Assembly: GCA_964392925.1 (NCBI GenBank)
Contig: CAYMRP010000001.1
Coordinates: 229,585 to 293,584 of the forward strand
Source of the DNA: an uncultured Gammaproteobacteria bacterium
GTDB taxonomy: Bacteria; Patescibacteriota; Microgenomatia; Daviesbacterales; UBA10151
DNA: 64,000 bases
Direction: 5' to 3'
Part shown: positions 1 to 64,000 of the stretch, piece by piece
Layout: every line of letters begins with the position of its first letter
Position numbering within the stretch: the stretch's first letter is position 1
Translations under genes and position numbers: made by a program
Notes under the pieces: generated by a model
The model's database searches: none
What the model was told of the DNA's origin: nothing
What the model saw: only the letters and a program-made list of their open reading frames with translations

Positions 1-240
1 CCCTCGGATGCGACTATGAGTCGATGTGCTCCATTATATAAATGAAATCTAAATCCTCCTTTATAACTGTCAGGCATTTCGCTCAAAACCACCGGTGGCT
101 CAGCCCTCCAATTGCCTTCACGAGCTTTAACTGCTAATTTTTCATATTTGCTTGCTAGTAATACCTGCTGCGTTACCAGGATAAGACCGCGGTTCTCTGG
201 AGAAATATTCAATACACGTCCCATAGTGCTAATTATATCA

Positions 241-1671
241 CTAATTAGGACATTTCAGCGTATAAACCCCTGAATAAGGAGATAGCTGTGCAGGTGTTGG
301 ATTAGTTACGCTCGAAACAGCATATTGAGCATAATAAACCACACTATCATTTAAATTATTAACCCCAATTGTTTGATTTGTTGTAGATTGGGCCGACTGC
401 TGGATATTAGCAATATCATATCCACCGCTGGTGCTGCCAACCTGGAATGAATAGTATTGCCCGCCATTTACAGTCGTAAAATTCACAGTATTACCAGTCC
501 AAACATTACTATTATTCTTAGTTCCACAAGTTATCCAAACCGAACCTGATGGTGCACCCATTGAGATCCCTGTATTAAGCGTAAATAATTGATTTTGAGC
601 TGGAGCTGCGACTGTATAAGTTTGTGAATCTGCATAATCAATGTTTTGATTATTTTGCTGGCCTTTTAGAACCGCCACCATATTATAAGTAGTTCCTGCA
701 GTCGCTCCATTCCAAGTCCATGTCGCCCCATTTGTTGGAGTTACTCCATTTACCACAACTTGATATTGTGAATCACTTGGCTGTTTTGCCAAAATCACAA
801 TTGATGTTCCGCCCGGAGCCGAACCATTAAAATTAATTGTTCCTGAAATTGCTGAACTACCTGTTGCAGGAGCTGCCGAAGAAGTTGGGCTGGCAGAGGG
901 TGTCGTGCTTCCTATAGGAGTAATAGATCCAGCTGGCGGTTGAGCACTGGAATTAATTGTCACTACTGCATTATCAGAAGGAGCAGAAATAATCATGACT
1001 GAAGAATCACCGATAATCGCCCCGCTACTATCAATCAGTTGGCCTTTCACTTCATACTTTTGTCCAGCCACTGCGTTTGAATAAGTGATTGTCCTTTTTA
1101 CTTGGGCTGACAAATTATCAACTATCACCGTAAAATCATTAGTGCTTCCATAATTACGGCCTAAAACGTCTACTACCGCACCTTGGGGTATATAACCGTT
1201 AACAAAAAGTGTTCCAGAAATAGTCGCAATTTGAGGATTAGATGTTGGGGGAGTAACTATATTTATAGTTAATACTTCCTCTGTCGCTGGTGCACTAACT
1301 GTAATCGGCTCTGAAGTTGCGTTATGAGTTCCGTTTAGATCTAAATAAGCTTGAAGCTGGTATGATTTGCCTTCCTCCGCTTGATTATATTGCCAAGCGC
1401 TATCATCAGTTGCGGTCAATCCGGAAGTAAAAATTTGATAATCGCCAGTAGTTCCATGATCTCTTATTCCAATACTAATCGAAGATCCCTGAGGTATAGG
1501 TCCATTAAGATGGATTGTGCCGGAAATAACTGCTTGTTCTGATCCTGATTTCTGGGATTCACTCATAAAAGGCAGATTAGGTTTAATATATCGCGAAGTG
1601 ATGAATCCGACATCAAATAAAATAAATCCAAAAATGATTACAGCAACTACTATAGCCGCGATTCTGAGCAT
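241..1671 (-). CDS. Secreted/membrane-anchored protein with three CarboxypepD_reg-like (ISGT..G.P..GA.V) beta-sandwich repeats and a conserved about 100-aa C-terminal domain ending in KCP
   Basis: The N-terminal hydrophobic anchor is MLRIAAIVVAVIIFGFILF. Three repeats of the form ISGTIHLNGPIPQG, ISGTLFVNGYIPQG and ISGTINFNGSAPGG follow. The C-terminal domain (..ITCGTK..YAQYA..KCPN) is paralogous to the next gene. The ORF track starts at 1707 with a TTG, and I prefer the in-frame ATG at 1671. Confidence 0.7.
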   Translation of the reverse strand: MLRIAAIVVAVIIFGFILFDVGFITSRYIKPNLPFMSESQKSGSEQAVISGTIHLNGPIPQGSSISIGIRDHGTTGDYQIFTSGLTATDDSAWQYNQAEEGKSYQLQAYLDLNGTHNATSEPITVSAPATEEVLTINIVTPPTSNPQIATISGTLFVNGYIPQGAVVDVLGRNYGSTNDFTVIVDNLSAQVKRTITYSNAVAGQKYEVKGQLIDSSGAIIGDSSVMIISAPSDNAVVTINSSAQPPAGSITPIGSTTPSASPTSSAAPATGSSAISGTINFNGSAPGGTSIVILAKQPSDSQYQVVVNGVTPTNGATWTWNGATAGTTYNMVAVLKGQQNNQNIDYADSQTYTVAAPAQNQLFTLNTGISMGAPSGSVWITCGTKNNSNVWTGNTVNFTTVNGGQYYSFQVGSTSGGYDIANIQQSAQSTTNQTIGVNNLNDSVVYYAQYAVSSVTNPTPAQLSPYSGVYTLKCPN

Positions 1672-1767
1672 TAAATTAATTGTGGAGTATTTAGAGGGAA
1701 TGTTCAAGGGTTAAAAGGTGAAGAAGCTCAATACCAGCCTCCTAATCGTATACCTATTAATAATCTC

Positions 1768-2682
1768 CTAAGGGCACTTCACTGTAGTAGGCGTTGAAAA
1801 TCCGGAGTACTGGATAGCTGTTGGATTTAGCACATTCGCAATAGCATATTGAGCGTAATAAACCACACTATCTGTTATCGTCACATTCACAATCTGATTA
1901 GTTCCTGATTGGGCGGCCTGAGAAGTTGAATTAATATCAGATGCACCACTAGTCGTCCCAACCTGCATTTTATAAAAAGCGACTCCATCAACAGATGGAA
2001 AATTGATATTCGCACTCCACATATTGTTAGCAGCCTTAGTGCCGCAGGTAATTGTTGCAGTTCCGCTTGGAGCAGAAGGCGCTGTCGAAGCATTAAGCGA
2101 AAAAACCTGATTTAATGCTGGAGCTGTTACTACATAAGTTTGAGAAGCAGCATAATCAGTATCAACTCCGTTTGAGGATCCTTTCAAAATAGCTATCAAA
2201 TCATAACTACTGCCGATAGTTGCCGTACTCCACGTCCATTTTGAATTGCTCGTAGCCGAAATTCCACTAACTACAGTTTTAAATGAGTCTGTCGTCCCAG
2301 TTTTTCGGGCTACGATTACGATTGATGTCCCTGTCGGTGGACTTCCTACTAAACTGATACTTCCAGAAATTGCAGAACTTCCGGCAGTAGTTTGACTGGC
2401 CCCATCAGTATTGTCTTGCAGTACAGTTAATGTCCCAATGCTTGATTTAAGTGGTGTCGGTTTTGTTGTTGGTTTTACAGATCCAGTAGGCTTAGTAGAT
2501 GCTCTAGGAGCCTCGGAGGACACGGGTAATGATTCAGCAGCTGTGTTATCTCTGGTTGTTAAAATTGGCGAGGGGAGAGGAGTTGGACCGGGTTTATCCA
2601 AAAATATTTTATAAACTCCAAATATTAAAATCAGAGTCCCTATCGTCACTCCGCCTAAAATAAGCCCAAACTTTAGAGTCAT
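1768..2682 (-). CDS. Paralog of the upstream gene: anchored surface protein with a Pro/Thr/Ser-rich linker, one CarboxypepD_reg-like repeat and the same C-terminal Cys-containing domain (..VKCP)
   Basis: The C-terminal 200 aa align residue-by-residue with the 241-1671 product (ISGSISLVGSPPTGTSIVI..ITCGTK..VVYYAQYA..KCP). The ORF track starts at 2718 with a TTG. The in-frame ATG at 2682 directly precedes the TM segment MTLKFGLILGGVTIGTLILIFGV. Confidence 0.7.
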   Translation of the reverse strand: MTLKFGLILGGVTIGTLILIFGVYKIFLDKPGPTPLPSPILTTRDNTAAESLPVSSEAPRASTKPTGSVKPTTKPTPLKSSIGTLTVLQDNTDGASQTTAGSSAISGSISLVGSPPTGTSIVIVARKTGTTDSFKTVVSGISATSNSKWTWSTATIGSSYDLIAILKGSSNGVDTDYAASQTYVVTAPALNQVFSLNASTAPSAPSGTATITCGTKAANNMWSANINFPSVDGVAFYKMQVGTTSGASDINSTSQAAQSGTNQIVNVTITDSVVYYAQYAIANVLNPTAIQYSGFSTPTTVKCP

Positions 2683-2761
2683 AGGTTTAATTTTGGAGTA
2701 TCTGCGATGTTTGTTCAAGTCTCACGAGAATTTATAAGTAAAGAGGGTGGATTAATTGAAT

Positions 2762-2798
2762 AAGTAAAGAAAGTTCCACGGGTTTTTAAGGCCCGTGG
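2762..2798 (-). terminator. Rho-independent terminator downstream of the RRM gene
   Basis: A 7-bp GC-rich stem, ccacggg (2776-2782) paired with cccgtgg (2792-2798), sits 34 bp after the stop at 2832. On the minus strand it is followed by the T-rich tract AACTTTCTTTACTTAT. Confidence 0.5.
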
Positions 2799-2831
2799 CA
2801 CCCTCTGTTTAAGCGTAAGCTCACGCTTCGC

Positions 2832-3125
2832 TTATCTGTCTTCCCTTGGTCTAGCTTCGTTCACAACGATCTTTCTACCATCCATATCGGAGTTGTTCAA
2901 TTTTTCAATTGCCTCCATAGCTTCTGCGTCATTTTCCATTTCAACAAAACCGAATCCGCGTGAACGGCCGGTCATTCTGTCTTGTAGTACAACTGCACTA
3001 ACTACTGATCCGAATTGAGAAAAAAGGTCTCCTAATTTCTGGTCATCAACTGCCCAGGGAAGGGAGCCTACAAAAAGTTTTTTAATAGTAATCACCGCCA
3101 ATCTAGTATTAGAGAGCCTTAACAT
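2832..3125 (-). CDS. RNA-binding protein with an RRM domain (bacterial Rbp family)
   Basis: RNP2 (KLFVGSL) and RNP1 (RGFGFVEM) motifs are present. The size is typical at 97 aa. An alternative GTG start lies at 3095. Confidence 0.85.
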   Translation of the reverse strand: MLRLSNTRLAVITIKKLFVGSLPWAVDDQKLGDLFSQFGSVVSAVVLQDRMTGRSRGFGFVEMENDAEAMEAIEKLNNSDMDGRKIVVNEARPREDR

Positions 3126-3245
3126 TACTAGACTAACAGTCTGAAATGAATCTGCTTAAACTAACCACTACAGGAATTGTACGTCCCCCATAGTAAAAAT
3201 GCAATATTAGTAAAATTTTGTGAAGATGCTGTCAAAACGCTCTAA

Positions 3246-3779
3246 TTACTTAGCTTCTGAAATCTGAAGGGGAAGTTCTTTCAGGGTTTCACTTAATTTA
3301 TTCTTTTGCTCATCTGTCATCTGTGAACTTAAAAATAATAATGCTTTTTCTTGATTCTCAAAAGATTTAACCAGCTTATTTGTCAATTCTAAAGTATCAG
3401 CTTTTTCCTCAACAGCCCTCTTTTTTAGCTTCAAAGCTTCAACTCTGGCTTCTGTATTAAGCTCGATAGATTTTACCGCATTCCCAAAATCCTTATCTTC
3501 AGTAAGCTTTGCCGCTTCAACTAATCTTTTTTCCGATAGCTCGAGTTGATACTCAGATTTAGCCACAGTTCCGAATATAAACATCCCACCGAAAGTTTCT
3601 TTTAATTGTTTAAACATAAACATTGGGTCCCCCAAAGTTTTACCAGGAACGACCGGCCAGAATAACCCATAAACATCCACTTTAGCTGAATCAGATGCTT
3701 GTTCATCCTTGGCAAAAACAGGTGTCAGAAGCAAAGTGAAAACTAAAACAAAAGCTGTAAAGCTGTATAAGAATCTCAT
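3246..3779 (-). CDS. Secreted coiled-coil protein, hypothetical (possibly a periplasmic chaperone-like helical protein)
   Basis: A signal peptide (MRFLYSFTAFVLVFTLLLTPVFA) is followed by a K/E-rich heptad-like helical sequence. Confidence 0.5.
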   Translation of the reverse strand: MRFLYSFTAFVLVFTLLLTPVFAKDEQASDSAKVDVYGLFWPVVPGKTLGDPMFMFKQLKETFGGMFIFGTVAKSEYQLELSEKRLVEAAKLTEDKDFGNAVKSIELNTEARVEALKLKKRAVEEKADTLELTNKLVKSFENQEKALLFLSSQMTDEQKNKLSETLKELPLQISEAK

Positions 3780-3901
3780 AGCTCCCTAATCTAATCAGTA
3801 ATCAATTTAACTGTCAAGCAGACACATAGATTTATAACCTATAGTTGACTTTCATATTATCCAGGCCTATAATTTGCCTAATTCCTGCCCGGAGAAGTTT
3901 T

Positions 3902-4519
3902 ATGGCAGGATTTTTTGGATTTCTGGCTTTCGTCAGTTTTATATTTTTAGTACTAAGCATATTTAAGCCTGCTTTGGTTCAAAGTATTCTCAAAAGAGAA
4001 TTTACTAGAAGCAGGGGCATAAAATACTTTGGAGGAGGGCTGTTAGGACTACTAGTGTTAGCCGGAGTTTTTACTCCAAGTGTTTCTGTTGAGTCTGACA
4101 AAATTCAAGGTGTTGCTACAGAAAATCAGATTGAAAGTTCTGCCTCACCATCTGTAACCCCTTCTCTAGAGCCTGTGCCTTCTCCTTCAGAGATTCCTTC
4201 ACCTACACCACAACCCTCGGCTGCCGCATCAATCACTCCAAGCCCAACAGTAAAACCGACCCCAAAACCAACAGTCACACCTACTCCTAAGCCATCAGTC
4301 GCTGCAAAGCCAATAGTCATCCCTACGCCAACAATCGCACCAACCCCCGCTTCTACAATAGCTCCTGCTCCACAACTAACTTCAGCTGATAAAGATTGTA
4401 AAGACTTCTCCAGTCATTCCGAAGCGCAAGCCTATTTCAATTCTAAAGGTGGAAGTGCTTCTAATAATGTTGACGACTTAGATAGAGATCATGACGGACT
4501 AGCTTGCGAAAGCCTGTAA
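3902..4519 (+). CDS. Membrane-anchored protein with a PT-rich linker and a C-terminal Excalibur calcium-binding domain
   Basis: The C-terminal motif DDLDRDHDGLACE matches the Excalibur DxDxDGxxCE signature. The linker is long and P/T/S/A-rich. An N-terminal TM segment is present. The ORF track starts at 3845, and I prefer the ATG at 3902 directly before the TM segment. Confidence 0.7.
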   Translation: MAGFFGFLAFVSFIFLVLSIFKPALVQSILKREFTRSRGIKYFGGGLLGLLVLAGVFTPSVSVESDKIQGVATENQIESSASPSVTPSLEPVPSPSEIPSPTPQPSAAASITPSPTVKPTPKPTVTPTPKPSVAAKPIVIPTPTIAPTPASTIAPAPQLTSADKDCKDFSSHSEAQAYFNSKGGSASNNVDDLDRDHDGLACESL

Positions 4520-4526
4520 CTCTAGA

Positions 4527-5075
4527 TTATTCCAATCCTTCCATTAAACTATAAATCTTCCTGGCAGTATTACAATTTCTAATCGTCATCTGAGAATACA
4601 ATTTTGTCCCCACCAGCTTCATAATTCCACTTCTGGTGACATTCTTCTTATCCACCATCCATAAAACCGCCCCCTCAACATACTTAACATTATCAATATC
4701 CGAGTTTATAGTCAGGTCCTCTATAACTTCTTTTTTATCAACTTCATTCCATAAAAACATCACATCACATTTCATTTCCGCATCATTTTTCCAGGAGTCG
4801 GGGAGAGTCTCAACAATCTTTTTAATAGTCCTCATTTCTTTGATAACGACTTTGATATTAAATTTAAATTGATGGTGAATAGCTGCTTCTAGAATCTCAG
4901 AAATTTTGTGTGGATCAGATAGTTTACTTTTAAATATTACATTCCCTGAATTAATATAAGTTATAACTGACTCCATTCCGGCTTTCTCAAAGACCTCTTT
5001 TAACGTCTGCATACTAACTTTATTATTCCCGCCAACATTAATTCCCCGTAAAAGCGCTACATATATATTACTCAT
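4527..5075 (-). CDS. DUF1697 family protein
   Basis: The N-terminus YVALLRGINVGGNNKVSM...YINSGNVIF is the DUF1697 hallmark. The ORF track begins 10 codons upstream at 5105. Confidence 0.75.
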   Translation of the reverse strand: MSNIYVALLRGINVGGNNKVSMQTLKEVFEKAGMESVITYINSGNVIFKSKLSDPHKISEILEAAIHHQFKFNIKVVIKEMRTIKKIVETLPDSWKNDAEMKCDVMFLWNEVDKKEVIEDLTINSDIDNVKYVEGAVLWMVDKKNVTRSGIMKLVGTKLYSQMTIRNCNTARKIYSLMEGLE

Positions 5076-5134
5076 AAGGCAATTATAACTTACTACTAAA
5101 TTCATATAAAAAAAGTGCTACACTAAATTCAGAA

Positions 5135-5479
5135 ATGAAAAAAGTAGTTACCGCTCAAATCCTTATTCTTCTATCAGTTATTCTTTTAGGCGCTACACTT
5201 AAATTTAATCTGGAATCTGACATCAGAATTTTTCATCGCGTATTCGGAATACTTGCAGCCTTAGTCAGTATGACAACCGCCGGATTCGCTTTTAAAACTA
5301 ATCAATCCGGCCTAATTAAAACTCTTGCAATCGGAGCGCTACTTTTAACAATCAGCGCTGCAGTCGGCGGCAGCTCTCTCGCCACTACCTCAAACTACGA
5401 CCTATCGTATGCTCAAATGTTTCTATCCGGCACCCTCGCCTTCCTCCTAACCTTGGTACTCTTTTTTAAAGTAAAGTAA
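5135..5479 (+). CDS. Small integral membrane protein (3-4 TM helices), hypothetical
   Basis: Hydrophobic segments are present throughout the ORF. No motif was recognised. Confidence 0.45.
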   Translation: MKKVVTAQILILLSVILLGATLKFNLESDIRIFHRVFGILAALVSMTTAGFAFKTNQSGLIKTLAIGALLLTISAAVGGSSLATTSNYDLSYAQMFLSGTLAFLLTLVLFFKVK

Positions 5480-5592
5480 ATCACGAAGTTTAAACTAATC
5501 CAGAGTAATTCATTTCAAAACTTTGTATCTAATATGGGTAATGACATTAGTCCCGCCAACTTCAATCGGCTCAAGTTTCAGATTAATAAACA

Positions 5593-6903
5593 CTATGGAA
5601 GTTTACGAACATTATGCCCCATCTTTTCAGCAATTGCCTCAGCAACTTTTCTTGTTCCATACGGAACTCTAATTGCACCAACCATAACATAACAATCTTC
5701 AGTTAAAGATCCTCGTTTGAGTCTGGGCTCGTATTTGCGTTTACCAACCAAAAGTTTTTTCATCTCTTCGGCAGAGTATGCAAAATCTGATATACAGTTA
5801 TTTGTGTCGTCGAATAGTTTTATGTCAATATCAGGAGCAGGTTCTTGGCTCCATATGTAATACAGGTTTTGCAGAACTCCCCATACCTGATGTTTGTACT
5901 TCACTTTGGACTCGATATCTAACAGATCATATCTCTCACCATTTCCCATTATTAACTCAGAAGATATCCCAACGTGCTTTTCAAAATAATGTAATTCGAG
6001 CGATAATAAATTCTTTTCTTTTTCATATTTAAAGTTTTTCACTTTTAACCATCTTGTTTCTCCAAAGGCTATAGTTCTATGTTCAATCTCGCGTAACTTC
6101 ATTGGTCTAATTTTGCTCAATGCTTTACTAAAGTTGGGATTATTTGCCATGAAAAGCATAACTCCGTTACGCAATATCCAAAGAGTTTTCCTGCATTTAT
6201 CAATCAGTCGGGTGATATCAGTTTGGGTTAGTTCTCGTTTACCTTTGTTTCTGCCAGTATGAGGATCAATATCATGCAAGATAATAGTTTCGTTATCTGT
6301 CAGCTCATATCTATCATGCCCCTCTCCTGCGTTCCTGATTGTGTTATCGAAGCCATCGACAAAGTCTTTCAGATCACCTTGTGGAATCACTAACTTTATG
6401 TCTTTGAGAGTTTGATATTTATTTCCTCCGGCTACTTCAACATACGTATCAGCTGTACTTGCACCTGACTTTTTACCATAACTTGTTACGGCAAAATAAT
6501 ATGGAATTGTTGCCCATAATCTAAACTCACTCTCAAAGAATACTTTATAGTGCCTGAGAGAGGCTGAGAATATCTTGAGGATGTCTTTTTCTTTTTCATT
6601 TCGAGCGTCATAATACTCTTTTTCAGAAATAGCAATTCTCTCGGTAGAATCATGGACTTGATCAAGCATGTAGGAAATTAATTGAGGAAAGTCGTTATGA
6701 TAATTTTTATACAGCTGTTCACAAATATGCTCAACAAAAAGCATGTTTTGAATATCTTTCTTTTTAACTGTGAGTCTCCATGCCAGCCAACTCTGTTCCA
6801 AAAAATAATAGTAATTTTCATGAGGTAGCTCATGCTTCAAATACGGACGGAAAGTGTCTGAGAAAAAACGTTCTTGAATTGCAAATCCTGGTTTACCGAG
6901 CAT
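5593..6903 (-). CDS. Hypothetical 436-aa cytoplasmic protein, operon partner of the AlbA_2 protein (candidate defence-module effector)
   Basis: The ORF is long and clean with no TM segment, no P-loop and no domain I can recognise. It is co-oriented with the AlbA_2 gene and 4 bp downstream of it. Confidence 0.6.
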   Translation of the reverse strand: MLGKPGFAIQERFFSDTFRPYLKHELPHENYYYFLEQSWLAWRLTVKKKDIQNMLFVEHICEQLYKNYHNDFPQLISYMLDQVHDSTERIAISEKEYYDARNEKEKDILKIFSASLRHYKVFFESEFRLWATIPYYFAVTSYGKKSGASTADTYVEVAGGNKYQTLKDIKLVIPQGDLKDFVDGFDNTIRNAGEGHDRYELTDNETIILHDIDPHTGRNKGKRELTQTDITRLIDKCRKTLWILRNGVMLFMANNPNFSKALSKIRPMKLREIEHRTIAFGETRWLKVKNFKYEKEKNLLSLELHYFEKHVGISSELIMGNGERYDLLDIESKVKYKHQVWGVLQNLYYIWSQEPAPDIDIKLFDDTNNCISDFAYSAEEMKKLLVGKRKYEPRLKRGSLTEDCYVMVGAIRVPYGTRKVAEAIAEKMGHNVRKLP

Positions 6904-6908
6904 AATAA

Positions 6909-7868
6909 TTAAACGATTGACTTTGCTTGAGCCACAAGCTCCCTTGCTGTGGGATAATTTTCAAAAAGATAATCCATAGCTTTTACTGCGTTTGCTTCAA
7001 TTTTTTTAGCTCTATCAGCAATGTCATTATTGCCATTAATAATGATCTGTTCCATGTTACTCATTGGTAAAACACTTTGAGCAGAAAGCCTATCTCGTTG
7101 ATCGTCAGCTAACGCTAACTGCTGTCGAAGAGGGAATAGATGTCTCATAAGCTTGACATCATTACCCAATACTCTCAGTAGGTTTCCACTCTCTTTAGAG
7201 ATAATGGAATTGAACTTGTTGGGTAAACTGTTGTTGCTACCTGCCTGTACCATATTCTGTTTGCAAGTTGCTGTCACACTTTCCAAATCCAAATACAGTG
7301 CGTTTACCCAGCCTCTTTCCTCCTTTGACTGATCGATTTCTAATAAAAGATGTGTGTAGTCCATCGCTCTCGCTGTTCCCGATCCACGCGCCCAAAATTC
7401 AAGTGTTGTATCTTGAGCCTTTTTAATTGCATGCGGACGTTTATCGCTCTTGGGGATTTTAACAATAACAACATGTTTGCCTCCTATCTTGATTACTTTA
7501 ATTTCTTCGAAACTGATTATTGGAATTGTTAATCCTTTATCGAGATATTTCTGGGTAATTCTTTTACCAACTTCTTTCGCATCTGTAATTCCAACAATCC
7601 TTTCGAGCTTTGTCTTTCCGGCTGTATTGCTTGCATCTAGAATGCCGAAAAATAAAAATCCTCCAAGAGTATTTGCGAAGGTGGCAAATGCTTTTCTGAT
7701 AGAATAAACTTTATCCGCTTCTAAACTATCAAATCCTTCTTTGAAGTCGAAGTAAAGATCCTCTTCGTTACCATTTATCAGAAGGTCTTTAATGACATCC
7801 TCTGTAATTTCTTCAATTTTTGTATTTTGGTTTATCTGAAGTCCCATAAAGTATGCATATTCTATCAA
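6909..7868 (-). CDS. AlbA_2 (Schlafen-like / divergent-AAA N-terminal DNA-binding) domain protein
   Basis: The N-terminal about 130 aa match the AlbA_2 pattern (EDLYFDFKEGF ... FANTLGGFLFFGILD ... IVGITD). The C-terminal about 180 aa are uncharacterised. The gene lies 145 bp from the 3' end of tRNA-Lys. Confidence 0.65.
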   Translation of the reverse strand: MIEYAYFMGLQINQNTKIEEITEDVIKDLLINGNEEDLYFDFKEGFDSLEADKVYSIRKAFATFANTLGGFLFFGILDASNTAGKTKLERIVGITDAKEVGKRITQKYLDKGLTIPIISFEEIKVIKIGGKHVVIVKIPKSDKRPHAIKKAQDTTLEFWARGSGTARAMDYTHLLLEIDQSKEERGWVNALYLDLESVTATCKQNMVQAGSNNSLPNKFNSIISKESGNLLRVLGNDVKLMRHLFPLRQQLALADDQRDRLSAQSVLPMSNMEQIIINGNNDIADRAKKIEANAVKAMDYLFENYPTARELVAQAKSIV

Positions 7869-8014
7869 AAAAGTTGTGGCCCATCCTGTCGCATATTAAT
7901 TTTGGCAAGTCTGAGAGCCCAGTCAAATTGAACATAACAGCCTTGAGACGCAACTAAAAGCTTGTCGAGCATATGCCGAACGAGATGGATGGCAAGTAGT
8001 TGAAGTTTTAAATT

Positions 8015-8089
8015 TGGTGAGCCGAGTGGGATTCGAACCCACAACCGATGGATTAAGAGTCCATTGCTCTACCGTTGAGCTATCGGCCC
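8015..8089 (-). tRNA. tRNA-Lys (anticodon CTT), CCA encoded
   Basis: The reverse complement folds as a cloverleaf: acceptor GGGCCGA/TCGGCTC, anticodon stem ATGGA/TCCAT with loop CTCTTAA, T-loop GGTTCGAATCC, and a 3' ACCA. Confidence 0.9.
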
Positions 8090-8169
8090 GTTTTCTGCGG
8101 ATACTGATCACACTAAATGTACCCGTCAATAACACAGGTATTATACTCAATCTGAGCTTAGATTTCTAA

Positions 8170-8418
8170 CTAATCCATCCCGCGTCTTCCATCTTCCGCA
8201 TTTTGGACCTCTGCAGCCAGATTTAATTCTTGTGGATGTGCTCCGTCATCACCTTTATAAAGGCCCATGTCATGCGCATTCTCCAGCATATCATCATCAG
8301 ATTCTAAATCAGCTGTATCGCCGTCTATTGCTTCCTCACCTGTTAGCGCAATCTTCTCAACCTCACTATGCTTCTTATCCTCACGTAGATGATCCTTGTC
8401 GCTTTGATTCTTTGCCAT
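8170..8418 (-). CDS. Small highly acidic hypothetical protein (82 aa, D/E-rich, likely disordered)
   Basis: The ORF has a GGGGTGA purine tract upstream of its ATG. The composition is low-complexity acidic. The call is speculative. Confidence 0.3.
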   Translation of the reverse strand: MAKNQSDKDHLREDKKHSEVEKIALTGEEAIDGDTADLESDDDMLENAHDMGLYKGDDGAHPQELNLAAEVQNAEDGRRGMD

Positions 8419-8518
8419 TTTTTAAGTCACCCCATTTCTAAGCCGATATAATTTCTGACCGGATTAACTAGAGTTTAGTACACCCAAATTAATATATCTA
8501 TCCCAAGAATCATTTTTC

Positions 8519-11485
8519 ATGTCTGTTTTCACGAAACTATTGACAACTGTTCAGAATAGTATAAGTATTAGTGAAGTGAATATAAATTCCAAAGGATTTC
8601 TGTCAATTCTTTTAACCATCGGCCTGCTAATAGGTGGAGTCGTCGCTGGAGTATTTATAGTGAATGATCCTACGAATTTCTTTTCTAAAGCTGCTACCCC
8701 CGATATCTCTTTTGAGTCACACTATAATCCTTTCGGAGATCCCTGGTCTCGCAAATTAGCCGCTAACCCTGATATCCCTGTTGCTTTAACTACTGGCTGC
8801 TATAGAAGGGGCCCCAAATATACAGGCAGAGAAACTGACCCATCCGTTGACCAACTTGAAATAGACTATTTGGCCAAGTCAAATTCGCCTATCATCTTTG
8901 AAGAGTGCGCTATCTTGCAGGGTGCCAATTCAGCGCCAACTTCGAACAGACAGCGTTTAATTAATATTGCAACAAAGTTAAAGCAAACTAACCCCAATGT
9001 TAAATACATTGGCTACCATGTCTTCTTTGATGTAAATTTTGACGGTAATTTGGGATCTGATATTTGGGGTGCTGCAGCAAATGATCAAATGTGTGGAAGT
9101 GTAAAATGCGAAACATTCTTTATTCATAAGAAAGGACTTCCGCCGACTAAGGCAAATAGAATTACTGGGGCCAGAACTTTTGATATAACTAATCCTAATT
9201 TTCGAGCATATATAGTTCCTAAAGTAGTTCAGGCTATGAACGAAATGAATATGGATGGCTTTCTAGCAGATGGAGTTGGCCCAACTATTCCCGGTATAAA
9301 TATGGCTGAGGTCCCCGATAATATTGCCTCTAGTTGGGGAGCCGGTTGGGCCGACTTACTTAGAGATACCAAGGCTGCCATGGGTCCAAATAAACTGTTA
9401 TTTGTTAATTCAGGTGGTAGGGGAATCGACTTCACTCGAACTGTACTTTCAAATGAATCCGGCAGCGGCAAACCTCGGGCTGATGGGGTAATGTGGGAAG
9501 ATCCGATGGGAAGTCTCGCAGCTGATCTAGGGTCTTCAGGTCGTCTTAGCGAGCTCAATTCAATGATTAACATGACAACTAGTTTGAATAAGTATTTGAT
9601 GATTGTTGTAAATACTAACGTCAACTGCCAAAACTCCTCAGGCCAGCCCGTTGGTTATTGTTTCAGTCAAACTAACCGCGAAAACGAAAGAAATTTCGCC
9701 CGCTATTATCTAGCCTCATTCCTTAACCTGTATAGGAACAGTAAAACCTTGCTTGTTTATTACACCCCTGTCCAAACCAGCCCTCAATTCGATTCTGAGA
9801 CATTTTTCAGAGAATGGGACTTAAAAATAGGCCAGCCAGTCAGCGGTATGGAGGAGGTTGCTGCTGGGGTTTATCTCAGAAGGTTCCAGAATGGTTATGT
9901 CTACTGGAATAATTCTTATAGTAACTACAATGGTGCCGGTGTTGGACTCTACAATTTAGATGGAACTCCTGCATCCTCTCATTCTGTACCCGCTAAACGA
10001 GGAGTTATATTCGTGACTCAACAAGTTCTACAAGATTGGAATACTGGCTCAGCTTCTCCTTCACCCTCCTCTGTGCCTTCACCTTCTTCAAACACCGGAA
10101 CACCACCTCCTGTTCAAACAGTTGTCACCTCGGCAGTAACCAAACTTGAAAGTACCGCCAAACCTAACTACTTCAACTATTTCTATACTACAAAGCAAAA
10201 CGAAATTGATTTTCTTTTACCAAGAAATTGGAGATCAGTTTCTACCTCTATATTTTACGCACCTAAAGCCGGAACACCAGGTTCTGAACCCGTTTACCGA
10301 ATGTATAAAAATGATTCTGCTAATGGTATTCAAATTCTGACCTGGGCTCTAGACGTAAACGATAGAAACAGAATTAAATCTCTTGGTTTCTCTGAATCAA
10401 ACGACAATGACTTCTTCGCCTACAAAACCAGTCAGCCAAGCAGTATCGGTGTCACCAGGATGAAATATTTTTCTTCTACCTATAATCAAACTTTCTATGA
10501 ATTTGCTAAAAATCAATCCGAAATTACCAGCCTTCAGCAAAAGGGCTGGACTGTCGATACATCAAACGCCTTCTATTTATATAATGTTGCCAATCCAGTC
10601 ATCGTCGTACCATCTCCTAGTGCAACTCCAACACCTACCCCAACGGCAACTCCGACCCCCACACCAACTCCACAAATTAAGCCTAATATTGTACCTTCAA
10701 AATCACTCTCTTATTGCGGAGCTACAGGTGCTATCAATCACTTAGAATGGTTAGCTGTTCCAAACGGTGTCTTTTACAGAATCCTTAGAACCACTCCTGG
10801 GGTAACAGGCAGTGTTAAAGTTGGAGAAACCTCAGGCACTGGACTAAATAATACATATCTAACTTCAGGTACTCAGTATACTTATGTTGTCGAGGCAGAC
10901 GTTACAGGCGGCGCAGTTATTAAGGGTGATGGTTATACAATTGTGGCAGCTGTTTGCTCTACACCAACTCCAACACCAACTCCAACACCAACTCCAACAC
11001 CAACACCAACACCAACCGTAGTTCAAACATCTGTAGTCAAAAAACTCGAACATCAAGCCAGAAGTAATTACTTTGAGACCTTCTTTAGCGCCAAACAAAA
11101 TGAAATTGATTTCCTTAAAAGCCGGGGTTGGTTTGAAGCCGGAATCGCTTTTAGAGCACCTATAGCTGGCACTCCTGGAGTAATAATGGCCAAGAGAATG
11201 TATTTAAGTGATAGTGCTAATGGGGCTCAAATCAGAACTTGGGCAATTAATCAGTCAGATATTGATGATCTAAAAAGTAAAGGCTATCTTCAATCAAATG
11301 ACAGTGATTTCTTTGCCTATCCAACTATGCAAAGCGGCACAGTTGGTGTAACTAGAATGAGAATGTTTTCCTCAAGTTATAACAGGACATTTTATACTTT
11401 CTCAACCAGCTCCGCCCAAACAAACTCACTAGCAAATCAAGGCTGGACAATTGATAAAACAAACGTTTTCTACATATTTCCATAA
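8519..11485 (+). CDS. Giant N-terminally anchored surface protein: putative glycoside-hydrolase-like TIM-barrel region, PT linkers, an FN3-like module and two copies of a novel about 145-aa C-terminal module
   Basis: The TM anchor is SKGFLSILLTIGLLIGGVVAGVF. The hydrolase-like region carries MDGFLADGVGP and FFIHKKG. Linkers are PTPTPTATPTPTPTP. The FN3-like module is bounded by Cys residues (SYCGATG...AAVC). The C-terminal module occurs twice (KPNYFNYF..KQNEIDFL...GVTRM..F...GW) and the protein ends FYIFP. The likely true start is the GTG at 8576, giving MNINSKGF, which matches the paralog's N-terminus. Confidence 0.8.
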   Translation: MSVFTKLLTTVQNSISISEVNINSKGFLSILLTIGLLIGGVVAGVFIVNDPTNFFSKAATPDISFESHYNPFGDPWSRKLAANPDIPVALTTGCYRRGPKYTGRETDPSVDQLEIDYLAKSNSPIIFEECAILQGANSAPTSNRQRLINIATKLKQTNPNVKYIGYHVFFDVNFDGNLGSDIWGAAANDQMCGSVKCETFFIHKKGLPPTKANRITGARTFDITNPNFRAYIVPKVVQAMNEMNMDGFLADGVGPTIPGINMAEVPDNIASSWGAGWADLLRDTKAAMGPNKLLFVNSGGRGIDFTRTVLSNESGSGKPRADGVMWEDPMGSLAADLGSSGRLSELNSMINMTTSLNKYLMIVVNTNVNCQNSSGQPVGYCFSQTNRENERNFARYYLASFLNLYRNSKTLLVYYTPVQTSPQFDSETFFREWDLKIGQPVSGMEEVAAGVYLRRFQNGYVYWNNSYSNYNGAGVGLYNLDGTPASSHSVPAKRGVIFVTQQVLQDWNTGSASPSPSSVPSPSSNTGTPPPVQTVVTSAVTKLESTAKPNYFNYFYTTKQNEIDFLLPRNWRSVSTSIFYAPKAGTPGSEPVYRMYKNDSANGIQILTWALDVNDRNRIKSLGFSESNDNDFFAYKTSQPSSIGVTRMKYFSSTYNQTFYEFAKNQSEITSLQQKGWTVDTSNAFYLYNVANPVIVVPSPSATPTPTPTATPTPTPTPQIKPNIVPSKSLSYCGATGAINHLEWLAVPNGVFYRILRTTPGVTGSVKVGETSGTGLNNTYLTSGTQYTYVVEADVTGGAVIKGDGYTIVAAVCSTPTPTPTPTPTPTPTPTPTVVQTSVVKKLEHQARSNYFETFFSAKQNEIDFLKSRGWFEAGIAFRAPIAGTPGVIMAKRMYLSDSANGAQIRTWAINQSDIDDLKSKGYLQSNDSDFFAYPTMQSGTVGVTRMRMFSSSYNRTFYTFSTSSAQTNSLANQGWTIDKTNVFYIFP

Positions 11486-14400
11486 ATGAATTTAAACTCT
11501 AAAGGCTTTTTATCTATATTCTTGACTATCGCATTGCTGGTTGGGGGAATTGTTGCCGGCACCTATCTAGTTAAGAATCCGAAACTGTTCTTCTCTAAAG
11601 CTGCGGAATCTCCAACTAGTTTCCCTGACTATGTTAAAACCTTCCGTCTCCAAAATCCTAAATCAGAGATGGAAAAGTTCCTTAATCCATTTGGGGAAAC
11701 ATGGGAATCAAAACAATCCACTAATCCAGATATTCCGGCTATGTTAGCCGGTGCATTTGACCGGACAAAAAGCGGCAGCTACGGGATCTCAGATCGGGTA
11801 GCCTCATTTAGTAGATTACTTCCTAGTTATTATCCTAATCAACTCCCTCAGCCAGGTACAAATTATTATTTAGATTTAACTGAAGGCTACAAAAATCTGC
11901 TTCGCAATGCAAATACTCCTTATACTTTTTACAATCAAGGCGGCGGTATTTTCTCTAATCGTCCGCGCTATAACATGCCTTCATCCAATATCGTAATAAG
12001 AGAGCTCGACAAAATTAACCCTAATTTAAAACAGAACAGTTATTACGTAGTAAATTTTGTTGAGGAGACCGATCTTGCAGGTTATGAAAACTTAAAAGAG
12101 CAGTGGTATATTCATCGTAAAGGAACAGATGCATCAAAACCGGAAAACAGATTAAAAGCAGCTGGAGGTCAGGACGTGCTTGATGTAACTATTCCAGAAT
12201 TTCAGCAGCATATGGCAACCGGTGTAGCCAAAGCCATGCAGGACAATCAATTAGATTGGCTTTTAGTTGATGGAGCTGGTGATGGATTAAATAGACCCCG
12301 GCTTCTAAATAGCGAAAGCCCCTCAGTTTATCCGGATCATTTTAATTCTCAAGCTTATTTCACTGGAACTCTCCAAACATTAGGCGCTTTAAAAGCCAAA
12401 CTCAATCCTTTAGGTAAAGAGGTTATTTTTAATCCTATCCAGCCAGATTCTATTGGTGATGAAAGAATAGCTCAAGTCCAAAAATACCTAGAAGTCACTG
12501 ACGGAGCATATTGGGAAAACCCCTTCAGAACTGGAAACCGTGATTACTTTGCCTCTACGAATGGACCAGATTACTATTACACTCAACTGCAGAAGTTTTT
12601 TGATTTGGCCAATTCAATGAACAAAAAACTGATAATTGAATCAGACACTGTTAATGATTATCGCCAGGATCCAAATAATAATTGTCCCTTAGTTTTTCAG
12701 TGTGAATACGCAGAAATTCTGGCAGAAAAAGGATACTATGAAGCACTGGTATATGAACAGAAAATAGCCAGAAGACATCTTGGAATGTATTTGCTTTTTC
12801 AAACCAATCCGTTAACTAATCTCTACTCTCATTACACTTTGGCGGAGCCATTAAGTTACGAAACAAGCGAAGCCACTTTCGCTGATTATGACTTAAAGAT
12901 TGGCAAGCCTTTAGCCAAAATGGAAAAAATAGCTAATAATATTTTTAAACGCCAGTTCGAAAACGGCATAGTTTTCGTAAATTACTCAAAAGCTCCCTAC
13001 ACAATTGCTAGCAATGTTCTGACTTGCGATAACTATAATCAAGGTGTCTGCCAAAAACCCCACTATGTAACCGCTGACGGCCTACCTGTCACAGCTTACA
13101 CATTAGAGCCTGAAACAGCTCAAATATTTGTATTACCAACTGTTCTGACCCCCTATAATCCATCATTTGAAACTGTTTGGAATTGGAAGCCTAATCAGTT
13201 TGAGTGGGGATCAATCGATTACAAAAAAGCTCGTACTGGACGATCATCATTAATGATTCCGCCAAATAGTACCGGCAGTCCCGGCCTAACTCAGTCCTTT
13301 ATTTTCAAGCCTAACACCCAGTATCAATGGAGAGGTTATGTTAAGTCTGACAAGAGTATAAAACCAAACATCACTGTCGCATATGGTCCAGTTGGGACAA
13401 CAGTGGCTTCTCCTGCCAAATCAGTGCCCGTAGCTGGAGGAGTATATGTATACGCTGATAATTTACCTATCGGCACTAACGATTGGCAAGAAGCTAAAAT
13501 AATGTTTTCTACTGGATCTCAAGGGGGATATGGTAATTTCCTTGTCGTAGGAGAAGCTAATAATAGTGGCACAGTTTGGTTTGATGATGTCACCTTATTA
13601 GAAGTCGGCCCTGTCACTCCAACTGTCAGTTTCTCCAGTGCATCAACCTCTACCTATTGTCTAACCCCAACGCAACCCCGGGTTCACTTGCAGTGGAATC
13701 CCATCGGAGGCACTACTTATTATCGGGTTTTCCTAAATAATGCTGATGGAACAAAAACCCAGCTTTATGACGGAGATGGAATAGCTATCAACCTGGATAA
13801 TCTTCAAAGCAACAAGTCATACACATTTTCTCTCGAAGCTAGAACAAATTGGAATGGTACACCGATAGGCTCTGCAGCCACAACGCTCACTACGGCTACT
13901 TGTTCAGCACCCACTCCTACGCCTATAGCCAAGCCTAATGTTATTGCAGCCAAAACTTCCAGTTATTGCAACGGTGCCTCACCAATAATCCATATTGAAT
14001 GGAATTCAATTCCGAATACTGCAATCTACAAAGTTTTTAGATCTACAACAGCTCCGGGCAGTGGTATCAAGGTCGGGGAGACCTCAGGCACCGCTATGAA
14101 TGATACAACTCCTACCTCGGCTACATCCTATACTTATACAATCGAGTCAACATTCTCAAACGGTAGTTTCGTTCAGTCCGATCCATATACGATTCAAGCG
14201 ACCGCCTGCGCAACACCTTCACCATCGACCGCTCCTGTAGTTCAAAAAATAGATGTCAAACGTTTAGATCACTCTGTTAAGCCAAATTATCTTGAGAAAT
14301 TCTTTACCGCAAAACAAAACGAGATAGACTTCTTAAAAAGTAGAGGCTGGAGTGAAGCAGGAATAGCTTTCAAGGCTCCGGTCGCCGGATCCTCAGGTGC

Positions 14401-14704
14401 AATAATGGCCAAAAGATTGAGTCTAACTGACGCGGTCAATGGTGCCCAGATCAGGACTTGGGCCATAAGTTCATCTGAGATAACTGAGTTCAAAAATCTA
14501 GGCTTTGCAGAAGCGGCTGATAGCGATTTTTATGCCTATCCGACTCAGCAACCGGGAACGATCGGTGCAGTTCGTATGAAGCTCTTTAGTGGTACCTATA
14601 ACAAGACATTTTATACTTTCGCTTTTAGCACCACCGAAATCAGTTCACTAACAGCCCAAGGCTGGTCAGTGCAAAAAGCTAACGTTTTCTACATCTTCCC
14701 TTAG
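11486..14704 (+). CDS. Giant paralogous surface protein: GH-like TIM-barrel region, a CBM_4_9-like beta-sandwich, two FN3-like modules and one copy of the novel C-terminal module
   Basis: The start codon immediately follows the stop of the upstream paralog. The N-terminus MNLNSKGFLSIFLTIALLVGGIVAG matches the upstream protein. Shared motifs are WLLVDGAGDG and WYIHRKG. The CBM-like segment carries FETVWNWKPNQFEW...WFDDVTLLEV. The C-terminal module carries KPNYLEKFFTAKQNEIDFLKSRGW and the protein ends FYIFP. Confidence 0.8.
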   Translation: MNLNSKGFLSIFLTIALLVGGIVAGTYLVKNPKLFFSKAAESPTSFPDYVKTFRLQNPKSEMEKFLNPFGETWESKQSTNPDIPAMLAGAFDRTKSGSYGISDRVASFSRLLPSYYPNQLPQPGTNYYLDLTEGYKNLLRNANTPYTFYNQGGGIFSNRPRYNMPSSNIVIRELDKINPNLKQNSYYVVNFVEETDLAGYENLKEQWYIHRKGTDASKPENRLKAAGGQDVLDVTIPEFQQHMATGVAKAMQDNQLDWLLVDGAGDGLNRPRLLNSESPSVYPDHFNSQAYFTGTLQTLGALKAKLNPLGKEVIFNPIQPDSIGDERIAQVQKYLEVTDGAYWENPFRTGNRDYFASTNGPDYYYTQLQKFFDLANSMNKKLIIESDTVNDYRQDPNNNCPLVFQCEYAEILAEKGYYEALVYEQKIARRHLGMYLLFQTNPLTNLYSHYTLAEPLSYETSEATFADYDLKIGKPLAKMEKIANNIFKRQFENGIVFVNYSKAPYTIASNVLTCDNYNQGVCQKPHYVTADGLPVTAYTLEPETAQIFVLPTVLTPYNPSFETVWNWKPNQFEWGSIDYKKARTGRSSLMIPPNSTGSPGLTQSFIFKPNTQYQWRGYVKSDKSIKPNITVAYGPVGTTVASPAKSVPVAGGVYVYADNLPIGTNDWQEAKIMFSTGSQGGYGNFLVVGEANNSGTVWFDDVTLLEVGPVTPTVSFSSASTSTYCLTPTQPRVHLQWNPIGGTTYYRVFLNNADGTKTQLYDGDGIAINLDNLQSNKSYTFSLEARTNWNGTPIGSAATTLTTATCSAPTPTPIAKPNVIAAKTSSYCNGASPIIHIEWNSIPNTAIYKVFRSTTAPGSGIKVGETSGTAMNDTTPTSATSYTYTIESTFSNGSFVQSDPYTIQATACATPSPSTAPVVQKIDVKRLDHSVKPNYLEKFFTAKQNEIDFLKSRGWSEAGIAFKAPVAGSSGAIMAKRLSLTDAVNGAQIRTWAISSSEITEFKNLGFAEAADSDFYAYPTQQPGTIGAVRMKLFSGTYNKTFYTFAFSTTEISSLTAQGWSVQKANVFYIFP

Positions 14705-14719
14705 CATCCTAGTCTCATG

Positions 14720-14792
14720 CGCGCCTAGAGGGAGTCGAACCCCCAACCGTTGGTTCCGAAGACCAATGCTCTATCCATTAAGCTATAGGCGC
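14720..14792 (-). tRNA. tRNA-Arg (anticodon TCG), CCA not encoded
   Basis: The reverse complement reads GCGCCTATAGCTTAATGGATAGAGCATTGGTCTTCGGAACCAACGGTTGGGGGTTCGACTCCCTCTAGGCGCG. The anticodon loop is CTTCGGA and the T-loop is GGTTCGACTCC. Confidence 0.85.
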
Positions 14793-14868
14793 ATATTTGT
14801 ATTTTAACAAAATCTTATAATTATTTCCGAGCAGGTTCATTTTAGAATAATTTACATCTTAAATTGCT

Positions 14869-15456
14869 TTATTTTTTCTTCCCTCCAAACACTAAATTAG
14901 TATAATTCCCCGAGATTCCAATTCCTACATGAGTATATTCAGGATTAACTTGATTCTTATTGTGCCCCGGACTTCGGGCATAAAAATCTTTTATCAGTCC
15001 AGACGCACTTCCTCTAAAATTCCAGCTTTGATTCTCACCTATAGAGTCAAAACCTAGTTTTGAGTAACCATTATTGTTCATAAATTCATCGTGCCCGGCG
15101 TGCTTATCTAATTTCCCAATTCCTTGCAAATACTCAGCTCGATTTTGGGCATAACTCTGAAGTCGATTATCTATAATTAATTCTCCTGCACCATTATTAT
15201 TCCGGTATCCATTAAGCGCCTCAAGTACATCCTGTTTTGTCAAAATATTAGTTTGCGCCGCTTTAACTTTGCCGCGGGCCATCTTGTTAACAGTGGGAGA
15301 GGGGAGTGCTAGATCCGTTGATTCATAAATAACCGGTAGAGTGGATGGTTCAGGGGTTGTCGCAGCGAATACTTGAGTCTTCTGAGCCTCAGGAGTACTT
15401 GAGTTTAGTAATATCTGAGCTTGAATAAATAGTCCCGTAAGTATCTCTTGAATCAT
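14869..15456 (-). CDS. CAP/SCP/PR-1 superfamily protein (YkwD-like), secreted
   Basis: The C-terminal motif GHNKNQVNPEYTHVGIGIS is CAP-domain HxN-like. The N-terminus is hydrophobic with a PS-rich linker. Confidence 0.7.
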   Translation of the reverse strand: MIQEILTGLFIQAQILLNSSTPEAQKTQVFAATTPEPSTLPVIYESTDLALPSPTVNKMARGKVKAAQTNILTKQDVLEALNGYRNNNGAGELIIDNRLQSYAQNRAEYLQGIGKLDKHAGHDEFMNNNGYSKLGFDSIGENQSWNFRGSASGLIKDFYARSPGHNKNQVNPEYTHVGIGISGNYTNLVFGGKKK

Positions 15457-15480
15457 CTTTAATGACCCAACATAACACAG

Positions 15481-15810
15481 CTATTCTATGACTACAAGAT
15501 CATTTTCCCTCAGGTTAAATTTGTCGATAGTCCCATCTTCAAGTTCCAATACTAGGCTGTGCTTAGGATCCCAAAATAAAAATGAATTAGGCTTTAAAGC
15601 CTTTTTGATTTTAACTATTTGATAACTAGAATTTAATATAACTATATCTATTGGCTTTATTAGAAATAGAGTATGTATTCCGAACCGGGTCTCAAACATC
15701 ATATTCCTCGGATTAGAATGTAGAAGCAGTCCAAACATCCGGTCAGTAAAAGAATCCGCCTTCTTTAAATCTTTACATATTGTTTTCTTAACCTGTGATT
15801 TTAATATCAT
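15481..15810 (-). CDS. DUF192 family protein
   Basis: The pattern FTDRMFGLLLHS...MMFETRFGIHTLFLIKPIDIVILN matches DUF192 (COG1430). Confidence 0.65.
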   Translation of the reverse strand: MILKSQVKKTICKDLKKADSFTDRMFGLLLHSNPRNMMFETRFGIHTLFLIKPIDIVILNSSYQIVKIKKALKPNSFLFWDPKHSLVLELEDGTIDKFNLRENDLVVIE

Positions 15811-15884
15811 TTAATAACAATAATAATCTTAATATACCACTTGCGCTTACTTTGTTGTGATGATATTATGCCTGAAGCTTAACT

Positions 15885-16628
15885 ATGGCAACCAAGAAAA
15901 CTACTACAAAAAAAGCTCCTGCTAAGACTAAAGGGGTCGAGCAAAAAGTAAGTTCTCCTAAAAAAGTTTCTCGCAAAAAAGAAACTACAGTAACTTCTTC
16001 AGAGGTCTCGTTCGAAGAGTCAACCCCAAAAACAAAAATCATTACCAAGAAATATATTTATGCAGTCATCGCCGTCCTAATCCTGATCGGTCTCCTGTTC
16101 GCAGCTTCAAGATTTTGGGTAGTAGCCTGGGTTGATAATAAGCCTGTTACTAAATTTGAACTCTATAGTCTTTTAGAAAAAAGAGATCAAGGCAAAACCT
16201 CAGAAGAATTAATAGTTGAAAAGCTTCTTGAATCCGAAGGCCAAAAACAAAAACAAAGTATAAGTGAAGCCGAAGTCGAAGCTGAAGTTAAAAAAGTAGA
16301 AGAACAGCAAGGTGGTAAAGAGCAGCTTGATCAAGTTCTCGCAGCTAACGGCACAACCTACGAAGATTTTCGTAAATTAGTTAAAAGACAGCTCTTAATC
16401 CAGAAATTATTTGGTGCAGAAATAAATATTACAGATGAAGATGTAGCAAAATATATCGAAGAGAACAAACAGGCACTTCCTCCAACAATAACTGAATCCC
16501 CTGAAAGTTCAGAAACAGCTAAATTAAAAGAAAGCGTTAAAGAACAATTAAAATGGACTAAAGTTAGCGAAAATTATTCTAAATGGGTAGAAGAAGCCTT
16601 AAAAAGCCCTCGCGTCATGAAGATCTAA
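15885..16628 (+). CDS. Membrane-anchored SurA N-terminal-domain-like chaperone protein, with a lysine-rich N-terminal tail
   Basis: The N-terminus is K/T-rich and disordered, followed by one TM segment (YIYAVIAVLILIGLLF). The chaperone-like segment carries VAWVDNKPVTKFELYSLLEK and DFRKLVKRQLLIQKLFGAEINITDEDVAKYIEENK. No PPIase domain is present. Confidence 0.6.
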   Translation: MATKKTTTKKAPAKTKGVEQKVSSPKKVSRKKETTVTSSEVSFEESTPKTKIITKKYIYAVIAVLILIGLLFAASRFWVVAWVDNKPVTKFELYSLLEKRDQGKTSEELIVEKLLESEGQKQKQSISEAEVEAEVKKVEEQQGGKEQLDQVLAANGTTYEDFRKLVKRQLLIQKLFGAEINITDEDVAKYIEENKQALPPTITESPESSETAKLKESVKEQLKWTKVSENYSKWVEEALKSPRVMKI

Positions 16629-16669
16629 TCAGCCTACCTCCTGTTTGTTGTCCTATACTTTCCTAGTTC

Positions 16670-17359
16670 CTAGCCATCTCTTTTATACGGAATAGTTACT
16701 CCTGACAAAATACCAAATGATGTTCCGATTAAAAATCCACCTACCACATCCGATGTCCAATGCTCTCCTAAATAAATCCTTGACACAGTCATAACAACTA
16801 AAATTAAAAATAGAATAGGCTGTATTAAAGCCTGAATCTTAATTCCTTTTCTATAAAACAAATACATCATCAAAAAAACAATCAAAAAAGCCGTCCTAGT
16901 CTCATGTCCTGAAGGATAAGAATATAAGTCATGTACAAAGTGCAAAGGTAAATTAACATCTAGAACACCTCTATAGAATAAGAAAGGAGGAGCCGGATGA
17001 TGAACAAACACTTTTCCGAACACCTCAATCGCGAGTGCAAGTGGGAGCAAAAATAATGATAAGCTTGTAATCCATAGCCTCTTGAGTGCCATTAAAAATA
17101 CTATTAGAAACCATATAACACCTGTAACTTGATATGAGCCAAGCACTGAAAACCAAGAAAATATTGTATCAAGCCTTCGGGGGATTTTGTCCTGAAGCTT
17201 AACAGTTAAATCAAAATCCAACTGAGTGAAAGTTTCCTTTGCTACTAAATACGAAAATCCAATAAAAGCTAGAAATAAAATTGTTCCGAGTAATATTAAA
17301 ATTTTCCTCTCGATTAATAATTGAACAAAAGGAGACCTCATTTTTTCCATTACTTTCAT
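16670..17359 (-). CDS. PAP2 family phosphatase (undecaprenyl-diphosphatase / PgpB-like)
   Basis: The PAP2 motifs YPSGHETRTA (PSGH) and SRIYLGEHWTSDVVGG (SRx5Hx3D) are present in a polytopic membrane protein. Confidence 0.8.
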   Translation of the reverse strand: MKVMEKMRSPFVQLLIERKILILLGTILFLAFIGFSYLVAKETFTQLDFDLTVKLQDKIPRRLDTIFSWFSVLGSYQVTGVIWFLIVFLMALKRLWITSLSLFLLPLALAIEVFGKVFVHHPAPPFLFYRGVLDVNLPLHFVHDLYSYPSGHETRTAFLIVFLMMYLFYRKGIKIQALIQPILFLILVVMTVSRIYLGEHWTSDVVGGFLIGTSFGILSGVTIPYKRDG

Positions 17360-17471
17360 TATAACAATATTTGATGTTGCATCTCTCTAATCTAATTCTT
17401 ACATTCCCTTTACTCTCATTTAACTCAACAAAAATATACTAGCAAAGAAAGTAAGGAGGTGAATAAATATT

Positions 17472-17648
17472 ATGTTAAAGAAAACACTTTATGCAGCAGC
17501 CGGACTTGGAGTCTCAAGCTTATTAACGCTGGGGGTGGCATTTGCTCAAACCGCATCGCCTTCACCATCAGCTTCCCCAATGCCATCTGCTACTACCACA
17601 ACAGTACCTAGCGCACCGCCATCAACCGGAATGGGTGGGGGAAACTAA
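17472..17648 (+). CDS. Unannotated small secreted peptide (58 aa) with a signal peptide and a Pro/Ser/Thr-rich mature part
   Basis: The ATG is preceded by the strong RBS AAGGAGGTG at a spacing of about 8 nt. The product is MLKKTLYAAAGLGVSSLLTLGVAFAQTASPSPSASPMPSATTTTVPSAPPSTGMGGGN. A clean terminator follows. The ORF falls below the 60-aa cut-off of the ORF track. Confidence 0.6.
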   Translation: MLKKTLYAAAGLGVSSLLTLGVAFAQTASPSPSASPMPSATTTTVPSAPPSTGMGGGN

Positions 17649-17662
17649 AAAAATCTAAAAAG

Positions 17663-17697
17663 CAGGCGCTCGTTTAACCTGAGCGCCTGTAATTTTA
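17663..17697 (+). terminator. Rho-independent terminator after the small peptide gene
   Basis: A perfect 9-bp stem, caggcgctc (17663-17671) paired with gagcgcctg (17681-17689), with a 9-nt loop, is followed by TAATTTTAG. Confidence 0.6.
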
Positions 17698-17712
17698 GAA
17701 AAAACAAAATAT

Positions 17713-18330
17713 ATGCGTAAATCATTAATCATTTTTCTTATTATTGGCGGTCTAGTAATCGGAATTGGAATTTTTAATAGCTTACTAAATTCCGGAGCAA
17801 TCGAGCTCAAACAGCAAACCATGCAAACCTCGGCTTCGGTACAGACCGAAAACTTAATTAATAACCCAGCACCGGAAGTTCTTAAGCCCGCTGTCTTTTC
17901 AATCCCTGAGCTAGGTTTAGAAAATATCGAAGTTGAATCAGTTGGTCTTGATAAAGATAGTAAAATGGATATCCCCGCAGATGAAAATAATGTTGCCTGG
18001 TATAATTTAGGCTCAAAACCAGGTGAAAGAGGCAATGCTGTAATAGCTGGCCATTTCGATAAGCGAAATGGGGAGCCGGCAGTTTTCTACGATATCAATA
18101 AACTTAAAGCCGGTGATGAAATTAAAGTTAAAGACATCGAGGGTAAAGAATTCACCTATCTAGTCACAGACTCAGTATCATACGAGCTGGCAGAATTCCC
18201 GTTAGTCGAAGTTTTTGGAGCTGGTGATAAAGCCCGCTTAAATCTTATAACTTGTGAGGGATCTTACGATAAGTCATCAAAATTATATTCTCATCGCCTT
18301 GTCGTTTATTCCGAGTTAAAACAAACCTAA
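17713..18330 (+). CDS. Sortase family transpeptidase
   Basis: An N-terminal TM anchor is followed by the catalytic triad motifs in order: NAVIAGH (His), LITCEG (TLxTC Cys) and YSHRLVVY (Arg). Confidence 0.8.
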   Translation: MRKSLIIFLIIGGLVIGIGIFNSLLNSGAIELKQQTMQTSASVQTENLINNPAPEVLKPAVFSIPELGLENIEVESVGLDKDSKMDIPADENNVAWYNLGSKPGERGNAVIAGHFDKRNGEPAVFYDINKLKAGDEIKVKDIEGKEFTYLVTDSVSYELAEFPLVEVFGAGDKARLNLITCEGSYDKSSKLYSHRLVVYSELKQT

Positions 18331-18448
18331 AATTATGAAACCATTTATACAATTCTGGATCGCTAAAATGATATTTAAATTAGTTTTAAGCTATTTTAAT
18401 CGTAAATACAAATCTTTCAATAGATAAGCTCCTGAATCTGTGTAATGC

Positions 18449-19243
18449 CTAGCGATTTCTCTCGTTACGTACGAATAGGTACGTCCCAGCGGACATCATA
18501 ATCACAAACAAAACCGAAATTATAAGTAAATCTAAAGCTGGGTGATATAAAACTACTGAGTCGTAATCAGGATGTCCCCAATAATAAAGTCCCCTAAAAA
18601 AATCAACCGCATAAGTCATTGGTGCCATTCTTGATAGGATCCAAATAGGCAGCGGCAATTCTTTGATTGGGTTAAAAACACCGGCGAGGAAAAATTGAGG
18701 AAATATTACGAAGGGAAATAATTGATTCGCGCTTCTTTGATTACCGATAGCTGCCATCACAAAAACTCCAAAGGCTCCACCTAATAAACAGGCTGCAAAT
18801 ACCGCTGGAAGCGAAATTAATAATTGATACAAAGTAATATCAATTGCAAAAAACAAAGCAATAAATAATCCAAATATCAAAACTCCAACTGCCTGAACCA
18901 TAGAGACCAGCGACTCTCCTAAAATTTTTCCAATAATTATTGAATATCTCGAAATAGGGGACACAAACATTTCCTGTGAAAAATCATTCTCCCTATCTTG
19001 AATTAGAGAAATAATACCAGCCGCAGTTGATTGAAATAAAGTTTGAGCGAGAACTCCGGTGAAAGTAAATGTTAAATAATTAAATTCTATAAATTTACCG
19101 ATATTAGATTGCAGACTAGTCCCCAGTGCTCCAATAAAAATTATTGGAAACACAAATGATATAAGTAATCTAAATCGATCCCGGATTAATTTTGTAAAAT
19201 CCCTCAGAGCAATCGTTAAAATAGCATTTAATTCTCGGGTCAT
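18449..19243 (-). CDS. ABC-2 type transporter permease
   Basis: The product has six TM segments and an ABC-2 family pattern. It overlaps the upstream ATPase gene by 4 bp. Confidence 0.8.
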   Translation of the reverse strand: MTRELNAILTIALRDFTKLIRDRFRLLISFVFPIIFIGALGTSLQSNIGKFIEFNYLTFTFTGVLAQTLFQSTAAGIISLIQDRENDFSQEMFVSPISRYSIIIGKILGESLVSMVQAVGVLIFGLFIALFFAIDITLYQLLISLPAVFAACLLGGAFGVFVMAAIGNQRSANQLFPFVIFPQFFLAGVFNPIKELPLPIWILSRMAPMTYAVDFFRGLYYWGHPDYDSVVLYHPALDLLIISVLFVIMMSAGTYLFVRNERNR

Positions 19244-20208
19244 TTAGTAGCCTCCTCTTTTTCAGAATCATTCTCAGATTGCTGATTAATAATATCTAAA
19301 TAAGCATCCTCCAAACTCGGCGTGTGAGTTCGAATACTTTTCAGTTCTGATTTAAGTCCAGCAATAAATTTTTGTATCTCTTTATTCTGAATGTGAATTC
19401 TAAATTCTTGCCCATCATCAAATTTAATTTTCTTTCGGTTCAATTCCTCAATTAAATTTTCTCTTTTAAATGGGTCGACAATTAAATAATCCCTTATTAA
19501 TCCTCTTTTAATCTGCTCTGGAGAACCATTGCGAATAATTTTTCCCTTATTAATAATACAAATTCTATCAGCCACTTCTGCTTCTTCTAAATAATGAGTA
19601 GTTAAAAAAACAGTCGTTTTTTCTTCGCCGATTATTTTTTTCAAATATTCCCAAAGATTCTTTCTAGCTTCCGGATCAAGACCAATTGTTGGTTCATCCA
19701 AAAATAATACTTTCGGTTTGTGCATCAAAGATCTAATTATTTCCAGTTTTCTTTTCATACCCCCGGAAAAAGATTTAACTGGTTTATACATATCTTTTTC
19801 CAGATTTAATACTCCTGATAATTCAACAAGTCGTTTTTTATATGATTCAGGCATCAAAGAATAAAGTGGTCTAAAAGGATAAAGTCCGTACAAAATTGCA
19901 TGAAATCTGATATTCTCTTCAGCTGTTAAATTTAAATCAAGCGACGGATTTTGAAAAATAATTCCAACGTTTCTTCTAACTTTTGCTGATTCTTTCTCAA
20001 TATCAAATCCGGCAATTTTCACCTCTCCTGAAGTCATCGATAACGTCGTGGTTAGTATCGAAATAGTTGTTGTTTTGCCTGCTCCGTTAGGTCCTAAAAA
20101 TGCAAAAAATTCACCCTCATTAACATCAAAATTCACCCCATCCACAGCATTTGTGTCTGCCTTTTTGTATCGTTTTATCAAATCTTTCACTGAAATTATG
20201 TTTGTCAT
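19240..20208 (-). CDS. ABC transporter ATP-binding protein
   Basis: Walker A (GPNGAGKTT), the signature LSGGMKRKL and Walker B (VLFLDEPTIGLD) are all present. Confidence 0.9.
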   Translation of the reverse strand: MTNIISVKDLIKRYKKADTNAVDGVNFDVNEGEFFAFLGPNGAGKTTTISILTTTLSMTSGEVKIAGFDIEKESAKVRRNVGIIFQNPSLDLNLTAEENIRFHAILYGLYPFRPLYSLMPESYKKRLVELSGVLNLEKDMYKPVKSFSGGMKRKLEIIRSLMHKPKVLFLDEPTIGLDPEARKNLWEYLKKIIGEEKTTVFLTTHYLEEAEVADRICIINKGKIIRNGSPEQIKRGLIRDYLIVDPFKRENLIEELNRKKIKFDDGQEFRIHIQNKEIQKFIAGLKSELKSIRTHTPSLEDAYLDIINQQSENDSEKEEATK

Positions 20209-20278
20209 ACAACCATTAATAATCTATTCAAATCTGAAACCATTTAACAATGAAGCAATGTGCTATAAAACAATTAAA

Positions 20279-21856
20279 CTACCCCAGCTTTTCTCTCTGA
20301 GTCCTAAGAAAGATAAACCATTGTTCGAAAAATCCAAAGATAACTTTAAAAGGAGTTTCAATAAATAAATCAAAGAAAAACAAGAAAACATTAATTTTAG
20401 AAATATTCTCTGTTAATCTTCTGCCGGCTTGAATAACCGGTACAAAGAAAAAGTCAAATAAAACTGAACCAAAACTATGCTTATCCGTTTGTAAAGAATA
20501 CATATGAGCTGTCTGATTAATGCGATAACAAATAAATGACACAATCATTAGGAAGAATATAAAAACACTTTGGCTAATAAATTTAAAATTAAGCCAGGTT
20601 AATAAATAAATAATAGTTCCCATCGAAAGAACTAATGCTGCTAGCCATAGAGCAATAAATATAAAGTTCATGACCGGATCAATTCGGGTGGCAGTTTTTC
20701 TCATTACCATTGGCTGCCAGGTATTCGCTCCAGATTCATAAATAATGGTTTTTATTTTATCCCAAATTCTCATTGAGTTTTCTCTATCTGGGGTCTTAAT
20801 AAATAATGCCGCTACAATCATTAACAAAGGCGGGAAAAGAGTATTAAGAGCAATCGAATTCCAATACACCTGACCGTAAATTAAGCTTTCAAAACTTCCT
20901 TCCACTCCCAGTCCGAAAATAGTTTTAGTCACTAAAATAAATATTACACCCCTGACAATAGCCCGGCTGACTTTTTCTCGGATATTATTATATTTTTTGG
21001 TACAGGTATTCATTACTGCCACTTTAAAGGATTCCATATTACCGACTAATTCCCGGTTCTTTCCCCGATGTTCTTTTAATATTTCTTCCAAGATATAGAA
21101 TGGAATTGATTGATTTTTAAAGAAAGTTAAAAATCTGTCTTTTAATGGATAATTTAGTTGATATTCAATCTGCTTCGAAGCCTCAACAAAACTCTCAGAT
21201 GCTTTTTCAATATTTTCCTCACTAAGCTGTCCAAAAATCTGTACAAACAAATGGTATCGCAAAAGTGGAATATCCTGGTGTGCGAATGTTCTTCTAACCG
21301 CCAAAAACACTTGTGCGTCGCGGGTTACAGTTGTGTCATCAGAGATAACGATCTTATCCTTAAAAAATTGAAACATAAAATTAGAAATAAGTTCCCGGTC
21401 TTTAGAAGGGGAGAGTACATTCTCAATCGCAGACGACATCAGGTGCAGCGTCCACTCATTCACCACGCCCTTATTAACTCGATGCTTTTTATTAACTTTA
21501 TCTTGAAGCTGCAGATAAAGCGTCATAGTTTTCTCTACTTTATCGGTGATGCTCTCTGGTATAGTTCCCTCTGGAAAATAACGAGCCCAAACTAATTCGC
21601 GGACTAAAGGCTCAGCCATTGATTTAGGATGTTCACCGAACATCATTCTCCGTTTAATAATTCTCTCTATGGCCGCTCTCAAAATTGCGTCATCATCCCG
21701 AAAATCCATCGCATTCCTGATTTTTTCGTACCAAGAAGCAACCTCAGAAACCACGGGATTAACCGAAATCATTTTGTCGTATGAATAAGTCTTGTCCTTA
21801 TCGAAGTGATTAATCAGATACTCAGATATCGGCGATAGTGTCTTTTGATTGTCCAT
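20279..21856 (-). CDS. Hypothetical protein with an about 330-aa cytoplasmic N-terminal domain and a C-terminal polytopic membrane domain
   Basis: The ORF is long and the C-terminal half carries about six hydrophobic helices. No motif was recognised. Confidence 0.5.
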   Translation of the reverse strand: MDNQKTLSPISEYLINHFDKDKTYSYDKMISVNPVVSEVASWYEKIRNAMDFRDDDAILRAAIERIIKRRMMFGEHPKSMAEPLVRELVWARYFPEGTIPESITDKVEKTMTLYLQLQDKVNKKHRVNKGVVNEWTLHLMSSAIENVLSPSKDRELISNFMFQFFKDKIVISDDTTVTRDAQVFLAVRRTFAHQDIPLLRYHLFVQIFGQLSEENIEKASESFVEASKQIEYQLNYPLKDRFLTFFKNQSIPFYILEEILKEHRGKNRELVGNMESFKVAVMNTCTKKYNNIREKVSRAIVRGVIFILVTKTIFGLGVEGSFESLIYGQVYWNSIALNTLFPPLLMIVAALFIKTPDRENSMRIWDKIKTIIYESGANTWQPMVMRKTATRIDPVMNFIFIALWLAALVLSMGTIIYLLTWLNFKFISQSVFIFFLMIVSFICYRINQTAHMYSLQTDKHSFGSVLFDFFFVPVIQAGRRLTENISKINVFLFFFDLFIETPFKVIFGFFEQWFIFLRTQREKLG

Positions 21857-21909
21857 CTCACTCTAAGATTACCATAAAACTATATGTCTGTGATATATTG
21901 TCCGTGCGT

Positions 21910-22896
21910 ATGAAAGTGTTGATAATCACCAGCGTCACCGGCGACACCAAAGGCATGTATAAGATTGATAAAAGTGACCTGAAGCAGATAAAAGAAACAG
22001 GGGCTGGCCTCAAAATTGAATCAATTACCGACCTTGATAAAAACATAAGTACAAAGATAAGCGAAGCTGAAATACTAGTTAGCTCAGATTTATCACTTTT
22101 AAACTCAGATAATACAAAAAATCTTAAATGGGTTCATATCACCTCAGCCGGCACCAATAAAGTCCCTGATTTTCTAAGAAAATCCAAAATAATAATTACT
22201 AATTCTTCCGGAGTCCATCCAATTCCAATTGCTGAACACGTTTTCGGTTTTATAATTATGTTATCCCGAAATATTCATAAATCATTACGGCAGCAAATAA
22301 CCTTTAAAAAATGGAGTCGTTCTTATGAGTATTTCCACCCCGAAGAGTTATCTGGCAAATCAATTTTAATAGTAGGTATGGGGAGAATTGGTGAAAAAAT
22401 TGCAGAAATCGCCAAAGTCTTCGGTATGGAAGTCACAGCCGTTGTTAGAAATCTGACTAAGAAAAGAAAGACATCTCTAAAGCTTTTTATATTAAAAGAT
22501 TTAGATAAAGCAGTTAGAACTGCCGATTTTGCAATTAATTGTCTTCCCGAAACTGATGAAACCAAAGATATTTTTGACAAAAAAATATTCAGTAAATTTA
22601 AGCAAACTGCTTATTTTATAAATATTGGCCGGGGAACAACAGTTGTTGAAAAGGATCTGGAAAATGCTCTAGAAAAAAATACCATTGCCGGAGCCGGTCT
22701 AGATGTCTTCGCAAAAGAGCCTCTGTCCTCTGACTCAAAATTATGGAATCTAGAAAACGTCATCATAACTCCTCATTACTCAGGTTGGACTCCAAATTAT
22801 ACAAAAAGAGTTCTCGATATATTCTGCATCAATCTAAAAGCCTATCTTCGAGGTAGTAAAATGCCAAATTTAATCAATAAAGAGCTAGGATACTAA
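21910..22896 (+). CDS. D-isomer-specific 2-hydroxyacid dehydrogenase family (NAD-binding)
   Basis: The Rossmann motif is GMGRIGEKIA. FINIGRGTTV and ITPHYSGWT are typical of the D-2-hydroxyacid dehydrogenase catalytic domain. The ORF track starts at 21838 with a non-ATG codon and overlaps the neighbouring gene, so I prefer the ATG at 21910 (MKVLIIT). Confidence 0.8.
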   Translation: MKVLIITSVTGDTKGMYKIDKSDLKQIKETGAGLKIESITDLDKNISTKISEAEILVSSDLSLLNSDNTKNLKWVHITSAGTNKVPDFLRKSKIIITNSSGVHPIPIAEHVFGFIIMLSRNIHKSLRQQITFKKWSRSYEYFHPEELSGKSILIVGMGRIGEKIAEIAKVFGMEVTAVVRNLTKKRKTSLKLFILKDLDKAVRTADFAINCLPETDETKDIFDKKIFSKFKQTAYFINIGRGTTVVEKDLENALEKNTIAGAGLDVFAKEPLSSDSKLWNLENVIITPHYSGWTPNYTKRVLDIFCINLKAYLRGSKMPNLINKELGY

Positions 22897-22897
22897 T

Positions 22898-22966
22898 GTC
22901 ATCCTGAACTTGATTCAGGATCCAGAAAATCTTAAATCTGGATTCCGTGTCAAGCACGGAATGACA
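22898..22966. repeat. Left arm of a mirror-symmetric triple stem-loop repeat flanking the GIY-YIG gene
   Basis: Three stem-loops in order: H1 atcctgaa/ttcaggat, H2 atccaga/tctggat, H3 attccgtg/cacggaat. The arm ends GGAATGACA immediately before the ATG. Confidence 0.6.
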
Positions 22967-22968
22967 AT

Positions 22969-23262
22969 ATGCAAAACAAAACCTACTTTGTTTATATCCT
23001 GGCGAGTCAGAGGAATGGCACTATTTACGTCGGAGTTACAAGTGATCTGAGACGAAGAGTTTGGGAGCATAAACACAATTTAGTCAAAGGATTTACCAAA
23101 GAATACAGCGTTCATGTTCTGGTTTATTATGAACAACACCAAGATATCGAAGAAGGAATTTTGAGAGAAAAGCAAATTAAAGCTTGGAAAAGAAAATGGA
23201 AGCTCGCCTTAATAGAAAATAATAATCCCGACTGGAAAGATTTATATAATGAAATATTCTAA
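22969..23262 (+). CDS. GIY-YIG nuclease domain protein (small, stand-alone)
   Basis: The N-terminus YFVYILASQRNGTIYVGVTSDLRRRVWEHK is the GIY-YIG motif. The 97-aa size is typical of stand-alone YhbQ-like GIY-YIG proteins. Confidence 0.85.
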   Translation: MQNKTYFVYILASQRNGTIYVGVTSDLRRRVWEHKHNLVKGFTKEYSVHVLVYYEQHQDIEEGILREKQIKAWKRKWKLALIENNNPDWKDLYNEIF

Positions 23263-23264
23263 AT

Positions 23265-23345
23265 GTCATTCCAGCGAAAGCTGGAATCCAGAAATACTAA
23301 TCTGGATCCTGAATCGAAGAGACTCCCTAGTGAGCGAGTTCAGGA
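23265..23345. repeat. Right arm of the mirror-symmetric triple stem-loop repeat (H3'-H2'-H1')
   Basis: The arm starts TGTCATTCC, the inverted copy of the left arm's terminal GGAATGACA. Three stem-loops follow: attccagc/gctggaat, atccaga/tctggat and tcctgaa/ttcagga. Confidence 0.6.
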
Positions 23346-23353
23346 TGAAAAAT

Positions 23354-24091
23354 CTAATTACCTACTGTAAAATACATTAAAGAGCTTTTTCTTCCGTCCT
23401 GAGTTGTTATCTGAAATCCGTATTGGGCTCTTGGAAGTGCTGGCAAATCAAATCTAATTTTGGATGAAGACCAATATTTGATTACACCCTTACCTGCTAA
23501 ACTTCCACCATTATAAATATCTATACTTCCGCGTCTTCCAAATTCCTGACCCTGAAAAGTTAATTCAAACTTTCCATTAACAGCCTTAATCGAATTAGAA
23601 TCCATGACCGGTTGTCCATTTTTAACGCTAAATTTCTCCTCTTCACTTTTTTGTCCATCCGACCTGATAATCTGTATTCTGTAAGATCCTTTTTTTAGCG
23701 CCGGTACTGCAGCTTTTATTTCGCTATTAGTCCAAGAAATAATTGTTGCCACTCCTGAAGAATAATTTTGATTGTAATATCTAAAATTGACCGATCCTGC
23801 ACTCCCAAAATTACTGCCGTAAATTGTAAATTCCTGCATATAATTGGCTGAGGCAGGCTCAATATCTAAAATTTCAAATTTGTTTGAAGCAGGAGTTGGG
23901 GTCGGGGTTGAAGTTGGAGACGAAGTTCCACTAGGTGTCTCGGATGGCTTTGGAGTTTTGGTCGGAAAAGGTTTTACTGAGGGAAAGCTCCCAAATCCAG
24001 GCCCAAAAGACGGAAAATCAACCGCCTTTGCAGAATTTTGAGTTGTTACAAAAGCCGATAAGATTATTAATAATACAATTAATTTAATCAT
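23354..24091 (-). CDS. Secreted protein with a PT-rich linker and two IPT/TIG-like Ig-fold domains
   Basis: A signal peptide and a TPKPSETPSGTSSPTSTPTPTP linker are followed by two repeats of the form EILDIEPASA..FTIYGSNFG and FELTFQGQEFG. Confidence 0.6.
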   Translation of the reverse strand: MIKLIVLLIILSAFVTTQNSAKAVDFPSFGPGFGSFPSVKPFPTKTPKPSETPSGTSSPTSTPTPTPASNKFEILDIEPASANYMQEFTIYGSNFGSAGSVNFRYYNQNYSSGVATIISWTNSEIKAAVPALKKGSYRIQIIRSDGQKSEEEKFSVKNGQPVMDSNSIKAVNGKFELTFQGQEFGRRGSIDIYNGGSLAGKGVIKYWSSSKIRFDLPALPRAQYGFQITTQDGRKSSLMYFTVGN

Positions 24092-24211
24092 AATTTTCTT
24101 GTCTTAGGAGTCGAAGATATCCATTTAAACATATCTATGAGCTCTGATCAATTCTCTCAAACTATATCAAAGACATATTTAAAAACTCAGCAATTTAGAA
24201 TATAATCACCT

Positions 24212-24898
24212 TTGATGAAATCAGAAGCCCTCAGGCACTTCAAATATCTTGACGTAATAACCGTCTTATTCGTCACATTTTTATTAATTTCTAATGTTGT
24301 CGCCTCAAAAATTCTTATGTTAGGGCCTTTAGCAATCGATGGTGGGGGACTGTTATTTCCCCTGACATATATTTTTGGCGATATTCTAACCGAAGTTTAT
24401 GGCTATAAAAGAACCCGTAAAGCTATTTGGCTTGGTTTAACCGCCAATCTTTTAATGGCTTCAGTCTTCATGTTAGTTGGTGTTCTACCCCCAGCCTCAG
24501 ATTGGCCAAATCAGGCAGCCTACATGGCAATCCTTGGTCAGTCCTCCCGAATAGTCTTAGCATCAGTCACCGCATATGCGGTCGGTGAATTTATTAATTC
24601 GTTTATTCTGGCAAAAATGAAAATTCTCACCAAAGGCAAATTTCTTTGGAGCCGGACAATTGGTTCGACGCTGGTAGGTGAAGCCTTCGATACCACAATT
24701 TTTATGTTTATCGCTTTTTGGGGCGTGTTACCTACAGATCTATTTATTTTAGTTGGAATCTCCGGTTATCTGCTCAAAATCGCAGTCGAAGTGCTCTTCA
24801 CACCTTTTACCTATCTAATAGTTAACTTCCTAAAGAAAAAAGAAAACGAAGACTACTACGATAATAAAACAAACTTTAATCCTTTTAGTTCAAAATAG
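24212..24898 (+). CDS. yhhQ: Queuosine precursor transporter (YhhQ / VUT family, DUF165)
   Basis: The segments LFPLTYIFGDILTEVYGYKRTRKAIWLG and FTPFTYLIVNFLKK closely match the YhhQ family. Confidence 0.85.
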   Translation: MMKSEALRHFKYLDVITVLFVTFLLISNVVASKILMLGPLAIDGGGLLFPLTYIFGDILTEVYGYKRTRKAIWLGLTANLLMASVFMLVGVLPPASDWPNQAAYMAILGQSSRIVLASVTAYAVGEFINSFILAKMKILTKGKFLWSRTIGSTLVGEAFDTTIFMFIAFWGVLPTDLFILVGISGYLLKIAVEVLFTPFTYLIVNFLKKKENEDYYDNKTNFNPFSSK

Positions 24899-24920
24899 AA
24901 TGAATGAAAGTTCTGAAGAC

Positions 24921-25232
24921 TTAGAAGCCGAATCCGCCGTGTTTTTTGATTAATTCTTCGGTTTCTTTTAATTTCTTTAAAGTTTTATCTTTAGTAGTTG
25001 TATTTATCTTAATTGTCTCTTTGTAGTATGCATTCCATTCTTTTTCAGTCAAAAGTGCATTATCTTCCTTGCCTTTTCCTTCTTTCCATTTCAAAACTTT
25101 AACTACAGTTTTAAACCAAAGTTCTCGTGCCTCTGATTTTTCATCAGACACAGCTTTCGATCTGGCACTTGCGCTTGCAGCATCAGCCGCTTTTGTGTCT
25201 TCTATTTTTAAATCATCACTTTTCGGATCCAT
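24921..25232 (-). CDS. Hypothetical small charged protein (103 aa)
   Basis: The ORF is clean and K/E-rich. No motif was recognised. Confidence 0.4.
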   Translation of the reverse strand: MDPKSDDLKIEDTKAADAASASARSKAVSDEKSEARELWFKTVVKVLKWKEGKGKEDNALLTEKEWNAYYKETIKINTTTKDKTLKKLKETEELIKKHGGFGF

Positions 25233-25317
25233 AATATTCTGTCAATTATACCAAGAAAAGCCTGTTATTTCAATCCTACTTGCTTGATGAGCTTGCACTA
25301 AGTGATAATATTAATAC

Positions 25318-26328
25318 ATGTCCGAGAAAACGGAATCCAATTCCGGAAGTCCAAGCTCGTCAATTCCAGATACCATTGTATCCAGGCGCAAGGTGCTTAT
25401 CGGCGGCGGTGCTACTATATTCGCTGCTGGTCTCGATGCAGTTCTACTCAAACAAGCACAGGCTGACACACTCGTTCCAACAACTCCTCCAGATTTTATT
25501 TCCGGAAATCCAGTTGAATCACATAAACCTTCGGCAATCCCAAATCTCGAGGCAGGTAGTAGAGCTTTTAGTCCGGATAAAAAGGAGCAAGTTATAGTAA
25601 CAGTGATTGATAGAAAAGTAAAAACTGCTGAAAATTTTCTTAGTCCATCTCCTGAAGGAAGTATTCCCAATGTGTCAGTTAATTTATCTCGCGTCTCTAA
25701 AGACTCTAGTGTAACTATTAAACCTCAGCCAGAAAATCCTAAAAAACCTGATATTAAAACCCCCGTCCTTAATGTGGATATGCCTGCCTCGCCGGATAAT
25801 GCTGATAAAACAGCCAGAGAATTAGCATTAGAAGCCGGAGCTCAACTCTCTTTACTAATTATTGAAAGCAACCGCTCCAAAGATTTACTTACCAATTTTG
25901 CATTGGGGTTTGGAAAATATACTAGGGTGAATCTATACGCATTCCAAAACGGTAGGTCAACTGAGGGGCAAATGGCCTATCTTTCAGATGCAGGCTATTT
26001 TCTCGATTTCCCTAATTATACCGGAGCCCCGCCCAACAATAATATCTTCACCCAAAGAGAAAATTTGACTGAAACTTTATTAATAAACTGTTTATCTATT
26101 TGGATGTCTGAATCAGACCAGCTCTCTCAAAAATTAAATCAGGCTCCATACCACACTCAAGCTCCGATGACAGACTTGTTTCTTTTTGGTTTAAAACTTT
26201 TAAGTGAGTGCGGCAATAACCCTGATGCATTTAAATCGCTAGGCATCAAAGAAAAAACCATGAACAATATTCTAAAATTAAGCGAAGATCCGGAATTAGT
26301 AAAATACTTTAAGCAAAAATATAAATAG
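25318..26328 (+). CDS. Hypothetical exported protein with a twin-arginine-like signal peptide
   Basis: The N-terminal stretch SRRKVLIGGGATIFAAGLDAVLLKQAQA is a Tat-motif-like S-R-R-x-V-L followed by an h-region and AxA. The mature part has no recognisable domain. The ORFs at 25280-25597 and 25311-25670 overlap it and are treated as spurious. Confidence 0.6.
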   Translation: MSEKTESNSGSPSSSIPDTIVSRRKVLIGGGATIFAAGLDAVLLKQAQADTLVPTTPPDFISGNPVESHKPSAIPNLEAGSRAFSPDKKEQVIVTVIDRKVKTAENFLSPSPEGSIPNVSVNLSRVSKDSSVTIKPQPENPKKPDIKTPVLNVDMPASPDNADKTARELALEAGAQLSLLIIESNRSKDLLTNFALGFGKYTRVNLYAFQNGRSTEGQMAYLSDAGYFLDFPNYTGAPPNNNIFTQRENLTETLLINCLSIWMSESDQLSQKLNQAPYHTQAPMTDLFLFGLKLLSECGNNPDAFKSLGIKEKTMNNILKLSEDPELVKYFKQKYK

Positions 26329-26338
26329 ACTTACTGTA

Positions 26339-26731
26339 TCATTCGCCAGTAATAACCTCTGGCAACTCTTCTCCTTCAGCTATAAATTTAATTGAAACTG
26401 AATTTACGCAGTGCCGCGTATTCTTATTAGTAATCCTTTCACCCTCAAACACATGTCCCAAATGCCCGCCGCAATTATTACATTGGATTTCCACTCTTGA
26501 TCCATCTGCGTCAGGTAATCTTTTTACAGCATCTGGAAAATTATCATCAAAAGCCGGCCAGCCGCAATGAGCATCAAATTTAGCTTTTGAGGTAAATAAT
26601 GGTAAGTTGCATTTCCGGCAGATAAAAGTTCCCGGAACATAAAAATCATCGTACTCTCCACTAAAAGGAGCTTCGGTCCCTTTTTCTTCTATAATCTGTT
26701 TTTCATCGTTCGTTAAAGGGTTATATTTCAT
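26339..26731 (-). CDS. msrB: Peptide-methionine (R)-S-oxide reductase MsrB
   Basis: Two CxxC zinc motifs (CRKCNLPLF, CNNCGGHLGHVF) and the catalytic RHCVNS are present. The ATG at 26731 (MKYNPLTNDEKQ) is the likely start. The ORF-track start at 26806 would overlap the divergent MFS gene. Confidence 0.85.
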   Translation of the reverse strand: MKYNPLTNDEKQIIEEKGTEAPFSGEYDDFYVPGTFICRKCNLPLFTSKAKFDAHCGWPAFDDNFPDAVKRLPDADGSRVEIQCNNCGGHLGHVFEGERITNKNTRHCVNSVSIKFIAEGEELPEVITGE

Positions 26732-26760
26732 ATTGTTACTATAATATAATACCCTTTCGT

Positions 26761-28050
26761 ATGAAAGCCTTTTACCAAGTTTTAGGGAATACTTTAATTG
26801 CCTCAACTACTAATAATTATGTCTGGTTTGCCTTGACGTTTTGGGCTTACCTGGAAACAAAATCTGTTATTGCAACCTCATTTATTAGCGGTATGTATCT
26901 TTTAGCAACTTTAATCTCTGGTTTTTGGTTCGGCTCTATAGTTGATCACAACCGCAAGAAAACTGCCATGATGATCTCTAGTCTGGCTTCCTTAGTCGCT
27001 TTTGGATTAGGATTCGGTTTTTATTTAATAACCCCTGAAGTTCTTTTTCAAACAATACAAAGTTATCAAATCTGGGTTTTTTCCTTATTCCTGATGGCCG
27101 GGGTCATAGCCGGCAACGTCCGCAACATCACTCTTCCAACAGTCACGACTTTGCTTGTCCCGGAGAAAAATCGTGATAAAGCAAATGGCTTATCCGGCTC
27201 TGTAATGGGCGTGTCATTCACTATAACTTCTGTTGCCAGCGGCTTAGTTTTAGCTTATGGCGGAATGTTCTGGGTGATGGTATCAGCTCTGGCTTTTACA
27301 TTACTATCAATCATCCACCTTCTTCTTATCTCAATCCCTGAAAAACAAATTATCCATCTTCCCAATCAACCCAAAAATTTAGATATCAAAGGTACAATCA
27401 CCGTCGTAGCGGCCATCCCTGGATTATTTGCTTTGCTTTTCTTCAATACATTCAATAACTTTTTAGGTGGTGTCTTTATGTCTTTAATGGATGCTTATGG
27501 TCTAACACTGGTCTCAGTCCAAGTTTGGGGAACTCTCTGGGGCTTCTTAAGTCTGGGATTTATTATTGGGGGTCTAATCATTGCCAAAAAAGGACTCGGC
27601 AAAAATCCCCTCAAAACAATGTTTCTAGCAAATATAGCCATGTGGGTAGTTTCGATATTCTTCACCATTCAGCCTTCAATTATTCTGATGGCTGGCGGCA
27701 TGCTGGTCTGGCTAACTCTAGTTCCTTTTGTTGAAGCCTCAGAACAAACTATTATTCAAAAAGTAGTTCCTCCAGAAAGACAGGGTAGGGTATTTGGTCT
27801 AGCTCAAAGTATCGAACAAGCAGCATCCCCATTAACAGCTTTTTTCATCGGTCCGATAGCCCAATTAATTTTTATTCCTTTTATGACAACCGGTGCAGGT
27901 GTTGATTTAATTGGTTCCTGGTTCGGAACCGGGGATGGTAGGGGAATGGCTCTAGTTTTTATTCTGGCAGGCATAATTGGTTTAGTTGTAACCCTGCTGG
28001 CAATGAAAACCAAGTCATATAAAATGCTTTCTTCTGCATATAAAAAATAA
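26761..28050 (+). CDS. MFS transporter
   Basis: The product is 429 aa with 12 predicted TM helices and MFS-like topology. Confidence 0.75.
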   Translation: MKAFYQVLGNTLIASTTNNYVWFALTFWAYLETKSVIATSFISGMYLLATLISGFWFGSIVDHNRKKTAMMISSLASLVAFGLGFGFYLITPEVLFQTIQSYQIWVFSLFLMAGVIAGNVRNITLPTVTTLLVPEKNRDKANGLSGSVMGVSFTITSVASGLVLAYGGMFWVMVSALAFTLLSIIHLLLISIPEKQIIHLPNQPKNLDIKGTITVVAAIPGLFALLFFNTFNNFLGGVFMSLMDAYGLTLVSVQVWGTLWGFLSLGFIIGGLIIAKKGLGKNPLKTMFLANIAMWVVSIFFTIQPSIILMAGGMLVWLTLVPFVEASEQTIIQKVVPPERQGRVFGLAQSIEQAASPLTAFFIGPIAQLIFIPFMTTGAGVDLIGSWFGTGDGRGMALVFILAGIIGLVVTLLAMKTKSYKMLSSAYKK

Positions 28051-28122
28051 CTTTACCCGCGGATTCTTTTTAGTTCTGGATCAGTTTTAATCTCTGCTAT
28101 ACTAATTTGTAATATCTCTCTG

Positions 28123-28554
28123 ATGCTCAAAAGCAAACATAAAAAACACCTTCATAATAAAGTCATACTTAATTTAAGAATCTTCATGGTTATTTCAGTA
28201 GTTCTGAGTGCAATTGTCTGTTATGAAATTTTAACCGGGCGTGTCAGCCTTTTACTCGCAGTATTCGGCCTGCTATTCGGAACCATAATTGGAGTTTATA
28301 CTGCCAGAATGTATCTTTTTTCCTGGGATAAAGATGCTAGGAAAGTCATATCTAGGCTCGATCTTCTTGGTATAGGAATTCTTATCCTCTACATTCTAGC
28401 TTCGATATTCAGAAGTCGTATAATCGGTTATTTCGTTCAGCCCAGTTATGTTACTGGGATGAGTATTGCAGTTGTTACCGGCCTAATGATTGGTAGAATT
28501 GTAGGCACTGGTCAAAAGATAACCAAAATTTTAAAAGAACAGAACCTGCACTAA
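28123..28554 (+). CDS. Small integral membrane protein, hypothetical
   Basis: Four hydrophobic helices are present. Confidence 0.45.
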   Translation: MLKSKHKKHLHNKVILNLRIFMVISVVLSAIVCYEILTGRVSLLLAVFGLLFGTIIGVYTARMYLFSWDKDARKVISRLDLLGIGILILYILASIFRSRIIGYFVQPSYVTGMSIAVVTGLMIGRIVGTGQKITKILKEQNLH

Positions 28555-28564
28555 GCAAAACAAA

Positions 28565-29647
28565 ATGTTGTTAAAAGTTATCGGGCTGATATTTTATCTT
28601 ATTACCATCAGCCTTTTGTTTGGAGACAGCTTTAATAATCCGTCCACCAGCATCAAGTATTTTTATATCGATTCGCGGTTTCTATACTCAGTCTTCATCC
28701 TGATTCACATATTCGTTTCTCTAGCAAATGATAAGTTTCTACCCACTTGGTTTATTAAGGTTAACAATTATTTATTTTTCCCCTTATTTACGCTTACATT
28801 TTTACCTCTGGCGATTATCAATGGTTTCACTCCTCAATTCTATCTCTTTAATTCTATTGGTGTTAATCTCGAGAACTTTAAATATTTATTCTTTATCTCC
28901 GGCTTCGTCTTAATGGCTAATGTTCAGGCTTCCTGGCTTAAAACATTCTCTCAGAAATTATTATATTTTGGCGGCATTATTTACCTAATCTCTTTCAGCT
29001 TCGTTAATGTAATCAGTCCAACTGTTTATGAATCAATAGTTAAAGAGGATGGCCTGTTAGAAAATATGCAGGTCATTTTTTACTTTACAGCTGCTGTTGT
29101 TTCCTTAATTTGTTCACTAAAATTTTTCAAAATATTTAAAAGACCCGAAGCTATCTTTTTCCTGCTTCTGTCAATTAGTTTATTTTTTATCGCCGGTGAA
29201 GAGATATCTTGGGGTCAAAGAATATTCGGAATTGAGACTCCGGAAAATTATGCCCGGATGAATCTACAGGAAGAAACCACAATTCACAATCTAGGTTTTT
29301 TCCAATCCAAAATTGACTATATTTATATGCTGCTAGGTCTGTGGGGAGCTTTCTCTGCAATGATCATTAAGAATCTTCTACCGAAACTATATAAAAAGTA
29401 CTACCTCTTCTTTCCAATGCCGATTCTCTTCTTTTATTTTTTTGCAGTTACCCGCTTTTATTTTCTAAATAAATTTGTAGTTTTCAATTATCAACTTTTT
29501 AGTTTCGAAAAAATCGGTATCGGCAGCCGCCAGGAAATATCAGAAACCTTGCTAGCATTTGGCTTCGCCATGTTCGCCATTCTAACTTCCGTTGCAATAA
29601 TGCACATCAATAAAGAAACTCAAAAACACCGGGAATATAATCATTAG
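28565..29647 (+). CDS. Polytopic membrane protein, hypothetical
   Basis: The product is 360 aa with about 10 TM helices. No motif was recognised. Confidence 0.5.
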   Translation: MLLKVIGLIFYLITISLLFGDSFNNPSTSIKYFYIDSRFLYSVFILIHIFVSLANDKFLPTWFIKVNNYLFFPLFTLTFLPLAIINGFTPQFYLFNSIGVNLENFKYLFFISGFVLMANVQASWLKTFSQKLLYFGGIIYLISFSFVNVISPTVYESIVKEDGLLENMQVIFYFTAAVVSLICSLKFFKIFKRPEAIFFLLLSISLFFIAGEEISWGQRIFGIETPENYARMNLQEETTIHNLGFFQSKIDYIYMLLGLWGAFSAMIIKNLLPKLYKKYYLFFPMPILFFYFFAVTRFYFLNKFVVFNYQLFSFEKIGIGSRQEISETLLAFGFAMFAILTSVAIMHINKETQKHREYNH

Positions 29648-29679
29648 AATAAGGAAACTAATCTGTTAATATACTTAGT

Positions 29680-30708
29680 ATGCAGTTAGGTGTTTACACA
29701 TTTGCCGATTTAGTCCCTGATCCAAAAACTAAAGAAATAATTTCTCCTGAGCAAAGAATGAAGAACCTGATAGAAGAAGGTATTGCAGCCGACGAAGCGG
29801 GTTTAGATATTTTTGGTATTGGCGAACATCACCGCGAAGACTTTTTAATTTCATCGCCAGTTGTGCCTTTGGCCGCAATTGCGGCCAAGACAAAAAATAT
29901 CCGTTTAACCAGCGCTGTCAATGTTTTAAGCTCAGACGACCCAATTCGGGTTTTCCAGGATTTTGCGGAACTGGATCTTATTTCTAACGGTCGGGCTGAA
30001 TTAATGGTTGGCCGCGGATCATTTACCGAATCTTTTCCTCTCTTCGGCTACAGCCTAAATGATTACGATGAATTATTTGAAGAGAAATTAAATATGCTTT
30101 TAAAAATAAGAGACTCTGAGAAGTTAACTTGGTCAGGCACTTATACGCCCACAATTAATAATAGGGGAGTTTATCCAAGACCCGTCCAAAACCCCTTTCC
30201 AATTTCCTTAGCTGTCGGCGGCAATCCGCCCTCAATCATCCGCGCCGCATCACTAGGTTTACCCTTAGCTCTGGCAATAATCGGCGGAGAGCCTCAAATG
30301 TTTGCGCCTTTAATTAATCTCTATCGAGAAGCCTATCAAAAATTTGGTCATAACCCCAAAAATATGTCTGTTTCGATAAACTCTCAAGGTTTTATTGCTG
30401 AAGACTCCGAACAGGCGAGAGATATCTATTGGCCCTACTATGAATCAGTTATGAATCAAATAGGTAAGGAGCGCGGCTGGCCCAACATTACTAAAGATAG
30501 TTTTGCCGCTTCTGCCTCACCAGCAGGCTCATTATTATTAGGCGACCCAAAAGAAGTAGCTGAGAAAATTATCGCACAGCACAAACTATTTGCGCAGGAC
30601 AGATTTGTTATTCAAATCGATGTTGGAACAATGCCTCATGATAAAGTCTTAAAAGCCATTGAGCTTCTAGGGAAAAAAGTTGCACCATTAGTTAAAGCTG
30701 CGGTGTAA
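29680..30708 (+). CDS. LLM-class flavin-dependent oxidoreductase (luciferase-like monooxygenase family)
   Basis: The N-terminus MQLGVYTFADLVPDP...LDIFGIGEHHREDFLISSPVVPLAAIAAKTKNIRLTSAV is typical of the LLM family. Confidence 0.8.
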   Translation: MQLGVYTFADLVPDPKTKEIISPEQRMKNLIEEGIAADEAGLDIFGIGEHHREDFLISSPVVPLAAIAAKTKNIRLTSAVNVLSSDDPIRVFQDFAELDLISNGRAELMVGRGSFTESFPLFGYSLNDYDELFEEKLNMLLKIRDSEKLTWSGTYTPTINNRGVYPRPVQNPFPISLAVGGNPPSIIRAASLGLPLALAIIGGEPQMFAPLINLYREAYQKFGHNPKNMSVSINSQGFIAEDSEQARDIYWPYYESVMNQIGKERGWPNITKDSFAASASPAGSLLLGDPKEVAEKIIAQHKLFAQDRFVIQIDVGTMPHDKVLKAIELLGKKVAPLVKAAV

Positions 30709-30760
30709 CTATTCTAAATTAACCATTTAAAAATTCCTTAAACCATTTAGAATATGTTTA

Positions 30761-31750
30761 ATGAGGTATTCTGCCGCTCACAATTTTAAATCTTCCCGCC
30801 AGCTAAAAAGGCAACGCGGCAAAAACTTTAAATTTCTGGTGCTGATAATTATAGTCTCTTTAGTTTTTTACTTTCTCTATAGTCCGGATAAACAGCCGGA
30901 GAAAGAAGTTGCCGGAGTCGAAATATCATCTCAGCAAACTGAAATACCTAATCCTACTGCTTCCGCCAGTCCTAAAGCTGTCCGTTATAAATCATTGCAG
31001 GAAGCCATAGAAAAATCTCTTGAAGGAACGACTGGCTCGTACGGAGTTTTTGTCAAAAACTTAAAAACTGGCGAATCATTCTCTTTAAATGAAAATAAAG
31101 TTTTTGAGGCCGGCAGTCTTTATAAGTTATGGACAATGGCTGCAGTTTATAAGCAAATCGAAGCCGGTAATCTGGATCCTGAAGATGAGTTAAGTCAGGG
31201 GATAGCTGTGCTAAATAGAAAATTTGGCATTGATCCCTCGCTTGCAGAGCAAACTCAGGGGACAATTACTTTAACTGTTGATTCAGCTCTAAATCAAATG
31301 ATAACCATTTCTCATAACTATGCGGCGCTTTTGCTGACCGAAAAAATCGGTTTATCTAAAGTTGCAGCTTTTCTTGATGAAAAAGGTTTTAAAAATTCCA
31401 AAGTAGGAACTGACGGCAGCGCTCCTGTAACGACCCCTCTAGATATTGGCCTGTATTTTGAAAAGCTGCAAAGAGGGGAGTTGGGCAGTAACGATTCAAC
31501 GACTAAAATGTTTGATCTGCTAAAAAAACAAAAACTGAACAATAAAATCCCTAAAAACTTACCTCCTGAGTTAGTCATCGCTCATAAGACCGGTGAGCTA
31601 GGTTGGTTTAGTCATGATGCCGGAATAATTTACTCTGAAAAAGGCGACTATATTATAGTTGTTATGTCAGAAAGCAGTATTCCCAAAGCTGCAGAAGACA
31701 GAATTGCAGATCTTTCAAAAAACATTTATAACTACTTCCAAAAAATTTAA
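30761..31750 (+). CDS. Class A beta-lactamase-like serine hydrolase (membrane-anchored)
   Basis: SxxK (SLYK), SDN-like (ISHNYAA) and KTG (HKTGELG) motifs are present. An N-terminal TM segment is present. Confidence 0.7.
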   Translation: MRYSAAHNFKSSRQLKRQRGKNFKFLVLIIIVSLVFYFLYSPDKQPEKEVAGVEISSQQTEIPNPTASASPKAVRYKSLQEAIEKSLEGTTGSYGVFVKNLKTGESFSLNENKVFEAGSLYKLWTMAAVYKQIEAGNLDPEDELSQGIAVLNRKFGIDPSLAEQTQGTITLTVDSALNQMITISHNYAALLLTEKIGLSKVAAFLDEKGFKNSKVGTDGSAPVTTPLDIGLYFEKLQRGELGSNDSTTKMFDLLKKQKLNNKIPKNLPPELVIAHKTGELGWFSHDAGIIYSEKGDYIIVVMSESSIPKAAEDRIADLSKNIYNYFQKI

Positions 31751-31801
31751 CAAAGGAAAAATACCGAGGCTCAGTTGCAGACGATATTCTACTATTGACT
31801 T

Positions 31802-31818
31802 ATACCCTAGGGGGGTAT
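31802..31818 (+). promoter_or_regulatory. Putative CsoR operator (GC-rich pseudo-palindrome ATACCC-N4-GGGGTAT) overlapping the csoR promoter
   Basis: ataccctaggggggtat sits 12 bp upstream of the csoR ATG. It resembles Bacillus-type CsoR boxes (TACCC..GGGGTA), a similarity I am recalling from memory. An AT-rich -10-like sequence (TATATCATAAT) follows it. Confidence 0.55.
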
Positions 31819-31829
31819 ATCATAATTTA

Positions 31830-32102
31830 ATGAAATCGCACTACACCGATGTTAAGGATAAAGCTAAAAAAAGAATTAATATTATTAAAGGTCAGCTCGA
31901 CGGGCTTTATAAAATGATTGAAGCTGACGAATACTGTATTGATCTACTAACCCAAAGCTTGGCAATTCAAAATTCATTAAAAAGTCTCGATTCAGTCTTA
32001 TTCGAACGCCATTTAGAAACTCATGTTGCCCATCAAATGGTAAGCGAAAAAGAAAAAGCCGTTACCGAACTCGTAACTCTATTTAAAAGGGTAAACAAAT
32101 AA
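31830..32102 (+). CDS. csoR: CsoR/RcnR family metal-sensing transcriptional repressor
   Basis: KKRINIIKGQLDGLYKMIEADEYCIDLLTQSLAIQNSLKSLDSVLFERHLETHVAHQM carries the conserved C..H..C/H metal ligands of DUF156. The ORF track extends the start upstream to 31659, overlapping the previous gene. I prefer the ATG at 31830. Confidence 0.85.
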   Translation: MKSHYTDVKDKAKKRINIIKGQLDGLYKMIEADEYCIDLLTQSLAIQNSLKSLDSVLFERHLETHVAHQMVSEKEKAVTELVTLFKRVNK

Positions 32103-32104
32103 TT

Positions 32105-32722
32105 ATGAGAAAAGAAATTAAATATTTACTGGCTGGCATTCTTATCGGTGGATTATTGGTTTGGTTATTAGTTAATTCAGGTATCACTTCGAACAAATCC
32201 TATTCAATGCCCAATTCTAGTACTCAAATGTCATCAGAAGTAATAGATTCTCATTTTATCGAACAAATGATTCCTCATCACGAAGACGCAATTACTATGG
32301 CAAAGTTAGCCTTAACAAAGTCGCAAAAACCAGAAGTAAAACAGCTCGCTGAAAATATCATTAAGTCCCAATCTCAGGAAATAACTCAAATGAAAAGCTG
32401 GTACCAGAATTGGTTTGGCCGGGAACTTCCAACCGGTGATCAGGTTATGAAGCAGCATGGAATGATGGGAAATAATTCGAGTATGCATATGGGTAAAATG
32501 GGGGATACATCAGATATCACAAATCTTGAAACATCAGCCGATTTCGATAAAGAATTCCTAGAAGAAATGATTCCCCACCACCAAATGGCTGTCATGATGG
32601 CATCAATGTTGAAGAATGGCACCAGCCGTCCTGAGATGAAACAACTGGCAGACAATATTATCACTAGTCAAACATCCGAAATTGACCAAATGAGAACCTG
32701 GCTAAAAAACATAAATAATTAA
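32105..32722 (+). CDS. DUF305 domain protein (putative periplasmic copper-binding)
   Basis: There are two copies of the MIPHH(E/Q) motif (FIEQMIPHHEDAI and LEEMIPHHQMAV), plus a TM anchor and a Met/His-rich segment. Confidence 0.8.
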   Translation: MRKEIKYLLAGILIGGLLVWLLVNSGITSNKSYSMPNSSTQMSSEVIDSHFIEQMIPHHEDAITMAKLALTKSQKPEVKQLAENIIKSQSQEITQMKSWYQNWFGRELPTGDQVMKQHGMMGNNSSMHMGKMGDTSDITNLETSADFDKEFLEEMIPHHQMAVMMASMLKNGTSRPEMKQLADNIITSQTSEIDQMRTWLKNINN

Positions 32723-33253
32723 ATGAAAAACTACACCTGTCCGATGCATCCTGAAATTAAAGCCGGAAAAAATGATAAATGCCCTAAATGCGGTATGAAT
32801 TTGGTGCCTCAACAAACTAGTTTAAAGAAAGTGGCTTTCAGTGCCACACTTCATTGTTTAACCGGTTGTGCGATCGGTGAAGTTAGCGGAATGGCTCTTG
32901 GAGCTTATTTTTCTTGGCCAAATATTGAAACCGTCATAGTTTCTATAATTTTAGCTTTCTTCTTTGGCTATTCACTAACCATGATCCCTTTACTTAAATC
33001 TCATCTAAGCTTCAAGACTGCTTTAGCATTAGCCTTTGCCTCTGACACAACCTCAATAGCTATTATGGAAATTATAGATAACTTAATCATGTTTGTAGTT
33101 CCTGGTGCTATGGATGCTCCTTTAAATTCTTTACTCTTTTGGACTAGTTTAATTTTTGCATTAGTAACGGCATTCCTTTTTGCTTATCCTGTAAATATGT
33201 ATTTGATTTCAAAGGGCAGGGGACATGCAGTCATCCATAAAACAAGGAACTAG
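32723..33253 (+). CDS. Heavy-metal-binding domain (YTCPMHP...CPKCGM) fused to a DUF4396 membrane domain
   Basis: The N-terminus NYTCPMHPEIKAGKNDKCPKCGMNL is the Cu(I)-binding HMBD. Four TM helices follow, with the LHCLTGCAIGE motif. Confidence 0.75.
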   Translation: MKNYTCPMHPEIKAGKNDKCPKCGMNLVPQQTSLKKVAFSATLHCLTGCAIGEVSGMALGAYFSWPNIETVIVSIILAFFFGYSLTMIPLLKSHLSFKTALALAFASDTTSIAIMEIIDNLIMFVVPGAMDAPLNSLLFWTSLIFALVTAFLFAYPVNMYLISKGRGHAVIHKTRN

Positions 33254-33258
33254 AAGAA

Positions 33259-33681
33259 TTATTGAGAGTCAACGTTTTCAGCCACTTCTTGGGGGTTTGT
33301 CGGTTTTATCAATTGAAATAACTGAACTATTCCAAATGCCGCAATTAAATAGACAATACAAGCCACAATTGTTGACCATTCAATTGCATTTGTTTGAGCG
33401 ACAGATGTCGGGAAAATTCCTCTAAAAGGAAGAGCAAACGGATCGCTCAGAATATAAATGAAATTAGTAAATCCGCTTCCAGTATTCGCACCCAGCGCCT
33501 TAAGTATAAATCTGAATGCTAGTAGTGCCTCGACTAATCCTAAAATATACCAAATAACTTGATAGGCTCTAAAAATGACTTTTTTCTTAGCATAAACTTT
33601 CTGAGGATGCTCATTGTTGCCAGCAAGTGGCTGACCATTAGATCTTGTACGCACTTCGGTTACCTGTTTCGTTTCTTCCAT
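33259..33681 (-). CDS. YggT family membrane protein
   Basis: The 140-aa product has two TM segments, and YQVIWYILGLVEALLAFRFILKAL fits YGGT. Confidence 0.5.
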   Translation of the reverse strand: MEETKQVTEVRTRSNGQPLAGNNEHPQKVYAKKKVIFRAYQVIWYILGLVEALLAFRFILKALGANTGSGFTNFIYILSDPFALPFRGIFPTSVAQTNAIEWSTIVACIVYLIAAFGIVQLFQLIKPTNPQEVAENVDSQ

Positions 33682-33758
33682 AATCTAATAGTAGAGCTTT
33701 AATATATGAATTGTGTAAGAATATTGTTTACTTGAGGTACTAGATAACTAAAAGCTTG

Positions 33759-33944
33759 TCATTTACGCTTCCCCAAGAATCCTAAAAGAGGCGAGCCCGC
33801 TCCTATTAAAAAACCAAATTGATACAAGCCTGTATTTCGCGCCACATCATAAACCGGATACTGGTTAAAGACCTCAAACACATGAAGTATCAATAGCGGC
33901 CACGCAGTAATTCCATTCAAAAGCCCGTATAAAAAATCAGTCAT
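33759..33944 (-). CDS. Small hydrophobic protein, hypothetical
   Basis: The 61-aa ORF has one or two hydrophobic segments. Its reality is uncertain. Confidence 0.25.
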   Translation of the reverse strand: MTDFLYGLLNGITAWPLLILHVFEVFNQYPVYDVARNTGLYQFGFLIGAGSPLLGFLGKRK

Positions 33945-33998
33945 AAATATATACTACATCCCGCAAACTTTCACTGTCAATTCATATTAAATAGACCA

Positions 33999-34328
33999 CT
34001 AATACCCCAAATCTGCTTTTTCCGAAAACAGTTTTGTAGCCGCTGCCAATACAGTTGCCAGACCAATAACTGACATCGTCCAAACAGCATTAGTTAGTCC
34101 GCTAAATCCTAATACAAATGGTGCGGCAATAGTTCCAACTCCAACAACTCCGGCAACCCAATATTCCCACATGTCTTTATCCTCAGCAGCCCACTCAAGA
34201 ATGGTGGTCACAATTAAAATTCCTGAAACTACAACGCTGGTATAGAGTGCGGCCTCATTAGTACTGTAACTCAATGCAAAAGGTGCAGCAGCCAGTATCA
34301 AACCTAAAACTCCGGTCAATAAGTACAT
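33999..34328 (-). CDS. SPW-repeat-like small membrane protein
   Basis: Two repeats of the form ..ILAAAPFALSYS.. and ..TIAAPFVLGFSG.. are present. A strong RBS (GGAGGTGAGGAGA) precedes the ATG at 34328. The longer ORF-track form would overlap the PNPOx-like gene. Confidence 0.5.
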   Translation of the reverse strand: MYLLTGVLGLILAAAPFALSYSTNEAALYTSVVVSGILIVTTILEWAAEDKDMWEYWVAGVVGVGTIAAPFVLGFSGLTNAVWTMSVIGLATVLAAATKLFSEKADLGY

Positions 34329-34410
34329 TCTCCTCACCTCCCTAGTAAGGCCATTATTTGCTAAAAAGTTTTCAAATGCATTGATTGGAGTCACAAAGGG
34401 GAGAAAGTCA

Positions 34411-34890
34411 CTATTGCCAGTCGGCTGGAGTACCTTCAACAATACTACCTTCTCTTTCGCTAAAATCTGAATACTTAAACCAGTCAATTGTTACTTTAAG
34501 AAATTCAAAACCGTCAGAGTTAGGTAGTTTTAAAATAGGCGGCCAGTTTAAAGTCTCAGGATTCTTATTAGATACTTCGAGATACCTTTCAGACATCTGG
34601 TTCTTTTTATGAGGATCCTCAATTATTTCTGCAGTTCCTTCTATCTGCAATTCAATTGGCGGAATTTCCGAAAAAATAACCAGCGACACTTTTTGGTTCT
34701 TTAGAAGATTCTTAATCTTGCGGCTTTGTTTAATAGTGACTATAAACAGCGGAAAACTTTCGTCAACAACATAATATACAAGCGCTGACTGGGGCATATC
34801 AGATTCAGGCGATACTGTAGACAGCACAGCCAGTCTATTATCACAAAGAAAATTTAAAGCTTTATACTTATCAGTTCGTGGTATGCTCAT
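34411..34890 (-). CDS. Pyridoxamine 5'-phosphate oxidase-like FMN-binding split-barrel protein
   Basis: The pattern LAVLSTVSPESDMPQSALVYYVVDES..LFIVT..SRKIKNLLKNQKVSLVIF matches the PNPOx/general stress protein 26 family. The start is the ATG at 34890. The ORF track starts two codons earlier at a TTG. Confidence 0.65.
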   Translation of the reverse strand: MSIPRTDKYKALNFLCDNRLAVLSTVSPESDMPQSALVYYVVDESFPLFIVTIKQSRKIKNLLKNQKVSLVIFSEIPPIELQIEGTAEIIEDPHKKNQMSERYLEVSNKNPETLNWPPILKLPNSDGFEFLKVTIDWFKYSDFSEREGSIVEGTPADWQ

Positions 34891-35320
34891 AAACAATTCT
34901 CCTATTAATTAGTACTATTTTGCAATAAGCACCCTTCATTAATTTATCCTAAAGCTCGCAAAGTCCTGTAACTCTCGTTCTGATGAAATTCTCGGTGCTT
35001 CCCAGCTCGTAAACCCTTTTGAGACTGTTTCAAATTCTTCTGCCATAAACTCTTCTCAGCCTGGAGGGAACTCTTCTTATGTCTGTTCATAGCCGCCAAA
35101 ATAATGGCCTCAATCTCAGCTTCCGAGCGTAAATAGCAATTATGTATTTTCATATATATGCGATCAGGAGAAGGACTTTTTCTTTGAAACTAAACATCTC
35201 GTTTTTCAAAAAACATCTCACCTCAAAGAGCAGAATCCTAAATTACAATCTCTCAATTACTTATTTCTGCCTCCTTCTCTGATCGCAAATGCATACTACT
35301 ACGAAAAGACTTTATAATCT

Positions 35321-35334
35321 GTGATTTAGATCAT
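35321..35334 (+). promoter_or_regulatory. FNR/CRP-family-like palindromic site (GTGAT-N4-ATCAT) upstream of the Crp/Fnr regulator gene
   Basis: gtgatttagatcat contains the perfect palindrome TGAT-ttag-ATCA, 67 bp upstream of the ATG at 35401. Confidence 0.4.
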
Positions 35335-35400
35335 CGAAGAACTCTAGTTGTTTATTTAAATTACACTGAAAAATGATTATTATAAGAGTATAATGCTCAC

Positions 35401-36039
35401 ATGAGTAATCAAGTTCAGTCAGAAATTGATATTTTCTTCAAGCAATTTAAACACCATCAGTTTAAAAAAGGCGAGATCATAATTCGAGTTGATGATGATC
35501 CGGGCGGAGTTTTCTATCTTACTCAAGGCAAAGTTAAGCAATACGCAATTTCCGCTAAAGGAGAGGAGCTGGTCCTCAATATTTTTAAACCCGTTTCTTT
35601 TTTCCCAATGTCTTGGGCCATCAATGACACTTTCAACGCCTACTACTATGAGGCGCTGGAAGATTTAGAAATTTGGAAGGCTCCGCGCCAAGATGTTGTG
35701 GACTTTCTTAAATCAAACCCCAGTGTTCTTTTCGATCTCCTTAGCCGTGTTTACAGAGGAACAGATGGCATTCTCATGAAAATGGTCCATCTTATGTCAG
35801 GCGAGGCTTACTCAAGAGTCGTCACTGAGCTTTTAATTGAAGCAAAAAGATTTGGTAAAAAGTCGGGGAGTGCTGTGGAATTAACCATCTCAGAAAAAGA
35901 TATTGCTTCTCAGGCTGGTATGGCCAGAGAAACTGTTAGTAGGGAAATGAAGATTTTAAAAGACAAAGGTCTGGTAACCTTTAATAAAAATATACTGATT
36001 ATTAACAATCTTGATGATTTTGAAAATGAATTGATCTAG
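35401..36039 (+). CDS. Crp/Fnr family transcriptional regulator
   Basis: An N-terminal cNMP-binding-like beta-barrel is followed by a C-terminal HTH (ISEKDIASQAGMARETVSREMKILKDKGLV). Confidence 0.85.
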   Translation: MSNQVQSEIDIFFKQFKHHQFKKGEIIIRVDDDPGGVFYLTQGKVKQYAISAKGEELVLNIFKPVSFFPMSWAINDTFNAYYYEALEDLEIWKAPRQDVVDFLKSNPSVLFDLLSRVYRGTDGILMKMVHLMSGEAYSRVVTELLIEAKRFGKKSGSAVELTISEKDIASQAGMARETVSREMKILKDKGLVTFNKNILIINNLDDFENELI

Positions 36040-36497
36040 GCCGATTCATTTCTTCTTAATTCGTAAAGTGACATTTTAGTTATTAATTCTTTTGTCGGGA
36101 TAATTCTCTTCCTGTGGTTTGTCTCGTTTGGTAATCCTGTCGTTAATAAATATCCTTGCCATTTACCATCTCCCACAAATAATTCCAAATGCTCCAGATC
36201 AGTCAGTAAGTCCTCATCTTTAACCTGATAAAGCCGGTATTTTCCAATTGCCAATATATTATCTGTCACATGATCTCTGTGCGATGAAACAAGTATTTCT
36301 CCAATTTCCTCAGCATTTACCCAAGCAAAAGTGTCATTATCTAAAGTTAAAATTTTCGTCTGACCTTTTGTTTCGATAAGTTTATACCGTCCCTGTTTCA
36401 ATAACTTAATCATCAATACACTATAGACTCCTAATGTTTTACTTTCCTTGATCAAGATCACTTTAAAATGTAGAATAGCTGGTCTATGGCAAAACAA
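36036..36497 (-). CDS. Hypothetical protein
   Basis: The 153-aa ORF has no recognised motif. A later start is possible at the MIKLLKQGRYK position. Confidence 0.4.
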   Translation of the reverse strand: MFCHRPAILHFKVILIKESKTLGVYSVLMIKLLKQGRYKLIETKGQTKILTLDNDTFAWVNAEEIGEILVSSHRDHVTDNILAIGKYRLYQVKDEDLLTDLEHLELFVGDGKWQGYLLTTGLPNETNHRKRIIPTKELITKMSLYELRRNESA

Positions 36498-36938
36498 ATA
36501 AAACTAACTATTAAGGAAAAAATAGATCATCTTCTCGAAGAGATTAGAATTGTTTTACCCGGAACTCAAGCTTTACTTGGATTTCAATTAGTTGCAGTTT
36601 TTTCAGATGGATTCAAAACTCTTTCAGCTGAGGTAAAAATACTTCATCTGATAAGTTTGATCCTCATAACCTTAACTACTATTTTATTAATGTCTGTTTC
36701 TGCCTATGATAGGATTGTCGATCAGGATCACGACACAGAACATTTTCATACTTTTGCCAGCACTATGGTCTTGTTAGCATTAATGCTTTTAGGAATTGGT
36801 TTGGCTGGAGATATCTATGTTGCTTCATTAATCATAACTGCCTCTCATAATTTGTCCTTAATAATCGCTAGCAGTATTCTACTTTTCGCCTATTTTCTTT
36901 GGTTTGGGGTTACTCTTCTAAAAAAGTATTTTCGATAA
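36486..36938 (+). CDS. Integral membrane protein, hypothetical
   Basis: The 150-aa product has 3-4 TM helices. Confidence 0.45.
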   Translation: MAKQIKLTIKEKIDHLLEEIRIVLPGTQALLGFQLVAVFSDGFKTLSAEVKILHLISLILITLTTILLMSVSAYDRIVDQDHDTEHFHTFASTMVLLALMLLGIGLAGDIYVASLIITASHNLSLIIASSILLFAYFLWFGVTLLKKYFR

Positions 36939-36948
36939 GTCCTAAAGA

Positions 36949-38151
36949 TTATATTAATTTTTTCTCTCGCAGGATGCTGTATGAAGTTTTCTTCTGAATA
37001 AGTAATGCTCCAATACCAAACAGATAAGTTAACATCCCAACAAAGAAATTAATAATTGGGATTAATGACAATATTCCGAGAACTAACAATCCCGTAAGCA
37101 AACTCCAGCTTTTAGAGCTTTTTTCTCTTCTCAAATAATTAAGTACTTTAGTCCCAATATAAAGTGCCACAAATGTTTCAGCTATAAACCAAAGTAAAGC
37201 TAATGCCAGAAATAATAGCAAAGCCAGAGGAATGCCGATTATTGTCATACATAAGATTATGAATACCAGCGGAAACAACAGTACTGTTAAAAATCCAATT
37301 CCCAGCGAAGCGAGTGAACGGGATTCCAAAGTTTTGAGAGTACCTTCTGTGAATACTGGCAACAACTGAACGATTATTAGTCCAATTATCAGCGACACAG
37401 CCAAACTATAAATATAGAAAACTAATGTTCCCATTGTGGCAACACCCAAAATCTTTTCGCTATCAACTCTTGCGGCTTCCTTCTCCTTATACTTAGGAGT
37501 TTGGACATAATGATAATTAGTTTGACCGGCAATTGAAGCTTCCGGATTTAACACTAATTTATTCTCACTCCAATAATTAAGATCCCCTGTAATTTTTGAT
37601 GCCGGACTCAGGACTAAATTACTGGTGTATGCATTTACAGTTCCTCCCACTAAATTCCCAAAACTAATCTGACCGCCGGCTGCATTCACTCCTTTACCAA
37701 TCGGTGAATTTAAAGATATATTACCTCCAGCCGACACTAAACTGCCGGCAATTTTTCCGTTATCTGATAGCGATACTGATCCACCTAAGATTGTGGCATT
37801 CTTTTCCACATCAGAAGATAAAATAATATTTCCTCCAGCTGCCCTGATATTTCCATTAACTTTTCCTAAAATAGTCACGTTCCCTCCAGCAGTTAAAAGA
37901 TCCCCATTAACCACTCCGTCAAAAGTCACATTCCCTCCAGCTAGATATGCATCACCGTTAACAGTTCCGCTTAGATTAACTGTATCTCCAACTGCAAAAT
38001 AATCATGATTTACTACTTCATCCTTTGATAAAGTCACAATCGGAAAAGAACTCTCACCGGCAAAAACATTACCGCTAAGTAAAAGAAGCGCTGTCAGAGG
38101 AATAATAAAAAGTGCGGCCATAAATTTTTTCATATGGCTATTCTTGAACAT
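36949..38151 (-). CDS. Exported protein with bactofilin-like / beta-helical AGGNV..G.VNGD repeats and a C-terminal 4-5-TM domain
   Basis: A signal peptide is followed by at least 8 tandem 18-20-aa repeats (AGGNVTFDGVVNGD, AGGNVTILGKVNGN, AGGNIILSSDV ...). The C-terminus has hydrophobic helices. Confidence 0.5.
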   Translation of the reverse strand: MFKNSHMKKFMAALFIIPLTALLLLSGNVFAGESSFPIVTLSKDEVVNHDYFAVGDTVNLSGTVNGDAYLAGGNVTFDGVVNGDLLTAGGNVTILGKVNGNIRAAGGNIILSSDVEKNATILGGSVSLSDNGKIAGSLVSAGGNISLNSPIGKGVNAAGGQISFGNLVGGTVNAYTSNLVLSPASKITGDLNYWSENKLVLNPEASIAGQTNYHYVQTPKYKEKEAARVDSEKILGVATMGTLVFYIYSLAVSLIIGLIIVQLLPVFTEGTLKTLESRSLASLGIGFLTVLLFPLVFIILCMTIIGIPLALLLFLALALLWFIAETFVALYIGTKVLNYLRREKSSKSWSLLTGLLVLGILSLIPIINFFVGMLTYLFGIGALLIQKKTSYSILREKKLI

Positions 38152-38194
38152 CTCTGAATAACTTTCATTGATTTAAATCACATTTATCAATTAA

Positions 38195-38743
38195 TTAAGA
38201 TGGAGTAATAAGTACCCAGTTATTAGAAACTTCTGGTACAGAGCACAAATTTCGATTAAAGCAGCAAGGCCTCCGCATCCCTTTATTAAGTTTATCCAGC
38301 ATCACTTCAAGATGTTTTTTCCTTGTCTCTGCAGTTTTAACTGCCCTAATCCAGCGGATCCAATCCCAGCGGGCGAGTGGGGTAATATCATTCCATAACA
38401 TTTGAGCTTTTGACGAGCTTGCCAAAGCTTCGGCTACATCAACCAGCACTTCCGGCTCGACCCATTCTTTCGTCGGTATAAGTGAAACTTCCACAATATC
38501 TCCAGCTCGAGCACCAGCCTGATCTAATAATTTTTTATCCGGTGCAAACCAGTGGCTCGGTTTAAGACCCGGTCCGTATTTTCCATCTGGCTCCAATAAG
38601 GCTTTAAAAGCAACCCCATTTAAAGTTCCTGCAACCATTGTCATCCCTCTCGAAGGCAGCTTAGCACTGGCGCTTTCCGGCAAATGGAGGATAGTCACTC
38701 TGTTAATATTAATCAGTTTTACACTAAAACTAATTTGAGTCAT
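38195..38743 (-). CDS. DUF1905 plus YdeI/OmpD-associated (OmdA) domain protein
   Basis: The DUF1905 part is VTILHLPESASAKLPSRGMTMVAGTLNGVAFKALLEPDGKYG..HWF. The C-terminal part carries DWIRWIRAVKTAETRKKHLEVMLDKL. Confidence 0.65.
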   Translation of the reverse strand: MTQISFSVKLININRVTILHLPESASAKLPSRGMTMVAGTLNGVAFKALLEPDGKYGPGLKPSHWFAPDKKLLDQAGARAGDIVEVSLIPTKEWVEPEVLVDVAEALASSSKAQMLWNDITPLARWDWIRWIRAVKTAETRKKHLEVMLDKLNKGMRRPCCFNRNLCSVPEVSNNWVLITPS

Positions 38744-38953
38744 ACATATATTCTACCAAAATGGAGTAGTGGTTATAAATCCGTTGGAATGGCTAGTAAA
38801 ACGCAAAAAGAAATTCCCCCGCTTAAACAACTAATTACTGAGTAGGGCGCATTTTAAAGAATCACTGAGGTGGAAATTAATTCTGTTTTTTGCAAATAAA
38901 TTAAAAAAATAGCAGATAGGTAGACTCTCAATAAATTTGTTATACTCACTGAA

Positions 38954-39538
38954 ATGGATAAACTCGATCTTGTTATTAATAATGTTCGCAAACTATATGA
39001 AAAGAAAAATCCTGTTATAGATTGGAATGATTGGCTTTTTGAGGGTCACAATAAAGTAGTTGCCAATTGGGTTGAGGATCTCTCAAAAGAATACGATTTT
39101 GATAAAGAGAGTGTTATCGCAGCAGCTTATTTGCATGATTTAGCCTATGCCTGGACAAGTAAGAATGATCCAGACTTAGATGAAAAAAGTGAAGAAGGCG
39201 CAAGAAGAGTTTTAAAAGAGTCTGGTTTCTCAGAAGAAAAGATTACCTTTATTGTAGACAAAATCATTCATGGTCATGGAATGCATGATGGTAAGGAACC
39301 CGAACATTTAGAGGCTAAAATCCTAGCAACTGCGGATGCATTAGCCCACTTCACCACAGATTTTTACCTTGTAGTCTGTTGGAATAATTACTTATTTGAA
39401 GACAAGACGCTCAAAGATTATAAAGACTGGGTTTTAAAAAAGATTGAAAGAGACTTTAATAATAAAATATTCTTTGATGAATATAAAGAAATTGCCAAAC
39501 CATACTACCAAAGTATAAAAACTATTTTTAGTTTCTAG
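38954..39538 (+). CDS. HD domain phosphohydrolase
   Basis: The H..HD motif (AAYLHDLAY) and a downstream HGHGMHD are present. Confidence 0.65.
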   Translation: MDKLDLVINNVRKLYEKKNPVIDWNDWLFEGHNKVVANWVEDLSKEYDFDKESVIAAAYLHDLAYAWTSKNDPDLDEKSEEGARRVLKESGFSEEKITFIVDKIIHGHGMHDGKEPEHLEAKILATADALAHFTTDFYLVVCWNNYLFEDKTLKDYKDWVLKKIERDFNNKIFFDEYKEIAKPYYQSIKTIFSF

Positions 39539-39594
39539 TTGTATGCATACTTATATTTTCTGTAATTTTATCAACCAATCTTCAGTACTTTTAA

Positions 39595-40590
39595 TTATCC
39601 TCTGAAAATCAAGAAAGTGATATATCCAGCGTAAGCGGCTAACATTAATCCTCCCTCAGCTTTTGTTATGACATGTCTTTGTCTGATAAATAGAAATACG
39701 AAAAGTAAAATTGTTGTCATAAATAAAACGAAAATATCTACCACGTTTGAAGCCGGCAATGGCAACGGAGTAACAAGCGATGTAAGTCCCAAAATAAAGA
39801 ATATATTGAATATATTAGACCCGACCACATTACCTACAGCTATGTCTACCTGTTTCTTAGATGCAGCCACTAAACTAGTAACTAGTTCCGGCAAACTTGT
39901 ACCAACAGCTACGAGTGTCAGTCCGATCAATGTATCACTTACCCCAAAAGCTTTAGCAATATTAATACCGCTATCAACTAATAATTTACTTCCTAGTATA
40001 AGCCCGCCAAGTCCAGCAACAACTAAAAGAATAGACATCCAGGTCTTTCTCTGTTTAATATCAGGTGCGCTATCAGTACTCACTTTAGCGATTCCAAAAG
40101 TGTAATAAAGAAAAATAATAAAAAATGCTAATAGAATAAGCCCATTACTCCGGGTTATAGATCCCACAACATCTGTTCCAGTGAAAGGAATATGAAATAT
40201 GCTTCCGTGATCAATCACATTCTGCAAAGCTAAAACAAATAATACTAATGCTCCCAAAAAAGACATTGGGATTTCTTTCCAAACAGTATTTTTATGAACA
40301 ATCAATGGGCAAAGTATTGCAGAAGCTCCTAAAATTAATAAGATATTAGCAATATTAGATCCAATAATATTGCTCAAAGCCAGATTAGTATTTCCCGAAA
40401 TTGCACTAGTCAACGATACAACCAATTCCGGAGCTGAAGTTCCAAATGCAACCACAGTCAATCCAATTACCATTGGACTAATTTTAAATCGAGCAGCAAT
40501 AGACGAAGCCCCCGATACCAGCCAATCCGCTGACTTCAAAAGAATAACGATTCCTAATGCAAAGAAAACGACCGAAAGTAAAATAGCCAT
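39595..40590 (-). CDS. Ca2+/Na+ antiporter (CaCA family, YrbG-like)
   Basis: Two alpha-repeats (GTSAPELVVSL and GTSLPELVTSL) lie in a 10-TM protein. Confidence 0.85.
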   Translation of the reverse strand: MAILLSVVFFALGIVILLKSADWLVSGASSIAARFKISPMVIGLTVVAFGTSAPELVVSLTSAISGNTNLALSNIIGSNIANILLILGASAILCPLIVHKNTVWKEIPMSFLGALVLFVLALQNVIDHGSIFHIPFTGTDVVGSITRSNGLILLAFFIIFLYYTFGIAKVSTDSAPDIKQRKTWMSILLVVAGLGGLILGSKLLVDSGINIAKAFGVSDTLIGLTLVAVGTSLPELVTSLVAASKKQVDIAVGNVVGSNIFNIFFILGLTSLVTPLPLPASNVVDIFVLFMTTILLFVFLFIRQRHVITKAEGGLMLAAYAGYITFLIFRG

Positions 40591-40665
40591 TATGTAATTG
40601 TATAAAAATAGACAGATCAGTCAACACCAAAGTTAATCAGATCATCAATAGCTGCTGCAACAATC

Positions 40666-42153
40666 TCACTCTCTAATCTGAAGAATATGATCTATTTCCG
40701 CAGGTAGTCTTGTCGCCTCGGGGACAATCTCCCTGCGCGTCATCAATAAACTACCCGGAGGAAGCGTTTCGTTTGACTGAATTCTTCGGGCAGGAGTTTT
40801 AAAGTAAATCGTCTCAAAAAAATGTCCCGAATCCCCATCCCCGAAATAAATATCCTCATCGATGTATGGAGTTAAATTCCGATCCCGGGCTTCTTTCGCC
40901 AGCTTTTCATAAGAAGTATAAGTTCCCAAATCCGAAAATATATTCTCAGTTATCTTAGGATAAGTATTCCAATAATAATTAACAAAATCCGCATAATTTA
41001 CAATCATTAATAGGCTAATTATTACTATGGTCGGTCTGAAATAAATTTTTGGTCTATTTTCCCAAAGCGATTTTGCGCCCAAAGTTGCCAACAAACAATA
41101 CAAGGGAATCATCATCATTAACCTGCTGGCCCGGTGTGAAGACCCGACAAGTCCGAATAATAAAGGAGCTGTAAAATAACAAATGACTATAAACAACCAA
41201 AAACCTTTATTCCGGATCGCGTAATATAAACCAGTAAAAAATAGCGGAGCAGATAAAAGCAGCATCATGCCGTGCATTTGAGTCGAATGAAACATCGTCG
41301 AATCGCCAGTTATATACGTAAAAGTTAAGTCAAAGCTCGAAAAATAAGGATAAAGTACGCTATATACTGAATCAAAACTAGGTCTTTGTCCGGCAAAAAT
41401 AGCTCCTGGATATTTTTGTTGTATCAAAGGAATAACCGCAAAAAAAGGCAATAAACTAATTAAAAAAACAAAGATATCTTTGTATGACTTTTTAAAAGCT
41501 TTAATCCAGGAGTCTCGGTAATCATAAATAAATAAGTAACCAACACTAAGTAAAATCCAAATCGGCACAGCAGCTCTCATCGCCTTATATGTATAAAAAT
41601 TAATTCCTAAACTTATTGCAGCCAAAACAAGATATCTTCTCTTCCCAGTTTTACTGAAAAGAAAAATTCCAAGTAGCCAAAGCATAGTAAAAGGAACAGG
41701 CATTATATTATCCAGTCCCATATGAGATTGGATCATAACTAAAGGCGTAGTCAGGAAAACAAAAGCTGAAAACATCGCCCATTTATAACCGAGTAATTTA
41801 CTCGCCAAAACCAGCAATAAAACAGTTGAAAGCAGCGTAATTATGATACTGCTAAAACGTAAATTAAAAACCGAAGGCCCAAAAACCTTAAAGAAAGCAG
41901 TCATGTAATATTGAGTAACCGGCTGTCTCCAATCTTTTCCTTCAACTGATAGAACAAAAAGCGGCATAAATCTGCCATTCTGATCTTTACCAGTCTCTGC
42001 AAGCAAAGCCGCATTATATCCAAACGCTGCCTCATCCGAAGTTAATCCGCGGGGAACCTCAAGCAACCGGTAGGAGAAAAAGAGAGCAATAAGCACCAGC
42101 GCGACACCCAAAACAAAAGTAATTATTATTTTTTTCCGCTCTAGTTTCACCAA
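40666..42153 (-). CDS. GT-C glycosyltransferase (GT39/GT83, ArnT/PMT-like)
   Basis: The product is polytopic. The N-terminal loop motif TSDEAAFGY carries the DE(x)Y catalytic signature of PMT/ArnT enzymes. Confidence 0.75.
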   Translation of the reverse strand: MVKLERKKIIITFVLGVALVLIALFFSYRLLEVPRGLTSDEAAFGYNAALLAETGKDQNGRFMPLFVLSVEGKDWRQPVTQYYMTAFFKVFGPSVFNLRFSSIIITLLSTVLLLVLASKLLGYKWAMFSAFVFLTTPLVMIQSHMGLDNIMPVPFTMLWLLGIFLFSKTGKRRYLVLAAISLGINFYTYKAMRAAVPIWILLSVGYLFIYDYRDSWIKAFKKSYKDIFVFLISLLPFFAVIPLIQQKYPGAIFAGQRPSFDSVYSVLYPYFSSFDLTFTYITGDSTMFHSTQMHGMMLLLSAPLFFTGLYYAIRNKGFWLFIVICYFTAPLLFGLVGSSHRASRLMMMIPLYCLLATLGAKSLWENRPKIYFRPTIVIISLLMIVNYADFVNYYWNTYPKITENIFSDLGTYTSYEKLAKEARDRNLTPYIDEDIYFGDGDSGHFFETIYFKTPARRIQSNETLPPGSLLMTRREIVPEATRLPAEIDHILQIRE

Positions 42154-42333
42154 ATCATAATATCAGGTTAGACTCTCGTTTCAAAGGTAATTTGAAGAAT
42201 TTGAATAATTTTTTCTGGGGTCCTCAATGATGAGTATCTAGAATCAGCTATCAGGCAAGTGAATAATTTAAGACAAGTTTTTAGCTTAGTTAGTCTATAA
42301 GTCTTGTTCTTCCTTTTTTGTTATAATCGCCTC

Positions 42334-43002
42334 ATGAAGGACAGAAAAGAACTTTTATATCCTAGAAATAATCCTGATGGAGCGACAATCCCATTAAGTG
42401 TTTGGATACCTCCAAAAACTTTAGTTGAAGACTTCAGAGGATACAAAATTTTTAAGTCAGACCCACTTAAAAGTATGAGCGAAACTGCTAATGGTGCAGT
42501 TCAATTAGCAATAGTCCATCCTACAATACATGGGGATTTACTCAGAGCTGATAGTTATAGAGAAGGCTATTTCGCTGCTACCTGGTTAAGTAATGTACAA
42601 CTTCCTCAGTTCTTGGATTCTGCTGAAAAATATTTTCAAGAATTTGAAGACCAGTTTAAAGGGGAAGTGCATGGAACCATGGGTATTTTTAGTTCGTGGA
42701 GAGAGCCAGACTTTTGGGAATTTGATAGACCTCTAAGACAAGAAGATCTTGATAGAGAAAATGCTTTTACTGGAAGTGAAGATCATCCATTAGGTTTAGT
42801 AAGGTTAGAAACAGCACCCGCTGATTTATGCTTTCAACCAAAAGATGAAGCTGTTGGAATCATTGCTTATTTAGATAAAGGGGAAGAACAACCAACTATT
42901 GATGCAGTGTCAAGATTTGTTAACAGGACTCAAACTTTGTTACCAGAAAATGTAGTTACAAGATCACTTGAACTATTGCCTCATAGAAGAATAGTAACTT
43001 AA
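42334..43002 (+). CDS. Hypothetical cytoplasmic protein (orphan gene next to the 3' end of tRNA-His)
   Basis: The ORF is clean with no TM segment and no recognised motif. The ORF track starts at 42304 with a TTG. The first ATG is at 42334. Confidence 0.5.
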   Translation: MKDRKELLYPRNNPDGATIPLSVWIPPKTLVEDFRGYKIFKSDPLKSMSETANGAVQLAIVHPTIHGDLLRADSYREGYFAATWLSNVQLPQFLDSAEKYFQEFEDQFKGEVHGTMGIFSSWREPDFWEFDRPLRQEDLDRENAFTGSEDHPLGLVRLETAPADLCFQPKDEAVGIIAYLDKGEEQPTIDAVSRFVNRTQTLLPENVVTRSLELLPHRRIVT

Positions 43003-43187
43003 AGTTAATTTTGGTTCTAGTATCTCGTCAGGGTCATCAAAAATCGTGCCTAAAATATTCTGGGTGATCGACGGGACTATACATCCCTTTTCTCCGAAAA
43101 AGCCGAACTCATCAAACTTGCGTTTGATACTTAGAGTTCCTTGCTAATCTACCCACAAAAAATCCTCCACAGAGGAGGAATTTTTTC

Positions 43188-43264
43188 TGGGGTGATCGAC
43201 GGGACTCGAACCCGCGACCATCGGTACCACAAACCGAGGCTCTACCAGCTGAGCTACGACCACC
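43188..43264 (-). tRNA. tRNA-His (anticodon GTG) with genomically encoded G-1 and CCA
   Basis: The reverse complement reads G-GTGGTCGTAGCTCAGCTGGTAGAGCCTCGGTTTGTGGTACCGATGGTCGCGGGTTCGAGTCCCGTCGATCACCCCA. The anticodon loop is TTGTGGT. The extra 5' G pairs with C73, the hallmark of His tRNA. Confidence 0.9.
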
Positions 43265-43413
43265 ACGAAAATTAGAAAATGAAGCAACTTACTCCAAGGC
43301 CTAACGACATATTTTACCTATTGCGCCAGCAATTGGCAAGCTCGCCTTACCTATTGCGCCCTCTCATTACAAAATTATTGGAAAACATAAAAAGTGAGAA
43401 ATGAAGCTAAAAA

Positions 43414-43983
43414 CTAAAAATGCATCTCAAACCAGCTTCCTGTTTCAATAGGCTCTTTATTTTTAACAGAAATCTCAGCTTTATTCTCTTTAAATCTAAT
43501 TACACCTGTAAAAGTTCCTAACGCTGGAGTTTTATACCCTAAGGTGGGAATTGGTTTGCAATTTCCTGAGTATTGTCCTGATATATTAGAATTTCCGTTG
43601 CTATCCGGCTGGTCTGCATTTCCTGTAATCGCTGCCTCACAGGTCCCGCTTAAATTCCCAGAAATAGCCCCTCCATTTTTTGGCAAAGTAATAGTGAAAT
43701 TAACATTATAAGTGGAAAGTCTGTAGACCCCATTCATTACAATCTTGTCGTCCAAAGTCTGCGATGTATACGTATTTCCATGTTTAGTAAATGTCTTATT
43801 AGCAGTTATAGATTCACCAGAGAGCTCATTCAAATTCCGATTCTCCTGACTCATCTCTGCCGAATCCGATGCTTCGTTCTGTGATTCAGAGACTGCATTA
43901 AAAGGGGATATCAAAGTAGTTTTAATACTTACTCCAACTATAAAAGCCAAAATCGCGATTAAAATAATAGGCAAAAATTTCAT
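43414..43983 (-). CDS. Membrane-anchored / secreted hypothetical protein
   Basis: The N-terminal TM segment is MKFLPIILIAILAFIVGV. The mature part is S/N/G-rich. The ORF-track start at 44049 would overlap the upstream gene by about 60 bp. Confidence 0.5.
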   Translation of the reverse strand: MKFLPIILIAILAFIVGVSIKTTLISPFNAVSESQNEASDSAEMSQENRNLNELSGESITANKTFTKHGNTYTSQTLDDKIVMNGVYRLSTYNVNFTITLPKNGGAISGNLSGTCEAAITGNADQPDSNGNSNISGQYSGNCKPIPTLGYKTPALGTFTGVIRFKENKAEISVKNKEPIETGSWFEMHF

Positions 43984-43987
43984 ATTT

Positions 43988-44245
43988 TTAGTAAGTCTGT
44001 CTGGAATGAGTAGAAATATGCCTGTCAACCTTTTTCCCAAAGTCATCAAATTCTTCTCTTATCGGAGCATCATCTTCTAAATAGGCAAGTTGACCGCCAA
44101 TCTTATCCAATCTCTCTTCAAGGCCATCAATTCTTTTATTTAGTCTAACGTCTAATCCGTCTATCTTTTCGGTGATCTCCGTCTTAAAGGAGGCCAGTCC
44201 ATTAACTACGCCTTTGATAATTTTCTCAACATTCTCATCACCCAT
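43988..44245 (-). CDS. Small coiled-coil protein, hypothetical
   Basis: The 85-aa product has a heptad-like charged repeat (IDGLDVRLNKRIDGLEERLDKIGGQLAYLE). Confidence 0.4.
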   Translation of the reverse strand: MGDENVEKIIKGVVNGLASFKTEITEKIDGLDVRLNKRIDGLEERLDKIGGQLAYLEDDAPIREEFDDFGKKVDRHISTHSRQTY

Positions 44246-44290
44246 AATTTAATAGTAGTTTTCAAGGCCGGAAATTACAATATAATAATT

Positions 44291-46105
44291 TTAATCCGCC
44301 CATGGTAATAATTGCCAAAGCTCAACCGGTCTTAAAATTGCACTTCTTATATCCGGCTGTAACTCTCCAAACTCCAAAGTGTTTTCTCCCGGTAAAATCA
44401 TTTGATTTATTGTTTTTGGTTTGTAGTAAGGCTTTTCTAAAGTAAAAGTGTATTCCTGATCAGGCAGTAAATACTTGGTCTCAATAGTTTCTGATTTTCC
44501 TTCATTATTTAAAACAACCTCTGAGCTGGTAGAGGAGAGTGCATATCTAAGTTGTCCTAAAATACCTAAAAGATAATCTCCTCCAAAACTCTCCTTCCAT
44601 TTAAGCGAGGCCGAAACATTCAAAAATACTGGTGCTTTTACCTCAATCTCAAAAGGATAATCTTTCTCTGTCAATGCCTTGCCGCCCGAAAAAATATTAA
44701 AAGTAGTTTTATATATTCCGCCCTTTAATGGGGATACTGGAACTGTAAAAGTAATTTCTTCCTGAGGTGCAACACTTTTTCCCTCCGGAACTTCAAACCT
44801 GACTTCCCTAAACGCATCTCCAGATCCAAAAACATTCAGCACAATATCATTACTTTTTTCACCAGATAGAGGATTTTTATCCCCCCAAATAGTTTGTCCA
44901 ATATTTTTAAAAGTTAAGACTAAATTATAAGATTCTCCATAAGGAAGTGATGCGCTAATCCCAGATGATGTCGCCTCCAGATAATTAGTAAAGCCGTCTT
45001 TTTCTATCCCCAGCTTCATAAATTTAGCTTTCTCAGCTTGTATCGGTTTACCGGGAGTCTTAGTAGCCTCTTGTAATACATAATAAGGTAGGTGGTAATC
45101 TCTTTCTGCCTCAGTAGCCGCTCTTAATTTACCATTAACTTTAAACGAGAATTGATCAAACGGCGGTTCCTGGTAATTTAATAAAAACGGCGTTACTGCG
45201 ACTATTCTTGGATTGGACCAAGCCCCGCTAAATGCCTCACCATAATATTGGGCCACAGTCTCAGGTGAAGGGAACTTGTTATTGGTAGCTACTCCTTCTG
45301 AATGCTTCCAACCAGTTTCTGTTATAAAAACCGGCAAATCTTTCGTTAACCCTAATTGTCTTAAAAGCTGCAATTCCCATTCCCAAGTCCTAATAGTTCC
45401 TTTGCCCGATTCTCCGGGTTTGCCCACAAACCCAGGATTAGGGTAGGAGTGAGAAACCCAGCCATCCAGTTTGTTAAAAATTCCTGGTACTGCTTTCTCC
45501 ATTCTCTGGATATACTCTTCTTCTAGTAAATATTTCGGCGGCTCATTAGGAGTTGAGGCATCAAACCCCGGGTTCATCACAAAGAAATCTTGATTCTTCG
45601 CTTTTAAAGCATCAATCGTTTTGTTTAAAACTACCGCAAATCCTTCCGGATCAACCGATCCGCCCCATTCAGAACCGTGATTCGGCTCGTTGTAAATTGT
45701 GATGTACCTATTCTGAACTGGCCAATTTAATTTATCTAAGAAATCCGCCCAGGCTTCTGCCTCACCCTCATACGGCCTTTCCCAAACCCCCTCGCTCGTC
45801 GGCTTCGTCGCCAATCTAATAATTGGAATCAAATGCCGTCTTCTTAATTCATTAAAAAATTCCTGCCATTTCCCTTCATTTCTATCTCCGGATTCCACTA
45901 AAACCGTAATATATCCCCAGTCACCCTTAGTATTAACCAGTCTGGCAGCCTCCGAAGCTTCGTCTCGGCTGGCCGAGATAATATGAATTCCAAATTTATT
46001 ATTAGGCACAGATAAAGGATCAGAAATTGCCAAAGCAGGTGAGGGGTTCAGAATTAATGAGATGAGAGCGAATAGAAAACTAAATAGCAGACTAAACAAT
46101 TTCAT
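44291..46105 (-). CDS. Secreted glycoside hydrolase, clan GH-A (GH5-like) catalytic domain plus C-terminal beta-sandwich domains
   Basis: A signal peptide is present. The catalytic acid/base lies in IYNEPN and the nucleophile in FITETGW, at the spacing expected for a TIM barrel. Confidence 0.7.
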   Translation of the reverse strand: MKLFSLLFSFLFALISLILNPSPALAISDPLSVPNNKFGIHIISASRDEASEAARLVNTKGDWGYITVLVESGDRNEGKWQEFFNELRRRHLIPIIRLATKPTSEGVWERPYEGEAEAWADFLDKLNWPVQNRYITIYNEPNHGSEWGGSVDPEGFAVVLNKTIDALKAKNQDFFVMNPGFDASTPNEPPKYLLEEEYIQRMEKAVPGIFNKLDGWVSHSYPNPGFVGKPGESGKGTIRTWEWELQLLRQLGLTKDLPVFITETGWKHSEGVATNNKFPSPETVAQYYGEAFSGAWSNPRIVAVTPFLLNYQEPPFDQFSFKVNGKLRAATEAERDYHLPYYVLQEATKTPGKPIQAEKAKFMKLGIEKDGFTNYLEATSSGISASLPYGESYNLVLTFKNIGQTIWGDKNPLSGEKSNDIVLNVFGSGDAFREVRFEVPEGKSVAPQEEITFTVPVSPLKGGIYKTTFNIFSGGKALTEKDYPFEIEVKAPVFLNVSASLKWKESFGGDYLLGILGQLRYALSSTSSEVVLNNEGKSETIETKYLLPDQEYTFTLEKPYYKPKTINQMILPGENTLEFGELQPDIRSAILRPVELWQLLPWAD

Positions 46106-46283
46106 ATTTTGAGTCTAAGTATTTTAACACAGACAAAATCTTTCCCAGACAGACACGATAGTAAACAGGTGGCAATTTTATATCTTGACTTCGGGTTTAA
46201 TTTGGTTTAATAATTAATAACCAAAAGAAAACCGAATATGTTTCAAGCCCTATTCCACATCTCTGACTTACTAAAAAAACTTT

Positions 46284-46580
46284 TTGACAAAGGATAAATC
46301 CCTTGATACTTATCCCTTGTCCCTTAATTCTAAAAATATGACTGAACTATCAGATTCTATTAATGTTTGGGTATTTTTCAAAAAAGGCATAATAACTCCC
46401 CATGTCTTTTTTTGGAATAACCGCCGGATTGAAATCGAAAAAGTAAACTTAGTCCACCAAAGCCGCGAGGCTGGAAACACTATGTATCACTTCTCAGTTT
46501 CCTCAGGCGGCAACTTCTACCGCCTAGGCTTCGACACCATTAATCTTAAATGGATCCTAGAAGCCACAGAAGAGAGCTGA
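46284..46580 (+). CDS. Small hypothetical protein upstream of dinB
   Basis: The 98-aa ORF has an ATG about 18 codons in (MTELSDSINVWVFF). No motif was recognised. Confidence 0.35.
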   Translation: MTKDKSLDTYPLSLNSKNMTELSDSINVWVFFKKGIITPHVFFWNNRRIEIEKVNLVHQSREAGNTMYHFSVSSGGNFYRLGFDTINLKWILEATEES

Positions 46581-46588
46581 GGAATTTC

Positions 46589-46704
46589 TAATTGACCTAA
46601 TTGATCTAATCACCTAAACAAATCCCAATATCCAAAATCTCAATTAAAAAATTTGGTCATTGTGCTTGATTAGAAATTAGAGTACTTAGAAATTAGGTCA
46701 ATTA
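46589..46704. repeat. Perfect 14-bp inverted repeat pair (TAATTGACCTAATT ... AATTAGGTCAATTA) bracketing the dinB upstream region
   Basis: Copy 1 is at 46589-46602 and copy 2 at 46691-46704, abutting the dinB ATG at 46706. Additional TTAGAAATTAG direct repeats lie inside. Confidence 0.55.
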
Positions 46705-46705
46705 T

Positions 46706-47992
46706 ATGAAATATATTATCCACATCGATTTCAATTCTTTTTTTGCCACAGTTGAGCAGCAGGCTAATCCGCGCTTAAGAGGTAAACCAATTGGCGTAAC
46801 TGGGGGTGATCGCCTTACGCGTACCGTTGTTGGTGCCGCTTCAGTCGAGGCTAAACTAAGAGGTGTTCATACCGGCATGAAAATCCCCGATGCTCTTAAA
46901 CTCTGTCCAGATCTGATTTTAGTTAAAGGCGATTCCGATAAATATCTTTCTATAACTAAAAAATTCCTTAACATCTTAAAAGACTATTCCGATAAACTGG
47001 AAGTCTTTTCAATAGATGAAGTCTTCCTGGAAATTGATTTAGACAAATCCGGTCCCGTGGCCGGCAATGCAAATATATCTCCTGAGGAGAGATTACTGAG
47101 GTTGGGGTCTGAAATTAAACAAAAAATCCGCGACCAGGCCGGAGAATGGATCAGCTGTTCGATTGGCATCTCCTATAACAAAATGCTGGCTAAACTCGCG
47201 GGCAGTCTTTATAAACCCGATGGCTTGGTGGGCATATTCGATCCTGAATCAGCAGTTTGGATATTAGATAGGCGCGAGTTAGACGACGTTTGTGGAATCG
47301 GATATCGGACTAAACGCAAACTTAATAACATGGGAATTTTCAATTTTAAAGATTTAAGAGAAATTCCTTTGCCAAATTTACTTGCCTCATTTAAAAGTTA
47401 CGGCCAGATTTTATATAATTTTGCCCGCGGCATTGACGATAGGGAAGTCATTCCTTTTTTTGAAAAGCCTGAAGTGAAATCAATCGGCCATCAATACACA
47501 ATTAGTAAAGATATCGATAATCCTCTAGAAATAAAACAAACTCTTCTTAAAATCTGCGAACTCGTAGCCCGCCGGGCCAGAGCCAAAAAACTAGAAGGCC
47601 GCAAAGTCAGCTTCGGCTTCCGTTACGCTTTTAATCTAGCCTATTTTCAGGAAACCGGCACTCAATTTCACGGTGAAGGTATGCAGTGCACCATGCCTTA
47701 TACTAATGATGGGCTGGAAATATTTAATGCCGCCTGGAGAAGTTTCAACAAGCTTTGGGACGGCCGGCCTATCCGGTTTGTCGCCGTATCTTTAGGTAAT
47801 GTTAAGCCGACAACTCCTCAAACTCTCAGTTTACTGGAAGAAGTTAATAGACGGGATATTATTACCAGAGCCCTCGATTCTGTTAACGACAGATATGGCG
47901 AATTTACTCTCCAAAGAGGAATTTTACTTAACTCAAGAAGTATAAAAAGAATGGCCAACTCTTTTATGTCAGACAGAAGATTTAAAATCTAA
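46706..47992 (+). CDS. dinB: Y-family DNA polymerase (DNA polymerase IV, DinB-like)
   Basis: The N-terminus IIHIDFNSFFATVEQ is the Y-family catalytic motif. The remaining sequence is consistent with UmuC/DinB palm, finger and little-finger domains. Confidence 0.9.
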   Translation: MKYIIHIDFNSFFATVEQQANPRLRGKPIGVTGGDRLTRTVVGAASVEAKLRGVHTGMKIPDALKLCPDLILVKGDSDKYLSITKKFLNILKDYSDKLEVFSIDEVFLEIDLDKSGPVAGNANISPEERLLRLGSEIKQKIRDQAGEWISCSIGISYNKMLAKLAGSLYKPDGLVGIFDPESAVWILDRRELDDVCGIGYRTKRKLNNMGIFNFKDLREIPLPNLLASFKSYGQILYNFARGIDDREVIPFFEKPEVKSIGHQYTISKDIDNPLEIKQTLLKICELVARRARAKKLEGRKVSFGFRYAFNLAYFQETGTQFHGEGMQCTMPYTNDGLEIFNAAWRSFNKLWDGRPIRFVAVSLGNVKPTTPQTLSLLEEVNRRDIITRALDSVNDRYGEFTLQRGILLNSRSIKRMANSFMSDRRFKI

Positions 47993-48014
47993 AATCAGCC
48001 GCTTTAAAACCTTT

Positions 48015-50456
48015 TTATTTTGATAGTAATTGTTCTTCTTTATGAATCCTTTTTATTGATGCCACAATCGAATCAGGATTCAGTGAGATTGATTCAATCC
48101 CTAAAGATACTAAAAAGGCTGCAAAATCCGGATAATCCGAAGGAGCCTGGCCGCAAATTCCAATATACTTATTTTTCTTCTTACAGACCTTTATAACTTC
48201 CGTTATCATCTTTTTAACAGCCTCATTATTCTCATTTGCAATGGACCGGATTTTCTCATTGCCGTCTCTATCAATTCCTAATGTCAGTTGAGTTAAATCG
48301 TTTGAACCAATACTCATCCCATCAAATATTTTTAAGAATTCTTCCGCCATCAAAACATTAGAAGGTATTTCGCACATAACATAAAACTTCAATGTTGGAT
48401 CCTTCTTTCTGGATAGCCCGTTATCTTCCATTAGTTTTATAACTTTTTGACCTTCCTCAACAGTTCGACAGAAAGGAACCATCACAATTGTATTAATTAA
48501 TCCGAATTCATTCCTAACTTTCTTTAAAGCTTCAACCTCAAGCAAAAATGCCTCCTTAAAATCAGGAGAATAATAACGGGAAGCTCCTCTCCATCCAATC
48601 ATCGGATTCTCTTCTTCCGGCTCATAAAGTGATCCGCCCAAAAGTGAGCGATATTCATTAGTTTTAAAATCTGAAAGTCTAACTATTACCGGGCTTGGAT
48701 AAAATGCAGCTGAAATCTTCGCGATTCCTGAAGCCAGATTATCAATATAAAATTGCTTCTTATCTTTATACCCAGCTGTCTTCTTTTCGATTTCTCTCTT
48801 CAATTCGGAATCCAGCGTATCGAAATTTATTAGAGCATTTGGATGAATACCTATGTAGTCAGCAATAATAAATTCCTCTCGCGCCAGTCCGACTCCTGAG
48901 TTGGGTAAAAATGATTTTTCAAAAGCTGTATCAGGTGTTGCGATATTTATCATTATTTTGGTTTTTGTTTTCGGCAGATTTTTAGTATCAATTTCAGAAA
49001 CATTAAATTTCAATATACCTTTAAAAACCAAACCCTCTGAACCCGCCGTGTCAACAGTAATATCCTCGCCAGTTTTTATAACTTTTGTCGCATTCTCAGT
49101 TCCCACCACACAAGGAATGCCAAGTTCCCGGGAAACAATTGCTGCATGCGAAGTTCTGCCTCCCTTATCCGTAATAATTCCCGAGGCAATTTTCATTATC
49201 GGTTCCCAGTTAGGATCTGTAATCGATGTAATTAGAATTTCCCCTTTTTGGAATTGATTGATTTCTGACGCTGAATGAATAACTCTGGCTTTACCTGATG
49301 AGATTGCATTCCCCACCGAAGCACCGCGGGTTATAACAGTCCCTTTCTCGCTCATCTCATATTCTTTAATCTTGGTATTATCTTTTTCAGCCTGAACTGT
49401 CTCCGGCCGCGCCTGAACAATATAAAGCTTTCCGTCCCGGCCGTCTTTTGCCCACTCCATATCCATCGGAGTCCATTTTCCGTGAAGTCTTGAATAATGA
49501 TTCTCAATCTCAAGCCCCCACTTTGCAAGTTCAAAAACTTCCTCATTAGTTATTGCAAATTTTTCTTGATCAGATTTACTGACATCAACAATCATAGTTG
49601 GGTGGTCACCTTTTGAATAAATCATTTTTCTCTCCTTTACTCCGAGCCGTTTTTCTATTAGAGGTAAGTATTTTTTGTTACTAAAAAACTTTTTAATCGG
49701 ATGGGTTTCTTTTGATTGGAGAAGAGTTGGTTTAAACACTAAAAATTCATCTGGTGTAACCGCACCCTGAACAATCATTTCACCCAGTCCATAAGTGGCA
49801 TTGATTAACACAACATTAGAAAATCCGGATTCAGTATCAACTGTGAACATAATACCTGAGGCGGCTAAATCTGAACGAATCATCTTCTGAACCCCAACTG
49901 ATAGAGCCACCTTAAAATGCTTAAATCCTTTATCTTCTCTGTAGGAAATTGCTCGGTCTGTAAAGAGGGAAGCGAAAGCCGCTCTAACCGCAATTAGCAC
50001 TTTGTCGATTCCGACAACATTCAGGAAAGTTTCATGTTCACCTGCGAAGCTAGCACCAGGTAGGTCTTCAGCAGTAGCCGAAGAACGGACAGCAAAATCA
50101 GAATCTCTGCCGTAGTCTTTTTCAACTATCTTATGAATCTTTCTAATATCCTCCTCTAAATCTTTTGGGAAGGGGGTTTCTTTAAATTTTTCCCGGATTT
50201 TTTTGCCTGCCTCGGAAAGTGCCTTTAAGTTCTTCGTGTTAAGGTCCTTTAAACTATCTTCAATAAACTTATCCAGTCCTGATTCTTTGACAAAATGTCT
50301 ATATCCTGAAGCTGTAACAATGAATCCTCCAGGTACTCTCACTCCCTTTTTAGCTAAGCTGCTAATCATTTCCCCTAACGAGGCATTTTTACCTCCTGCC
50401 TCAGCCACATCAGTCATTCTCACTTCTGACAGTTTTCTTACAAATGGGGAGGTCAT
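48015..50456 (-). CDS. ppsA: Phosphoenolpyruvate synthase (pyruvate, water dikinase)
   Basis: The N-terminus AGGKNASLGEMI is present. The phospho-histidine domain carries GGRTSHAAIVSRELGIPCVVG. A C-terminal PEP-utilising TIM-barrel domain follows. The size is 813 aa. Confidence 0.9.
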   Translation of the reverse strand: MTSPFVRKLSEVRMTDVAEAGGKNASLGEMISSLAKKGVRVPGGFIVTASGYRHFVKESGLDKFIEDSLKDLNTKNLKALSEAGKKIREKFKETPFPKDLEEDIRKIHKIVEKDYGRDSDFAVRSSATAEDLPGASFAGEHETFLNVVGIDKVLIAVRAAFASLFTDRAISYREDKGFKHFKVALSVGVQKMIRSDLAASGIMFTVDTESGFSNVVLINATYGLGEMIVQGAVTPDEFLVFKPTLLQSKETHPIKKFFSNKKYLPLIEKRLGVKERKMIYSKGDHPTMIVDVSKSDQEKFAITNEEVFELAKWGLEIENHYSRLHGKWTPMDMEWAKDGRDGKLYIVQARPETVQAEKDNTKIKEYEMSEKGTVITRGASVGNAISSGKARVIHSASEINQFQKGEILITSITDPNWEPIMKIASGIITDKGGRTSHAAIVSRELGIPCVVGTENATKVIKTGEDITVDTAGSEGLVFKGILKFNVSEIDTKNLPKTKTKIMINIATPDTAFEKSFLPNSGVGLAREEFIIADYIGIHPNALINFDTLDSELKREIEKKTAGYKDKKQFYIDNLASGIAKISAAFYPSPVIVRLSDFKTNEYRSLLGGSLYEPEEENPMIGWRGASRYYSPDFKEAFLLEVEALKKVRNEFGLINTIVMVPFCRTVEEGQKVIKLMEDNGLSRKKDPTLKFYVMCEIPSNVLMAEEFLKIFDGMSIGSNDLTQLTLGIDRDGNEKIRSIANENNEAVKKMITEVIKVCKKKNKYIGICGQAPSDYPDFAAFLVSLGIESISLNPDSIVASIKRIHKEEQLLSK

Positions 50457-50522
50457 AACTTCATATTAGTTAACTTAATCTAAAGAAGCAACAGGGGTCT
50501 TAAATAAAAGGAGGTCTTTGAA

Positions 50523-51944
50523 TTATATTGTAGCTATTCGGATTGTGTTTGTAGTTCCAGATACTCCGGCGGTAGTACCAATCACAATTACTACCCGGTC
50601 GCCCTTTTTTAAATCATGGCGGCGGGAAACCTGCTCCATAACATGTTCGTAAAATAAATTAAAGTTTATAGTTGAATGAACCACAATTGGTTCAACACCC
50701 CAAACTAAAGCTAACTGATTTCTGGTTTGGGTGTCATGAGTCACTGCAATAATCTTCGCTGCCGGTCTGAATGCAGAAGTTGTTTTAGCAGTTCTTCCGG
50801 TTGCAGTTCCAGTTATAATTGCTTTTGCTCCAACTCTTTCTCCTAAAGATGCGCTCGATGCGGCAATAGCCATAAAATCGAGTTCCGCCACATTTAAATT
50901 ATTCCAGTGGATCGTAATCGAATGATGATAATCAGGATGTGATTCAACTGAATCAATAATATTCTTCATTTGCGCTACAGCCTCGACCGGATATTTTCCT
51001 GAAGCGGACTCTGCTGATAACATCACCGCATCAACCTGATCTAAAACAGCGTTTGCCACATCTGAAACCTCAGCCCTAGTGGGTCGGGGATTCTCGGTCA
51101 TCGATTCCAGCATTTGAGTTGCTACAATAACTGGTTTTCTATACTGGCGGCAAAGATTAATTATTTTTTCCTGATAAATTGGCACCTGAGCGTTGTTAGT
51201 CTCAATCGCTAAATCTCCGCGGGCCACCATTACTGCATCTGCTGCATCAATAATCGATTCGATATTTTCAATTGCCTCTTTCTTCTCAATTTTTACAATG
51301 ATTTTAACTTTCGGATTAATTTCATCGATTAATTTCTTAACCGGCTTTATATCCTCAACAGTCTGTACAAAAGATAAAGCTACATAATCAACTCCAGCCT
51401 TCAAAGCAAACACCGCATCATCATGATCTTTTTTGGTAAAAGAGGCGCTTCCTAAGTTTGAATCTGGAACATTAACTCCTTTATTGGATGAAACAACTCC
51501 TGAATTGAGAGCTTTTCCTGTCAGTACTTTGCCGTGAACGCCGGTTATTTCAACTGCAATTAACCCATCGTTCAAGAAGAGTCGATCGCCTTTTTTTACA
51601 AAAGGGGATAAATCAAACTGAATAGGTAATTCATCATCCTCTGGAGTAATAGAGATCTTGATTGTCTCGCCGGTTTCAATTCTTTTAATTCCGTCAATAA
51701 TACCTAATCGGAGTTTAGGACCTTGCAGATCTGCAAAGACTGCAATTGGTTTCTCTAAATCTTCAGAAATACGTCGTGCTGATCTAATTTGCTCTGCTTT
51801 TTCTTCATGAGATCCATGAGACATATTTAAACGAACTACATCCATTCCAGCCTCAGCCAGGCTTTTCATTGCCTCAAAATCCCAAGATGAAGGACCGATT
51901 GTGCACACTATTTTTGTTTTACGGAAATATCCTGAATCTTTCAT
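50523..51944 (-). CDS. pyk: Pyruvate kinase
   Basis: KIVCTIGPSS, MVARGDLAIE and the length of about 470 aa all fit pyruvate kinase. Confidence 0.9.
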   Translation of the reverse strand: MKDSGYFRKTKIVCTIGPSSWDFEAMKSLAEAGMDVVRLNMSHGSHEEKAEQIRSARRISEDLEKPIAVFADLQGPKLRLGIIDGIKRIETGETIKISITPEDDELPIQFDLSPFVKKGDRLFLNDGLIAVEITGVHGKVLTGKALNSGVVSSNKGVNVPDSNLGSASFTKKDHDDAVFALKAGVDYVALSFVQTVEDIKPVKKLIDEINPKVKIIVKIEKKEAIENIESIIDAADAVMVARGDLAIETNNAQVPIYQEKIINLCRQYRKPVIVATQMLESMTENPRPTRAEVSDVANAVLDQVDAVMLSAESASGKYPVEAVAQMKNIIDSVESHPDYHHSITIHWNNLNVAELDFMAIAASSASLGERVGAKAIITGTATGRTAKTTSAFRPAAKIIAVTHDTQTRNQLALVWGVEPIVVHSTINFNLFYEHVMEQVSRRHDLKKGDRVVIVIGTTAGVSGTTNTIRIATI

Positions 51945-52023
51945 AACCTATAGTTGATTTTACACTTTAATAGCTCTTTTGTAAAGAAATCCCAATTCTG
52001 AATATATTGTATACTATATATTA

Positions 52024-52980
52024 ATGAAAGTCTTAGTAGCGGGTGGAGCTGGTTTCCTTGGTTCAAATCTTTGCGAGTATCTCCTCAAACAGGGCAATGA
52101 AGTCATCTGCGCCGATAATTTTATAACCGGTAACCCTAAAAACATAGAACATTTAAAATCAAATCCTAACTTCCGCATCGAAAATCTGGACATTACTAAA
52201 ATTGGAGCTCTAAACGCCTTAGTTGTTGACCGTGTTTATCATTTAGCCTCACCAGCCTCTCCAAATAAACATAGTAAAAAAAGTTATATGGCTTTGCCTT
52301 TTGAAACTATGAACGCCAATACAAATGGCACTTGGATGTTAGCCGACTTCGCCAAAAAGCACGGTGCCAAATTCTTATTTGCCTCAACCTCGGAAATATA
52401 CGGCGACCCCTTAGAACATCCTCAAAAAGAAGAATATAAAGGCAATGTTTCGACCACTGGAATTAGAAGTGTTTATGATGAGGCCAAAAGATTCGGCGAA
52501 ACCATCGTTTCAGCCTACGTTAGGTACCAAGACTTAGACGGCCGGATAATTAGGATTTTCAATACTTATGGCCCGAGAATGGATTTAGAAGACGGCCGGG
52601 CAGTTATTGAATTTGTCACCAAAGCCCTAAAGAATCAGCCTATTCCCATTTTTGGTGACGGCTCTCAAACCCGTTCATTTTGTTATGTTGATGATCTTAT
52701 TGAAGGGATTGTTAAAGCTATGGAAACCATCGGTACTAAAGGTAAAATTTATAATCTCGGCAACCCAGAAGAATTTACGATTCATCAACTTGCCGAAACT
52801 GTTAAACGGATTACTTCCTCCTCGTCAGAGATTCAGTTTGTCGAAGCTCTACCCGAAGACGATCCTAAAAAACGAAAGCCAGATATCACCCGCGCCAAGC
52901 AGACTCTTAGCTGGGAGCCTTTAATCGGACTAGAAGAAGGACTTGGTAAATTAATTCATTTTCTAAAAAATCAAACCTAA
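52024..52980 (+). CDS. UDP-glucuronate decarboxylase (UDP-xylose synthase)-like NAD-dependent epimerase/dehydratase
   Basis: VLVAGGAGFLGSNLCEYLL is a GxxGxxG motif. The YxxxK catalytic motif is present. The sequence is UXS-like throughout. Confidence 0.8.
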   Translation: MKVLVAGGAGFLGSNLCEYLLKQGNEVICADNFITGNPKNIEHLKSNPNFRIENLDITKIGALNALVVDRVYHLASPASPNKHSKKSYMALPFETMNANTNGTWMLADFAKKHGAKFLFASTSEIYGDPLEHPQKEEYKGNVSTTGIRSVYDEAKRFGETIVSAYVRYQDLDGRIIRIFNTYGPRMDLEDGRAVIEFVTKALKNQPIPIFGDGSQTRSFCYVDDLIEGIVKAMETIGTKGKIYNLGNPEEFTIHQLAETVKRITSSSSEIQFVEALPEDDPKKRKPDITRAKQTLSWEPLIGLEEGLGKLIHFLKNQT

Positions 52981-53147
52981 GTAATTAATCTATAACCTGC
53001 CTTAAATTATTGGAAAACCCCATTAAAGATAATTGATTTTGCTCTAGCCTTAAAAATTGATATAATACTCGAGCACCAAGGGGTACAAGCATTTCATCTA
53101 TTTCTTGTTCTAAAAAAGTGGATAGCAGAAAATGTTTGGGTTCGATT

Positions 53148-53220
53148 GCCCCCGTAGCTCAGTGGATAGAGCAAGACGGTTCTAACGTTTTGGTCGGGGG
53201 TTCGAGTCCCTCCGGGGGTG
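53148..53220 (+). tRNA. tRNA-Arg (anticodon TCT), CCA not encoded
   Basis: The sequence is GCCCCCGTAGCTCAGTGGATAGAGCAAGACGGTTCTAACGTTTTGGTCGGGGGTTCGAGTCCCTCCGGGGGTG. The anticodon loop is GTTCTAA, and G32 is unusual. The 5' end may be off by one. Confidence 0.75.
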
Positions 53221-53389
53221 CAAAACAAAAAGTTAGGCTTTTACGCCTGGCTCTTTTTGTTTTAACTCTCAGGAGAACTCAACTGCGATTTAGCCTCAAG
53301 ACTTCGGCATTTTAATTTGATTATTTACCAATAGATGCTTGTAATTTATCAGCGGAAGCAAGTTCGGCTTTGCAAAGCAAAGAGTGTAT

Positions 53390-53408
53390 AGTCCCTCCGG
53401 GGGTGCAA
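53390..53408 (+). repeat. 19-nt direct duplicate of the tRNA-Arg(TCT) 3' end (agtccctccgggggtgcaa), att-site-like
   Basis: The sequence is identical to 53205-53223 (tRNA T-loop to 3' end plus 3 nt of flank). Between the two copies a long hairpin (AAAACAAAAAG...CTTTTTGTTTT, 53224-53265) sits at the tRNA 3' end. Confidence 0.6.
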
Positions 53409-53528
53409 TATCGCTATAACAATCTAATCGTTTACCCAAAATTTTACACCCTCTATTTTTGAAGCTAATTTGGTTCCAAGTATAGTCTTATAGTGTATTT
53501 CTGAGCCTGTTTAGAGTATAATTCCATA

Positions 53529-54269
53529 ATGATAGGCGAAGTTTTAAGACCACATGAGTTTGATGAGCGAAATCTTTTTGCTCGATTTCTCGAGCGATCA
53601 AGGGCTTCCAATATCCCTATGAACTTCACTCAGGCAGAAAGAAGAATTGTTGCAGCTGTTACCCCTGAACTATTAGTACCCCATTCTAGATTTACAGGGA
53701 TTTCTCCAGATTACACAGAAATTGCTGCTGGGTTAGTTCAGAGAGTATTTCCTACCCCTGATCTAGCCATTTATGCATTAATGTACGGAAAAACAGTCTC
53801 TTCTTTTAAGTATTGGGATCACTTTAATTCTCAAATAAGTCCAATGAGAGATGAATACCAAAAAAGGAACTCTGATTATAATGAATTTATAGAACGTATG
53901 GCAGGCCATTTTAATTGCCAAACCGATCAAGCCCCACTTCATGCCTTAAGCAGGCCAATTACAGCTGATGACATGAACTTCTATAGTGGTAGGATTACAG
54001 AACTAGAGCCTATTATTAAAAATGTTAATGAAGTCTCGGAACAAGTAAAGGGCTTAGCCGAATTTTCCGCTAGAACGATTATGGCGCAAGAATCAGCATG
54101 GACCTTGCCTTTTACAGATCTTGATATTGCTGTCCTTGAAATGATGGGTGGAAAAGTTAAAGAAGGCCCTCGTCCTACTGTGGAAGATTTGCAAGGTGTT
54201 AGAACTTACATGGAAGATTATTTTGCGGATGAGAAAAACAGAGATAGAATAGCGCGTATCGGAGAATAG
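53529..54269 (+). CDS. Hypothetical cytoplasmic protein (orphan gene next to the tRNA-Arg att-like repeat)
   Basis: The 246-aa ORF has no TM segment and no recognised motif. Confidence 0.5.
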   Translation: MIGEVLRPHEFDERNLFARFLERSRASNIPMNFTQAERRIVAAVTPELLVPHSRFTGISPDYTEIAAGLVQRVFPTPDLAIYALMYGKTVSSFKYWDHFNSQISPMRDEYQKRNSDYNEFIERMAGHFNCQTDQAPLHALSRPITADDMNFYSGRITELEPIIKNVNEVSEQVKGLAEFSARTIMAQESAWTLPFTDLDIAVLEMMGGKVKEGPRPTVEDLQGVRTYMEDYFADEKNRDRIARIGE

Positions 54270-54406
54270 ACTTTATCACTTAACTATTTCTAATCCCTAA
54301 TGGTAGTACAAAGCTTACTGTGGACTAAAGCTAGACTTTAATAACTCATCCCAGGCTCTAATTGAACCTAGAAGCTGATTCCAATTGTTAGGGTAGTGAT
54401 TGGGTC

Positions 54407-57379
54407 CTAAAACCCAAACATTTTCTTGATATTCTTAAAAGTTACTGAAATCCAACCTTCAGATGAATTTGACACAACTGGCACAGTAGGGGATGCTACT
54501 TTAGTAGGGGCAGGCTGGCTATCCTGTGATTGCTTTTGCAAAACTTGTGGATCAAAAACCGTTTCTTCCTTAATATTCTGTTTTATCTTAGCAGGTTGTT
54601 TAGCAGTGCTTGTAAGTGTCGTTGTTAAAGGCTTCTGATTCTTATAGAAGACAGATTTGGTTGCAGGACGTGATGCGGTTCTAATAGCTAATGTTTTCCC
54701 CCAATTCCCAGGAACACATGAATTCATCGCTCGTAATCTAATGTAATAAGTTGTGTTAGGAGATAAATTCCCGATAACAAACCCCGAACCTGATAGCGGT
54801 GCCATAAAGCGGTCTTCATTTTCTTTATACCCATAACCCACCGAATATCCAGAGCTCCCGGCCACCGGAGCAAAATAAATTGTCGCACTGTTGTTTGTTG
54901 TATCTATCTGGAACAAATCCGGAGTTCCTTGAGGTGCCGATGCATTGCAAGAACCTGTATCCGAGTTACCGGAAGAGCTGACTGAAGCAGTCTGAGCACC
55001 GGAATCACTGTTCGCGTTGCTGACATTTAACACCAGAGAATATGTAGATGATAGATTCTGATGGACATCCCTGAAACGAATGTATACGGTCTTAGTTCCC
55101 TGACCGCCGGATAAATTGAAGGTAGGTGAGCCGGAGTACCACTGCCAGTCTGCTCCTATGAAAGATGGATCCTCCGAAATCTGCATTTGTAAATTTGTAG
55201 ATGAATCAAAATTATCGGAAGCTGATACTGCCAGGGTGGCCGTATTCGAATTTATAGTAGTTTGTCCTCCTTGAGCACCCAAGCTTCCAGTTGGAGATGT
55301 GGAATCGTTGCTTGACGGAATTGAAATCGTTTCAGCGTGATTTGCTACTTTATAAAATTCAACATCATCCACATACACAGCATCTCCTGACTCAAATGTA
55401 TGCAGGACATCCAGTCTGACACTGGCAGTTGAAGCAGCTGTTGTTAATTTCATCGTGACATACTTCCAATAGCTTGCTGTTGTATTTATATTTGCAGTAT
55501 TTGTTTGAGCAGAACCATTTGTGATATCAACAAATCTTAATCTGGCAAATGAGCTGCCCGGAGTCTGAACAGTAGTCGCTTTTACCCTGGCATTTATAAA
55601 ATAGTCAGTGTTTGCTTCAAGCGATGGAACCAAATTTCCAGTATAGTTAACATAAACACTGCTCGCTACTCCAGTCAATTTTAAGGACTTTGTGCCGCTA
55701 AAAAACTCAGAGGTGTCTGAAGAGGCTGAGGCTCTCTGCTGCCAATTGGTCGGAAAAGTAGCAACTGTTTCAAATGAAGGGTTCGAAACAATATTCTGAG
55801 CCGATAAGCTTGGACCCACTGGAATTGCACTCGAACAGGCAGTTGTTGTACTAACTGATAAATTTGGATTTCCTGAAGAACCAGGTGTATCTCCATCAGC
55901 AAACTGCCCGCCGGTTGCACAATTGTCACTTAAAGTACTTGGAGAAATTAAATCTTCTCCTCCGTAATCAGTCTCCCAGCCCTCTCTGACAAACAAAGTA
56001 TTGGTATGAGAATAAATCCGGTTTCCACTAACTGTAGCGCTGCCAATCGTGGCGCATTTACCAGCATTATAAGTACTAGCATTATCAGTCGGATTACAAA
56101 CATCTGAAGCCTGATCTATATATGCCAAATAAGTTGCACTCCGTACAATATTATCTATAACCATATTATTGGTGTATTGCAGCTGGGCTATCGACGGTGT
56201 AACACCGCCATACTGCACAATTCTGCTGCTTTTTGGATTCATATAAACCAACTGAGTCACTTTACCGTTCACAAGATTACCTTTGACTAAGCTATCAGCA
56301 GCCATCATGCTAATAGCGTTATAACTTGAGGCCTCTTTACCTTCAAAGGTATTTTTATAATTCACTACATACTGAGCCACTCCCCATTCGTTCTCATCAA
56401 CATCGCCATCGCCGTCCCTATCGCGGGTAAAATCATCATTTGTTAGATAAAGAAGCCCTCCATTGACAGTTTTTTTACTAATCGAGGAATAGATGATTCC
56501 ACCACCATGAAGACCATCCAGATAAGAATGATATTCTTCTTTCCCATCAAAAGTGCAACCTCTACACCAAAAATTTGTCAGTGTAGCAATGCCGTACAAA
56601 CTCCCATCATGTGTTCCAATTCCAGTGCCGGAAGTATTTCTAATAGTTATCCTATCCAGCACGACATCCCTGGCTGTTGCTAAATGAACCAAAATATGGG
56701 AAGTCGCATTTCCGTCAAAAATAATATCTTTTAAATAGATATTCTTAATAGGATTCTGAATACAGTGGTTCGATTTCTCATGAAGGTCGCTTGCCGGATT
56801 TCGTGCTCCGGAAAAACCTGTATAGTCAGCTGACTCAGGGCAACCCAGGATTTCAAATTCTTCACGATCTGCCCAATCATCTTCATAATCTTGTGCTGTA
56901 GCATAAGCATGACTTACCTGAAGTATTGTTCCACCGCCTGAATCACCAATAAAATGAATATTATCCCGCTTTAATGTTTGAGTAAAAATCCCTCCGGATT
57001 CAGAATAATCATTTGTTAGATGGACATCTCCACAATAAGTTCCGGCGGATAGTTGTAAGGTATAACCTTTAGTTGGAATAGTCGGCAAGGCATCTAAAGC
57101 ATCCTGAATGCTGGTCCCGCTGCCGCATCCGCCGTCAGGAGCTACCTCAATAACTGTTGGAGGATTTGGCACATATCCGATAGAATATCCGGATGCATTA
57201 TCCGGATTCAAGGGATGACTGTTCCACCAGGTCTCAACATCCTGAGAGTAATTAGGATCTGTGGAAGGAATTCCAGGATCATCCGCTCTTACTATCTCAG
57301 CTGTAAAAGAGCAGCTAACTGAAAGAATCATCAAATAAATAACAATGAATAATTTTTTGTAGAATTGTAAAGTGCGCAT
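54407..57379 (-). CDS. Large secreted protein: right-handed parallel beta-helix (pectin-lyase-fold-like) region, a CBM_4_9-like carbohydrate-binding module and a C-terminal Cys-bracketed FN3 module
   Basis: A signal peptide is present. The central region is beta-helix-like (ISMMAADSLVKGNLVNG..IVQYGG, NNMVIDNIV). The CBM-like segment carries NIVSNPSFE...VYVDDVEFYKV. The FN3 segment carries APQGTPDLFQIDTTNNS...NTTYYIRLRAMNSC. Confidence 0.7.
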   Translation of the reverse strand: MRTLQFYKKLFIVIYLMILSVSCSFTAEIVRADDPGIPSTDPNYSQDVETWWNSHPLNPDNASGYSIGYVPNPPTVIEVAPDGGCGSGTSIQDALDALPTIPTKGYTLQLSAGTYCGDVHLTNDYSESGGIFTQTLKRDNIHFIGDSGGGTILQVSHAYATAQDYEDDWADREEFEILGCPESADYTGFSGARNPASDLHEKSNHCIQNPIKNIYLKDIIFDGNATSHILVHLATARDVVLDRITIRNTSGTGIGTHDGSLYGIATLTNFWCRGCTFDGKEEYHSYLDGLHGGGIIYSSISKKTVNGGLLYLTNDDFTRDRDGDGDVDENEWGVAQYVVNYKNTFEGKEASSYNAISMMAADSLVKGNLVNGKVTQLVYMNPKSSRIVQYGGVTPSIAQLQYTNNMVIDNIVRSATYLAYIDQASDVCNPTDNASTYNAGKCATIGSATVSGNRIYSHTNTLFVREGWETDYGGEDLISPSTLSDNCATGGQFADGDTPGSSGNPNLSVSTTTACSSAIPVGPSLSAQNIVSNPSFETVATFPTNWQQRASASSDTSEFFSGTKSLKLTGVASSVYVNYTGNLVPSLEANTDYFINARVKATTVQTPGSSFARLRFVDITNGSAQTNTANINTTASYWKYVTMKLTTAASTASVRLDVLHTFESGDAVYVDDVEFYKVANHAETISIPSSNDSTSPTGSLGAQGGQTTINSNTATLAVSASDNFDSSTNLQMQISEDPSFIGADWQWYSGSPTFNLSGGQGTKTVYIRFRDVHQNLSSTYSLVLNVSNANSDSGAQTASVSSSGNSDTGSCNASAPQGTPDLFQIDTTNNSATIYFAPVAGSSGYSVGYGYKENEDRFMAPLSGSGFVIGNLSPNTTYYIRLRAMNSCVPGNWGKTLAIRTASRPATKSVFYKNQKPLTTTLTSTAKQPAKIKQNIKEETVFDPQVLQKQSQDSQPAPTKVASPTVPVVSNSSEGWISVTFKNIKKMFGF

Positions 57380-57529
57380 AGTTTAGTCTTATAATTCACT
57401 TTACACTAAGTAGCCAAAGCCTAAAAGACTTCAAAATTACAAAAATTTCTTGTCCAGGCGTGAAATCAAAAATTCTTGAACAATTTCTTACAATTAACTA
57501 AAATTTAATATGACATAATAAAATACATA

Positions 57530-59176
57530 ATGATTAGGTTGCATAAGGGTTGTTTAATCCTCTTCAGCATTTTTCGCAAATACTCTCCCGTGCTCCTAAG
57601 TGCGCTAATGATGTTCTATCAGTTCCCGTCTAATCTTCAAGCCGCCACCGGGACAGACACAATGGCTGCTTACTGGAAGATGGACGAAACAACGGCTGGA
57701 TCTTCTGTTATAGACAGCAGTGGTGATGGGAATACCGGAACTCCTGGTGGGGCGGGGGGAAGTCAGAATGGGCCTCAACCCAGCACCGATGTTCCGACCA
57801 CCTCCTTTCCCGATCCCAGATCTTTGAATTTTGATGGTACAGATGATGATGTTGCAGTCTCAGGATTGGTAGTCGGCACCAGTCAGATAGTGACTCTGAC
57901 GGCCTGGGTCAATTTAACTACCCGTGATACATCCGGCTCCGAAATAATTTCCCTCGGTGATCACGTCCTTATTCGTGCTGACGACAGCTCCAGTCAGAAA
58001 ACTACTGGACAATTTTATAATGGTACTACTTGGATTGGGACCGGTTCAGGTGTTGATATCGCGGGAAGCGGTTGGCGACACGTGGCTTATGTAGCCCATC
58101 AAGTATCAGGTAATTTCTATCAGCAAATATATATAGATGGTGTGCTGGATACTCAGACTACTAACGCCACCAGCATCGTTTATACAGGTCAGGGTCAAAA
58201 CACGAAAATCGGGGAGCACGGTAATGGGAGTACAAACTATAATTTTAACGGCAAAATTGATGACGTTAGGGTGTACACCAGAGCTCTCTCAGCAGCCGAA
58301 ATAGCAGATCTGGCAGCAGGGGAGCACACCGAAGCTGTTTGGGACGGCTCATCATCTACCGACAACGAAGTAGCCGCTAATTGGGATATTAATGCAGTTC
58401 CCGATCCTTATACCAGGCTGGTTATTGCCTCCGCAGCCAATCAGCCATCTTTAACCACAAACCTAATAGCAGCTTCCCTTACTATTAATAATGGTGCTGT
58501 CTTTTCTGCTAACTGTTTCACAGTTACATATAATGATAGCGGCAGCTTAGTAAACAACGGCACTTATAATGGTTGCCCCTCACCAGCTGCCAATTCGAAC
58601 TCGTCGTCAAGTCTTTCTTCCGATTCATCTCCTCCGTCCTGCAACAGCCAAGCTCCTACGGAGGCTCCAGATTTGTTTCAGGTTGACAGTTTTAATAATT
58701 CCGTAGCTCTTCACTTCACCACGATCAGGGGTATTAGCGAGTATTCAATTCAGTATGGCCCAGATTCTAACGCAAACCTCTACGGTGATATTTTTAACTA
58801 TAGCGGACCGGCCTGGATCATTGATCGCCGCATTCATCAACTAACTCCATCAACAACCTACTATTTCAAAGTAAGAGCCATTAATGGCTGTAACGCCGGA
58901 CCCTGGAGTCAGACAATCTCAGTCAAAACAAGAAGTAAATGGAATCTGTTTGCCGGTTATTTCTCCGGAGGGAAAACTCTAAGTAATGATTCCTCAGGCA
59001 ATCAGACTGCCGGTGATGTGATTGACTCCTGTGATTATCTAGTCAGACCAGGAGACAGTTTATGGGAGATATCCCTTAGGAAGTGGAACACTGGAACCAG
59101 ATATAAAGATATCGATGAAATCAATAAATTGGATGGTAAGCCATTGAGAACTGGCCAGCAGCTCAAACTGTGTTAG
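57530..59176 (+). CDS. Secreted protein with a LamG/concanavalin-A-like lectin domain, an FN3 module and a C-terminal LysM domain
   Basis: The LamG-like segment carries LNFDGTDDDVAVS..TLTAWVNL..IYIDGVLD..FNGKIDDVRVYTRALSAAEIADL. The FN3 segment (APTEAPDLFQVDSFNNS..TTYYFKVRAINGC) is homologous to the FN3 of the divergent neighbour. The LysM domain carries YLVRPGDSLWEIS...LRTGQQLKL. Confidence 0.75.
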   Translation: MIRLHKGCLILFSIFRKYSPVLLSALMMFYQFPSNLQAATGTDTMAAYWKMDETTAGSSVIDSSGDGNTGTPGGAGGSQNGPQPSTDVPTTSFPDPRSLNFDGTDDDVAVSGLVVGTSQIVTLTAWVNLTTRDTSGSEIISLGDHVLIRADDSSSQKTTGQFYNGTTWIGTGSGVDIAGSGWRHVAYVAHQVSGNFYQQIYIDGVLDTQTTNATSIVYTGQGQNTKIGEHGNGSTNYNFNGKIDDVRVYTRALSAAEIADLAAGEHTEAVWDGSSSTDNEVAANWDINAVPDPYTRLVIASAANQPSLTTNLIAASLTINNGAVFSANCFTVTYNDSGSLVNNGTYNGCPSPAANSNSSSSLSSDSSPPSCNSQAPTEAPDLFQVDSFNNSVALHFTTIRGISEYSIQYGPDSNANLYGDIFNYSGPAWIIDRRIHQLTPSTTYYFKVRAINGCNAGPWSQTISVKTRSKWNLFAGYFSGGKTLSNDSSGNQTAGDVIDSCDYLVRPGDSLWEISLRKWNTGTRYKDIDEINKLDGKPLRTGQQLKLC

Positions 59177-59245
59177 AGCAGATAAACCTGATATTTACCC
59201 AGCTAATTTGACAATCTTGGTAATATTTTGTTAAAGTTTTTAAAG

Positions 59246-59899
59246 ATGAAAAAATTTCTGCCAGCAATTTTTGTCGTAGCAGTCCTACTTACTCCGATGT
59301 ACCCGGTCTATGCTCAAGGCACTACCGCTTCACCAGCCCGGAATGCTAAAACTTCCACTTCTTCAGCCAAACCAGTTATGGAAAAAATCGAAAAAGCTGG
59401 TCAAAAAATGGAGAACACTATTCTTAAAATGGAAAATAAAATGGCATCCCGAGAAGCAGAACTTAAAAATAAACTTCTGAAATTTAAGAATAAAGCTAAA
59501 GCCACCAGAGTCGAAAATATAAATTCTAATCTTTCTGAAGTCAATGCTAAAGCTACTGACAGAATGCAGGACAGTCTCGACCGCATGGCCTCTTTGGTTG
59601 CAAAACTTAAAACCTGGATTGCAGAGCAAGAATCAACCGGCAAAGATATGTCTTCTGCCAAAAATGATCTTATGGATTTAGAATCTCAATGGGAAGCCGC
59701 CTCATCATCTGTCTCCGCTCAAGCTCAAAATGACTATACAGTAGCTGTTACTACTGAGACTGCCGCCAAAACTGATGTTAAAATTGTTAGAGATCAACTT
59801 CATTCTGATCTAAAAACCGTTAATACTCAACTTGTTTCTATTAAGCAAGGTATTTCTGGTTTGTTAAGCTCTTGGAGAGGACAATCAAATGGACAATAA
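59246..59899 (+). CDS. Secreted coiled-coil protein, hypothetical
   Basis: The signal peptide is MKKFLPAIFVVAVLLTPMYPVYAQG. The mature part is K/E-rich and helical. The ORF track starts 6 codons earlier. Confidence 0.5.
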   Translation: MKKFLPAIFVVAVLLTPMYPVYAQGTTASPARNAKTSTSSAKPVMEKIEKAGQKMENTILKMENKMASREAELKNKLLKFKNKAKATRVENINSNLSEVNAKATDRMQDSLDRMASLVAKLKTWIAEQESTGKDMSSAKNDLMDLESQWEAASSSVSAQAQNDYTVAVTTETAAKTDVKIVRDQLHSDLKTVNTQLVSIKQGISGLLSSWRGQSNGQ

Positions 59900-60374
59900 A
59901 ACAGGTAACACTGGTGATAATTTAATGCCTCCTGCAGTTCCAACTCCTGCAGTTCCTAACTCCGCAGCAGCTCCGACGCAGCCATCTTCACTTCCACCTG
60001 CACCACCCCCACCTCAGCCCTCACCTTTAGGCGCTCCATCAACTTACACTTCACCGCCTCCGGCTACTGTCACTCAATCATCAGGCGGATCGAAGAAACC
60101 AATGATGGTTATGGTTATTATCATTCTATTAGTTTTAATTATTGGAGCAGCTGGTTTTTATTATTACCAAACTATGATGACCAGTAATGGGGCCAGCACT
60201 ACAGAAGAACAACAAATGCAAACAGGTAACGGCTTAAATAATTTAAATACTGAATTAGAATCAGTTCAGATCACAGATCCGGCCGGTGATTTTGTAGAAA
60301 TCGATCAGGAAATCACTAGTCTCGATGCCACCTCATCTGCCTCCGCATCTCCTTCAGCCCGTCTGTCAAGATAA
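59889..60374 (+). CDS. Proline-rich single-pass membrane protein, hypothetical
   Basis: A Pro-rich N-terminus (PPAVPTPAVPNSAAAPTQPSSLPPAPPPPQPSP) is followed by a TM segment (MMVMVIIILLVLIIGAAGFYYY) and an acidic C-terminus. The gene overlaps the upstream one by 11 nt. Confidence 0.5.
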   Translation: MDNKTGNTGDNLMPPAVPTPAVPNSAAAPTQPSSLPPAPPPPQPSPLGAPSTYTSPPPATVTQSSGGSKKPMMVMVIIILLVLIIGAAGFYYYQTMMTSNGASTTEEQQMQTGNGLNNLNTELESVQITDPAGDFVEIDQEITSLDATSSASASPSARLSR

Positions 60375-60401
60375 CTTGTTATATCGTGCTATACTAAATT
60401 C

Positions 60402-60902
60402 ATGTTGATTAAATATGTCTATATTGTCTTTCTTGGCTTGATACTCGCCACCTTCGTTGGGGTTGGAATTTCCGCTTTCTATAAAGGACCTGTTTATCCT
60501 GAAACTCCGCTTTCTCTAAAATACTCCCGCCCTTACCAAGAAGTAGATAATGCCACACCGTCAGCCGAGTATATTAAAGAACAGGAAGCTTTTGATGCTC
60601 AAAGCAAGCTTTTTCAAGATCAAACCAATCAATATAATAAAAATGTTTCTATAATGGCTATGATTTTCGCCGTCCTGATGCTGATAGTCAGCCTGACGCT
60701 CTTCAAAAGAATCACTATTATTGCTGATGGCTTATTATTAGGAGGAGTTCTAACACTGGCTTATTCAATCATCCGCGGTTTTGGCAGTGAAGATGATATG
60801 TTTAGATTCTTTGTTGTGGGTGCTGGATTAATAACTGCGATGGTTCTAGGCTATATCAAATTCGTCGCTCCTCAAGCTAAGAAAACTAAATCTTCTAAGT
60901 AA
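60402..60902 (+). CDS. Integral membrane protein, hypothetical
   Basis: The 166-aa product has four hydrophobic helices. Confidence 0.45.
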   Translation: MLIKYVYIVFLGLILATFVGVGISAFYKGPVYPETPLSLKYSRPYQEVDNATPSAEYIKEQEAFDAQSKLFQDQTNQYNKNVSIMAMIFAVLMLIVSLTLFKRITIIADGLLLGGVLTLAYSIIRGFGSEDDMFRFFVVGAGLITAMVLGYIKFVAPQAKKTKSSK

Positions 60903-60945
60903 TCTGTTGTTGAAATTCCCTACGAAACGCAGGTATAGTTAATTA

Positions 60946-61737
60946 ATGCGCCCAATCTTCTCAGGAGTTTTATCGTTCGGTTTAATTAATATCCCCATCA
61001 AAGTTTACTCAGCCACAGCAGGGGTTGAAATGGATCTAAGAATGCTACACAAAACAGATCTTTCTCCAATCCGCTACGCTAAAATCTGCCGGAAAGATGG
61101 CAAAGAGATTGCTATGGGAGACATAGTTAAAGGTTATGAATATCAGGAAGGTGATTATGTTGTTTTAACCGAAGATGATTTCAAAGCCGCTAATGTCAAA
61201 CGAACAGAAGCCATAGATGTTGTGGATTTTGTTAAAGAATCAGAAATAGATACCATCTATTTTGAAAAACCTTATTATCTCGAACCGGACAAAGGGGCTG
61301 GGAAAGCCTATTCAATTCTTCTTGAATCCCTTAGAAAAGCCCGTAAAGTTGGTGTCGCCAAATTTGTCTTTCATAATCGCGAGCATTTAGGAATAATAAA
61401 ACCGCACGCTAACTTAATTGTTCTTGAACAAATGAGATTCGAAGATGAAGTCAAAGCTCCTGAAAAACTAAATCTGCCAAAGCATGAAACCATCAGAAGC
61501 AAAGAATTGACAATGGCAATGTCTTTGATCGACCATTTAACGGAAAAATTTGACATCGGCGACTACCACGACAGTTACAGAAAAGAACTCGAAGCTTTAA
61601 TTAAAAATAAAATTAAAGGCCATAAACCAGTAAAAATAGATAAAGGAGAGGCTCCTCATCCAACAAAATCTGCCGATCTGATGACTCTCCTCAAAGCCAG
61701 CCTGGAAAAAGCCAACAGCCGCCCAATGCAAATTTAA
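60946..61737 (+). CDS. ku: Ku protein (non-homologous end joining DNA-end-binding protein)
   Basis: The N-terminus MRPIFSGVLSFGLINIPIKVYSAT matches the bacterial Ku core. The C-terminal tail is Lys-rich. Confidence 0.9.
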   Translation: MRPIFSGVLSFGLINIPIKVYSATAGVEMDLRMLHKTDLSPIRYAKICRKDGKEIAMGDIVKGYEYQEGDYVVLTEDDFKAANVKRTEAIDVVDFVKESEIDTIYFEKPYYLEPDKGAGKAYSILLESLRKARKVGVAKFVFHNREHLGIIKPHANLIVLEQMRFEDEVKAPEKLNLPKHETIRSKELTMAMSLIDHLTEKFDIGDYHDSYRKELEALIKNKIKGHKPVKIDKGEAPHPTKSADLMTLLKASLEKANSRPMQI

Positions 61738-61800
61738 CAATCTAACAATCGAACACTTTAACAATTTAAAAATCAAACAATTTAACAATTTAACAATTTA
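61738..61800. repeat. Short tandem repeat (AACAATTTA-like units, about 7 copies) in the ku-ligD intergenic spacer
   Basis: The spacer reads caatctaacaatcgaacactttaacaatttaaaaatcaaacaatttaacaatttaacaattta. Confidence 0.5.
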
Positions 61801-61806
61801 ATCCTA

Positions 61807-64000
61807 ATGACCCTTGCCCAATACAATAAAAAACGTAAATTCGATAAAACACCTGAGCCTTCCGGAGAAATAAAGAACAGTAAGGGTCCCTTAACTTTTG
61901 TAATCCAGCGTCATGAAGCCAGCCGTCTTCATTACGACTTCAGATTGGAAATGGATGGAGTCTTGAAATCCTGGGCAGTCCCCAAAGGCCCTTCAAATGA
62001 TCCGGAAGATAAACGCTTAGCAATGATGGTCGAAGATCACCCGATGAATTATGCCAATTTCGAAGGCATTATTCCCAAAGGCCAATATGGCGGCGGCACA
62101 GTTATGGTGTGGGATAGGGGAGTCTATCGACCATATGAAGGCACCTCACGCGCCGACCAGGAAAAGATTCTCCTTAAGCAGCTTAAAGAAGGTCACCTAA
62201 CTTTTATAATGTTAGGCGAAAAACTAAAAGGCGAATTCGCCTTAATTAAAATTCAAAGATCTGAAGAAGAAAATGCCTGGCTACTTGTCAAGAAAAATGA
62301 CGAATATTCTTCAACTTCTGACATTTTAAAAAAGGATAAATCAGTAATAAGTGATCGTTCAATGAAAGAAATTGAAAATCAGGCCGAAAAGAAAAATGAA
62401 GTTTGGTATAGCAAACCCAAAAATTTGGAAACTGATGATTTACCCAAAGAAAAATTTCCTCACGATATTAGGCCAATGCTTGCAGAAACCTCGGATGAAT
62501 CTTTTGATAAAAAAGATTGGCTATTTGAAATGAAATGGGATGGTTATCGGACAATTGCAGAAATTGAAAATAATAAAGTAAAACTCTACTCAAGAAATCT
62601 TCAGTCCTTTGATGAAAAATTTGCAGAAGTAAAAAAGTCTTTAGAAAAGTTTCCCGGCAATGCAGTTTTGGATGGGGAAGTGGTTGTGGTTGATAAAGAC
62701 GGCAGACCCAATTTCGGCTGGCTCCAGGACTATCCTAAATCAAAACCCGGCGAACTTATATATTATGTTTTCGATATTCTTCATTACGACGGCCACAATC
62801 TAAAAAAACTGCCGTTAATTGAAAGAAAAGAATTACTCCAAAAAATCCTTCCAAATTTGCCCCACATTAAATACTCAGATCACATTCTAGAAACCGGAAA
62901 AGAGTTTTTCAAACAAGCTCAAAAACTTAAATTGGAAGGAGTTATAGCCAAAGATTCCAGAAGTATGTATAAAGAAAATTCCCGGTCTTTCCATTGGTTA
63001 AAAATAAAAACCGGATTTCGGGAGGAAGCCTTAATCTGTGGTTTCACAGAAGGTAAAGGCGGCAGAAAGCATTTTGGAGCCCTGGTCCTCGGTATAAAAA
63101 AGAAAGGCAAATTAACTTATATTGGCCACACTGGTGGAGGCTTTGATGAAAAACTTCTGGAATCGCTTTACCAAAAAATGGAACCATTAATTCAAAATAA
63201 TTCTCCATTTGAAGAAGTTCCCAAAACGAATGCCCCGGTTACCTGGATTAATCCGGTACTAACCTGCGAAGTCAGTTTTAAAGAATGGACCAACGATAAT
63301 ATTATGCGCCAGCCAATATTCGTAGGGTTAAGAGAAGATGCCCAGCTAGTATCTGAAGATCATGCTGAATCTCCAAATTCAGAAGTTGTCCATATAGGTA
63401 AGAGATCTTTGAAATTAACTAATTTGGGTAAAGTCTTCTGGCCAAAAGAAAAATACACCAAAGGTGATCTAATAAATTATTACCGCGAAATAGCCCCATT
63501 TATTTTGCCGCATCTTAAAGACAGACCTCAATCACTTTTAAGATACCCAAATGGAATAACCGGTGAAAGTTTCTTCCAGAAAAACGTTTCAAATCTAAAA
63601 CTTGATTGGATGCAAAGAGCCCGGATAAAACACGACAAAGAAACAATTGAATATATGTTAGTCCAAGATGAAGCAGCTCTAATTTATTTGATAAATTTAG
63701 GATGCATCGATTTAAATCCCTGGTCCTCAAGAATTCACAAATTAGATAATCCCGATTATTTAGTAATAGACCTTGACCCTTTGGAAGTAAGCTTTGAAAC
63801 AGTGGTGGAAGTTGCCTTAACATGTCGTAAAGTTTTGGAAAAACTGAATATTCCCTCTTATCCAAAAACCTCCGGCGCAACGGGCATTCATATTTATGTT
63901 CCCATGGGTGCCAAATATAATTATGAAACTGTTAAGCATTTTGCCAATCTCCTCTGCATCAAAATTCATGAACAAATCCCGGCGGTAACTAGTGTCGAGC
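61807..64000 (+). CDS. ligD: Multidomain ATP-dependent DNA ligase LigD (phosphoesterase, ligase and polymerase/primase domains), 3'-truncated by the window end
   Basis: The PE domain carries YNKKRKFDKTPEP and FVIQRHEASRLHYDFRLE. Ligase motif I is KWDGYR. The Pol domain carries LRYPNG..FFQK and DLDP. The reading frame is open to position 64000 and was checked at three points. Confidence 0.85.
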   Translation, partial: MTLAQYNKKRKFDKTPEPSGEIKNSKGPLTFVIQRHEASRLHYDFRLEMDGVLKSWAVPKGPSNDPEDKRLAMMVEDHPMNYANFEGIIPKGQYGGGTVMVWDRGVYRPYEGTSRADQEKILLKQLKEGHLTFIMLGEKLKGEFALIKIQRSEEENAWLLVKKNDEYSSTSDILKKDKSVISDRSMKEIENQAEKKNEVWYSKPKNLETDDLPKEKFPHDIRPMLAETSDESFDKKDWLFEMKWDGYRTIAEIENNKVKLYSRNLQSFDEKFAEVKKSLEKFPGNAVLDGEVVVVDKDGRPNFGWLQDYPKSKPGELIYYVFDILHYDGHNLKKLPLIERKELLQKILPNLPHIKYSDHILETGKEFFKQAQKLKLEGVIAKDSRSMYKENSRSFHWLKIKTGFREEALICGFTEGKGGRKHFGALVLGIKKKGKLTYIGHTGGGFDEKLLESLYQKMEPLIQNNSPFEEVPKTNAPVTWINPVLTCEVSFKEWTNDNIMRQPIFVGLREDAQLVSEDHAESPNSEVVHIGKRSLKLTNLGKVFWPKEKYTKGDLINYYREIAPFILPHLKDRPQSLLRYPNGITGESFFQKNVSNLKLDWMQRARIKHDKETIEYMLVQDEAALIYLINLGCIDLNPWSSRIHKLDNPDYLVIDLDPLEVSFETVVEVALTCRKVLEKLNIPSYPKTSGATGIHIYVPMGAKYNYETVKHFANLLCIKIHEQIPAVTSVE

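What the first reader, a model, noticed from the sequence alone, without database searches (positions are those of the whole stretch)
53148..54269. Duplicated tRNA-Arg(TCT) 3' end (19 nt) about 170 bp downstream of the tRNA, with a long hairpin between and an orphan gene beyond: att-site remnant
agtccctccgggggtgcaa occurs at 53205-53223 and again at 53390-53408. The first copy runs from the tRNA T-loop through its 3' end plus 3 nt. A 19-nt exact repeat by chance in 64 kb is very unlikely, and the T-loop-to-3'-end segment is the canonical core of tRNA-targeting integrase att sites. The 167 bp between copies contain a long palindrome (AAAACAAAAAG-N18-CTTTTTGTTTT). Immediately after the second copy comes a 246-aa hypothetical protein gene with no assignable function. 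Possible interpretations are a tandem or decayed integration leaving attL/attR-like cores close together, a miniature integrative element, or a tRNA-derived small-RNA locus.
Basis: seen in the sequence. Interest (0 to 1): 0.6.

Follow-up and report, generated by a model that had tools for sequence, protein, structure and literature searches.

The report
Orphan tRNA-Arg tail marks insertion hotspot
A 19-base copy of the end of a tRNA-Arg gene lies 185 bases downstream of that gene; it is most likely the ordinary scar that foreign DNA leaves when it inserts into a tRNA gene, and relatives show different inserts at the same spot, none with a recombinase gene.

Summary
AGTCCCTCCGGGGGTGCAA occurs exactly twice (53205-53223, the T-loop-to-3'-end of tRNA-Arg(TCT); and 53390-53408), which 0 of 100 shuffles reproduced. 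The second copy is not part of a tRNA or a recognisable pseudogene.

Comparison with related metagenomic contigs shows that the tRNA 3' end is a recurrent insertion point:
- L009: the tRNA abuts a conserved promoter module and the 246-aa gene.
- L008: an orphan tRNA-Arg tail abuts the same module.
- L004 and L007: 2.6-2.9 kb of unrelated genes lie between tRNA and gene.
- L018 (about 93% identical flanks): keeps hairpin, spacer and second copy, and has an extra 560-bp insert at the tRNA end, bounded distally by a decayed tail copy. Beyond the second copy a different 4-kb gene set replaces the window's 5.8 kb.

No integrase was found in any allele, nor in the 30 window ORFs scanned. Phage, plasmid and viral collections matched only the tRNA.

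Best reading: an attR-type scar of site-specific insertion, now an integrase-less, CIME-like remnant. This is a known kind of feature.

One oddity remains. The hairpin and the 53 nt ending in the second copy are conserved well above neutral divergence (P about 2e-4 and 7e-4), unlike the spacer between them. The 246-aa gene is the tRNA's ancestral neighbour, not cargo.

The parts
53148..53221 (+). tRNA-Arg(TCT), intact; CCA not encoded (the gene is followed by CAA). This is the attL-side full copy.
   Evidence: ARAGORN. Rfam RF00005 at 60.4 bits. 100% identical in L018.
53205..53223 (+). Repeat copy 1: the last 3 T-loop bases, the T-stem 3' strand, the acceptor 3' strand, the discriminator, and CAA.
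53222..53263 (+). Long hairpin with an A-tract and a T-tract (bidirectional terminator-like), directly abutting the tRNA. 41/42 identical in L018, where it follows a decayed tail copy instead of the tRNA.
   Evidence: P=2e-4 against 23% neutral divergence.
53264..53353 (+). Middle of the spacer, poorly conserved (54/92 aligned columns identical to L018).
53354..53389 (+). Conserved flank left of copy 2 (33/36 identical in L018). It contains GTTCGGC and a CTTTGC-AAA-GCAAAG mini-hairpin.
53390..53408 (+). Repeat copy 2: an orphan tRNA-Arg 3'-end fragment (attR-type). The first 17 nt are identical in L018 (7467-7483).
   Evidence: No tRNA or pseudogene signal.
53409..53433 (+). Last stretch still alignable with L018 (18/25). 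Homology to L018 is lost beyond about 53434, which is the left edge of the variable island.
53484..53528 (+). Conserved promoter module of the 246-aa gene: motif AGTCTTATAGT (53484-53494) and TATAAT (53517-53522), 6 nt before the ATG (looks leaderless). In L009 and L007 this module directly follows the tRNA. In L008 it follows an orphan tRNA tail.
53529..54269 (+). 246-aa gene of unknown function, all-helical, from a small family. It is the ancestral downstream neighbour of tRNA-Arg(TCT) in this clade.
   Evidence: Family size. Loci. Confident model (pLDDT 92) with no significant fold match.
53434..59204 (.). Variable island relative to L018: 246-aa gene, conserved non-coding block, 990-aa and 548-aa secreted-type proteins. 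L018 has 4.2 kb of other genes here (YjbQ, polysaccharide deacetylase, Hsp20, SPW, P-loop). Synteny resumes at about 59205.
53095..53147 (+). About 53-nt stretch between the shared tRNA promoter and the tRNA start, absent from L018. It contains the D-loop-like AGTGGATAG and the T-loop-like GGGTTCGATT.
   Evidence: Local alignment to the tRNA, P=0.013.

Best explanation
The second 19-mer is an attR-type orphan copy of the tRNA-Arg(TCT) 3' end. It is the footprint left when foreign DNA inserts into the 3' end of a tRNA gene by site-specific recombination. The incoming DNA restores the tRNA, and a duplicate of the T-loop-to-3'-end segment ends up on the far side of the insert.

Only 166 nt now remain between the copies: a terminator-like hairpin, a diverged middle, and a conserved 36-nt right end. 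The unit carries no recombinase, so it is either a decayed remnant or a non-autonomous miniature insert. In the vocabulary of integrative elements it is CIME-like.

The junction between this tRNA and the promoter of its ancestral neighbour, the 246-aa gene, is a recurrent insertion point in this lineage. The lineage is probably a CPR/Patescibacteria bacterium near Daviesbacteria.

Shown: the duplication, its exact register with the tRNA end, its absence from any tRNA-like context, and different inserts at the same junction in relatives, including one occupied-versus-empty pair.

Inferred: that a tyrosine-type integrase acting in trans made the insertions, and the order of events.
For: 1. The 19-nt repeat is exact, unique to these two sites, and beyond chance.

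2. It spans the last T-loop bases to the 3' end plus 3 nt. [quoted passage not shown]

3. The sequences that follow the two copies are unrelated (hairpin versus TATCGCTATAAC...), so this is an insertion footprint and not a tandem duplication.

4. L018, L027 and L028 (92.7% identical over 6.2 kb of upstream flank, tRNA 100% identical) give an occupied-versus-empty pair. L018 reads tRNA-GTGCAG|560 bp|GGCTTATCTGGGCGTGCAA|AACAAAAAG-hairpin. The window reads tRNA-GTGCAA|AACAAAAAG-hairpin.

5. L004 and L007 contigs start inside the same tRNA. They diverge from the window within 1-2 nt after GTGC and carry unrelated genes (HTH_3, DUF4238 and orphans) before the 246-aa homologue.

6. In L009 the tRNA directly abuts the conserved promoter module and gene. 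In L008 an orphan 14-nt tRNA-Arg tail of the L009 sequence type (GGGCG, not GGGGG) abuts the same module, downstream of a different tRNA and its hairpin (0 of 5000 shuffles). The orphan tail matches the tRNA type of its own sub-lineage in each case.

7. Copy 2 marks a replacement boundary. To its right the window and L018 carry different gene sets (5.8 kb versus 4.2 kb) until synteny resumes at 59205.

8. Decayed elements that keep attL and attR but have lost their integrase, and that accrete in tandem at the same site, are documented (PMC5704250).
Against: - No integrase or other recombinase is present in any of the six allele types, nor in the 30 window ORFs scanned. None of the insert proteins tested matches PHROGs.
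- No phage, plasmid or viral contig carries the spacer, the flank or the core.
- No allele was found that lacks exactly this 185-bp unit, so its insertion is inferred and was not observed.
- Copy 2 is followed by 75 nt that are not the ancestral flank. The promoter module starts only at 53484, so a single clean Campbell-type event does not explain the present structure.
- The hairpin and the 53 nt ending in copy 2 are conserved between window and L018 far above neutral (P=2e-4 and 7e-4). A dead scar would not be expected to show this.
- The GTDB representative scans found neither relatives of the 246-aa family nor this tRNA 3' end, so sampling is thin.
Confidence: 0.7

Rival explanations
1. 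Whatever its origin, copy 2 plus its conserved left flank is now a functional cis element kept by selection or by gene conversion with the tRNA gene. One possibility is a live attachment or recombination anchor used to swap the downstream island. Another is a protein-binding or RNA element that borrows the tRNA tail.
For: - 50/53 positions (36-nt flank plus 17 nt of the core) are identical between window and L018, against 23% neutral divergence (P=7e-4). The hairpin is 41/42 identical (P=2e-4). The spacer between them is only 54/92 identical.
- The island swap begins 25-45 nt to the right of copy 2.
- L008 has a similar layout before its orphan tail: GTTCGGC, a 6-7-bp mini-hairpin, about 10 nt, then the core.
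Against: - Folding energy around copy 2 is no better than shuffles on either strand (z from -0.9 to +0.5).
- There is no Rfam match at E<=5 and no convincing promoter.
- Only two independent sequences, plus one distant analogue, are available.
- The GTTCGGC similarity was noticed post hoc.
- L004, L007 and L009 lack the unit, so it is not required near the gene.
- The downstream genes differ in identity and orientation between window and L018, which argues against a role as a 5' UTR or operator.
Confidence: 0.17
2. Copy 2 is the tail of a second tRNA-Arg gene, a tandem duplicate that decayed, or it is the product of replication slippage or unequal crossing-over. No mobile DNA is involved.
For: - tRNA-like scraps also occur 5' of the tRNA: AGTGGATAG and GGGTTCGATT in a 53-nt stretch absent from L018 (P=0.013). 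Local tRNA-derived debris therefore exists.
- No recombinase was found anywhere.
Against: - ARAGORN and Rfam find no tRNA at copy 2, even at E<=5.
- The 70 nt upstream of copy 2 are no more similar to the tRNA body than shuffles (P=0.19).
- The identity stops sharply at the T-loop.
- The sequences after the two copies are unrelated, so no tandem unit is repeated.
- The same junction carries unrelated inserts in L018, L004 and L007, which slippage does not explain.
Confidence: 0.07
3. It is a chance repeat with no biological meaning.
For: None beyond the short length of the repeat.
Against: - 0 of 100 shuffles gave two copies; the expectation is 0.02.
- The repeat is in exact register with a tRNA 3' end.
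- The same orphan copy is conserved in L018, L027 and L028.
- An analogous orphan tail exists in L008.
Confidence: 0.01

Closest known systems
attL/attR direct repeats of tRNA-integrating elements (prophages, ICEs, genomic islands): one complete and one partial tRNA copy
   Same: - The duplicated segment runs from the T-loop to the 3' end of the tRNA and slightly beyond.
- The full tRNA sits on one side and an orphan fragment on the other.
- Related genomes differ in what lies at the junction.
- These features are described as pervasive in PMC9897764.
   Different: - Only 166 nt lie between the copies, where 9-120 kb is usual.
- No integrase, excisionase or phage or conjugation gene is present.
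- The orphan copy is not directly followed by the ancestral flank.
- Excision was not observed.
CIMEs (cis-mobilizable elements) and tandem accretion at att sites, e.g. ICESt1/ICESt3-related elements of Streptococcus thermophilus
   Same: [quoted passage not shown]
- Several inserts are stacked at one site: L018 has the tRNA, 560 bp, a decayed core, 185 bp, then the core.
- The definition and the accretion model are in PMC5704250.
   Different: - CIMEs are kilobases long and recognisably derived from a known ICE or IME. Here no parent element is known.
- Mobilisation in cis by an incoming element is untested.
- The host is a probable CPR bacterium, for which no such element was found here.
tRNA-linked flexible genomic islands (replacement hotspots next to tRNA genes)
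   Same: - Two genomes about 93% identical carry different gene sets (5.8 kb versus 4.2 kb) between the tRNA region and a conserved right flank.
- There is no GC anomaly.
   Different: - The right boundary carries no third tRNA-tail copy.
- The cargo in both genomes consists of ordinary accessory genes without mobility functions.

Membership tests
Integrase-mediated tRNA-gene integration scar (attL/attR pair) | Direct repeat identical to the 3' part of a tRNA gene, with a full tRNA at one end and an orphan fragment at the other | tested here: met
   19/19 identical copies at 53205-53223 and 53390-53408. The tRNA is intact and the orphan copy has no tRNA context.
Integrase-mediated tRNA-gene integration scar (attL/attR pair) | Presence or absence polymorphism of the DNA at the junction among related genomes (occupied versus empty site) | tested here: met
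   L018 has 560 bp inserted exactly at the tRNA end, with a decayed distal tail copy, and the window is empty for it. L004 and L007 carry other inserts. L009 has none. No empty site was found for the window's own 185-bp unit.
Integrase-mediated tRNA-gene integration scar (attL/attR pair) | A tyrosine or serine recombinase gene within or next to the repeat-bounded DNA | tested here: not met
   No Phage_integrase, Resolvase or Recombinase hit in any insert or in the 30 window ORFs scanned. The 246-aa protein has no recombinase-like fold.
Integrase-mediated tRNA-gene integration scar (attL/attR pair) | Excision products (circular form, restored empty site) or a matching attP on a phage or plasmid | tested here: not met
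   There were 0 viral contigs with the core, flank or hairpin. Phage and plasmid BLAST hits cover only the tRNA body. Read-level excision junctions are not testable with these tools.
CIME (cis-mobilizable element) | Lacks integration and transfer genes but retains both att sites | tested here: met
   The 166-nt spacer has no plausible gene and both cores are intact.
CIME (cis-mobilizable element) | Derived by deletion from an identifiable ICE or IME, and mobilisable in cis by a related incoming element | not testable with these tools
   No parent element was found in any collection searched. Mobilisation needs an experiment.
Second tRNA gene or pseudogene | Cloverleaf, or residual similarity to the tRNA body upstream of the shared 3' end | tested here: not met
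   ARAGORN found none. Rfam found none at E<=5. Local alignment gave P=0.19.
Structured small RNA | Stable or covarying secondary structure, or a match to a known family | tested here: not met
   Spacer z=-1.6 with 16 of 200 shuffles as good. The copy-2 region gave z from -0.9 to +0.5. There is no Rfam match.

The most novel reading that the evidence does not exclude
The 185-bp unit (terminator-like hairpin, variable middle, conserved 53-nt right end that finishes in the tRNA tail) is not a dead scar. It would be a maintained, integrase-less miniature element or recombination anchor that an unidentified trans-acting recombinase uses to exchange gene cassettes next to tRNA-Arg(TCT) in CPR bacteria. 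The analogous layout in L008 would then be a second member of the same element family, adapted to that host's tRNA sequence.
Probability: 0.1. Interest if true: 0.55.

Novelty: new member of a known kind. Interest (0 to 1): 0.25.

Why it matters
In itself this is a routine genomic scar. It is useful mainly as an annotation flag: an orphan tRNA fragment that marks an island boundary.

Two points give it modest value. First, it documents a recurrent insertion and replacement hotspot at tRNA-Arg(TCT) in a poorly sampled, probably CPR lineage. I found no mobile element or integrase for this lineage in any collection searched. Second, the inserts are unusually small (0.19-2.9 kb) and all lack a recombinase, while the two ends of the 185-bp unit are conserved above the neutral rate. 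If those ends prove to be functional att arms, the locus would be a handle for finding the unknown recombinase or phage that services it.

Tried and rejected
- **16-nt perfect inverted repeat (53127-53142 / 54411-54426) bracketing the tRNA, gene and block.** I considered it as the ends of a transposon or an inversion footprint. I rejected it as probably chance. Shuffles give about 2.7 perfect 16-mer inverted pairs per 64 kb, and about 0.13 pairs closer than 1.5 kb. Neither arm exists in any relative.
- **Older decayed tRNA tails just upstream of the promoter motif.** These were not significant in the window (P=0.14) or L004 (P=0.79), and only weak in L007 (P=0.03).
- **Foreign origin of L018's decayed tail copy.** It matches its own tRNA type at 12/19 and the L008 type at 13/19, so there is no discrimination. 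Its 7/19 mismatches are within neutral expectation (P=0.13).
- **The 246-aa protein as a hidden recombinase.** The 31-sequence alignment gave a confident all-helical model (pLDDT 92). It has no significant PDB or viral fold match (best E=0.12 and 0.3) and no family match.
- **Orphan genes next to the 246-aa homologue in L004 and L007.** They are unrelated to each other.
- **GTDB species representatives.** The family scan found nothing. The 18-mer core gave 3 hits, none in a tRNA.
- **Metagenome 18-mer scan.** It gave 14 hits, of which only L018 is relevant.
- **Viral hits to the L008-type 16-mer.** All are in contigs of 52-68% GC with no extended similarity, so they are chance matches.
- **More distant epimerase relatives (L032-L035).** They have no tRNA-Arg after the epimerase, so they add no alleles.

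Full report
**Observation.** The 19-mer AGTCCCTCCGGGGGTGCAA is present at 53205-53223 and 53390-53408, both on the + strand. It occurs nowhere else in the window, even with 3 mismatches. No shuffle out of 100 gave two copies. ARAGORN and Rfam place tRNA-Arg(TCT) at 53148-53220/1. Copy 1 therefore covers the last three T-loop bases, the 3' strands of the T and acceptor stems, the discriminator, and three further bases (CAA; CCA is not encoded).

Between the copies lie 166 nt. They begin with a 42-nt A-tract/T-tract hairpin (53222-53263) that scores as terminator-like. The 246-aa ORF starts 120 nt after copy 2.

**Copy 2 is not a tRNA.** ARAGORN finds four tRNAs in the window and none at copy 2. 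Rfam finds nothing but the real tRNA in 53000-54500, even at E<=5. The 70 nt upstream of copy 2 align to the tRNA body no better than shuffles (P=0.19). The sequences that follow the two copies are unrelated, so no tandem unit is repeated. Neither the spacer nor the copy-2 region folds better than shuffled sequence.

**Context.** The locus reads pyruvate kinase (-), an NAD-dependent sugar epimerase (+), the tRNA, the 246-aa gene (+), a 990-aa (-) and a 548-aa (+) secreted-type protein with LamG, fn3 and LysM domains, and then small orphans and Ku. There is no GC anomaly. Epimerase homologues at 63-68% identity are labelled Candidatus Daviesbacteria, so the organism is probably a CPR/Patescibacteria bacterium. 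Neither the 246-aa family nor this tRNA 3' end was found among 185,579 GTDB species representatives.

**Comparative evidence.** The 246-aa protein has only five relatives in the 5.8-billion-protein set and 32 clusters in the 1.84-billion representative set. Their contigs, plus one metagenome contig found with the 18-mer core, give six allele types of the same junction.

- **L001-L003:** the same strain as the window.
- **L009** (protein 53% identical): tRNA-Arg(TCT) is followed after 3 nt by the motif AGTCCCATAGT, then a TATACT box, then the gene. Nothing is inserted.
- **L008** (54%): the same motif and gene are preceded by an orphan tail, CCTCCGGGCGTGCA. This tail has the L009 sequence type and is supported by 0 of 5000 shuffles. 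It lies downstream of the 3' end of a different tRNA, a hairpin and about 70 nt.
- **L004** (83%): the contig starts inside the tRNA. After GTGCAG come an Xre-type HTH gene, a DUF4238 gene and a 318-aa orphan (2.6 kb), and then the motif and the gene.
- **L007** (79%): the tRNA end is followed directly by the motif and a TATAAT, but these drive a 197-aa orphan. A second, diverged copy of the module 2.9 kb further on drives the 247-aa gene.
- **L018, L027 and L028** (a wastewater metagenome; 92.7% identical to the window over 6.2 kb of upstream flank; tRNA 100% identical): after the tRNA lies a 560-bp insert with a 105-aa putative membrane ORF. Next comes a decayed tail copy, GGCTTATCTGGGCGTGCAA, joined to the same hairpin exactly as copy 1 is in the window. 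The spacer follows, and then copy 2 with 17 of 17 leading bases intact.

About 25-45 nt beyond copy 2, homology between L018 and the window ends. L018 carries YjbQ, a polysaccharide deacetylase, Hsp20, an SPW protein and a P-loop protein (4.2 kb) where the window has 5.8 kb. Synteny resumes at window 59205. More distant family members (L030, L031) and more distant epimerase loci (L032-L035) are not linked to this tRNA.

**Interpretation.** The alignment of six junctions indicates an ancestral order of tRNA-Arg(TCT), promoter module, then 246-aa gene. The gene is therefore the tRNA's old neighbour and not cargo.

Insertions have repeatedly hit the tRNA end or the sequence just after it. Three of them left a duplicated tRNA tail: window copy 2, the decayed copy in L018, and the orphan tail in L008. 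In each sub-lineage the tail matches that sub-lineage's tRNA type (GGGGG versus GGGCG in the acceptor strand). L018 versus the window is a clean occupied-versus-empty pair for the 560-bp insert.

[quoted passage not shown] The stacking seen in L018, and the lack of any recombinase, fit the description of decayed att-flanked remnants (CIMEs) and tandem accretion (PMC5704250).

**What does not fit neatly.**
- No integrase or other recombinase occurs in any insert or in the 30 window ORFs scanned.
- The spacer, flank and core are absent from phage, plasmid and viral collections. Only the tRNA body matches phage tRNA-Arg genes.
- No allele lacking precisely the 185-bp unit was found.
- Copy 2 is separated from the ancestral promoter module by 75 nt of unexplained sequence, so more than one event must be assumed.
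- The unit is not drifting uniformly. Against a pooled 4-fold-site divergence of 23% between window and L018, the hairpin differs at 1 of 42 positions (P=2e-4). The 36-nt flank plus 17 nt of copy 2 differ at 3 of 53 (P=7e-4). The middle of the spacer differs at 38 of 92 aligned columns.

The hairpin may simply be a working terminator: for the tRNA in the window, and for the convergent minus-strand genes in L018. The conservation of copy 2 and its flank could reflect gene conversion with the invariant tRNA gene 185-760 bp away, continued use as a recombination site, or some other cis function. L008 shows a loosely similar layout (GTTCGGC, a short hairpin, about 10 nt, then the core), but I noticed that resemblance post hoc and it is not statistically secure.

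**The 246-aa protein.** With five sequences the AlphaFold model was useless (pLDDT 40). With 31 family members it became confident (pLDDT 92.4, pTM 0.85). The model is all-helical, with two helices of about 50 residues forming a long hairpin. Foldseek found no significant match in the PDB (best E=0.12, TM<=0.32; generic BAR-like, ClyA-like and SMC-arm hits) or in viral models (best E=0.3). No family library matched. It does not resemble any recombinase, and its function remains unknown.

**Verdict.** The finding is real and the att-remnant reading is the best supported (about 0.7). It is a new example of a well-known kind of feature in a poorly sampled lineage. The one open question is why the two ends of the 185-bp unit are conserved above neutral. 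I score interest at 0.25. The most novel reading not excluded is a maintained integrase-less mini-element or recombination anchor, at a probability of about 0.1.

Noticed in passing
window 54287-54389 (also L004:4200-4309 and L007:1584-1686): A non-coding block of about 100 nt between the 246-aa stop and the convergent 990-aa stop is 79-86% identical in L004 and L007, although the DNA around it does not align. In L007 it lies upstream of the gene homologue instead of downstream. RNAalifold gives 26 pairs on either strand with 2 compensatory pairs (for example TCTA/TAGA to TCTG/CAGA). There is no Rfam match. It may be a small RNA or a recombination site, but three sequences are too few to decide.
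   Followed up: partly
window 53127-53142 and 54411-54426: A perfect 16-nt inverted repeat brackets the tRNA, both repeat copies, the 246-aa gene and the conserved block. Shuffles give about 2.7 such pairs per 64 kb (about 0.13 this close together), and neither arm occurs in any relative. It is probably chance.
   Followed up: yes
window 53095-53147: A stretch of about 53 nt between the shared tRNA promoter (TGATATAAT at 53058-53066) and the tRNA start is absent from L018. It contains the D-loop-like AGTGGATAG and the T-loop-like GGGTTCGATT (P=0.013 against shuffles). It may be debris of another tRNA-related event on the 5' side.
   Followed up: partly
window 53517-53531; L004:2710-2725; L008:190-206; L009:1075-1095; L007:70-86: In every lineage a TATAAT-like box lies only 6-12 nt before the ATG of the 246-aa family gene, and before the 197-aa gene in L007. 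No Shine-Dalgarno sequence is present. This suggests leaderless or near-leaderless mRNAs.
   Followed up: no
L007:3802-8116: In L007 the 247-aa homologue is followed by two large paralogous-looking proteins with faint ParB_N hits, a radical SAM protein, a hexapeptide transferase and a Ser/Thr kinase, before the epimerase and pyruvate kinase. The tRNA-to-gene segment is inverted relative to the epimerase compared with the window. This may be a defence-like or partition-like cassette.
   Followed up: no
L024 (metagenome contig ODAJ012100422.1), whole 14.2 kb: A chance hit of the 18-mer landed in a contig that carries 37 tRNA genes and a tmRNA in 14 kb, all on one strand. This is a dense tRNA array of the kind seen in jumbo phages or some plasmids. 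It is unrelated to the finding.
   Followed up: no
window 6909-7868 (-), next to tRNA-Lys 8015-8089: A Schlafen/AlbA_2-domain protein sits directly beside another tRNA gene. This may be another small tRNA-linked accessory or defence gene.
   Followed up: no
window 60946-61737 versus L027:18800-20050: The window has a Ku gene where the about-93%-identical relative has a DEAD-box helicase after the shared 166-aa gene. This is a second replacement point within 8 kb of the first.
   Followed up: no
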